A stretch of 44,893 bases of DNA from the NCBI GenBank assembly GCA_000934665.2, contig JYFJ02000819.1, positions 62,001-106,893 on the forward strand. The letters are read 5' to 3'. This document shows, piece by piece, positions 1-44,893 of this stretch. Under the pieces are notes generated by a model. It was not told the DNA's origin and made no database searches. It was given only the letters and a program-made list of their open reading frames with translations. A program made the translations under genes and the position numbers. How positions within the stretch are numbered: position 1 is the first letter of the stretch; every line of letters begins with the position of its first letter. The stretch comes from Catajapyx aquilonaris (lineage: Eukaryota).

Positions 1-1005
1 CACTCTCTGCTTGATTTCCTCCTTCCTCTCCCTGTACGCTTCTTTCAGCTCTTCTTTGCGCTCCTGGTATCGCTCCTTCAGGTTCTCCTTCCTCTCGCCA
101 TATAAATCTTTCAGGTTTTCTTTCCTCTCCTCGTACATCTCCTTCAGCTTCTCCTTTGATGGGATGGGCTTGATGTAACCCCAATCTCTCAAATATTTGA
201 TCGAGACGGTCGTTCCGCCTGAAAAAAATTCAGTTGTTAGTTATCGTATCCGCCGATGCAAATAACAGGTTACAAACCCAATGTGACGATGTATCTGGCT
301 GGAGTTGCAAGCTTGTACAGAGCAAACATCACGGCAAGATGTCCAGCTGCCGAATCTCTTATCGGATCGACAAACTTGTCCGGCAAGCCTATGTACTCCA
401 ATACTGGTACTATGTCGAATCCTCTGGAAATCAACAGGAATTAATGAATATTACATTTTACATCAATTTAGAGCACATTAAATTCCGATTGCAGCAGGAT
501 TTTGTGGCTAACTTATCTCAGGAAGTAAGAGAGTGAAAATATTTGAAGATTGCGTACGTCTTCGCCACGTAGTAGAACGTCCCAAACCAGATGACCGACG
601 TGAAACAATGCACTGGTACGAGGACATACCAGTACTGCTTATACATTTGTTTAAACCGCTGGAACAACGTCATCTTTTCTACCGGTAGGGAATCATCCTG
701 GTCTGGCTTCGGATCATTCTGACCGCCTTTGGTAACAAACTGCCGGGAATGAATGGGCGTCTGGCATGTGACCGGCAGAAGAGGCGCCATCTGACACAAC
801 TCGCATCTCATGCGGAGGTCACGTCTTGAGTATACCGGATCTGCAAGACACACGTTAATATGTTACGGTGTGCGCATGTGTATGGGGGCAACGTACATGA
901 GGAGGTCCTCCAGCGTGGTCCGGCTGCTGCGGTGGCTACGACCCATCCTTCCGGTGCTAATAGAGATGTCCTTGCAAGCCTGGCAGACAGACACAGCAGG
1001 TTCAT
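1..1005 (-). CDS. FAM210A: FAM210A-like (DUF1279) mitochondrial membrane protein, 3'-truncated by the window edge; exons 1005-897, 840-558, 423-278, 218-<1
   Basis: GT-AG introns (841-896, 424-557, 219-277) give one continuous frame. It reads MNLLCLSARLARTSLL (Arg-rich, presequence-like) ... LFQRFKQMYKQYWYVLVPVHCFTSVIWFGTFYYVAKTGFDIVPVLEYIGLP ... AGHLAVMFALYKLATPARYIVTLGGTTVSIKYLRDWGYI, then a K/E-rich coiled coil. These match the FAM210/DUF1279 signature motifs. An acceptor AG at 1009-1011 implies an upstream non-coding exon. Confidence 0.9.
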
Positions 1006-1417
1006 CTCCTGAAAATAATTAATTGGAATCAACAAAATGATGCAACAAGCGCTGATGCAACAAAAACCTTTTACGTTTACAACCAATTGTGATCATTTTT
1101 ACACCGCCATTCTGGTGCAGGACAGGCAGGACATTAAACCATGCAGTTTCAAACCCGGTTTTACACATAAAACCGGGCTTGGGGGGATTAAAACTCACCA
1201 GATATTTTCACGTCATGTGAAGAACGCACGTGTGGGAGATGCCAGTAGTGGCTGGTCGATAGGAGCGATACAGATAGACGATGGCAGTAGCTCCAGTGGC
1301 GATATCGCCTTCCCGGTGGCGCCTCTAACGGCCACTTGTTAAACAACATATTACATTCAATAAAATGAAAAAAAATGCAGAAAAAATGGCTATATTATTA
1401 TACTCTATCATGTAATA

Positions 1418-1558
1418 CTAGCTAAATAATAATATTGTGCATATCCGCAATTTATGGCATGCTAATCACGGTTGCCATGACAACCAAAACCTGGACAAAC
1501 AAGGGGAACAACTAAACAAACAAACAAACTTTGCATTTTAGGCTATATAACACAGAGA
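1418..1558 (-). mobile_element. Short non-autonomous Helitron-like element
   Basis: On the minus strand it begins TC-TCTGTGTTATATA, contains (TTTG)n and a GTTGTCATGGCAAC motif, and ends in CTAG followed by T. The architecture matches 14850-15021. Confidence 0.4.
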
Positions 1559-2922
1559 TATATGCCAGTTATGAAGGTGTAGCCTCCTTTTTTGGGGGGA
1601 TGAAAATGGATGAACTTTTGCGGTTATTGCTCAATATAACTCGATTTTTTTTAGAGATTTTATAGGTTTGATTAGGAAGTGGAGTCGTGCGCGGATAAAA
1701 GTTTGTTAGAGAATCCTGGAAGTAGATGCGCTGGAGGAAGCGGATTTTTATTTTGGAGGGAGGCTTTACTAGGTTATACTGGAGCCTGGGTAACTCATGG
1801 TGAATTCTAATGGCCTTTTTCCTCCTCTGGATTTTTTATTTTTATTTTTTTGGGCCTATGTACCCCGCCTCAACCCCGCCTCGTCGGTTCTTCGCTATTG
1901 GATTTTTGGTGGGAGGTCCCACTTTGTTTTATTATAGACCTGAACGTGACTGGACCCAGAGGAAAATCGACCTGGAAATGACCTGACACAATTATTGAAC
2001 CATTAACCTTTTCAGAAACAAAAGGTCACGTTTGTGGGTTTTTGTCAAACACAGGTTTTTAGATGTCGGTTTCAGTTTGATCGAGTCCTATTTGGCCTGT
2101 TTGACTAATGAGCTTCTGAGATTTGTAGGAGTCTCTGTTCACGCCCAAGTGCGTCAGTCGTCGACTCGAGTGCCAAAAACGTGGAAGAGCAAAAGTGGGT
2201 CCTTTTCAACCAAACCCCGAATTTTTTGGGATATCCGCGCGCCCACCCTCCGGATTCTTCTCGACAGCATGTCACAGGCAAGTTAATTCCGTTCAAATTT
2301 TTTTCCTATGGTCCTAACTGATTAAATTTCGCTTGACTGACATTTTCGACTCGATTGCGAATATCAAAAGGGCAAACTCTGGCCCTGTCTTTCAATATAT
2401 TTTTGGTTGGTGCTGGTGGAAACATATTAAGGAGATGGCCCCTTTTGTTTCACATGGTGGAAGAGAAAACTGTTCCATTTGAACGCCTTTGGAGCCAAAA
2501 TGCAATCTGCGGAATTGAGCTGCACTTTTTCCTATATTGGCGGACAGGTTTAGCGTTGAAATTTTCACCTTAGGGATTAAACAAAATTATGCACCAAGTA
2601 CCCGCAATTCCTATATGCGAGTAAATGACATTATCGTCGTGCGTCATGAGTTTTTTCTCCAAAAAAAGGTAGTTGTGCGTCATGCACAGTATTATAATGG
2701 AATTATAACTAATATTTTATAAGACATACTGTATTAATATTCATGCATGACCTGCGGGCTTGCATGTGGTGCGTGGGAAGTACCCGACGCAATAACACAG
2801 CTTGTCATGCTGCACTTCACGGCTTTATTCTCGGCTGCACCCGTTACAGTACAGCACCTGTAATGGCATGTTTCGCAGTTGGTGTCACTGAATCTGAAAT
2901 GAAATTATTACAGATAATAATC

Positions 2923-3438
2923 CCTTTTCTAATCCGCTTATTATAATAGTAATTCATACCCCGTTATCAGCCGGCGGCTCTTTAGAGGGGATATATATTT
3001 TTTTGACTGGAACTCTTCGTTTCGTTTTTTACTGCGTTTTTTGGGATATGATAGGATCAAGGAATGAGGCGGCTATGGCCTATTAGTTTAGGAAACAACT
3101 CCGGAATTCTCCTGGAGGAACCATGGGAAACCACAGAAAACCACGGTTAGAGTTGCCGACACCGGGATTCGAACCCAGGACCTCCCGATTAGCAGTCGGA
3201 TACCATATCCCCTCCGCCACCACTGATTCGGTCTAATCCGCTTATTCTCTCCGTCGGATGTTTGTCTGACCTGATAGTACCACTATCACCCGCACGATTT
3301 GAAAGTGGCAGGAGAGTGCAGGGGAAGGGTGCGCCATCTATGCGTGAAGAATAGTACTATATTTTTAATCGGCCTCCAGCGCGATACTATCAGGTCGGAC
3401 AAACATCAGACGAAGAGAAATAGCGTATTAGAAGAAAG
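2923..3438. mobile_element. MITE with about 50-bp imperfect terminal inverted repeats; left arm interrupted by a SINE
   Basis: The left arm ctaatccgcttattctctccgtcggatgtttgtctgacctgatagta (3233-3279, outer part at about 2923-2942) is the reverse complement of tactatcaggtcggacaaacatcagacgaagagaaatagcgtattagaagaaag (3385-3438), with a few mismatches. Confidence 0.7.
2943..3232 (-). mobile_element. tRNA-derived SINE (290 bp) with 14-bp target-site duplication
   Basis: The minus-strand head has an A-box (TGGCGGAGGGG), an anticodon-arm-like GACTGCTAATC and a B-box (GGTTCGAATCC), followed by a non-tRNA body and an AT-rich tail. It is flanked by the exact direct repeat ctaatccgcttatt at 2929-2942 and 3233-3246. 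Confidence 0.85.
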
Positions 3439-6400
3439 CTAAGTGTTGCGAAATATTGCTGGCAATGGGGTCACTAGTAATAGAATAATAGTCTCAATAA
3501 GTAAGTGTATAAAATTCCATGCTAATTAGTAGCATTTTCAGACGTAACAGCTGGTGCTTATTAGTAAACAAAAATCCATCCTTGTTATAAGTAGTTGCCA
3601 ATTAGCAGAGAGGCAAAAAAAACTAGCATCAGGTTTTTAGCAGAGGTATACATAAAATTAATCCTTGCTATTACTGTAACATACACACTGTAGAAACGAA
3701 AACATTGCTAATTGGCACCTAATAAGAATAATTTTCTGGCCTGAATTGTTGTGGCGAATATTGTATGTATTCAATCAAACCCCGGTGATGGGTCGAGGGC
3801 TTTTGCGACGTCAACTGAGCGAAAATGCCAATAACTCAACCCGGGTTTTTTTTCCCCCCGTTCTTTTATCAGATTGGATCTATCCAGATGGGCTGTTCTC
3901 TGCATCATTTCCCATCACATTTTTTTCGCTCCTTTCCAATCCCACCACTGCATCTTCATAATCTTTTGGGAGTTAAGCGCTAGGATTTTTGCGACTATAA
4001 TATAGTGAGGAGGCGCAGGTATTTTTTTTTCTTCTTTTGCTAAAGAGAGAGAGAAAAAAAATATGGCGCTTTCTACCTCTTGGGTTTGTGACATTGAATG
4101 AAAGCGACCTCGCTCTAGAGATTTAGCATGTCTGAAGAGTAAGCCAATCGAAAAGCTCAGATGCAATAAAGTTGGACAGGCAGAAAGCACGCAAAAAAGT
4201 ATAGAAAAAAAGATAGTGCCAATTCTCCCACTAGGATATTTATTTTTTGCTGTCAGATATAAAAAGGTGTCCATATATTAATTTGATTCAACCCTCTGTA
4301 CATGTTTCCCCATTTTTTTCCTCTTTACGAGGATTTGCACTTTTAGCACTCTTATTGTTTGAATTTTGCAAGTGTTTCATGCGGGTTTGTTAGTGGAATC
4401 GCAGAGGCAGCGTGAAATTCTCGCGAAATACATAAAGTTTTGTTTGGACAGAGCAAATAAAACCGGATATTGGATTACAGCACAGTGGATTCCACTTTAA
4501 TATTGGATTATGACCTATACTCGCAGTAAGAAGACGAGAAATATCAAAGGATGTAGTTTATTAATGGCAGTTAGGTTGATGCAACCGGTCATGTAAACGG
4601 TGTGAATTTAATCGCCTTGTAAACCAATGGGCGGTTTCAAAATCAGCCATAATCCAGGACCCATTTGCATAATTATTTCCCAGGCGTAGAAGCGACATAG
4701 ATTGGATCGTAAATGTCAAAGAGTTGCAAAGTGTCATGCCATGCATTGCATATGTGTGTGTGTGGTGCAGGTTTGAGCTCCAATTTAGGGCTGGGGCTAT
4801 TGATCTGCAGTGAGGAATAAGGTTCACGAGGCTTGATTGCAGGTTTCTAGCAACTCTCCCGGCGCTTATATGCCCACAGCCCTCGATCGTTTATGAAATA
4901 TTGATGCTGCCACCTACATATGTGTGTATTGGAGATGCAAAAAAACTAGGTAAAACGACTTGACCTAGTTTGTACAATTGTGCGATTGGAAAAGACAGCA
5001 CGGTTCAAATTACGTCATTTATATATTTTAAAAAATCGGACTAATTAGCTAGGTTTATTAAAGCTGATTGTGAATGAGGATGCCTGACCTTTTCGGTGCA
5101 GGAAGCACCTCATTAGCGAGCAGTCAATTAGGCGCGCATAGGTCATCACTGAAGGAGGCGCTTGATGCGTAACTCGAATACTCAATAGGCCTGATTGCAT
5201 CATACAACTTTACCTGTAAAGTATACAAAAGGCCTTGAACTTATACTGATAACATCGCCTGCATTTCCATGTCGACACCGCGTGTGATATATGCCGGCAG
5301 AACAAGCTGTTGAATTTTATATGGAACGCTATTATAGGTGTCACGGCCCAGCACCATATAGGCCCTACATATCTCAGGAAAAAAATCGATCACCTTTTTT
5401 TTTGCACTCTCAATATGTGCAAGATATGACCTTTTTACGATATTTGACTACAGATGTGGCATGTACAGGGTGGAACATGGTCCAAATCGTAACCTCATAA
5501 TGATTACTTTCCCCCCTCTCTCTATACCATCCCACCCCGGACCTCTCTCTTCATCACTTCGTCACTAAGCAACCGTCTGTCTCTAATTACTGATCCCCCC
5601 TGCATACGGCTGCAGCAGCTGGGGCATGGCAACTTCCATTTTGGATTCGAGTCTATAACAAAATGATTCGGATGCCGCCGCCGGTTTCCATTTATAGTCG
5701 AACCGATACAAGCTGCGATCTATTTAATGGATCCCAAAACTCATTTGATCTGGCTGGTTGTGATTCGTGGTCAGGCGGCCATTTTGGAATTAAAAATTGA
5801 GTAGCCTACTAACTTTTAGGCGTATGAGACACCCTGTAAGTGTGGGTAAAGGTTTGTCCTAAACTGACTGTGAACATTACAGCTTCTGGGCGCTTTTGCA
5901 GAGTGGGGAAAATATTGGAAGAAGTTTTTTTTTTTGCAAACGCCAGGCATTCCATCCTCTCCAGGGGAGGATTTTCTGCAGCGATTTATTGCCAACATGT
6001 CCTCGTGACCTTTTACAGTTCTGTCAAATGGATTAGCGACACAGCACGAGGATAAAAAAAAAGGGGGGGGGGGTCTACTAAACCATTTTGCTGCCAGCGA
6101 CACTATTATGCAAGGTGATGTACTGTCCAAAGTTCCCAGACCAATTGGGGGAAAGTGGACTGTTGTTTACCCAAGCAACCAAAGAAGCAACAGTGTGTTG
6201 TTTAAGATGTGGTAGACAGTCCAAATCTTTCATAATGAATTGTGGTTTTATTTGAAGCCACACCCTGTAATATTACTCCTGTTGAGATCCTTTATTTTTC
6301 CGGAAATGGTGATAGCAAGATATTTTCATGTGGCGGATACAGGACAAGTGTTTTGTCGTGTGCTTCTTTCGTCAGTCACGTAACTGAAAAATCGACATGT

Positions 6401-9400
6401 GGACACACCCTTCTACATATAAAAAGGCACGTTCTTTCCACATTGGCTCAATAGCTGAAATAAACTTGCGTGGAATATTTTATCAGATTCTGTGATCACT
6501 CTGCATGACATTCCAGGTCAAGGTTCAACCGGTCGAACTTCGCCGGTTGCTATCATCACCAAGGATTATTGGTTCTATCTGTAATGAAAAACTGATGTGC
6601 TTTTTTCATCACCGCATAGTACAGCTATTCGTCTTAATAAACGTCAATTTTCATAAAACTAGAAGGAAACAGTGAAGAGGTAAATTCTTATAATTTTTGT
6701 AGAGTTTATCTCAACCTGCCCATGAAAGTTAACTACAGTTATAACGTGCATTAAAAGTTATTTGGCACACCATCAGTGCAGTAATTTTTTACTAACTTAT
6801 TTAATTTTGGCTCACAAAATTGCACGTTTCTGTATATAAATTGCGAAAATTTAGCTCATCCTATTACATAATTGTGACGCAATAGTTTTTTTTAATTCTG
6901 AGTTTTGAATGATGACCTATAGTTGTAAATAGTGTGACGCACTGGAGCAAGCAAAAATGATGAGTGCACCAGGTGCGATAACGAGTCCGGAAAACTTTCC
7001 AAGCAGCGTCATTTTGTGGCCAGAAAATCTCGATTGTCCTGACGTCATGCGGATGACGTCGATTCCCAGCCGAGATCAATAGACGGACGTCAACAATAGT
7101 CGGCGGTGACGGAGGTTGTGCCTCTGCGGATGTATAGAATATATTACACTATACTATAGTTGCTGCAAAACTATTGCCCCAGCACCTCTCTTGGGGCTGA
7201 GCTGCAAGATTTATTGGGCTTAGTGCAATCTGTGGGTGACTTTTTTTTTTCCAATGGACAATGATTGGTTTTTGGAAGCGGGATAAACACACAGGCCACT
7301 TGATCCACTTTTCACGCCGATGGACCCTCGATTTATTGCCCTACGAACCTTTTTTTGCCGATTAGAGACGGACACTACCCAAATTAAAATCTTGTTAAAA
7401 TCCCATGTAATTATGAACCTCTGTGTGTGTGACCTGATTTCCAACAGGGTAAATATCTATATACAGGCAGAATCCTCTTCAATTAGGTGAACGGTAAGCT
7501 ACTTGACATTTTTGCAGGTTGATCCATATAATATGATTAAAAAATAAGTGAATAAAAGTCAAGTACCGGTATACGTAAAAAAAATGCGAGGAGGAAAAAA
7601 GCTTCACATTTTGCTGCTTTTCCACTGTTTAACAAGCCGGCAATTTCTCTCGAGCTGTGTACTAAGCATGTGTGTGGGCTGTAATAAACACAAAAATAAA
7701 GCTGGTTGCGGTTTTAGCAATCCAGCTCTCGGAGTGAGATTTGCGCAGTTTTGCTGAAATCAGTGTGGCCTCATTTTTAAAGGGTAATTTACGACGCGTT
7801 TTTGACTGCCGCTTAATGATCAGCCCCGGTGGATGAAGCAGCTGCACCAAAAAATATTAATTGCATTCATTAGATCCAGCTTATTGCTTGCTAATTAAGG
7901 AAGCTTCTTACAATTTTTGTTGCCGTGCTAATTTTGGCCAAAATGTAATCATATATGGATACAGGCCCTTCACTGCTAGGTATACGAAAAAATATTAATC
8001 TTTCAACTACTTGGTATCCTATTTTCTAATGTCATCGTTTCAAGCGCCAAATTGGAATGACTTACCTCCTCAAAGATTGATATGGCCAAAGCATGCGACT
8101 GTTGGGTGTGGTTCATATTATTTCTGGCCAAGTTTCCGGAAAGTGAACGTCTTTTGTCCATCAAAATCTTACCTGTTCATGTTGGTGGTCTGTAATCCTG
8201 CCAGTTATGCAGCCATTGGAGCATATCTTCCAGGATAAAGAGTCTCTCGCATACTGCACCGCATCTTCTCCAAGTAGCTCATAATATCCTCCCAACTAGA
8301 GCACTCCTGTGCTTTTCCACTCCAATCTGAATCGATTTGAAAGCTGCCACTGCAGTGGCTGCTGCTGTTGGAAGCTGAAAAGGGTTTTTGGAGGAGGCCA
8401 GGAAAACGAGGAGGGGGGCTTGCTTTGCTGGCGAACATCTGCAACGTTTCTAGACTGGCTTGTGTGGGGAAGGGGGGGTGGGCTTGACGTCATCACGGTT
8501 CTAATGAGACCTCGCACGCCAAGGTGACCACAAGAGCAGGAAATTTTTTGGGGGCGTTTCCTATATACCATGGCTGGAAGCTATCAGACCCAACAACACA
8601 AGAGGGTTTGACCCCTACAGACAATATTGACTCTGATATACACAGGCCAACAATCCTGACTTCCGGAATGAATTCGGCAGATACAGCCTAAGACACTTCC
8701 ATCGGATTAAACTCAAGCAGCAGACACTTCCGGGTAGAGCTGCAGTGTCTCCAGGATTTAACGTTCCTGGAAAAAAAACAGGGTGCTGATAATGACTTAC
8801 TGGGAAAAAATATTAATGAAGGATTTTTTTCCTCTAAAACGAGGTCGGTTCTTAAAACTGATGGGGGGCCTTTTTAGAAAGGTGTTAATGGATGCTGGAG
8901 CTGAATTGAACCCGGCTGATGAGTCTCCCGGATGGTTTATTAGCATGGAAATTGAATGTCAACATATCCCCGTATAGATTGACATTTTTTTTTTTTTGAA
9001 GAGTCGGATGAAATATTTTGGAGTTCGGCCTTACTCAGAGTGGTCATTTCGGCAGGTGCATTGCGGCTGTCGTGTCTGGGATGACCACAGCAGTGACCTT
9101 GTAAACCTGCCCACGTGTAAGTGTCCAATCAAGTTTTATGTCGAGATGAATAGCTAGTCTGAAAACCAAGATGCTTTTGGGGCTGGCAGTAATGGGCCTG
9201 GGTTACGACCAGAGGCCACCGGGTTAAATTTTTTGGGGAGAGGAACATGGAGCTATAAAAAGGGGGAGCAGTTTAATCATGTAAATATACGAACCATTTT
9301 TAAAATTATCGATTGCGGAAGAATTATGCGTTAAAATTAATCTCGTTGGGAGCTGTTCCTGCTGAGCATGATTTGATGTCATAAATCGCGAATCAGCTGA

Positions 9401-10549
9401 CGCGGAGATATGGAAATAGCGTGGATTTGCACACTCAGCGGTAAAAATAATGCAAGCTGATGTTGCATTAAATGTGCGTGTGAAAATTTTAAGTGGCCAT
9501 TGCTGCTAAAAATATCCGATGATGCAACAAAGCTCGATTTTCTATGCTAATTTCTGATTTGTACAAATATGTCAATATTGTTGTATGCTGACAGTATATA
9601 GGCCTACGCTTTAAAATGTGCACGGAATTTAGATTTTTAATGCCTATAGGAGGACGTCGCTGTCATATTGCTAAGATATTAATTAGCAATTAAAACAATA
9701 GTTTAGTGCACTGAGTCGTCTGACTGAACTGTACAGTATAATGATGTGATGCTTGTGAGAATGAGAGAACTTTTCGTCTGAGCGACCCAAAGCTGAAAAT
9801 ATTTTTGTATGATGCTGCATCTGCAGACTGGTACTGTAATTTTCGACTGTAATCATAAGGTCCTTATTTCTGTAACGACTTGCATGGGAGTATACGCGGG
9901 AACAGTTTAATGAAGCTGATGGATCCAGCTCCAACTTCATTCGCTCAATTTTAGTGTATATGCGCTCACCTCATTAAAATACGTAGGAAAGGACCCAGAG
10001 TTATTTATCGCGCTGTTGCTCTGACTTGCACCCAATCTCTCTGGCAAGCTTTTGTAATCTCTGCTCCAGACCTTTCGGTAAACAGCCTTGGTAAATTATA
10101 CATAAGGCCCCGCAGGCTAAAGGTTGGAGTTCAGATTTCGATGCGGGGTATAATATAAACTGCAGGTTGAGTTAAAACTTGTTTAATGGCCTGAAAATTG
10201 AGGGAGGATGACAACGTTTAATTATAACCGAGAGTTGTTATTGCAGAGTAAGTGATTGACACATAGCATTAGTCGAAAGTGTAAAGTCAGGTAGGCACAT
10301 GATGTATTCACCGCTTTGAGGTCTTGCCTAGAGAGTACTTTAGAGCCATCAATTGGCGAACTTGTAATAATTCAAGGTGGTGTAACGAGGTTGGACATTT
10401 TGCAGAAATTGCGTCGGTTAATTAGCTACAAACGATAGAATCCACATTTGTCGCCAGTTGTAAGAGTGTCTCCCAAAAATAATTTTTGAACAATTTGCAG
10501 CCCAGAAAAATTAGGTCATCAGCTTTATGGGAATCCGGGCAGTGAATCT

Positions 10550-11110
10550 AATTACATTAGGTGGCTTCTTGATCGATGAACCAGCAATGTGCGAAGGTGA
10601 TTATGAACGCCGCGATGCATTCTATGCCCTGAAGCTATATAGGAAGCATTGATGGTTCGGTAGTCTATATACCGGCGCCGCCATGGGACTTTAGACACGA
10701 AGGCAATAAATCGACGCTTATGAAGGCGTAAAGAAAGTAAACCCCCCGGAGCATGTTTGCAGAGAGATTTCACTCTCGATCAAGCAGAGGGTCCTCTTGC
10801 CTTGGCAAGTGAAACGACATGACTCTCGTCTCCAGCATCCCTCGATCGAATGGATGAGGTGCAGCCACAGCATCAGCACGAAGAGAGCCTTTGGGGGATG
10901 GTTGGATGTCGGGGACCAATTTCCATCGGCTACCCAAATGAAATTGGACCCTTTTCCTTCACGCTCCAGCCTTTTGCTTCGGGGGTCGTATCCGGAAGGT
11001 GTTTCAGGACCGCAGAGGATGTGATTCGGACCAAAATCACGTCCCAAGAGATGATTTCTAATCGAGGTTACAGAGTGCAGCGTACCTGTAATGCATCGGA
11101 TCAAAAAGGT
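10550..11110 (+). mobile_element. Possible heavily decayed R2/NeSL-type non-LTR retrotransposon C-terminal fragment
   Basis: Stitching frames gives MSGTNF..ATQMKLDPFPSRSSLL.RG...GCDSDQNH.SQEMISNRGYRVQRTCNA. This loosely resembles the SGxxF..LRLxxLPTR..RG..C..H..Q.C..HG.RI.RHN segment before the R2 endonuclease. Multiple frameshifts and stops; resemblance only. Confidence 0.3.
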
Positions 11111-11191
11111 GTCGACGACCTCTCTCAAAGGTCTCTCAAACTTATAGTAAAAAAGTAACGACCACTCCCATCCAACATAGCTATAAAAAAT

Positions 11192-11424
11192 ATGATTTTC
11201 TTACGAGAGCAACCGAGTGCGCACTCACACTCGAGCAAGGCCATTGTTCCGACAACAACGTTGCCACAGTTTTTCCTCAGGGGTCAAAAATTAGACTGGT
11301 ATCCTCTAAGAATCGTTCCAGAACCTTGGCAACATCGCACATTACACAATGAAGCTAAGCGTTGTTGGAAACAATCTGCGCGAACTGTGTTGTCCACTCG
11401 ATTGCGCTCATTAAAAATCACCTA
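11192..11424. mobile_element. Palindromic MITE, copy 1 of a family also present at 18333-18567
   Basis: Terminal inverted repeats tgattttcttacgagagcaaccgagtg / cactcgattgcgctcattaaaaatca. The internal sequence gcgcactcacactcgagcaaggccattgttccgacaacaacgttgc aligns with the 18.3-kb copy. Confidence 0.75.
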
Positions 11425-14405
11425 ATAGCAATGCTTTTGCAATAAGTAGTCCTACATAAAATTAATTCACCTAGAAAACTTTCGCATAAGTTCATATGTT
11501 CAATCAGACTTTTAACGAGTTTAATCGGCATAAGTTTTCAGAGTTACGAACTTCATTTTGGCCAAGTTCCACTAAAAGTTTGTATCTGACGCTCCTGAGT
11601 TTTCTTTGACATACGGTGAATGGGGGTGCACCTACTGCGCCCCCCAGTCTTATCACGATGTATGGCCAAAGTCAAACGAATCTAATCTTGAGACAAGATC
11701 GCTTTCAGATCTAGCGAGCCAAATGGGAGCTTAAAAAAAGTGGAGAGGTAGAGAGAGGATGCTGTACATTTAAGAGAAGAGGAGGATTCATCACAGCAAA
11801 TTAAGGGGCAGGAAATGTCTTCAGACCGTGTTGGAATCGAGTTAAAGCACCCATTAAGGTACACTCAGCCAGAGAAAAAGAGTCGAAAGTAATCCAAATA
11901 TCGGGGGATCGCTTTTAGCTGGTAAGGAGTGCCGAGTAGGTAGCAATTACTGTGTCTTATCTACTTGCATATTTATGGCAGAGAGGTGTATTAGAGGGAG
12001 TACTTGATGGCTCGAAAGGAGCTATTCTGCTAATTAGTGACGCAATTTTCAATGGCAAGGTTCAGTAAAAAATGTGCACTTTTCTCTGCAACTAGAAAGT
12101 TTCACCTAAGGGTGCTTGGGTCACCTTACACGAGTAAATCAATATTGGGTCACAATGGGCCATGTTGTTCAATTCAGGGTACTATCAATTTGTCCTCTAT
12201 AGTCTGCAAAACTTATAAATTATGCGACATGCAAGGGACCCCCCTTTAGAATTATGGGAATCTCTTGTCGACCGGAGCCGATATAATTCGCGATTCATGA
12301 GACCTTGAGCTGTTTCATAACCTCCAATGTTCCTTTTCCCTGGAGGTAATTTTGTTTTCCAAATTGCCCCGTACATGTCGTGACACTTGAATAAATAGGT
12401 CGGGCACCTACATATACTCTCATTTTGAAAAATAAAGGGGGGCTAAGTCGATTTTCATGAACGCCACGTTTCACCCCCCTCCTTTTATATACGGAGAGAG
12501 GCCGGAATTATGCATGAATTATGCAAGGATTTTGTGGACGACACGACACTGTTTAAAATTAAGTTCCGCGGAAAACGCCGGTTCTGCCAAATGACGGCAG
12601 TTGCATCGCCGTAAGAGACACTTTGCCGCCGGAGTTATGAGGCCGGACATTTCCCATCAGCTGAAGGCCAACTTCAATTTGCGTTTGTCGGTCGTTAAAA
12701 CCAGGTATTTCGGACGGAAATATATTCGGCCCTAAATTTTCGGAAGTAAGTGAAATCAAACTTACACAAAAAAGGAGGTTCACGAGCAGTCGTTTCTTCT
12801 TCTACCAACCTGAACGGATAATATTGCACATTATTTACACCACATTACGAACTAGTTCAAATTCAACCCAGCAATTTGTGGACCACAAATGGCGGATCGA
12901 GTAGGCCAAACCCACAGTTTTGCAAGAGGAAACATTCATCCTGGAAGTTAGGTAACCATTGCACCTCTTTTGCTTAACTGGTTGCCGAATTGTTAGGGGC
13001 ATACACACTTTACGACAATGCAAACGATACACATACAGAGTGTTCCATAATTGAATCAACTGTTGGAGCATACGAGCACTTGTGCCCAAGAGTTTACTCT
13101 AGAAGTTTTAGCAGAGTCATCAAGAAACATCCTGCCAGGATTCAGTGCGTAGTTCCGGTGCAATTGAGCCCTTTTGGAGTATCTTTTGGGTCCCATCCTC
13201 TTCAGGTTTGAATAGCAAATTAGCAACTGGAAACTGGTAGCCAGTGACTCAGTTGAGAGGTAGGTTTGGCCTTAATCTACTCTGGGGCGGTGTCCACTAC
13301 TTTCATTAGAGGCAGAGGGGGGTGCTCCAAAGCTGCTGTCCACGCCCATAGCCAACAAACTGGTGCAGTTTGAGAGAACTGGTGGAACCAACTGCTGCAG
13401 GGGATACTTTGAGACTCCCAGAGTTCTTTCGTGCGGAAAAAAAGAAGACATTTCCCAAGAGGCTGGCTCAATGAGACGAACATTTGACGCCACTCACTAA
13501 GTAATTAAATTAATTTCTTGATGCACAAACAAGCCCACTTTATTTTGAAAACTTGTGCAAAATATTTTTTGCAGTTCATTTATTGCTGAGAGGGGCACTT
13601 TACCCAATTAAATTACCTTCGTTACTGTAAGGATGAAATTCGAAATATATTGTACCAAACGCAGGTTTTGCAGTTTCAGCAACATGTCGCGAAAAAGTTT
13701 TTGCCCAATTTCAGTTGTGGTTTAGTGGAAGTGTCAGTTAGGAAAATTGCAAAAGCCGTTATTTTCAAGCCTGAAATTTTAGCAACATGCAGTGAATCGA
13801 CTTTTGCACTGTATGTTAGTTTTACCAACAGCTTTAACAGATGTGACACTGCAATGTTACGAACATTGCAAAAACCAGGCATTGCTGCTATTCAGCGATT
13901 TTGGCCTTCCAACTTCATTCGAGTCCTTTTCACTGCTGATCTAAACGGTTTGATGGTCCGATTTCCTGGACTGATTATAATCAAGGGTGTGTTTCAGTGC
14001 CACTGGCTCTATCTAAAGCCGAGGACTTTCTAAAGTATAGGGTTCCGGGTGCTATAGTAGTGTGCGAGGCATGAATAATTCACGTGGTGGCGCCGACGCG
14101 TCCGGTCCTTCCATCCAAAAAGCTAGACAAAAAAAAGGAAGAAGAGAAGAGAGAAAAGAGATGGGTATAGCCCGTGCACAAGGGACCTCTTGAAATGCAT
14201 GGGGCGCATTTACGGACAGGTCCTTGGGATGCTTTGGGAGTCCTCTGGTCGAGAGGTGTTACTCTTACACACTTGGAATCATCCGTCTAACTGCATTTCC
14301 ATCTGATTTTAAGCGGCTAAAGAGGGAATTTACACGGGAAAGAGAATACTATTAAGTGAACAAGTATTTGTTACAAAACTATTACCGTTAAAATAGTGCA
14401 CTACT

Positions 14406-14780
14406 CTCTAAAAAAATTTGAGTGAAATTTTTACGAAAACAATGAGCAGCAATTTCTCAAAATGCTCTTTACGAGTGAATTTCTTTCCTCAAAGATTTAG
14501 TTTACCTCAAATCGACCTGAAAATAATATTACTCGAAAAGAAAAGTGAGAATAATTAGTGGGAGCCTACTTTTTCAGTGAAAGAATCCCACTTCACTCAA
14601 GTTGAGTGGTTTTTCGCTCGAATTGAGCGAAAAATCCACTCAATTTTAGTAGCAAATATATCACTGAAGTGATTGAGTGATTTCCACTCAAAAAAAGAGT
14701 GGAACGAGAGAAATCAAGTATGAGAAAGAGTGCAAATCACTCAAATCGAGTGAAAAAAAAACCACTCGAATTTTTTAGTG
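14406..14780. mobile_element. Degenerate non-autonomous CACTA/EnSpm-like element with many GAGTG/CACTC subterminal repeats
   Basis: The ends ctctaaaaaaatttgagtg and cactcgaattttttagtg are imperfect inverted repeats. The interior is dense in (T)GAGTG and CACTC(A) units in both orientations. Confidence 0.55.
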
Positions 14781-14849
14781 AAGTAACAGTCTGGCCCGCA
14801 ATTTTTTGTCACTACAAATTTTATAGCCTATAAGCTCAGATTACCTTAT

Positions 14850-15021
14850 TATAATATACATAAGAGAAAGTTTGTATGTTCCACTTCCCTCTACCGCCCA
14901 TAGCAACGGGCGGTTACCATAGCAACTGAGTTGCCGTGGAAACGGTGTGTGCATGGCAACGGGGCTTACCATAGCAACTGGATTCTTTGATTCCAGTGCG
15001 AAGAACGGGGTGAACTGCTAG
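14850..15021 (+). mobile_element. Short non-autonomous Helitron-like element carrying clustered CATAGCAAC/CATGGCAAC motifs
   Basis: The 5' end reads tatacataagagaaagtttgtatg. The 3' end is a GC-rich degenerate hairpin (ccagtgcgaagaacgggg) followed by CTAG then T, typical of Helitron termini. Confidence 0.55.
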
Positions 15022-15379
15022 TAAGCTAATGTTTTTAAGCAGCGCAGCGTGTTTGAAAGTAAGCAATAAAAGTCTGAACAGGAATGGAATATTTCAATCA
15101 GTATCGCTGGATACTAATAATATTTTCTTGCTCTCTACACCTTTTGGCTCACACAACAGGGGTACAGGACGACGAAATGAACATGACATATGTGTAATAA
15201 CAATAAATTTTTTTAATTTACAAATCAATTTTGACAAATTATAATGTTTGATACGCTTCTTCTCTCTCACACGTTTTTTAAAAGTCGCTCTTATATAACC
15301 ATCCCACAGGCTCCCTTTATTGTGTGCGCACTTCAACAATGGCACGATATATATATTTTTCGCAGATATTTGTTACATA

Positions 15380-15700
15380 CGGGGAAGGGGGGGGGGGCAA
15401 AAAAACCGGGGCAGGATTGTGTCTGCTGAGTTTTTTTGGGGAGGTGGGGGCAGGGTGGGTGGTTTTGCCCGGGGGTTGGGTGGGGTTGGGAGGAGAGGAT
15501 GGGGGTAGGGTAGGGCCCTTTATTGATCGTGCTGGTTTTGGAGAGTGAGCCTGGGGGGTTGGTAGTCGGGAAATGGGATGGGTGGGTGGGGTAGATATCT
15601 CTCTCTGTGGATGTGGATGTTGGCCTTGGGATAGGCCCGACTCTTCATCAGACGGACCTTGCTGGGTGGGTGGGTGGGTGTACAGGGTGCGGCCCACAGA
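15380..15700 (+). repeat. G-rich (GGG-tract) dispersed repeat with G-quadruplex potential; related sequence in opposite orientation at about 29960-30170
   Basis: There are many GGG(G) runs. The stretch ctgagtttttttggggaggtgggggcagggtgggtggttttgcccgggggttgggtgggg resembles the reverse complement of 30050-30115. Confidence 0.55.
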
Positions 15701-18332
15701 AAATGGTCCTCCTGCCCCTCTGACCTACACTGGTGTTCAAAACGACTCTGTCTGATGAACGGCCAGGGCGTGGATAGCGTTTAAATCGTGGCTGCAGGGA
15801 CCATCAAAAGCTAATAGTTAAAAAGCAGCTCAATTTGATACAGGACTGGATAGGGTCGTTCATAACATAGCGGTTCCATGCTAAAAAGCCAAATGTTATC
15901 AGCTAATATCATGAAAACGCTGAAATTAAATAGTTAGAGAATACAAGCAGCTTATTCCGAACGTTAGTTTGGCACACTCTGCGAAAACAGCTACATTGGA
16001 AACGATTTTAGTAGCCTAACAACTTCAAGATGCGATTTATTTATCTGATCTATTAAACTTTCTAGTTCCCGTAAATCAGCGGCCATGTCCTGCTTATTAA
16101 TTAGAAAAAATGCTTGGAATGCTAACTAAGTTAAAGCTTCGGTCATTGTGACATGCGCAACATGCGGCAGTAGCAGACGAAACTGACGCATGACGTCATC
16201 CGGACTCGTGCGAGGCCTTGAGGCACGTTAAGATGGCGGGAATGATGCTGTTGGTCCAAGCACAGGCAGGTTTGGAGACTAAAATATTAAGGAAAATATT
16301 GGTTAAAATTTTTTTGCAGGATGTTTTAATTATTGAAACTAATAAATTGGAGCAGATATTTGTGGGCTAGCAAAAAATGAACTGCTAATACTTTTGAATG
16401 GAAAGTGTCATCTCAGGGTCTAAATTTTAATAGGCCGAAACATCCGTCATTATTTAGTGGTGAAACAATGCATGCCATTGAACCAAATTTATAATTAATA
16501 TTACAGATAGACCCTAAACACAGAGCTTGAAAAGTGTGCCATAATATTATGACACTCACAGTCAGATCCGAAATTCAGATGGAGCATATGGCGCTTTAAA
16601 ATTACATTAATTTTGTTGATTATGTATGGTCGGCATTATACTGTATATCACGCGTATATGATCTTGCATGTACCACAATAAATATACGGACGGATTGAAG
16701 TTTCTGTTAATTTTTGTTTGTTTGGACAAGACCTGCTACTGTATACAGTGAGTACAAAATTACATTTATACCTTGTATTGGAAGAATTTCTGGGCGCAAG
16801 AGAAAGCAACGACTCCTTGTATGTTCTCACTAACAGTTGCAGTTTAGCAAGTTTAAAAAAAGTCTTACTTCAAGTTCATCAATATGTTTTAATGCCTTAT
16901 TGAAATATCTTTTGTAAGTTGCAGAATATCAGTGAGTTGAAGTTAAGGGCAGTGCGTTTTATTGCTGAATGACAAAACATGCTAAATCATACATGTTAAA
17001 ATTCTGCAATAAGTCAGCAAATATTTGAATCCATCATTGCTTCTGCAAAATATAATTCCGCCGTTCTCATTAGTTAAATATAATTATTTCAGGCGTCAGT
17101 TTCAATGCGGATATTGTTGACGCCAGTTGTAAAAAGTCACGCCATGATTCCAACGCACAGGTGAAAATATAGTCCTAATGTCCGTTAGGCCCTATATTTA
17201 CGCTGCTTCTTACGCGAAAAAAAATTGTTATAAATAAGTGAACTTTTTGAACACCAGTGCACGGTCTATGTGCCAGTTGGCACTAGGTTCGGGCTAAAGT
17301 ATGTACAAAATAAAAAATAATCTCCCAACATTGTTAGGTAAGGAAAAGGGTTAGTACACGCGACGATGCAGGTCTGGCGAAATATTTCAGTGATAATTTG
17401 TCGCTTTATTGGTAAAGGTCGACTTATTGCAAGATCTTGAAAAAAAATTTATTTGAAAGATTACAGCCTAAAATAAATCTAATTTGCAAATAAATTCGTG
17501 CAGATTCACTGACTTGACCCTGTGCATTTATTGCCACATTTTGCGTCACTTTATGTACTTTTGGCGCTCCTGCAACATTTCTTGTACTAGCCCGACCTTA
17601 CATTAATTTTTTGTACCCTTGAATAATTGTCGTAGGGTACTATTTTTTTAATTAAAAAAAGTTTTTCGAACAGTACACTTCGTATTTACAAATTTATTAT
17701 TTAGCATTTTTTTTTGTCATCTCTCATTTTGCTGTCTATGAAGTAAAAAATAAATGTGAAAGCACTGTGCAGACCAAAACGGGTGGTGTGTTTGGCAGTC
17801 TCGGCGCATTTTGACAAAAAAAAAAGGTGGCTAAGTTTACCACGAGCTATAATAATCAGTAATTATTATTACTTTTTCGGCGTTTGAGACAGAGAGATAT
17901 TGCCATGCTACTGGTGGAACATGCGAACAGTACACACGCCATCTTTATAACCCCCCCGTTATAATTCCCATACTCTTTCATTTTTTTTTAACAAGCGAAG
18001 AGCGGATTAAAATTTGATCTAAGCACATCACCTGGAACGAATAGTGAGGGACATGTCACGCAATAATGACTTCTAGTCGACTCTACTACGGTGCAAAGGA
18101 TCTATTACCCCCATCCCTTTCGTCTTTTATTAATTAATTAGTTTTTTAAAAAAGTCTCACTATATTTGGTTGGCCGAGTGCCGAGTGCAGGATTTCGTCA
18201 TATGCGGTAGCTGCGATGAAATAAGTGTCGTATAAGTCGAGGAGGAAACAACTTTCCAGTGATGTCAATTGTTGCGTAATTGCAAGAAATATGTGTGTCC
18301 AATCATTACTTTCAGAAAACAATAATTTACAA

Positions 18333-18567
18333 TAGAGAAATTTTTTTAACGAGCGCAACCTAGTGCGCACCCACACTCGCGCAAGTCCATTTGTTCCCAC
18401 AACAACGTTGCTACAGTTCATAAGGAGCCTAATTCACACCGGTAGCCTCCACAGTGTTGGCAACGTCGAAAAAGTCGGCCATATTGTTACCCCCAAAAGC
18501 GTAGTGTTGGAAACAATTTGCCCAAACTGTGGTGCGCACTCGGTTGCGCACATAAAAAATTCATCTA
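18333..18567. mobile_element. Palindromic MITE, copy 2
   Basis: Arms tagagaaatttttttaacgagcgcaacctagtgcgcacc / ggtgcgcactcggttgcgcacataaaaaattcatcta. It is homologous to 11192-11424. Confidence 0.75.
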
Positions 18568-19720
18568 TATTATTTTAAAATTATTTTGGTAAATTCTGGA
18601 AGATGTGACTTCCTCGGCTTGAGTGCGCAATTATTTCCCTCACTAATCTTCCGACAACACTATTACCTTACATGAGCACTTGTGTGATGACGTCACATTC
18701 ACGTCGCTGATGTCATCAGGCCACTCGACTGACGCACTGTGTATGTGTAGTACGTACGTGTGTGTGTGTGTGATTTGTGTTGTGTCCTCTTTTTATCCTT
18801 CTTGCTAGTCCACCTTTTCCCGTTGGCTCCGTTTCAAAAGTCGTTTTTCATTAGCCGATGGTCATTACAGCACTGCAGGTTATGTCACAAAGCACGGGAG
18901 AAAAGGGGCCACGTTTTTAAAAATCAGTGACACTCGCGAGTTCCACGTGTTCACTAATCACATACAGTGTTTCGTAGCAAAAATAACCATCTGTTGTTTT
19001 TTTTTAAAGATTGAAATTTGCTAAACCAGGCAGCCTCTCGATTTAGACAGTCGCAAGGACAAACAGGGTGTGTGGGTTACTAATAAAATGTGGCTAATCA
19101 GCGCAATTATTTTCTTCGCAAAAAGTGCCCAGTAGCAGGTCACTGGAGGAACGGCCGGTGATGTGTTAGTGTGAAAATAAATGCAAGTGATTTCCGTTGT
19201 GATATGCCAAATAAAATCCAGTCGGTGAGAAAAATCCGTTGAGCAGAAATTTTGCGCACAAATCGGTCGCTCCCTCTCCAATAAAAGCCTGTGACATTTG
19301 GCAATGACGGCTTTTTGAATACGTGATTGGAACTGTGGGGGTAAGGAAAATGTTTTTTTTTTGGTATTCAGACCCACGCAACTTTAACTCTGTTATTTAA
19401 GTTGTGCGGGGAGGTTCGAAAGAGAGAGAGAGAGGAAATTTCTGCATGAATTCGCAACCTCCTCTGGGTTCGAGAGTGGCAGAAATGTATTAGGCATTTT
19501 CCGAGTTGGTGATGTAATCAGACGGAAATTTCCCCGGGGGATGGACCCGCACTCTTAAGACTCTGCAAAATTTACGCCTTTACATTTACACTCTCGACCT
19601 TACTCCTGAAACTGATTCTGTAATTATGTTGCATTGTCTTTTATGTATGGTCCTTGCTCGCCTTTTTCTGTGTAATTTCACTGCAGCTCTTCGCGCAACA
19701 TTGAGTGGAATTTTCGTTGG

Positions 19721-19781
19721 CACTGCTAGTTACTGCTAACTTAGCAGTACTGTAACACTAAGTTAGCAGTAACTAGCAGTG
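19721..19781. mobile_element. 61-bp perfect hairpin or ultra-short CACTG-ended MITE with 2-bp (GG) TSD
   Basis: The 24-bp arms cactgctagttactgctaacttag (19721-19744) and ctaagttagcagtaactagcagtg (19758-19781) are perfect, with a 13-nt loop. GG flanks both sides. Confidence 0.7.
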
Positions 19782-20132
19782 GGACAAAAATTCGAACCAT
19801 TCAAAGCCATTTTTTCTCTCTCGAAGAGTTGGAAAAGTGCATTATGATCAGACTTGTGGAGATTGACTGGATATGAGTGATTTCACAGCTTCATTTGAGT
19901 TATTACTCAGGCTTCTGCTTGCAACTGATGAGTGATGTTCACACTCGTGAGTTTGCTCGTTTCCTCCAGTGACCTCGGCCAGTGACCTTCCCACCCTCTG
20001 ACCCTTTTAAATCCTGTCCTGGAGCGACTAATAGACCACAACTGGCAAGGTCGCTCGTGATCAGATGCTGTCGAAATCGGGCGGACTGCTGTTGGTATGG
20101 TTGACTGCAATGGAAGACGTGGAGGGCAAGGG

Positions 20133-23100
20133 TCATGCGAGCAGGTTGTAGACGACCCTCCTGAGTGCGGTGACCACCTCGCCCCTGAGCTTGGCCGAGG
20201 TGAGCAGCAGCACCACCGGGTGTACCAGGAACTCGCAGTAGACCACCAGGTCGCAGATGAGGATGGCCACAGGGTGCAGGACCCATCCTCTGAGTCCGAC
20301 CACCAGCATGGCAGGCAGGTAGAGGAGGAAGTGGCTGATGGTGATCAGGAAGGAGGTCAAGGCGCTCTTCTCCAGTCGGCGGTAGTCCAACAGACGGACG
20401 TTGGTGATGTTGTGCACTCGGGCCTGCTTCTTCCGGAGTGAGACCATCACCAGGATGTAGGCCACGGTCAGACCCACCAGTCCGGCGCAGTACCCGGTGA
20501 AGATGACCAGGAAGAAGGCCACGGGCAGATCGGGTATGCAGAGGATGATGGCCGGCTCGAACACAGCTCCGAAGCAGTAGGTGACCAGTCCTGCACACGC
20601 GAAGGACACCAGCCAGGTCAACACCACCAGGGCCATCACCAGCTCTATTCGAAGCAAGGGGTACCTTCCGATAGGGAGGCACGCGGCCAGGACGCGGTCA
20701 ACCTGAAGAAGAAACAATCACAAAAGAAAGGTGCGGGTCAGAACATCAAAATACGGCGGTTCTATAAATACTATAGTAGCGGACTCGTTGCCAAATTTTG
20801 GCAACACTGCCATGCAGTCCTCCACTTGGACGTAGTACGATATGCCACTACCAGTTGGGGCATAGGCCTAGCATAGGCTGTCCCTCTGCGCACTATTTCC
20901 GTGCTTAGCGGGAAAGTAGTACTATACATGCACGTTGGTGATGAGTCACCGCACGGACAAAGCCTACCAGGGTGCTACTTGTACAACCAGCGCGTTGAAA
21001 TGAGTCCCACCCTCTCTGACATCTATATGTCCTCTAATAATATTGCTGAACGGGGAAAGTGAAAACTATGGTAACTACTACCTAGGCGATGAGCCAACAC
21101 AGACATATAAACAGACAGACAGAATAAGGGAATTAGTAAATAGTATCGAAAAACGCGAAATGAGCGAAGCGAGTGCTTTTCTATACGCCTGCGCCTTAGA
21201 AAAATGCGGGCGAAGCGAAGGTTTTTTTAAAAGTCTTAACCTATTAAAACACAGACAATCACGCACCGTCACTCGCCGTCACGCATCGTCACGGACCATA
21301 TACAAGCGTGCCGTGTTCCGTCACGCCAACCTACTCGCCAAAAACTAGTGCTGGCTAGTCACCAACAACAAACTTATCATGATGATGTCATAATCAGTAC
21401 GCTTGTGGACAAGGTGAGATTGAGACATTTTACTATACCAATTTTATGCCTGCAGTTGCTCACTACACCTTACTGCTCACTATTTTGTCAATTAACATCT
21501 CAGCAGCTTCTTTGCAAAGTAAGAGATAAGCTGGTAGGTTGTAAACAATTATTCACTAGTTTCCACAGCCAGCTTTTTAAACATTTTTACTGCGGGTAAT
21601 TAAATAGGGCATAAAAATCTCGGCGGGTCATAATTTCATTAGAACACCCACTTTCTTTGAGAGCAGTCATAATTCTAGTCTGAAGACTACCCAGCTCTGT
21701 TGTATAGACCCGCAACCTCCGGTAGATTTATAGCACAACCTACACACCACAAAAAAAAAGTCCGCCTTTTCTTCTCTCGTGCCCCTGAATGACGCTTTCA
21801 TTTTGGCTCAAGGGCTTGTATTTTGAGGATTTTTGCCAGCTTGAGGACAATGCAAAAAATTGGCGACTCTTTTTTTTATGTGTGGGTGTATTTCCAAAGC
21901 CCTCTTTCAACTCCTGTGGTAACGATGTCATCCAGGCGAGTGTTATCATGGGAAGAACAAGGTAATCAGCAATGATCGTTTGATGTTATTTTATTCGACC
22001 TTGGATCCGGGCCAAAGGCAAGCTTCCCCCCGTATAAATTTGGGGGGAGGCTGTCGGAACATGCTCGTGTTTCATGGTCCTCGGAGGAATAATCAAAAAC
22101 TTTTTGTGACTCTAAAAAAGAGAGAGAGAGAAGGGCCAGACTTTCACCTGTGATGCGCAAAGTTAGGCCCAAGTAGGGCGAAAATTTTAGGACCAGTCTG
22201 CAGGGGACTATGGTGAATTTATGGACCAAACTTACAGTTCTAAACTTCCGGTGACGGTGTGTGACTTTTGCGCTTTGACAATCTGCATGACTTAATGAAG
22301 TCTTAAGCAAAATTAATGGGAGGAGCATGATAACAAAAGTGAACGCAAATGTTCTGTGCATTACTTGAATATATTCGACCTACCCCACTGTAGTGCCATA
22401 GTTTGATGGAAAAAAGTACCTCAAAGTATACGAAATCCTACAGTGTACTATGGTATTCTGAAAATGCTCCGCTAAAGCATAGGAACTATACATAGAACAG
22501 TAGAAATGCGAATAATTTCTATGGCACAAATTATTCGGCACAAGTACGATCTTGAGATTCTCGGGATTGCTCGTTAAATAAAATTGCGACGAATTAAGCG
22601 AAACGTGCTGCGATAATCAGCCAACGGAGCAGAAAATATTTTTAGGTAATTGTTCGGACGATAATGGCATCATTATACCTTCTCCTCTCTAATACTCGAC
22701 TATATCCAGTGAGCCGGCAGAATTTCTTGCGATTTCTCATTTCTCTTGTTCTTATCTCTAATTTTGGGGCTATGCACGAAATTTGCGACAAAAGGAGGTG
22801 AGACGTGATGCATGTGGCGCAGTCTAGACGGCAGCAGAGCTAGTGAGGCAGAAATTATTCGATAAAATGTCCGCCTCGCTTATGGCATTCTCAAACTTCA
22901 CTTGAGTTCTCTCTACTTGGAAACTGGAGCACACAATTCTACGAAGTGGTATTGTGCCAGAAATTTTGATGAACAAGCTAATTTTTTCTGTTAGAAACGT
23001 CGCAACTGGCTAGTTGATTGCTAAAGAAAGGCAAGTTGTGGACTACATTGAAAGGTCAAGTAGATTTCTGAAGTATCAATAACTTCTATTAAATCAAAAA

Positions 23101-26100
23101 AAAATATTAAAATCCTTCGTTCTATGACCAAAGCTTCCGATTGTCCCGCCGCGACACTTCCGATTGGCCCTGTCTGCGCCTGCGCAATGTCGTAGTAATT
23201 ATTCACTTTCTAGTCTCTCCAATAGTATAAAATGACCCAAAATTTTACACTAGTTGAAAATTCGCAATAGAGATTCACGTTTTGGTTTAAATATTCTTGA
23301 GAGGCTGACCTTGAGCATGATGACGACGAGCAGGTGCTGCCCCCAAAGGGCGACAGTGACGACGCTGGTGGCAGTGCAGAACTTTGATCCAAAGTTCCAC
23401 TTTCCTGCGGTGATGACCGCCAGGGGCACTGGAAGCACGAGCGCGGCTCCGACGCAGTCGACGATGCAAAGGTTCTGTATGAGCAGGAAGTTGACGGTAC
23501 GCAGCTTCAGCTCGTTGCGTCCGATGTTGAGTATGACGCAGATGTTGATGAAGAGAGCCGCAGCCATGATGATGGACACCAGGGCTATCTGAAGAGGCCG
23601 GTTGATCAAGGGCAATGGATCGCCAGCGTCGTGGTCGCCTGGGAGCGCCTGAAGGACCACGTTGTCGCGCTCGATCGCAACGACCACGTCGCTCGCGTTC
23701 AGACCGCTTATCACCGACGGAGGCTGTTGGGAGCGGAAAAAACGGAACAGTTGACAACAATGCATCGGACATGCCAATGACTGTGAATAAACATGTTAGT
23801 ATTAACTGTAATGCCAATTACCCTGTACGTAATGTAATCCGATAATTAATTTGCATTGTGGGATTTGCTTTCCCGGACCTAACAACAGATATATTATACA
23901 GCGTATCATACACAGCAGTACCATACAAAATGGTATTGTATTTGTTTAAAAATATATATGACTTGGGCAAGTGTGACGTGGGCATTTTTTTAGCAACGTG
24001 CAAAAGTGGTCCTTTGTTACCTTCTGAGAATGGAATATTATACAGGGGCTGAGAGCCCCCGATAATTCAAAAGAACTAAAATGAATTACCTGCAATTTGC
24101 TATTCGCTCCTCATTCTCATTGTATATTCACGTCACGTCGTCTGGAAAAAAAATGAGGGGGGTTTTGGTAGGCGGGTTTCACATCCGGTAATGATTATGC
24201 GCCATTAAATTCTGTTAGATTTTTTTTTTGCGAAACCCTGCAAGTTGCTGATCTCACCTGCAGGTTATTTGTTAGCATTATTATAGACCACATATTGTTA
24301 ACATCTTGCATTTTTTTAAACAAAAATGGGCGCTTTCACAAAAGATCAGCCGGTTTGAATAGAAGCAATAATAATGCCCAATATTTCCTTGTTGCTTCTG
24401 ATTGCTAGGGTGAACAATAAACTTCTCCCGGGCGTCACTATAGCCAGTGCTTCGTCCGAAATAATGATTAATTTTGTTAGATCACCATGACATACAGTAT
24501 ATCAAGGCTTGGAATGATGGATGTGGACTGATATCGACCTGAATATTTTGCAGGAGCAATTCATTAATCCTAAGTGGATATGAAAAAATTTATTGCGTAA
24601 TACTGTCGGGGGGAGGGGGGGACCCAGGGAGAGTTTTGGGCCACATTTTGCCCCAGTTTCGCACAAAAATAGTGGTCGATTTCTTCCATCTCACAGTTTC
24701 TACGTTTTTTTCTGTCAGAATTTAGAAGGTTATACGACAGAGGAAAAAAATATATATAAACCGACAAACAGTATTGCATGTTCGTAAAACAGGTTTTATT
24801 TAGGTGTCACAAGGGGAGCTGAAAACGCTGTCGTTTCCACTAATATCGCGTCTTGAGTTTATTGCTGACTTTTATTTTAGGCAGTTTTTCGAACCAGCAG
24901 CATGTCATGTCATAGGCCACCAATGCCTTTGGTTGAGTTATACTGCGTTGGAACCCTTTTTACTACCAGCAATGTCCATGTATATTTTGATGCTTCAAAA
25001 ACCAGGTACCGCACAGTATATGTCGCGTAAAAGCTTGTCAAGTATGAATCTGACAAAAGGGGGCTATCATTCGAGTCAGTTAAGTGGTTACTGCAGTTTA
25101 ATTCAATGCTTGCATAACATTATAAGGGTAACGCGTGCAATGGAAGCAAATGAAAATGGTTTATTCAAAAGAGAGAGAAATTATTATAATGCTGTTTTCT
25201 GATTGAGTACGGAAATATTGTTGGCAATCGCAATTTGAATCATTTCCTCGTTACTTAATGAAGAGTGTACCACCATGTAATTGGCATATTTTAAAACAAA
25301 TTTGTATTAAAATTTTCCTCCCAGTGCCTACGCATTCATGTTGTTCAATATACACGAACTGTTTTGTCCATTATTCCGCTCAGACAGGCGAGTAACGAAT
25401 TCTAATGGATGTGTTTGGAATTATGAATTATTGCAGCCGCATGTTCCAATTAATCGCGACATATATTTGTATTTAAAATTCTGGGTTTGATATCTCTTAC
25501 TGAGTGTTTGCTATTCACAAATACTGGACAGTAGGCATTATAATAATTTATTGAATACATTAGTCCATGTAACACACGACGTGCGTGTTGGAGCCAAATG
25601 AGACCACTTTATGCTCAGTGTGTACTTTTTGTTTAATTTGACGTAATTTTAATGGACATGTAGTGGATCAAATTTAATTATTTGCTACTATGAACACTGA
25701 ATACCGGTTATTTAAAAACAAATTTGAAAAGTTTATTTACTTGTATGTATACACTGTAAACCGCAAAATATTAAAAGAGCATCACTGAGTCTTTCATGGA
25801 ACATCAATTTTAATGCTCTGCTAATGCTCTTGTGATGCTTTTTAGCAACAAAAAAGCATCATAGGAATATTATCAGAGCATTAGAAGAGCATTAAAAATT
25901 GATGTTCCATGAGAGACTCACCAGTGATGCTCTTTTAATGTTTTGCTGCGGTTTACAGTGTACGCTATGATTAATCAGAAATAATCAGATGTACACCCTG
26001 TAATTTCAGTTCGTACAACTGGGCATATGTGTCTGACAGTTTGTAATAACTATTCAGAGTGCAAAAATCAGATATTTCTTTAATAGTGTTGATAAAACTG

Positions 26101-27343
26101 GACCTAAAGGGTGTTCATAAAACCTGTTCGATTGTGTGACCTTTTTTTACATAACTCTGACGCACATTGGTTCTCAATCCTTCTTGCTTACTTTTACCAC
26201 GATTCGATGTCTGTCTAGTTCCAACGAGTAAGTATATATTGACATTTCCACTGATTATCGGTTCTCCCACATCCCCATTGTTTTCTTTTAACTGCAAGTT
26301 ATTGATTAACGGTATGTTAACACCATCCAATACTAGCTACGAATTGCATCCAATCAGATGTAGAATCAGAACTCAGCACGTCAACTCAATATAGGATAAA
26401 AATCGCATCATTTACCTTTATCTTCAGCTAAAGGCTTGTTACTTGACATTGTAACTGCACCGCAGATAGTTTATGGATCTAAGTAAGGGCCTGTTGCACC
26501 ACAGATTATAGAATGTGAACCTAGAACTCTTATTTATTGTCGCGAACGGTAAACCCAGCAATTAATAACAAGAATAAGTACAAGCCCCACTATCTAAGCA
26601 TTATTCAGAGATGCAACCGGGCGTAAAGTTATATTTTACTGAGAACATATACAGTCGACTGGTTTATTACTTCAGGGGAAAACACTGTGCTGGTCATATG
26701 AAGCGGGCTATGTGACCCCAACTTCTTTTATGTTATCTTCAAGTTTACAATGGGAAAGTTCACGTCCCACATACAGTAATATTGATTCTACGATGTCTAA
26801 GTCGAAAGCAGGAAAATCCGATACACAACAAACGATCTTTTTCCTCCGAAGCTGCTTGGCCATTACTGATGTGACCCACATATCGGGTGATCCGAAAAGA
26901 CACAATCAAACCCAGCATTACTTCAATGTAGAGGTGTCATGTGGTCTTCACATTGTCGTTAATGAGATACAGCCTACGACACTACCATCGCTTCAGTTGC
27001 GTACAGGGAATGTTTTACTATCTTGGTAATGAGACTGTCTGTCCTAATGATTGTGACTGACCTTTGTGGCCAGTCCGAGAGCGTCGACCAGTGAAGGTGG
27101 CACCCCTGCCCGCACGAGCCGGCCGGAAGGGTTGAGCGGGTCGTCTGGAGGTAAGGTGACCGGGTAAATGTGATGAGCGGGGTCAAGAGGTCGGGGCAGC
27201 AGGAGTGGTTGTGCCGATTGGGACGCCGATTGGTCCCACGCACTACTGCTGGACCACGGGAACCTGGTCCTCCTGCTGTTGGCACCAGTGACCACAGTGC
27301 TGCTCCACTCGTGGCCATGGCCACCGGTCGTGGCCGCACACAT
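20133..27343 (-). CDS. Class A (rhodopsin-like) orphan GPCR, about 421 aa; exons 27343-27062 (less certain), 23723-23310, 20702-20133
   Basis: Phase-0 GT-AG joins give ...ATK|PPSVISGLNASD... and ...VIMLK|VDRVLAAC.... There are seven hydrophobic helices: TM1 Asn (FINIC), TM2 NLCIVD, ECL1/TM3 WNFGSKFC, DRV at the DRY position, TM4 Trp, an ECL2 Cys, TM6 FLLYLP, TM7 HPVVL, and a helix-8-like KLRGEV. Exons are GC-rich. The first exon is inferred from GC content, a good donor (AAG|gtcagt) and phase compatibility. Confidence 0.88.
21040..21348. mobile_element. Helitron-like fragments in GPCR intron
   Basis: (CAGA)n-aataagggaattagtaaatagtat looks like an inverted Helitron-type 5' end. It adjoins gagcgaagcgag...gcgaagcgaag...cgtcacg repeats ending in ACTAGT. 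Confidence 0.4.
23105..23190 (+). repeat. Dispersed repeat, second copy at about 28053-28157
   Basis: ccgcgacacttccgattggccctgtctgcgcctgcgcaatg compares with ccgcgacgcttcctattggcccagttctgcgtctgcgcaatg. Both are preceded by tattaaaat(c/t)cttcgtt. Confidence 0.65.
25752..25960. mobile_element. Palindromic MITE with CACTG...CAGTG termini and TA target-site duplication
   Basis: The junctions read ta|CACTGTAAACCGC ... GCGGTTTACAGTG|ta. Almost the whole 209 bp folds back (aaaagagcatcactg..catggaacatcaattttaatgctct pairs with agagcattaaaaattgatgttccatg..cagtgatgctctttt). Confidence 0.9.
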
Positions 27344-28052
27344 GTGGCCGGCCAACAACACACACACTCACTCACTGACTGTGTTGGGTCACCCGACACA
27401 TCCGACACCGCCACTGTCACTCCCGACTGCAGCTGGCCGAGACTCCTGGATGGATGCCTGGCGTCGGAGGCGTCTCTCTCTCTACCCCACACCGCCACCC
27501 CCAACCCAACCGACGCTCCAACAGCGCAAGCCCCGCACATTTTCTGTCATCCGCCGCACCTTATACAAGTTAATTCAGTCCACTGCCCCGTGTGATGTAA
27601 GCATCGTTGCGTAACACGATTATACGGGCCGACAGTGCCATCCTCCGTGCGTAACGCAAAAATTTCGCAGCAAAGAGACCGACGCGCTAATTAGTGGGCG
27701 GGACTTTACTGTAATCATCAGCCAATTCGCCAATTCATATGCCAAACCCACTATTCGTACAGTACTTAGCGGAAGGCTTGACACGCAGTCACCGATAAGA
27801 AATCGGGCGAGTAAATCTAAGTCGGCTGTCTGTAGCTTACCCAACTGGAACCGACTTGTGAAGTTCATTCGTCTACAGAGAGAACGGCTGTGAAGATCTG
27901 TCCTTCAAGTGGAAGGTCTTTTTTTCCCCTGAGAGACTCGCAGCCATTGTGACACTACTTGTTGTCAGGAAGTCAGGCCTGCAGGCGCAACAACACAAAT
28001 TAGATTTAAAATGTAATTAGTAATTTCTAATGGTTTGACTAGAGCAAATCTA

Positions 28053-28157
28053 TTATATTAAAATTCTTCGTTGTTTGTATAAGCATTCTGATTGGTCATC
28101 CGCATATGGTTGTTACCGCGACGCTTCCTATTGGCCCAGTTCTGCGTCTGCGCAATG
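28053..28157 (+). repeat. Dispersed repeat, copy of 23105-23190
   Basis: Direct sequence similarity to 23105-23190. Confidence 0.65.
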
Positions 28158-31146
28158 GGAAGCAGCGCCTCTGGTAGTTGGGAAGTGGAACTATCCATTC
28201 CCGAGAAAAATGCGATGACTTTTTTAGTATGGTATATTTTGAAAATAATTTATATGGACCTGAAAAGTTGCGTCATAAATTGCTGAGCACGAACATTTCC
28301 GCGAAAGGCAATTATACGTAGCACAGACTTATTACTTGCACTGTACTGTATATTGAAAGTGGCTGCTACAAATTAGTCCCACCTATTGTTTGCTTTTAGG
28401 GCCCTTTGATGGCCATTAATATTTGTCACGGACGGATCTGTACTCGGAAGTCAAACAAACGCGACATTTATCATGCCGTCACAGGGTGTGCCGGAAAAGT
28501 TTGACATTCACATAATTGTATCTGTCACTCGACCAAACTCATTAAGAAAATGTCAGGAGCATTCTGGCATCCTGTATAAACGTATACACAACTGCATTGG
28601 CGCCTTGCAGGTAGATCAATAGGAAAACCTTGCCCAAAATAATGTTTCAAAACTAGGACAATGGGCGAGCCTAGGGTTTTGGAAGTTTTGTACCGTAGCA
28701 ACAAGCCGTTATTAATTTTCGTTCTGGGAGATAGTATTTGTTGCTTATCCTGGAGCGGTTATTGTCTGGCCAAAAGCATGCGGCCTCTTTTGTTCCGGGC
28801 GCAAAATTGGGGGACCTGCCAAATTATGGATGAGTTTTAGGGCGGGTCGGAACTGTGAGGGAACGAATTTTGGAGAGGAAATGACGCTCGCAGGATGTCA
28901 GATGAGGGCAAAGGGAGGAGAGACCATCATCATCGTAATAACATGCGCAAAACCGCTTAGTAAGAGAGACCACATCTCGTCAAATCATCAGGAAGAGGAT
29001 GGATGGCGCAAAAGGAAGAAGCTGCAGATTGCCAATATTAATTTTGGCTCCCACGAATTATAATTAGGGATGAAAAAGCCAGTGCTTGTTGGAGACGATG
29101 GGGGCCGCTTTATCAATTCACAAAGGGAGTGAACTGCAATTTCCTCATGATGTTAACTATACAGATTGTTCACGCCAGTTTCCTTTACTTTGGACTCTTT
29201 ATTTTGGCAGGCACTGTACAAATTAATTGCGTGTAGAGTTGTTCATTAATTTTCCACCAAACTGATTTACAAACGACTGATAAATTTAGTGAAACTTTTT
29301 ATTCAAAAAAAAGTCGAAAAAGTAAAATCATCGGAGAGTAATATCATGAGTACAGTTTGGATGATGCGCAGTTTTTTGGGGGGCCATTACGTAAGCGCAC
29401 AGTTAATTTTGTGAAATTGTTTCCAGGTTTATTGCCTAATTTATGGAGGCATTACGACTCGGGTCGTAACTTCTGATACATTGTGACATGCGTTTTGTGC
29501 GAGCGTGCAGACTATATATTTTTAAAATGCATATACATAAGTGCTGCAGTGTTAAGTAAGAAGGATTTGAGCAATTACATCTGCAATGGTGTACGAATCC
29601 GAGCAATATTTACTAATTAAATCGGCATTAAAGTACGTGTCTGTTGGAAATATCCCAATTTCAATTTGGAAGATATCATATGATGGTGATTTAAGCGGAG
29701 ATTATGTTTGTGAAAAAATTGCTGACAATTCCCTGTGTTTGAGATCCAGTTCCTTTCTTCTCGTTTATATACTGGGTGTCAAAATATTACCTTCCGATCG
29801 CAGGAGCTGAAAGGAGCTCTCATCACAGTCCTGAATCTGAAAGGACTCAAATGACGTGATTTACGACCCGGAGCGACACCCTGGGCGGGCTCCGTCAGCA
29901 GAAAATTGCGCCTAGTCGCGTCATAATTGCAGATCGACACTTGACGCCCAATAATAATCCTTGCCTTCAGGGGGGGAGGGGGGGGGGGAAACCATTTTCC
30001 TTCAAGACTATTATCTCATCCATAGCCTCTGGGTCGATACCTTTTCTACCCACGATCCATCCAAACCCTCCCAAAAATAGCCCATCCAACCATCACCCCC
30101 AAAAAAACTTGGCGACGCCCACTTTTATTGATAACCAAAACTCTACCCCCCCTTCCACCTCCCCAATATTATTTTTTTTCCTGGTCAATTGTTAAAGTAG
30201 TGATGGTATGGCGTCAGAAGTCACGTGGTGTTAGTGTGGGTTCCCACCAATAACAAAGAGGATCGGAAACGTGAGAAGTGCAACATAATGTGCTGCACTG
30301 CGACAGGTTTTTCCGAGCTGTTATTATCGCAATAAAAAAAGAGAGCAGTGCATGAAAAGTTTTGTTTAAAACAATTTGCTGCAATACCAGCTGTTATGTA
30401 AGGTAGACGGTTTTAAAGTAGGACGTTGTATAGGAGAGCTGGCTTCACTTATTTAGTAGTTAATTTTCATTGCAGGCGCGGCTCTAAATGTAACCCACCT
30501 GCATTATGAATAGGAAGTGAAGTGGTGGAATCCAAATTAGACTCCTGCACTTTCAGTCTATAGACAACTGCACAGGAAAATGACTTTTTAGTCAGCCAGT
30601 AGTTGCCATTAGTCCTATAATGAGAGCATATTTATTTGGTTGAATATTGTGGCATATCAGTTACATCATTGGACATTTTTTTTTGAACGACGTCCTTCCT
30701 GCATGGTCCGGCCTTTTAAAAAAATTCGGCCTTCACGTGAGGCACGGCGTGTTTTTGGGGACTGGAATCGACTGGCCCGGTTTCGTGTCATGCGGAAGGA
30801 GGGCTTGGGACATAGGCCTTGACCCTTTAACCTGATGATCGGTTGGTCTTTTTTTTCTCTCTCTTCCGGGATCAGGTCGTTTCCGTCAGCTAGCATATCC
30901 AATGGGCTATCGGTGATGTGGACACAGCAAAGTGGAAGGGAAGGTTTACTGTTGCTGAGCAAACTCAGGGGATGTGCACAAAGTACAGTGATTTATTATG
31001 GTTTTCTTCCGCTTCTTCGCTCCTTCCCGCAGTTCAAAGAATGAAAAGTTACTGGCACCAATATGAAAAGAAACAACTGCGACATAGCGTCCTTATGACA
31101 ATTTAGTGAACGTGTAATCGGCACTGAGATTTTCCAATCTTGGTCA

Positions 31147-31947
31147 TCATTTATCGGATCGATGGGATGAGAGCTTGGTATTTCGGCCGTATATTCCTCG
31201 AACCTGTTCCGAATGGGCCTAACACGTAAATGCATTCCGAGGGCCATCCCAACCATGGAAGACTCTGAAGGCAAGAGGCGGCCAAAATTCCTCATCCGCT
31301 TATCAGCACCTATCATAACAACACAAAAAAGGGATGGATTTCTTGAGATGCAGAGCACCAGACTGTTACCTTTGTTTTCTTTTCATTTACTGGGGGTACG
31401 TTTTGCTTGAGTTTCTCCTGGTCCAGGTCACCTTCTTCCCATTCCCAGCCCTCAGGAGCTTCCTTCAGAATGAAGACGGGATTGAATCGGCTGTCCTTGG
31501 CTTGAAATGAAGTATATAGGGTGTTACATGGGGGTGAATTTTAAGAAATATACGTAAAAATTTATAAGATTGTTCTAAGGACAGACCTGCATATTCGCAC
31601 AACTCCTTGTGGCAAATGAGATTCTTGACCTGATCCGAGCAGTACAAGAGGGTCACTGTGGTTTTCCCAGTATGCTCCTGACAAGCTGGCAGGGGTGACA
31701 CCGACTCCTCCGCATATCAGGACCAGTTGCTCCGCAGGGTAGAGGCAAATCTGTCCCATCAATCCCTTGATTAGCTCATTGGAAGCGGCCATCACCCATC
31801 CAGCTTTGGAATCGCGAAGAAGACGTTCCAATCCTACAACAATAATGTCAGTTCATTAATTTAGATTATTGATCAAAATGCAACCATATCAGGAGCCACT
31901 CTTGTTGTAGTACCAGTTTCATTTTTATATCCGGCACCACCGCAAGC
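31147..31947 (-). pseudogene. Truncated, internally deleted pseudogene copy of ACAD/reductase fusion gene A
   Basis: It retains the 3' part of exon 8 (31947-31914), exon 9 fused directly to mid-exon 13 (…GQICLY-PA-EQLVLICGGVGVTP…), an intact exon 14 (31500-31370) and exon 15 (31309-31147). Exon 15 has a GGA->TGA stop and a 5-nt deletion. Exon 13 has a 4-nt deletion and a further small deletion. The introns still align with those of gene A. Confidence 0.92.
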
Positions 31948-32270
31948 CAAACAAATATGCGATGGTGTCGTCTAGCTTCCGATATTCGTCTAATATTGTG
32001 ATTTTAAGTGAAAATTTGTGAAGCCAAAGCATAGAGCCAGATGTGATCCTGTCACTGCCGATTACTTCGACACCGCACCTGTCAAGTGGGCCTATATACC
32101 CGGAAGTGACAGGGACAACGTGTCTCAGGTTGTTTTTGTTCTCAAGTGGCTGCACCTGACATAATAGAGGTGGAAACATTATAGACTGTGATAAGAAACC
32201 TATTGGAAAATTGCATGCTAAGAAGTAAGTGTAGACTGGGGTAATAACACAATAAATACTGGATTTATTC

Positions 32271-33733
32271 ATAGTCCCGCCAGAAAAGATACGAAAACTA
32301 TAACCCCTAACCTCAAAGAAATTGCAATAGAATTGAAATTTTCACAATTTGTTCAGAAAAAATGTGGAGAACAACATGTCAAAAGTTTACCGCAATTGGT
32401 GTGGGGGAACATGCCGCCATTTTGGAAAAATGGCGGCGAAAATAGGTTTTTAAGATTTATCTCGTAAATAACTGCATGTATGTGGGATTATGAAGAACGA
32501 ATGTACACATATTCGGTCCCTATCATCTTTTTGTGGAGAGGATCGCTACAAGTACAAGATATCGCCGATTAGAATTATTGACAAAAGAACTCATAAAGCA
32601 GAATGTGTGAAAGTAAAAGGACATTATCTTTTTCGAAGACTATGGCAGAATGCTGTGAAAAGCATGGTGATAATTTAGTGTTGTGCAGTTAAAGGGTGAG
32701 TGGAGTGGTTTTCTAATGATATGTTTGCAGCAGATTGTGTTTTTTACAATCCATGTAGCGTAAACGTTTGTGCAGGAAAATCCATTCCATGTCAGTACAA
32801 AGAACAAGAACGACCATAGAAAAGAAGTTAAACGGAATCGATATGAGAACATTCAACAGAATATGAGAAACACCATTACTAACACTCGGTCTCTGTTATA
32901 CGGTACGGTAGTCTTCGAAAAAGATAATGTTCTGACTTTCACACATTCTGCTTTACGAGTTCTTTTGTCACCAAAAATTTACATACAGTATCCCCCACAA
33001 CACAAAGTCACTTCTAAAATCATAGCGTACGACCCACATTGGGAATGTTTCCTACATGGACCAGGTTCTTTTCCAGATTTGCACTGTTCTTTTCTATTAT
33101 CGCTGTCAATCAGTTTCTCTTCTGCAAATCTCATCCGAGACACCTTGTGCACTTTCAATCCCGATTTTGCAACAAGGTCATCATTATAGTGGCGCAATTT
33201 GATAGCATTGTTAACTCCCACACCTTCCGAGCTGAGAACACATCTTTTCATCTTCTGTGCCCAAGGTCACGAATAATACAGATCGTGTTGCTTTCTGACA
33301 TTTTCTTATATTCTTCTTTCCTTTCCTTCGAACTGGATCATTTACCCTCCAAACCGGAAACAAAAATATAATAGGCTAGATATTAATAAATAATATAGTC
33401 ACTTATAATAGCTATTATCATTGCCAACAATTTCTCAATGATAGCGTGACTGTATTATTAGAGTAAGTAATGATAAGTGACTTTAATTTACATAAATGTT
33501 TAAGTAAAAACAGGCTATTTGCAGAATATCTCCGTAGAGAGTGGTCGTGTGGTGTCAATGTAATCGGCGATATCGTTGTAGCGATTCCCTCTACAAATAG
33601 GTGATAGGGACCGAATATGTGTACATTCGTTCAATCTTTCATTTTGCATTCTTCATAAACCCACATACATGCAGTTATTTATGAGATAAATATTTAAAAA
33701 ACATATTTTCGCCGCCATTTTTCCAAGATGGCG
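32271..33733. mobile_element. Decayed DNA-transposon-like remnant arranged as two convergent partial copies (nested inverted repeats)
   Basis: 32415-32570 is the inverted counterpart of 33561-33733, and 32579-32642 of 32909-32970. Degenerate coding sequence includes VHKVSRMRF…ECVKVRTLSF (minus strand) and DMFAADCVFYNPCSVNVCAGKSIP (plus strand). The latter recalls the DLxAADAxYHxxCSVNFRTGKxIP motif of uncharacterised invertebrate transposon-like proteins (recognition from memory). Confidence 0.65.
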
Positions 33734-33941
33734 AAGAAGAACGCCAGAAGTTTCGTCTTTCAAGCAACTTGTTACACAACGAGAATGAGTATATAGGCCT
33801 ACTTTTGAAGGTCAACAAGTCATACATTAGTGTGTCACGCTTGTGACCCCTAATACAAACTCAGAAAAGACTGTCCAAATTAATCGCCAAGTTCCTTTGC
33901 ACAATCAAACATTTTTATTTACTCCTTGTTTTGTACTTTAA

Positions 33942-34068
33942 GGGCCGGTTTCACCGAGCTCAGTATATGATAAAACCAGGGTTCTTTCTCAAAATCCCTA
34001 TCTATTTGTATGGGATTTTCCTAAAGAAACCTGGTTTTATCATATACCAAGCTCGGTGAAACCGGCCC
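33942..34068. mobile_element. PIF/Harbinger-type (Tourist-like) MITE, 127 bp, TAA TSD
   Basis: The junctions read taa|GGGCCGGTTTCACCGAGCT ... AGCTCGGTGAAACCGGCCC|taa. The element is a near-complete palindrome. Confidence 0.9.
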
Positions 34069-34471
34069 TAAGTGTGTATTGGGAAGCTGTAAAAACTAAA
34101 TTAAGCTAAGAATTATGTAACGAGTCTGGTCCCTCCCTGCTATAGATATAAACAGAGGAAGGCGAAATAAAATTCAATTGATAAGGAATATGGATGTTAA
34201 CAGTCATTCCAGAAGTTTATAACAGATAATTAAACTCCCCCACCCACTCACACTATATTTAGACATAATACCTCCTCTTAGGAGATGGTTAGTAATAAAT
34301 ATTGCAAAATATTTGAAGCATATGTTTATTTGTGCGTGGAATGTGAAAATTGGGCACTACATTCTACATAATATGCTGCTCGATGTGCCTGATTACGTAT
34401 ACAGTATAAAAGTGATTAGAATGAAATCGGTGTTGAGATTTTTCCTGGATTTTTCCAAATGATCCTGATCA

Positions 34472-37400
34472 TCATTTATCGGATCGATGGGATGAGAGCT
34501 TGGTATTTCGGCCGTATATTCCTCGAACCAGTTGTGTTCCGAATGGGCCAAACACGTAAATGCATTCCGAGGGCCATCCCAACCATCGAAGACTCTGAAG
34601 GCAAGAGGCGGCCAAAATTCCTCCTCCACTTATCAGCACCTATCATAACAACACAAAGATTTGTTATTTAAAAAGAGAACGGATTTCTTATACGGTATAG
34701 AGCACCAAACCTTTGTTTTCTTTCCATTTAGTGGGGGTAGGTTTTGCTTGAGTTTTTCCTGGTCCAGGTCACCCTCTTCCCATTCCCAGCCCTCAGGAGC
34801 TTCCTTCAGGATGAAGACAGGATTGAATCGGCTGACATGGGCTTGAAATGAATTAGGGTGTTACATGGGGGTGAATTTTAGAGAAATGTACATCAAAAAT
34901 TTATAAGTATAAGGACAGACCTGCATAGTCGCACAACTCCTTGAGGCAAATGAGATTCTTGACCTGATCAGAGCAGTAGAAGAGGGTGACCTTGGTCAGG
35001 TCACGGGGGTTCCCCAGCATGCTCCTGACCAGCTGGATGGCAGGGGTGACCCCGACCCCTCCGCATATCAGAACCAGTTGCTCCAGGGTGTTCTCCAAGT
35101 ACTCGAATCCTCCGCGTGGACCTCGGAAGTCGACAGAATCACCTAAAAAAGGACAAGTCTCTAATTAACCAAGGACTTGTGCAGTGCAGTTAATTGTACG
35201 ACATGAACCTGGTTGCATTGACCTGAACGCGTTGGACACAAGCCCCGACCCTTCCAGCTTGGTGACAATCTCCAACTGTCCGTACGCGTCTGGGGCAGAT
35301 GTGGGCGAGAAGAATCTCTCCTGGTCTCTTCCGGACTCGGATCTGATCCTCATCTGCGATCGGTTTCCGATTAATGACGGGATATATTGCCCTTTGCACC
35401 TTGACCTTACCTGAACGTACTGGCCTGGCATGCATCCCAGGTGATCTGTGGAGTCTGGTAAGGCGAAAGTGAGCAGGAGAGTGTCCGGTGCACATTCGCT
35501 CTTCCTTATTAAATTGAGAGCCTTGTATTGCTCGGGGTGAAGAGCTGGCTTGTGCGACTGGCCATCGGGTGTCGTCATCACCTGACAAGGAAAAAAAATT
35601 TGCGAACATCATTATGTTTCAGGTGGTTAGTCGATAAAGATGCTGGATATCGCGATGAAATTGGTTCACAAATAGCACGTATGAAGAAGAAACATTATTT
35701 TATTTGGACTTACTTCGGAGACATAATGCGGAAGAGAGGTGTTGAAGGGATTGTCAAAATCGTTGGCGAGTTGATTTGAGGGCTGTTCCTGAGCCTTGTT
35801 CTGCTCCACCTCCTGCAGCATCTCCTTTGCCAATTTCTCCTTCTCGTCCAAGGTCATCTTTCGCAGTTCCCGATGAAGATTGGGGCGGTTCACCTTCCGG
35901 TCCCTGCAATAACAGCGCACCAAAAATATGTATAGCACATATTTCACTGAAACGGTACATGTTGTATTACGATGAGTCACTTTCGTAGTAGGCTATGTTT
36001 GAATCTTGAGTCTAATTTTGAGCGTTGACCATCCCTTTCGCATTTAAAAAGATGGTTGAATTAATTTCACGGAAATTTTTTTCGCATTTTGAAACTACTG
36101 TAACTTTTAATGTCCGGTTATTACCAAGTGTCGACCGATTCCAATCCATAGAGGCAAATCTGTCCCATCAGTCCCCTGACCAGCTCATTGGACGGACCCA
36201 TCACCCATCCGGCTTTGGCATCGCGAAGAAGACGTTCCAATCCTGCAAAAAAAAAGTCAGTTAATTCATTCAGAAGGCGATCAGAGTACAAAAATAGAAG
36301 GCGGCAGTCTAATACCCGTTTCATTTTTATATCCGGCACCACCACAAGCGTGTAGCATGGTTTCTGTTACATTGCTGCTGGTTTCGGCGGAGATGTACTT
36401 CAACAATACTGTCTGAGCCATGAATTTGGTCCTGAAGTTGAAATGCTCAAGTTGAACAATTGAGCATGCAGCCAAACTCTGTAGTCTTGGATTACCTGGG
36501 TTTGAAAGACCGGTCTTTGTATAGAGACCAATCGCAATTTTTTGTCTCCACGTCTATCTGGGCCGCGTAAGCATATAGGGTCATCCTGCTGGCCACAATC
36601 GAGCAGATGCTCTCTCCAAAGTATCCCTTTCAATTGAAAAAAATGCATTTCAATTGGCTATTAATTAGATGAAAAATTGAAACTTAATAAATCTACCTCC
36701 GGTAAACAAATCATTACAATGACAATAAGAGGATTATGTCTCTTCACAAAAGCGATGGTGTTGACAAGCTTACGATGCCCCAACGGACTATAGTGGTTGA
36801 ATTATTGAGAGTGACAGTCTATGAAGCCGAAGCATCGAGACAGATATGTGATCCTCTCACTATCAGTTACTTCCTCATGGAAAATAAACCTATACCTAAA
36901 AATGACAGGCACAACGCGTCTCAGCTTGTTTTTGTCTCCTGCAGCTGCAATAATAAACATAGTGGAGATATCCATGCTGTACGGTATAGTCCAAGGTATA
37001 GTCTATAAGCGTTATAAAACAAGAAATTGTTCAATGCATAAATTTAGGGCAAGGCAGTGCGAGGCAGCCTGCAACCGGTCATAACTGGTGCAGTAACGAC
37101 TTACTTGCACTACAGGGTAATCGCAGACCCTGAAGTTGTTTTGTCCGTGTGTCTTTGTGGTGACATGTCTCTTGGCCACGTCCATTGCGCCCAAGGCTAT
37201 TCCGTTGAAGCAAGCCGTGAAGAAGAGCATGGCCAACGGGACTAGTTGTTCCGAATTCTGGTCATCTCCAAGGCCTGTAGTCGTAAACCATTATTTACAC
37301 AATTACGTACCACCATGGTCAAACAAATAATTGCTGGTGTACATACCGACGCCTCCAATGATCCTGTTTCTTTCGAGGAGACCTTCGCAGACCAGGGGAC

Positions 37401-38687
37401 CAGACTGATTGCCCCTCATCCCAAGGGCCTCCCACTCATTGGCGTAAGTGCGGATCTCATCCTGTCAACAAGGATGGGGTTCAATGTATGTGATGTGATG
37501 ACACGTGTAGCTCGTTACCTTGAACATGAGGTAGAAGGTGGTACTGGCAAAGTCACCGTCCGAGTCAGGGTTTGAGCTGCTGACCACGTACCAGTCGGCG
37601 AACCCAGCGGAGGTGCTCCACTGGCCGTACTTCAGGAGACGAACGCGGTTCTCGTCCACCGTGGTGCACTTGGACGCCAGGGGAAACCAGAACTGACCGC
37701 CTGTCGGAAGCTTTGTTGAATTCGCGGTAATAATTCAGACAAACTTCCAGGGCTTTACTTGCCTGAGGCAGGATCGCTGAGACTTGATGTCCCGACGAGC
37801 CTCTTCTTGTCCAGATTCCTCAGCACGTCTTCGAACACGGGGTTGTCGTGATAGTAATTGAGCAGCAGGCCGCATGACATCAGGTGCATTGCTACAAATA
37901 AAATGCAATGAATGTCACATAGTTGAGGGAAATGTTGAATGGGAAAATTTTTTGTGAATTATTTTGCATGCCAATGCATTGTGGGACAGTACAATCAGGA
38001 AGGATTGAATTTTAAAAATATGTTTTGAGCTATACATGCATTTTTCACTATTAATTATGTAATATTGCCTCTAAGGTGTAAAGCTGAGCAAATATGGGGA
38101 ATGGGTTAAAATCACGCAATCCTAATTATTTTGATGAAAGGTGAAGAGGACATTAAGGAAGTAAGGAAAGCTGAAGCGGATGCTGTGTATTTATAGAACC
38201 TCTTATTAGCATTTCATTAGCATTTCATTAGTCTCGTATTACCGTATCTCATTTGGGAAAAAACCCTTATTATGTGACATTGCAGGCTATACTTACTATA
38301 GACCATGGCAGTGCTAGGGCAGCCATATCTGGCGATGGTTTCGACAGCCATGCAAACCCCCACGTGGTTCTCTCCTCTTCCTCCCAACTCTTTAGGCACC
38401 AATATTCCCAGCAAACCCAGGTCGGCCATGGCGTCCAAACTGGGTCTGGGGAATTTGCTCGTAGCATCGCACAAAGGCTGGAAGATGAGCTTGCTCTATA
38501 ACACTACACGTGTGCAGTGTATTACACTCTCTTATGATAAACAACTCACGGCATTAGGCCTGATGACGGTGCGGCAAAGCTCTTTAATATCCTCCTGCAG
38601 CTTCTTCTGGTCCTCGGACAGGAACCATCCTGGTTCTAACTCGGGTCCTAAGCCCCAAAACTCCTTCTTGGGTTTACCCGAATCCAT
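34472..38687 (-). CDS. ACAD-fold + cytochrome-b5-reductase/FNR-like fusion protein, gene A (768 aa, 15 exons)
   Basis: Exons are 38687-38550, 38477-38297, 37891-37763, 37700-37519, 37461-37347, 37274-37105, 36626-36496, 36431-36316, 36242-36125, 35903-35714, 35581-35411, 35353-35209, 35142-34921, 34841-34711 and 34639-34472. They total 2307 nt and are open throughout. ACAD motifs: GLLGILVPKELGG, ETIARYGCPST, SLSDPASG, KYGQWSTSAGFAD, LGMRGNQSG, HACGGAGY, ERLLRDAKAG. Reductase motifs: LGCMPGQY, ERFFSPTS, GLVS, FRGPRGGF, ICGGVGVTPAIQ, APEGW…G. Confidence 0.93.
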
Positions 38688-40101
38688 GTCTTAAGCCTGG
38701 GGAGTGTGCGGTTGAAGCTGCTGTAACTAGCCCGGCTCCTCGTTCAAGTGCGGCTCTTTCGAGCAACGTGCTATGCAAAGTGAATGAGCACTTATGGGAG
38801 GTCAACCAGTCATGCATGAAGTGCTTTAAGACGCATTAACAAGGATGTGCTCGGACAGGATGCGGCCGGGGTAGACGTCTTGTTATACGAACCACATGCA
38901 TCATGAGTAATGTATGAGCAGTGTAATTGACGCATGAACGTTGTAAACACTCACCTTGTCGGCATTTTTTAAAGAAAGGGTAATTAGGTCAGGGGCAATT
39001 AATCGCAGACACTGACTATGTGTGCAACAGTTTAATTCTCATATAGTTACAGCAGTGCTTGGGTCTTTAATAAAGTGCAAGGTATTATGAGCGGCACAAC
39101 CTTTTTTGCGACATTGAAAGGGCTCAGGGGCTGTGCTCTTAGAGATAGAGCCAGACAGCCATTGCAGTGATTGGTGTACTATAAAAAAATACCATGTAAG
39201 AGAAGAGCACAATTTCTCTCGTTTAAAAAGTGTGTGTAAATTCGACATTTTGACATTGTTTATATTGAGGTGGAAAGAACTGAAAACCACAAGCAAACGC
39301 TTGCTGTAAGGCAACTCAGATGTTTATTCCGAGCTGGTAAGAACTTCGTAAATCCGGTTTCGTTTATTTACTAACCATATTAAACTAGTTCTGGCCTGTA
39401 TTTTCCACTCTAAAGTCAGTGCAGAAATAAGTGCGCGAATATGCCATTAGAAAGTGTATATTGAGACTAATAATAAGTGTTGATGAATACTATTTGTTCA
39501 TAATTAAATATGGGCTGCGATATATGATTGTGATGTCTCCTTAAGCCTGTTTATGCAACCTATCAGTTAGTACTGGATCTGCTGACAATATGTTGCTTTC
39601 ATATTCAGTAGGCCTATATATGATGATAATTTGATTACATAATTATCAGAACTAAGGAATCATCATTCATATACTCTTAGACATTTCCCTTTTGGTTTTT
39701 CAATGATTTGCAAATCTACAGCTACGCGTCATGACTTGCACCTGAAGTGTCGCTCGAACAAATTGAAATTATGCAACAGACCTTCACATGCGGGTACTAA
39801 AAACAATGCTGACATAATTTTGGCATGCGGCTGGACAAGTGGGCCTAATCGAGTTTTTTTTCGAGAATCAAAAAAGCTGAACCTTGTGGCGGATGGAAGG
39901 GCGCCAAGGAATCGTTGAGACACAGGCTTGGCATGTTCTACTTTGGAGATCAAGGGCGACAGCTATTTAGACGCTTCATCATACTATAGCAACACTAGCA
40001 AAATACTGTATGACATACAACAGGTTCGTGTACAGTGCAGTGATTAATTGCTTACAAGCCACTTTGCATTGCAAATGTGTTGGTTTTGCGTGCAGTTTTT
40101 T

Positions 40102-43100
40102 TTAGTATCTGGAAGTGTGAGAGGACAGTTTGGCGTTGCTTCCATATACGCCTCGCACCAGTTGAGTTCCCAGAGGACCGAAGATGAATATGGAATCCGA
40201 TTTAAATCCAAGCTGGCGTAGACTTTGCAGGCAAGATACGGCCAATGCACTGCCTCCACATATCAGCACCTAGAAAATGCAAAAAAAAAGTTTCGTAAAA
40301 TGACATCGGTTTTGGCGTTTATCCGTAATATTTTTCACAAGAGAGCGGAAAGGAATTTCACCTTATTTTTGGTGTCGGTGGACAAGTGCATGTTTCTTCT
40401 TAACACGTCCGAATCCAAGTCACCTTCTTCGTAAGACCATTCTTCAGGTGGCTCTCGAAGGATGAACACTGGGGCAAAGCGGCAATCCTTCACTGGAATT
40501 ACAGGGTGTGCTTGTTTACAACTATTTTAACTAATTAAACTATACATGAACATGATCATACGCAAATATGAACCTTCATAGTCACACAGTTCTTGATAGG
40601 AGATTAGGTTGTCCACGTAGTCTGAGCAGTAGAAGAGTGTCACCTTGGTGATATCCTGCGGGTTATCCATGACTGTTCTGATTAGTTGGATGGCCGGAGT
40701 GACCCCGACCCCTCCGCATATCAAGATCAAATGGTCCAGAGTATTTGCTTCGTACTCGAATCCTCCACAGGGACCTCTGAATTGTGCCTTGCTACCTGTA
40801 ATCAACATCAATTAAGATTCTAATTTGGCACAATAAGATGGTGGACCAGACCAGGTTGCATATCCTTTAAGGCTTTGGACACCAGTCCCTGTGCCTCCAG
40901 TTTGGTCACTATTTCTAGCTGTCCGAAAGAATTCGGAGGGGAAGTCGGAGAGAAGAATCGCTCTTGGACCGTTCCTTCCGATGATATCCGCATCTGCTCA
41001 ATAATATACAGTTTGTACAGTCAAGGTTTCAATTTTTTAGTTTGATCATCGGTTACCTGAATGTATTGGCCAGGAAGACATCCGAGGTGATCCGTGGCAT
41101 TGGGAAGTGCGAACCTGAATTTGAACGTGTCTCGGGCGCACTCGGATTTGGATATAAGAGGCAGAGACGTGTACGAATCCGGATTCAGGGCCGGTTCATG
41201 GTCAGTTCCATCCCCAGTTGCAAATATCTGCGAAAATATTTAGTCGCTCAGGAAAATGGCCTGAACATGAACTAATGTGCAAATTCCTGAAAAATCATTA
41301 ATATTTATGATTACCTCTTCCCAGTGCTTGGGAGGCTGTGTGTTGAACGGGTTGTCAAAATCATCCTTCGAAATTGGTATTTTGTCGCCTCCTTTTCGGT
41401 CATCCACTTCTTGCAGGATGTTTCTAGCCACAGCCTCCTTCTCGGATAATGTCATCTTGCTCAACTCTCTGTACAGGCTCGGGATATGAACTTGGTTACC
41501 CCTGCATTTATAATAATTATATTTATGTTATATGCGAGTTTTCCACGTCTTCATTACCATCTGTCCACTCCGTCAATCCCGTACACACACATTTGGCCCA
41601 TGAGTAACTTGATCATTTCGGATGATGGCCACATCAGCCATCCGGCTTTGGAATCGCGAAGAAATCTTTCCAATCCTTTCATATAAATATGATAAATTAT
41701 TATGCACAATTTTTAAAAAACTAAAAGTTAGCTACCAAGGTCTCGCCTGAATCCGGCACCTCCGCAAGCACGAAGCATTTTTTCTGTCACTTTACTCGAA
41801 TTTTTTGCAGCAATAAATTTGGCGCAGGATGCTGACGCAACGTATCTGGAACTTTTAACATACTCCTGGTTAATTATTTTGTATCTTAATCCTGCTGGAC
41901 GAGTGTTCATTACCGTGGTTTGTAATTCGGGTTTTTGTACAGAGACCAGTCGCATCCATTTGTTGCTTGGTTCAACATCTGGCAGTAAGAATAGACTGTT
42001 AATCTACTTGCCATTGTGCTGGATATGCATTCTCCAAAGTATTCCTGGCGGGGAATAAATGAAGGGTAATAACTCACTTGTACTTTCAATTTATGCGATT
42101 GTGAGTATACCTGAACTAACGGGTAGTCGCAAACGCGGAATCCGTTCTGTCCATGAGTTCTGCTGGTGACATGTCTCTTTGTCACGTCCATTGCCGCCAT
42201 TGCGATTCCATTACAGCAAGCTGAGATCATTAGCATTGTTATTGACATGTTGACATTCTCCATACCACTTGTCGTGCCTGTCAAAATATCATTACAATAA
42301 TTAGGTTTTTAAGATAGCCAGAGCAGCAGCAGCAAACTTACTCAGCCTGCCAATAATCCTCTCTTTGTTCAAGACTCCTTCACACACTACTGGACCTGAC
42401 TGATTTCCTCTCAAACCAAGAGCTTCCCATTCGTTGGCGTATGTGCGTACCTCGTCCTAAAATAAAATGCATCAATATGAAACTGTACACTTTACACTAA
42501 TTAAAATGTGAACCTTCAGGAGCAGGTACACGGAGGTACTGGACATGTCACCATCAGCGTCTGGACTTGCGCTTGTGATCACGTACCAGTCGGCGTACCC
42601 GGCTGATGTGCACCACTGCCCGTACTTCAGGAGCCGGATATTTTGCTCGTCCATAGTTTGACATTTAGATGAGAGTGAAAACCAGAACTGCGATCCTATT
42701 TTAAACACAATCAGGTAATTAAATGAGACGGATTTGAAGCCGAACTGACTGCTTACCGGTAGCTGCATCGTTCAGGCTTAATGTTCCGATCGATTTGGTT
42801 TTGTTCAGATTCTTGAGTAAGTCTTGGATGAAGGGATTGTTGTGGTGAGCCTTCAGTAGCGAGTTGCATGCAGCCAAGTGCATAGCTAAAATTCATATCA
42901 GGCAATCAGATATCTGGTTGAAATATTGTGTACCTGTACTTACTGTAAACCATGGCGGTGCTGGGGCATCCGTACCGAGCGATTGTTTCGACTGCCATTG
43001 CCGCTGCCACAATGTCTTGGCCCATCCCTCCAAGTTCTTTTGGAACCAGAAGACTCAGCAGACCCATGTCTGCCATGGCGTCCAGACTGGCTCTTGGAAA

Positions 43101-43319
43101 CTGGCTGGTGCGATCGTACTCGTCCTGAGAAACACAGAAATATATTAAGAGCCGTGCATCACCTTCTAAGTATTGAATTCTTACCGCATTTGGTCTGATG
43201 TGGTTGTGGCAAAGCTCGATGATGTTCCTCTGAAGCGTCTTTTGCTCCGAGGTCAGCAGCCAACCCGGGTCGAACTCGGGACCCAAACCCCAGTGATGAT
43301 GTGCCCAGCCGTTCTCCAT
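40102..43319 (-). CDS. ACAD-fold + cytochrome-b5-reductase/FNR-like fusion protein, gene B (764 aa, 15 exons)
   Basis: Exons are 43319-43185, 43124-42944, 42885-42757, 42695-42514, 42456-42342, 42277-42111, 42044-41914, 41851-41736, 41675-41558, 41501-41315, 41227-41057, 40993-40852, 40795-40574, 40492-40362 and 40269-40102. They total 2295 nt and are open. All 14 intron positions and phases match gene A, and 11 of 15 exon lengths are identical. Confidence 0.93.
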
Positions 43320-43373
43320 GATTATCAACTACTACAAGTAGACTAATAATATTGTTCACTCCTGACACTATAG

Positions 43374-43379
43374 TTTATA
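43374..43379 (-). promoter_or_regulatory. Possible TATA box of gene B
   Basis: TATAAA lies on the minus strand 60 nt upstream of the ATG, with an Inr-like TTAGTC at 43346-43341. The spacing is slightly long. Confidence 0.3.
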
Positions 43380-43614
43380 AAATGGAGAAAACAACAGGAA
43401 CATTATTTTTTGCTGTGTTGCTTCCCTTCGAACTGATTGGGCACCTCTGTGTGTATATGAAGATTATGAGTTACAGGAAAATGTGCTCATGTTTCAAAGT
43501 GAACGTGTAATTGCAAAAAAAAATATTTTTATAGCATAATGCAAATTTTCTCCCTGCTTTTCATGACGAGCTTGGGAGATTTATGCAACAGGTTCGCAAT
43601 AGGCCCATCGAGGA

Positions 43615-43639
43615 GGGGGGGGGNNNNNNGGGGGGGGGG
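43615..43639. other. Poly-G tract containing 6 undetermined bases (43624-43629)
   Basis: nnnnnn lies inside a G run, marking a sequencing or assembly ambiguity. Confidence 0.95.
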
Positions 43640-44330
43640 TGGTATATCGAAAAAGTCATTATGGGGTCGACAGGAAGAGGCACATGCCAGAAATGGCTAA
43701 TTTTCTAAATAGCATTCAAGGCCACAGAGACAAAAAAAACCCAAGACATTAGACTAGAAAACAATTGATAATATTTCGTATGATTATATTTATTATTTTT
43801 GAACTGGACGAAAATAGGGGCGATAACATTTTTCACGTCAATTAATTAATTATTGTGCTTTTATCTTGTAAATTACTGTAATATCAGACCTGTAATTATG
43901 GCTGACGTACATACGTCTAACATGCAAACAGCATGTATGACCTTGTACAGTACAGACGACAGTGAATGCACATATCTTTCGCCCTAAGAGAATTTTAACA
44001 CAAATGATTCTTACAAGTTAGAGAAAACGTATTTGTAACATATTACACTTCCCACAAGAGAAAAAATACAGCGACCTTTTACCAATTTACAGGGTGATAT
44101 TAATCCGACGGACATGTAACAATGGGCAGTATAATAAACGGTGAATCTAACCTTGGGAGATGCCGATTGCAGTGACAAACTAACCAGTGACAACCAAGAA
44201 TCAGATGAGCATCCGCAGACAATGCACGTGTGCTCTAATGCCCTTGCCTGCCCGACACCCACGTTTTATCATTTTTGCGGAAGGAATTGCCTCATTGTCA
44301 GTTATTCTTGTGGCACATGTCACCACATTG

Positions 44331-44893
44331 TCACGGTCCTGATTGATGAGACGATAGTTTGGCACTGTTCCCAAACACAGCTCGAACAAGCTGAGACCCG
44401 AAAGGTCCGTAGATGTATATAACTTCCGAAGGCCATCCGAGCCATCGAAGGCTTTGCAGACAGGAAGCTGCAAGTGTCGTCCCTCCGCTTATTACCACCT
44501 GAAAAATCCACAGTGAAAAATAAATTATTACATAGAATGAGCAATTGTGTAAAATATTTCTTAACAAGTTCCGTTTAGTCACGGACTACACTTTCATTGT
44601 CTGGTAGTATATCCTGATTGCTTGACAATATTATTATTGTTATACTGTATGCAATGCTACATATACATACACTGAATCACTGCATTTCCCCAAAATGGTA
44701 AATCCTATCTTGGGAAAATGCCGTGATTGGTATGCGTATGATGCCTATTTCAAGCAGGATGGCGAACCTTCAACTTCCTGTTCGTGTGACGTTTCGATCA
44801 CGATCTTTCTGCAGGGGAAATACTGTGGTGAAGTGTGCAGGAATATTTTACCTTCACCCTTGAAGATATTCCTGGAAGATATTGCTTCATTTT
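44331..44893 (-). CDS. 3' end of a third ACAD/reductase fusion paralog (gene C); exons >44893-44852 and 44498-44331
   Basis: The last exon is 168 nt, as in A and B, and encodes VVISGGTTLAASCLQSLRWLGWPSEVIYIYGPFGSQLVRAVFGNSAKLSSHQSGP*. The upstream exon end KMKQYLPGISSRVK|gtaaaa matches exon 14 of A. The ACAD part is outside the window, so the fusion is assumed. Confidence 0.85.

Follow-up and report, generated by a model that had tools for sequence, protein, structure and literature searches.

Gene models and tandem organization

The window, i.e. the whole stretch of DNA analysed here (44,893 nucleotides of Catajapyx aquilonaris contig JYFJ02000819.1), carries on its minus strand two intact neighbouring genes of 15 exons each, copy A and copy B, whose models were built from the window sequence (Table 1). 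The interval given by the first-pass annotation runs from 34472, where copy A has its stop codon, to 43319, the position of the copy B ATG, and its claim of two intact 15-exon genes with conserved splice phases was borne out by the models: the exon lengths (138, 181, 129, 182, 115, 170, 131, 116, 118, 190, 171, 145, 222, 131 and 168 in copy A; 135, 181, 129, 182, 115, 167, 131, 116, 118, 187, 171, 142, 222, 131 and 168 in copy B) differ by multiples of three throughout, so that the two genes agree in every phase. Their proteins share 60% identity. GT-AG sites delimit 27 of the 28 introns, including all 14 of copy B; the exception, intron 3 of copy A, is a predicted GC-AG intron (GCAAGT...AG) with no spanning contig.

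Copies A and B are part of a tandem array with signs of local expansion and decay. The last coding exon of a third copy lies near the window end, beyond which its remainder extends, and a decayed partial copy (an unprocessed pseudogene) has retained introns, stop codons and one frameshift and has lost exons 10–12 by deletion.

Table 1. Features of the locus (window positions; exons are listed in gene 5' to 3' order)
Feature	Positions	Strand	Details
Copy A	34472-38687	minus	15 exons, CDS 2307 nt, 768 aa
Copy A exons 1-8	38550-38687, 38297-38477, 37763-37891, 37519-37700, 37347-37461, 37105-37274, 36496-36626, 36316-36431	minus	
Copy A exons 9-15	36125-36242, 35714-35903, 35411-35581, 35209-35353, 34921-35142, 34711-34841, 34472-34639	minus	stop included
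ACAD-fold module (N, middle, C domains)	36125-38687	minus	copy A exons 1-9; Pfam, family alignment
Module junction	35714-35903	minus	copy A exon 10: end of ancestral ACAD-like C-terminal helix (RELRKMTLDEKEKLAKEMLQEV), fusion point, DFDNPFNT motif
Reductase module	34472-35581	minus	copy A exons 11-15: cb5R-type FAD-binding barrel, NAD(P)H-binding domain, ~25-aa C-terminal tail
Copy A 3' UTR	34332-34471	minus	at least 140 nt; contig begins at 34332
Copy B	40102-43319	minus	15 exons, 764 aa
Copy B exons 1-8	43185-43319, 42944-43124, 42757-42885, 42514-42695, 42342-42456, 42111-42277, 41914-42044, 41736-41851	minus	
Copy B exons 9-15	41558-41675, 41315-41501, 41057-41227, 40852-40993, 40574-40795, 40362-40492, 40102-40269	minus	
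Copy C, last coding exon	44340-44501	minus	third tandem copy; tblastn, 72% identity to copy A residues 713-766
Decayed partial copy	31147-31947	minus	unprocessed pseudogene; pieces of exons 8, 9, 13, 14, 15

Each gene encodes a single fused polypeptide

Spliced contigs from public run X1 confirmed 8 of the 14 introns of copy A and 4 of the 14 of copy B, an intron being counted only with at least 31 letters on both sides (one copy B joint, with 30 on one side, was excluded). A single 1207-letter contig, with 0 mismatches, runs through exons 9, 10, 11, 12, 13, 14 and 15 of copy A across GT-AG joints and spans the transition from the acyl-CoA dehydrogenase (ACAD) C-terminus to the reductase (joining 36124 to 35902 and 35712 to 35579). 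Exons 9–11, singled out in the first-pass annotation for RNA confirmation, are thus joined through to exon 15 in copy A, but the spliced contigs of run X1 include none that bridges them in copy B.

The fusion point falls inside exon 10, after the C-terminal helix and directly before the DFDNPFNT motif; in the family alignment, unfused bacterial proteins terminate within the stretch matching this exon. The supposed new helical linker (MTLDEKEKLAKEML...) is therefore no such thing, as the same C-terminal helix is present in the unfused bacterial relatives. The junction within an exon, the bridging contig of copy A, fused proteins in other species (see below) and the AlphaFold2 model of a lobster orthologue (pLDDT 92.8, pTM 0.92) together argue, in line with the first-pass annotation, for one polypeptide per gene rather than two adjacent genes, and a one-chain fusion of ACAD-fold and reductase modules is almost certain.

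The ACAD-fold module

The three-domain (alpha/beta/alpha) ACAD fold was recognized through the Pfam N, M and C domains of relatives and in the lobster orthologue (Foldseek TMt 0.90), to which both window proteins can be aligned over the full length; among minus-strand stop-to-stop ORFs of the window, Acyl-CoA_dh_N was matched on 38217-38495 (E 4.6e-12). The flavin-binding motifs GGxGY and ERxxRD are kept. Where ACADs carry the catalytic 'YEGT', copy A has 'VMGPSNE', the counterparts being MGPSNE in A, MWPSSE in B, MAPSNE in lobster and MGPTNE in a bacterial relative. The MCAD-type catalytic Glu (E376-type) is accordingly G in A, W in B, A in lobster and G in bacteria, and no aligned family member has it; the IVD-type (E254-type) position, read in one bacterial relative aligned to 2DVL, is Phe. 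Because of these replacements an ordinary acyl-CoA dehydrogenase is unlikely, and the protein is probably not an acyl-CoA dehydrogenase. As the conserved core begins at residue 8-10, with no N-terminal extension past the bacterial start and hence no room for a presequence, the protein is probably cytosolic. The chain of ~765 aa probably binds two flavins.

The reductase module

The C-terminal module is a reductase of the tightly FAD-binding NADH-cytochrome-b5-reductase (cb5R) type and not a two-component free-flavin reductase. FAD_binding_6 (9.3e-13) and NAD_binding_1 (1e-8) were matched by Pfam on window ORFs, and the C-terminal 270 residues of the orthologue match the Physarum cb5R 2EIX (1.4e-44; Foldseek TMt 0.91). 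Both window copies contain RFFSPTS, GLVSNA/GLVSKA and GGVGVTP, so that the RxFSPxS, GxxS and GGxGxTP motifs are present. The CGP motif region is CGGP in the family, CGGS in copy B and SGGG in copy A; its Cys is invariant in 55 other fused proteins. Besides the motifs, 27 positions of the reductase part are invariant across 55 fused proteins, and the C-terminal tail of ~25 aa is conserved. Judged by its sequence, the module looks functional.

A widespread invertebrate family

The architecture is not special to the Catajapyx genome but belongs to a widespread, already deposited and uncharacterised invertebrate family. Both modules (ACAD plus FAD_binding_6/NAD_binding_1 Pfam domains) occur in at least 64 proteins (64 of the first 67 matches listed), from crustaceans, freshwater and terrestrial ones (crayfish, Hyalella, Armadillidium) among them, and from corals, a brachiopod, an annelid and a chiton; Pfam analysis of the lobster and ostracod proteins returned both. 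All names of fused proteins among the matches listed are automatic or 'uncharacterized'. Residues 7-767 of copy A are mostly 44–50% (overall 38–50%) identical to 60 listed fused proteins, a few partial ones among them aligning over less length. The architecture search that had been proposed thus uncovered a wide range but nothing characterised among the matches listed, and our literature searches on this architecture or a methylamine link, which found no characterised enzyme with this architecture, agree with the earlier statement that no such animal enzyme is known.

The family is marked by FWGLG..DP.W, SDPxTGxHFW, CWNGI, DYPxIQDYFG, MGP(S/T)NE and the C-terminal helix, and both window copies belong to it: each keeps 56 of the 59 invariant positions, with 100 (A) and 98 (B) of the 124 near-invariant ones. 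On the other hand, H151, invariant in 77 of 77 aligned family members, is Q in both (GGHFW to GGQFW/GSQFW), the near-invariant W270 and W354 are lost in both, and the two lie on a long branch of the family tree. Their substrate may therefore differ.

Bacterial relatives and their genomic context

Unfused bacterial relatives show 53–56% identity, and their genes are usually found directly upstream of TMAO demethylase (Tdm), amid methylamine-assimilation genes, a context not anticipated in the first-pass annotation. Of 64 bacterial loci for which 2.5 kb or more of downstream sequence is available, 48 have a Tdm-like ORF no more than 3.5 kb downstream, on the same strand in 44 and within 150 nt in 11. 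The neighbouring ORF was DUF1989+GCV_T in all four representatives tested, the architecture described for Tdm in PMC12560246. In Labrys this neighbour passes the NCBI TMAO demethylase model (1177 bits vs a cut-off of 1100), the gene order being TMAO permease, followed by the ACAD-like gene, tdm, dmmD-like, dmmA and dmmB-like. The association extends over cyanobacteria, Alphaproteobacteria and Acidobacteriota.

In the 42 genomes carrying the ACAD-like gene, many of which are metagenome bins with correspondingly soft absences, canonical Tmm above cut-off was found in 4 and a DmmC-like gene in 12, leaving 30 without the latter. Since Tmm coexists with the ACAD-like gene in those 4 genomes, a simple replacement of Tmm does not account for everything. 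At two loci (L032 and L036) Tmm lies within 1.4 kb of the ACAD-like gene, in the company of Tdm and without Dmm. In Acidobacteriota, where Tmm and Dmm are both absent from the cluster, the ACAD-like gene and Tdm are accompanied by a GS-like gene and N-methylglutamate-synthase-like genes. Dmm genes are present in Labrys and two Acetobacteraceae. Genes for a flavin reductase, ETF, a CoA ligase or a CoA transferase were not found in the bacterial clusters examined.

Comparison with known enzymes

True ACADs (2DVL, 4M9A) share the three-domain fold (Foldseek TMt 0.87–0.90) and give the best sequence match (2e-28, 2DVL), but they have the catalytic Glu and no reductase fusion, whereas the present family has its own insertions (NxDWS...PR...W.WQ), an extra C-terminal helix and no presequence. 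The best NCBIfam model, Rv1679/FadE16, reaches 177–213 bits against a cut-off of 600, followed by acryloyl-CoA reductase (107 bits) and 3-sulfinopropanoyl-CoA desulfinase (97 bits), with cut-offs of 600–640.

The first-pass annotation had likened the proteins to group D two-component monooxygenases with the partner reductase fused on. Members of this group (KijD3, DnmZ, ORF36, DszC, HsaA, SfnB/MsuC) likewise have an ACAD fold without the dehydrogenase base and depend on NAD(P)H-reduced flavin, some being amine N-oxygenases, and homology to them is detectable (DnmZ 4e-14, KijD3 1.5e-12, nitrososynthase 3e-10). However, they are more distant from the family than true ACADs by both sequence and fold, and in the Foldseek comparison suggested earlier, the ACAD 4M9A (TMt 0.90 with the lobster orthologue) ranks above DszC (0.80). 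In the known group D systems, free reduced flavin is supplied by a small separate reductase, unlike here, where a cb5R-type module with its own bound FAD is fused on, so that the likeness holds as an analogy. Membership in the DszC, HsaA, SfnB and HpaH-C2 subfamilies was rejected (NCBIfam 34–71 bits vs cut-offs of 430–850).

NADH-cytochrome b5 reductase and its fusions (nitrate reductase, CYB5R4/Ncb5or) share the FAD- and NADH-binding motifs, but in the present family a haem/b5 acceptor domain is missing, its place would be taken by a second flavoprotein domain, and there is an extra tail. Oxygenase and reductase are also combined in one chain in natural fusions of two-component monooxygenases, e.g. 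StyA2B, with a group E oxygenase fold and another type of reductase. The class B flavin monooxygenases Tmm and FMO3 (NADPH + O2 + TMA to TMAO) are a possible functional analogue with an unrelated fold, and tmm adjoins tdm in known clusters. The class B FMO fold (PF00743; NF058570) was absent in Pfam/NCBIfam scans of the orthologues and in Pfam scans of the window ORFs.

Proposed function and alternatives

We tentatively favor an oxygenase that is self-sufficient and driven by NAD(P)H, with a small methylated amine as its substrate, e.g. trimethylamine (TMA), which it would convert to TMAO. NAD(P)H would donate a hydride to the FAD of the cb5R module, electrons would then pass to the flavin of the ACAD module, and this reduced flavin would react with O2 for N-oxygenation of the amine, the likely reactions being TMA to TMAO and/or dimethylamine (DMA) to its hydroxylamine. 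In bacteria the product would feed TMAO demethylase; in animals it may accumulate (e.g. as an osmolyte) or the step may serve amine detoxification, a purely marine osmolyte role fitting poorly because freshwater and terrestrial crustaceans carry the family. That electrons of NAD(P)H reach the ACAD flavin is probable. A methylated-amine substrate is about an even call for the family as a whole and less likely than that for the two divergent window copies, and the specific conversion of TMA to TMAO is rather doubtful. The link to amines comes only from the gene neighbourhood of bacterial proteins (~55% identical), not from the animal proteins themselves. The detectable homology to ACAD-fold amine N-oxygenases (DnmZ, KijD3, nitrososynthase) is in keeping with this reading; speaking against it are the canonical Tmm or Dmm genes in some of the same bacteria, the clusters in which neither a flavin reductase nor an ETF gene was found, the closer resemblance to true dehydrogenases and the altered H151, W270 and W354 of the window copies.

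The same neighbourhoods could accommodate an amine dehydrogenase or oxidase, in which dimethylamine or some similar amine would be oxidised at its C-N bond by the ACAD-fold flavin. The resulting iminium ion would hydrolyse, giving methylamine and formaldehyde and filling the DMA-to-MMA step; the animal cb5R module would remove electrons, with NAD(P)+ or a different compound as acceptor, instead of delivering them. The 30 genomes without a DmmC-like gene, in which Tdm would nevertheless yield DMA, the Acidobacteriota clusters, loci L032 and L036 and the dehydrogenases as nearest sequences all speak for this possibility, which we still consider unlikely: Labrys and the Acetobacteraceae carry Dmm genes as well, and the fused NADH-type reductase does not suit an enzyme that oxidises, since electrons would have to run uphill to NAD+. 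We know of no precedent for amine oxidation by an ACAD fold. A self-sufficient ACAD-fold oxygenase of the kind proposed in the first-pass annotation, with a non-amine substrate (a sulfur compound, an aromatic or a xenobiotic) could be envisaged especially for the window copies, given their loss of H151, W270 and W354, an expanding and decaying array such as genes of detoxification or specialised metabolism typically form, and weak homology to SfnB, HsaA, DszC and MsuC. This homology, however, is weaker than that to ACADs and far under the cut-offs, both copies keep most invariant and near-invariant family positions, and the sole context evidence points to methylated amines; we hold such a substrate to be fairly improbable.

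Two further readings take the resemblance to dehydrogenases at face value. In one, cb5R replaces ETF in an NAD(P)H-dependent reductase of an enoyl-/acryloyl-type thioester or of some other small molecule that is unsaturated or oxidised. Such an ETF-independent enzyme would agree with the nearest fold, with the retained GGxGY and ERxxRD and with the second-rank NCBIfam matches, but these score far under their cut-offs, the absent catalytic Glu is needed for the reverse reaction as well, and the bacterial loci examined contain none of the CoA-related or ETF genes, which makes this reading improbable. The other, an ordinary ETF-dependent acyl-CoA dehydrogenase with an inert reductase appendage, echoes the automatic names 'acyl-CoA dehydrogenase', 'fadE25' and 'ACAD9-like'. 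It is highly improbable in view of the missing MCAD-type Glu in all aligned members (the IVD-type being checked in the bacterial relative only), the invariant reductase motifs and 27 further positions in 55 fused proteins, and the lack of any N-terminal extension able to act as a mitochondrial presequence.

Implications

In marine animals TMAO serves as a major osmolyte and counteracts pressure, and our literature searches found no invertebrate gene for its synthesis; a soluble NADPH-dependent TMA monooxygenase was reportedly described biochemically in a copepod around 1980. In its most specific and speculative form, the favored oxygenase reading would make the family the soluble trimethylamine monooxygenase (TMAO synthase) of invertebrates, formed from a bacterial-type ACAD-fold amine N-oxygenase and a eukaryotic cytochrome-b5 reductase; this is possible, if rather unlikely. 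If true, the unfused bacterial enzyme and TMAO demethylase would constitute an 'N-oxygenate, then demethylate' cycle from TMA/DMA to methylamine without Tmm or Dmm, i.e. a third, unrecognised methylated-amine route, and would add a new class of reaction to those of the ACAD fold. The names 'acyl-CoA dehydrogenase', 'ACAD9-like' and 'cytochrome b5 reductase 1', assigned automatically, mislabel the family proteins. Irrespective of the substrate, electron transfer from a cb5R module to an ACAD-fold flavin would be an arrangement not described before. The bacterial members could supply the TMA- or DMA-oxidising step in many Tdm-positive cyanobacteria and Acidobacteriota without Tmm and Dmm, and in animals a conserved, multi-copy, putative two-flavin enzyme tied by homology to TMAO/methylamine clusters offers a testable candidate.

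Gene models and the tandem array

Two collinear series of minus-strand stop-to-stop ORFs occupy 34.4-43.4 kb of the window, and Pfam searches with these ORF pieces returned Acyl-CoA_dh_N (4.6e-12), FAD_binding_6 (9.3e-13) and NAD_binding_1 (1e-8). The claim of the first-pass annotation that they represent two intact 15-exon genes held up, as both models could be assembled by script (copies A and B in the table). Their exon lengths differ by multiples of three only, so that all 14 intron phases are common to both copies, and the encoded proteins are 60% identical. The introns are of the GT-AG type in 27 of 28 cases across both models. In copy A intron 3 (37701-37762, minus strand) the boundaries read G/GCAAGT...CAG, the same intron of copy B being GT-AG; we infer a GC-AG splice at this site, which is required for the frame and over which no contig lies.

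A tblastn search of the window with pieces of copy A located the second full copy, a single exon of a third (copy C) and a decayed fragment. In the fragment, exons 10-12 are deleted and exon 9 abuts the middle of exon 13. A processed pseudogene is ruled out by the introns still present; the retained introns, the stops and the exon 10-12 deletion together identify an unprocessed pseudogene. With a second full copy, a third-copy exon and a decayed fragment, the locus is a tandem array both expanding and decaying, and it extends past the window end. A six-N run (assembly gap, 43624-43629) lies between copies B and C.

Fusion gene copies in the window (window coordinates)
Feature	Position	Strand	Description
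Copy A	ATG at 38687 to stop 34472-34474	-	15 exons, 768 aa; scripted gene model
Copy B	ATG at 43319 to stop ending 40102	-	15 exons, 764 aa; scripted gene model
Copy C, last exon	44340-44501	-	tblastn, 72% identity to copy A; copy runs off window end
Decayed partial tandem copy	31147-31947	-	nearest to copy A; introns kept, in-frame stops, frameshift

Elsewhere in the window, two minus-strand ORFs (20133-20717 and 23250-23795) match the rhodopsin-family domain 7tm_1 with E-values of 5.6e-4 and 1.1e-6, both below the Pfam cut-off, and are probably exons of GPCR genes. A further minus-strand ORF (518-862) carries a FAM210A/B-like domain (1.4e-8). The GPCR-type and FAM210 ORFs are consistent with an animal genome.

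Transcript evidence

Contigs were taken from one public run (X1), whose record does not state its kind and which carries a third of the sampled words. We regard X1 as cDNA-derived, given that introns at GT-AG sites are absent from its contigs: they skip 13 window segments with the ends CT..AC on the plus strand, i.e. GT..AG on the minus strand. Joints with at least 31 letters on both sides number eight in copy A and four in copy B, a fifth copy B joint (40492/40574), with 30 letters on one side, being left out of the count. One contig of 1207 letters, aligned with no mismatches, extends from copy A exon 9 (the ACAD C-terminus) through exon 15 into the 3' UTR, to 34332, joining 36124/35902, 35712/35579, 35411/35353, 35207/35140, 34921/34841 and 34709/34637. 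This spliced contig, along with the fused proteins found in other species (see below), bears out the earlier view that the ACAD and reductase parts form one polypeptide. The transcript check proposed for exons 9-11 thus succeeded for copy A but not for copy B, for which none of the X1 contigs bridges these exons. The coverage gaps of the run (among them copy A exons 1-4, most ACAD exons of copy B and its exons 9-11) are uninformative on expression or splicing.

An 838-letter X1 contig (depth 15.7) also covers the sequence separating copies A and B (39022-39861) and abuts a contig with the copy B 3' end. Downstream of copy A, a short segment (33784-34247) has a much higher depth (~50) and numerous loose ends, pointing to a repeat or a further transcript.

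The fused family in animals

One exon ORF (35165-35608) used as the query of a word-index search gave no match at the longer lengths. When the N-terminal piece of copy B was used in an exhaustive HMMER scan, 804 matches were obtained, including a lobster protein (P0003, 770 aa, 'uncharacterized') and an 882-aa ostracod protein, each with Acyl-CoA_dh_N, Acyl-CoA_dh_1/2, FAD_binding_6 and NAD_binding_1. With P0003 as the query, 927 proteins were retrieved at E ≤ 1e-10. Among the best 120 of these 927, to which the following figures refer, the first 67 are eukaryotic, and 64 of them combine ACAD and reductase Pfam domains; the remaining 53 are bacterial, 462-480 aa long, carry only ACAD domains and are 53-56% identical to the lobster ACAD part. 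The hosts of fused proteins among the matches listed comprise decapods, a stomatopod, amphipods, an isopod, barnacles, krill and an ostracod, as well as the annelid Owenia, the brachiopod Lingula, the chiton Liolophura and four scleractinian corals, often with several copies per species. A search with the reductase half added no phyla.

Over residues 7-767, copy A shows 44-50% identity with the majority of the 60 listed proteins (38-50% overall, a few partial proteins being shorter), and this near end-to-end alignment validates the copy A gene model. The fusion is a family trait, and the architecture, already deposited in uncharacterised proteins, is real and conserved. The earlier statement that no characterised animal enzyme with this architecture is known stands: the names of the fused proteins listed are all automatic ('uncharacterized', 'acyl-CoA dehydrogenase fadE25', 'ACAD9-like', 'NADH-cytochrome b5 reductase 1'), and full-text literature searches found no paper on an ACAD-fold plus reductase fusion. 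One part of the first description had to be corrected. The segment regarded as a linker includes a helix (NER.L..E.KKM...K..LA..LL) already present in the unfused bacterial proteins; the fusion point falls after this bacterial-type helix and ahead of the conserved DFDNPFNT motif, within exon 10.

An unnamed 450-aa ENA protein (P0010), first labelled bacterial, has ACAD domains only, yet its tree position is beside the fused protein of the ostracod (support 98); a truncated eukaryotic gene model or contamination may account for it.

Structure and affinities of the two modules

The AlphaFold2 model of P0003 (77-sequence alignment; mean pLDDT 92.8, pTM 0.92) indicates a defined two-module arrangement. 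In Foldseek comparisons, it matched the cb5R structure 2EIX (TMt 0.91), the acyl-CoA dehydrogenase 4M9A (0.90) and DszC (0.80). The predicted ACAD fold beside a cb5R fold was thus recovered in the model, whereas the monooxygenase DszC scored below the acyl-CoA dehydrogenase. The Pfam, structure and PDB results were obtained with orthologues or single-exon ORFs, and the fold of the window proteins rests on the orthologue and alignments.

The best solved relative of the reductase module is the Physarum NADH-cytochrome b5 reductase (1.4e-44), with human and pig cb5R, nitrate reductase and CYB5R4 ranking behind it. RFFSPTS, GLVSxA and GGVGVTP occur in both window copies, and the family motif CGG(P) appears as CGGS in copy B and SGGG in copy A. 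Beyond the cb5R core, the fused family has a conserved tail of ~25 residues (FGxxQ..xVYGR...LSxH).

The ACAD module has its best solved relatives among true ACADs (2DVL, 2e-28), followed by the ACAD-fold amine N-oxygenases DnmZ (4e-14), KijD3 (1.5e-12) and a nitrososynthase (3e-10). Every named NCBIfam model falls far under its cut-off, the best being Rv1679/FadE16 (177-213 bits vs a cut-off of 600), for which full-text literature searches found no function. In the printed alignment of a bacterial relative, the ACAD 'YEGT' with the catalytic Glu aligns to 'MGPTNE', and the IVD-type position to Phe; the same stretch reads MGPSNE in copy A, MWPSSE in copy B and MAPSNE in lobster. GGxGY and ERxxRD are retained, and the module probably still binds flavin; its sequence rules out a conventional alpha,beta-dehydrogenase. 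The likeness to group D monooxygenases proposed in the first-pass annotation is therefore only partly upheld: the dehydrogenase Glu is absent and amine N-oxygenases are detectable, but both sequence and fold are nearer to true ACADs. Since the conserved core, like that of the bacterial proteins, starts at residue 8-10 and leaves no space for a presequence, we infer a cytosolic location.

In a tree of 63 proteins chosen by hand from ~300 collected, copies A and B are a sister pair (support 100) with a long stem, and the bacterial proteins fall into a single clade (support 99). Rooting for the direction of transfer was abandoned, as outgroup branches of 4-10 changes/site make the root unreliable, and no donor is claimed. 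Each copy keeps 56 of 59 family-invariant positions. A His (H151 in lobster; GGHFW) shared by all 77 aligned members is replaced by Q in both copies, and the near-invariant W270 and W354 are missing from both; the substrate of copies A and B may have shifted.

Gene neighborhood of the bacterial relatives

With one genome scanned per species, 326 relatives were found; 80 loci, from cyanobacteria, Alphaproteobacteria and Acidobacteriota, were kept, and their flanking ORFs were clustered. The commonest neighbor of the unfused ACAD-like gene has DUF1989, GCV_T and GCV_T_C in all four representatives tested, a combination described in PMC12560246 as the architecture of TMAO demethylase (Tdm). The Labrys neighbor passes the NCBI TMAO-demethylase model (1177 bits vs a cut-off of 1100). 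Cyanobacterial Tdm-like proteins (L001:7459-9351, L013:9353-11221; ~620-660 aa, 813-839 bits) are devoid of the first ~150 positions of the Methylocella-type model, a region corresponding to the DUF1989-like N-domain, which PMC12560246 terms ubiquitous. Downstream sequence of 2.5 kb or more was available for 64 loci; in 48 of these a Tdm-like ORF lies at most 3.5 kb downstream (same strand in 44, within 150 nt in 11, some with 4-nt overlaps), the ORF cluster behind this count also taking in GcvT-only ORFs. Four of five cyanobacterial genomes without an adjacent copy have one elsewhere.

Other recurrent neighbors are GS-like ligases, Amt transporters, copper amine oxidase, PhyH and SBP, and GATase/GXGXG/Glu_synthase trios (N-methylglutamate-synthase-like) recur nearby. 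The order in Labrys is TMAO permease; ACAD-like, tdm, GcvT-like, DmmA and DmmB-like, with a DmmC-like gene just past. A search of the bacterial clusters examined found no dedicated flavin reductase or ETF gene, and an ACAD-like gene next to tdm did not come up in full-text literature searches. In 33 loci, tdm is directly followed by a conserved ORF of 163-173 aa (e.g. L001:9376-9882 and L013:11218-11709, both plus strand), with no match to a Pfam or NCBIfam family.

Candidate reaction step

Canonical trimethylamine monooxygenase (Tmm) scored above the cut-off in 4 of 42 carrier genomes and a DmmC-like gene is present in 12 of 42, so most carriers appear to have Tdm without Tmm or Dmm, many of these genomes being metagenome bins in which absences are soft. 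That the ACAD-like gene simply replaces Tmm is weakened by the four genomes with Tmm, in two of which (L032, L036) no more than 1.4 kb separates Tmm from the ACAD-like gene.

Two readings fit these data. The one ranked first, tentatively, is oxygenation: the ACAD-like enzyme would catalyze an N-oxygenase step, converting TMA to the Tdm substrate TMAO, and perhaps DMA to DMA hydroxylamine. Alternatively, it might oxidize DMA, consuming the Tdm product, which agrees with the proximity of the ACAD module to dehydrogenases and with the coexistence of the ACAD-like gene and Tmm. On the other hand, the fusion to an NADH-type reductase in animals favors an NAD(P)H-consuming reaction, i.e. oxygenation. 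Overall, a conserved fusion family is now tied to a testable hypothesis on methylated-amine and TMAO metabolism.

Follow-up and report, generated by a model that had tools for sequence, protein, structure and literature searches.

A spliced fusion of a glutamate-less acyl-CoA dehydrogenase fold with a cytochrome b5 reductase-type module as a candidate amine oxygenase of animals

The window, by which we mean the whole stretch of 44,893 nucleotides analysed here (G000:C324:62001-106893 in a 286-Mb assembly; window coordinates are used throughout), raises the question of what an acyl-CoA dehydrogenase (ACAD) domain does when both of its canonical catalytic glutamates are missing and a monooxygenase-like motif is present, as the initial annotation reported for positions 36125-37274. 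This region represents exons 6-9 of a spliced minus-strand gene (gene A, 34472-38687), the 15 exons of which encode 768 amino acids in an open frame with one terminal stop. Exons 1-5 are located at 38687-38550, 38477-38297, 37891-37763, 37700-37519 and 37461-37347, exons 6-10 at 37274-37105, 36626-36496, 36431-36316, 36242-36125 and 35903-35714, and exons 11-15 at 35581-35411, 35353-35209, 35142-34921, 34841-34711 and 34639-34472. Pfam matches on single exon stretches (Acyl-CoA_dh_N, a weak ACAD C-terminal match, FAD_binding_6 and NAD_binding_1) place an ACAD fold, a helical linker and cytochrome b5 reductase-type FAD and NAD(P)H domains in one chain. The ACAD fold is assigned from such matches on the exons of genes A and B (see below) and from models of the homologs P0003 and P0004, not of A or B themselves. 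The AlphaFold model of a lobster fusion (pLDDT 90, pTM 0.90) matched both ACADs and cytochrome b5 reductase.

The gene models of A and B were built by joining exons, separated by short introns, by coordinates and were compared with contigs of X1, one public run with no library type on record, in which uncovered parts are uninformative. The X1 contigs skipped 13 of the 28 introns of A and B exactly at their GT-AG ends, including 8 of the 14 introns in A, with the acceptor of exon 2 and the GC donor of intron 3 of A being predicted only. This GC donor (intron 3, 37762-37701) is outside X1 coverage and is required both for the frame and for the match to the GT intron of B. The fusion junction corresponds to intron 9 of A (221 nt, 35903-36125, minus strand), which separates the last ACAD exon from the linker exon. 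An X1 joint (35902/36124) crosses it and reaches 41 letters into the ACAD side; the pieces listed for the 1207-nt X1 record with this joint (record 1) continue through exons 10, 13, 14 and 15, the last being the final reductase exon. The fusion thus exists in spliced form. The reductase module of A (34472-35581, minus strand) contains the RFFSP and GGVGVTP motifs, and that of the homolog P0003 matched Physarum cytochrome b5 reductase 2eix with an E value of 1.4e-44, a target TM of 0.91 and 33% identity. Contamination was considered as a source of the locus and was ruled out by 14 introns per gene, the spliced joints and the existence of several paralogs.

A second gene with the same intron phases and 60.6% identity to A, gene B (40102-43319, minus strand), encodes 764 amino acids in 15 exons with one terminal stop. 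X1 contigs skipped 5 of its 14 introns, and one joint fixed the start of exon 8 at 41851. Given that 240 of the 439 codons for residues identical between A and B differ, the pair fits long purifying selection on both genes. A third paralog is represented by a portion of its last exon (44355-44471, minus strand) and probably continues on contig C3241 of the same assembly, which carries two copies on the same strand, and the last 267 nt of the window correspond to C3241:95-360 at 97.8% identity; this overlap suggests a four-gene tandem array. Further fusion copies were found on C1500 and C5867, and the C5867 copy, being nearly identical to one of the two on C3241, may be its allele. The 3' half of A also has a decayed partial duplicate (31137-31950, minus strand), two pieces of which are 80-86% identical to A at the DNA level and in which sequence resembling exon 9 passes into sequence resembling exon 13. 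Between this duplicate and A lies a short palindromic repeat (33940-34075) that has high depth and many variants in X1 and is possibly a small mobile element. The sole FMO-like match found in the genome (G000:C364:12924-13460; one match from three candidates, a lower bound) compares with at least five fusion copies. By resemblance, window positions 1-862 (minus strand) presumably hold a FAM210-like gene, and 19900-20720 and 23250-23820 (both minus strand) two rhodopsin-type GPCR-like frames.

Among the matches listed (the best 120 per search), fusions of about 770 amino acids occur in decapods, stomatopods, amphipods, an isopod, krill, barnacles and an ostracod, and outside crustaceans in the annelid Owenia, the brachiopod Lingula and the corals Acropora, Montipora and Desmophyllum. 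Freshwater and land crustaceans are among the carriers, as are corals. In bacteria the ACAD part stands alone as a protein of about 467 amino acids (family X) that is 51-62% identical to the animal domain, and the best 80 of 289 X loci span Alphaproteobacteria, Acidobacteriota, Gemmatimonadota, Latescibacterota and others. A and B share 43-52% identity with family X over about 435 columns and possess its N-terminal WG..WD..W extension as well as the C-terminal RDx[KR]AxxxMx[PL] motif. A tree built by a quick method split 25 bacterial from 35 fusion-group rows at an SH-aLRT of 95, with very long outgroups that make its root unreliable, and placed A and B on a long stem branch (0.82). Relatives carry automatic names only in the ESM Atlas and are labelled ACAD9-like, YngJ-like or cytochrome b5 reductase in databases. 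Searching with a stretch of B that included an intron yielded no proteins of greater length.

The catalytic base of ACADs is a Glu of either the MCAD-type C-terminal loop or the IVD-type helix G, and an Arg of helix G binds CoA. In the HMMER alignment, the C-terminal motif of A, RDAKAGWVMGPSNE (36225-36184, minus strand; R394-E407), positions G403 in the MCAD-type Glu column behind the invariant M402, while that of B, RDSKAGWLMWPSSE (41658-41617, minus strand; R392-E405), positions W401 there, in agreement with the Gly and Trp replacements first proposed. This register is one in which the VMGP of the family aligns with the IYEG/IFEG of the solved ACADs 3pfd, 2dvl and VLCAD. For helix G, the family VDPFF is placed opposite LDHTR of 3pfd, which corresponds to LDYER of isovaleryl-CoA dehydrogenase 4kto. 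The IVD-type Glu and Arg columns are accordingly occupied by L262/A263 in A (helix G E257-C270, 37210-37251, minus strand) and by I260/T261 in B (E254-C268, 42216-42260, minus strand), confirming that neither the Glu nor the CoA-binding Arg is there. The register of helix G in B is uncertain by one residue, yet Glu, Asp and Arg are all missing from residues 255-262. A keeps the family Glu at E257, while the D, F and W pocket residues of the family are replaced.

These losses extend to the family, defined here as the 218 of 372 proteins (48 long and 170 short) covering the domain at 38% or more identity to P0004. None of the 218 is acidic in either Glu column and 212 of them match RDx[KR]AxxxMx[PL], indicating that the loss of both Glu columns is not due to chance. 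The MCAD-type column holds G or A in all 218 proteins, as opposed to W401 in B, and the helix-G Arg column holds F or A, with Arg absent throughout. Two other glutamates had been considered as stand-in bases, and the alignment places neither in a catalytic column. The Glu of SNE sits four residues after the base column, where 2dvl and 4m9a also have Glu, and the Glu of NSEQ in helix G sits five residues before the IVD column.

The helix-G Glu is, however, conserved in 216 of the 218 proteins and kept in both A and B, and it could speak for a non-canonical acyl-CoA dehydrogenase with a different base, in which electrons would reach NAD+ via the fused domain. Classical ACADs are also the top matches by sequence and by fold. 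Moreover, the cyclohexene-carboxyl-CoA dehydrogenase 7p98 possesses no Glu in either column, keeps the helix-G Arg and acts on a CoA ester according to the available part of PMC9293079, so a missing Glu alone is no proof of a monooxygenase. By contrast, the helix-G Arg that 7p98 retains is absent from all 218 family proteins, every ACAD equivalog score is far below its cut-off (197 vs 600 for the best), and the annotated conserved neighbours of X include no CoA ligase, hydratase or ETF, with a CoA-transferase in one locus. We consider such a dehydrogenase very improbable. The proposal that the domain is not a classical acyl-CoA dehydrogenase, and that its substrate may not be a CoA ester, is supported by the family-wide loss of both bases together with the helix-G Arg and by bacterial orthologues that travel with a flavin reductase and a TMAO demethylase.

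The monooxygenase-like reading of the C-terminal motif held in part. The motif itself is a family feature, in the 212 proteins counted above, and it is predicted to mark the flavin chemistry of the family rather than its substrate. By contrast, a special closeness to the nitrososynthases KijD3, ORF36 and DnmZ was not borne out, as these rank below classical ACADs by both sequence and fold. DnmZ reached a Z of 33.4 (rank 25) compared with 44.4 for an IVD in the fold comparison, and KijD3 an E value of 2e-11 compared with 2.5e-23 for 7p98 in the sequence search. None of the three appeared in the top five of the searches aimed at aligning the C-terminal motif, and a search of the PDB with the 22-residue motif gave no match. 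We take the invariant Met column of the family to be the one in which many group D hydroxylases place a hydroperoxide-stabilising His. For XiaF, the available text of PMC5481743 gives His371 as the hydroperoxide-stabilising residue, and ACAD-fold N-oxygenases without the Glu do exist, ChmG and KijD3 being described in the accessible portion of PMC10849742.

What the family might oxidise was approached through the genes around bacterial X, with representative neighbours named by NCBIfam and Pfam. In the 80 X loci, Tdm is found in 46 (33 of the 45 loci of at least 15 kb), a flavin reductase (PF01613) in 45, Tmm in 3 and DmmC in 1. A whole-genome search of 50 carriers from these loci matched Tdm in all 50 (47 over the cut-off), and Tmm and DmmC in 4 each. 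We then examined two samples of 401 genomes each. In the first (the class of G006), Tdm was present in 33 genomes and X in 9, 8 of which also have Tdm; among the 33 Tdm genomes, Tmm was detected in 0/8 carriers and 15/25 non-carriers (p 0.004, or 0.008 without the centre genome), where this p value and those that follow ignore phylogeny and are optimistic given that carriers are possibly close kin and genomes partly incomplete. The second sample (the order of G015) contained 84 genomes with Tdm, 80 of which were tested (G015, G012, G389 and G574 were left out), with 10 carriers of orthodox X and G718 (54% identity) counted as a non-carrier. In 9 of these 10 carriers, X and tdm are no more than 25 kb apart. 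By contrast, tmm is located within 25 kb of tdm in none of the carriers but in 54 of the 70 others (p 3e-6). A Tmm-family gene anywhere in the genome was found in 7/10 carriers, unlinked in each case, and in 63/70 others (p 0.11), and the strict genome-level exclusion between X and Tmm that the class sample had suggested fell with this result.

In the clusters of G740 and G609, X is immediately followed by a flavin reductase gene and then, in order, by tdm, a dmmD-like gene, dmmA, dmmB and dmmC, with tmoP divergent. This order, combined with the linkage results, indicates that X and its reductase fill the tmm slot in a cluster that already holds the dimethylamine step. It also bears on the possibility that the family takes over the following step from DmmDABC, with dimethylamine or an N-hydroxy intermediate as the compound oxidised. 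That proposal gains from the scarcity of DmmC (4 of the 50 carrier genomes, 1 of the 80 loci) and from the gap at the dimethylamine step in marine bacteria that the available part of PMC5520151 describes. However, dmmC is clustered with X in 9 of 10 carriers of the order sample, the full dmm set is present in the two mapped clusters, and the class sample showed no exclusion of DmmC (1/8 carriers vs 8/25 others, p 0.39). X as a replacement of DmmDABC, the first idea, was therefore dropped on the order-sample linkage and the G740 and G609 clusters, and we regard action at the later step as quite unlikely. Oxidation of trimethylamine to TMAO is, by contrast, a likely reaction for the orthodox family as judged from gene context, and it is this trimethylamine link that carries most of the functional evidence.

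Several other features were observed around X. Divergent bacterial paralogs (59% identity) have no tdm in their 1.5-kb flanks, and one of two genomes gave no Tdm match; in L086 and L087 this subfamily lies beside cupin-like, PhyH-like and SAM-decarboxylase-like ORFs, labels that were read from translations. Many X clusters contain an atypical GmaS-like ligase (300 bits vs a cut-off of 470) and an atypical MgdA/SoxB-like oxidase (L044:2837-4369 and L044:12229-13590), and L050 has a canonical GmaS in addition to the atypical one. In clusters lacking dmm, these two atypical genes could represent a dimethylamine route not yet described. A histidine ammonia-lyase-like gene is near X in 12 of 80 loci and a desaturase-like gene in 16 of 80 (L021:4066-6718 and similar loci), both possibly encoding trimethylamine-releasing enzymes. 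A conserved protein of about 198 amino acids without a Pfam or NCBIfam match (L008:13397-13993) occurs in 19 of the 80 loci.

Taken together, these data indicate that the proteins are not classical ACADs and that their mode of action is most likely like that of group D monooxygenases, with the reductase fused. In the mechanism we infer, the C-terminal reductase would use NAD(P)H to supply reduced flavin, which would react with O2 in the ACAD-fold domain to give a presumed C4a-hydroperoxide, and oxygen would then be transferred to the nitrogen of a small amine. The reducing step would be performed by a separate flavin reductase in bacteria and in cis by the fused module in animals. Electrons could instead flow otherwise, with the family acting as an NAD(P)H-dependent reductase (of N-oxides, for example) or as a flavin-linked amine dehydrogenase whose reductase domain would serve as a relay, in either case without O2. 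An ACAD fold with an NAD(P)H module is compatible with reduction, acryloyl-CoA reductase is among the NCBIfam matches, and the motif column has no conserved His. Nevertheless, TMAO reduction or bypass would starve Tdm, which is matched in every one of the 50 carriers, and the partner in bacteria belongs to the HpaC/HsaB type of reductase, which typifies two-component monooxygenases, leaving this scheme rather unlikely. That A and B are single-chain flavin-dependent heteroatom oxygenases and not dehydrogenases is a reading we favour with moderate confidence; counted against it are the 46 of 50 carriers without DmmC, the best structural matches being ordinary ACADs, the unlinked Tmm-family gene in 7 of 10 order-sample carriers, the Met in the presumed His column, the flanks of the divergent bacterial paralogs that lack tdm, and the departures of A and B described next.

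A and B depart from the family at the presumptive pocket. The His following the DP..G loop, on helix E (H109/H108), is invariant in 218/218 relatives and is Gln in both A and B. The helix-G D/F and helix-I W/W/Q pocket residues of the family read V/A/Q/V/L in A and N/T/S/S/C in B. The invariant His is retained in other paralogs of the genome, as are W and Q in the C3241/C5867 copy. Since conserved pocket residues were lost, the substrate of A and B may differ from that of the family. The same losses could also mean that, within a family of oxygenases, at least one of the two window copies is degenerate or non-catalytic, with B the stronger suspect: Trp in B occupies a position at which all 218 relatives have G or A, the stem branch is long, and a decayed copy lies nearby. 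We consider degeneration unlikely because each of the two 15-exon frames is uninterrupted and spliced, the flavin-contact columns (W, T, D and RD..M.P..E) and reductase motifs are kept, and codons have diverged at identical residues as described above. As oxygenases, A and B would more likely act on other amines or sulfides, or broadly in an FMO-like manner, than on trimethylamine alone, and it is doubtful that either makes TMAO.

The bacterial relatives occupy the usual place of a trimethylamine monooxygenase, and the animal fusion is therefore probably a candidate for a second animal route for oxidising small amines. We tentatively put forward a broader scenario, in which an FMO-independent TMAO synthase ranges from corals to crustaceans, an ACAD-fold N-oxygenase shared with bacteria acquired its cytochrome b5 reductase domain by fusion before cnidarians and bilaterians diverged, and the tandem family of this locus acquired new substrates and may replace FMOs. 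Bacterial conversion of trimethylamine to TMAO is assigned to Tmm in the available text of PMC13390433, and TMAO synthesis in amphipods to FMOs in that of PMC9511220. As the fusion also occurs in corals and in crustaceans of fresh water and land, it cannot serve an osmolyte role throughout, and given the amphipod FMO proposal such a role is put forward as a hypothesis only. No description of family X or of the fusion was found in the accessible literature searched, and supplementary gene tables could mention X. If the proposed reaction is correct, a second, unrelated enzyme would exist for trimethylamine oxidation to TMAO, and bacteria with X would be missed by surveys that count tmm. Animals would possess an ACAD-fold monooxygenase with its own reductase, and a direct candidate would be at hand for the making of TMAO, an osmolyte tied to depth, in crustaceans and other invertebrates. 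The ACAD9-like, YngJ-like and cytochrome b5 reductase annotations would then be wrong.

How the family relates to known systems can be summarized by comparison. The Tmm/FMO3-type trimethylamine monooxygenases (class B FMOs) share with it the proposed reaction and the slot upstream of tdm. By contrast, their fold is unrelated and Tmm reduces its own FAD, whereas X needs a reductase; PF00743 and NF058570 gave no match on the window exons, P0003 or P0004. The Rv1679/FadE16 family (NCBIfam NF049984) is the best family model for P0004, at 197 bits vs 87 for the next, although this score is far below the 600-bit cut-off. The C-terminal module resembles NADH-cytochrome b5 reductase and the FAD domain of nitrate reductase, but is placed behind an ACAD fold and carries RFFS instead of RxY[TS], with a Lys or Arg near what we assume to be the site of the NADH-selecting Asp of cytochrome b5 reductase. 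With classical ACADs (MCAD, SCAD and IVD), which are the best structural matches (Z up to 44.4), the family shares the three-domain fold and flavin-contact motifs. It differs from them in having neither catalytic Glu nor the helix-G Arg, and in its N-terminal extension, helix-I insertion, C-terminal linker and reductase fusion. In the available part of an overview of group D enzymes (PMC6165268), natural fusions are mentioned for group E only and the string 'eukaryot' appears nowhere. The two-component flavin monooxygenases of group D (C2-HpaH, HsaA, DszC/TdsC and XiaF, and the N-oxygenases KijD3, DnmZ, ORF36 and ChmG) have the ACAD fold (Z 33-37) and no catalytic Glu in common with the family, as well as the HpaC-type flavin reductase that lies beside the bacterial X gene. 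The family differs from them in its low identity (about 14-21%), in the Met instead of His in the C-terminal motif, in the fusion of a cytochrome b5 reductase-type reductase in animals, and in a proposed substrate that would be a small tertiary amine.
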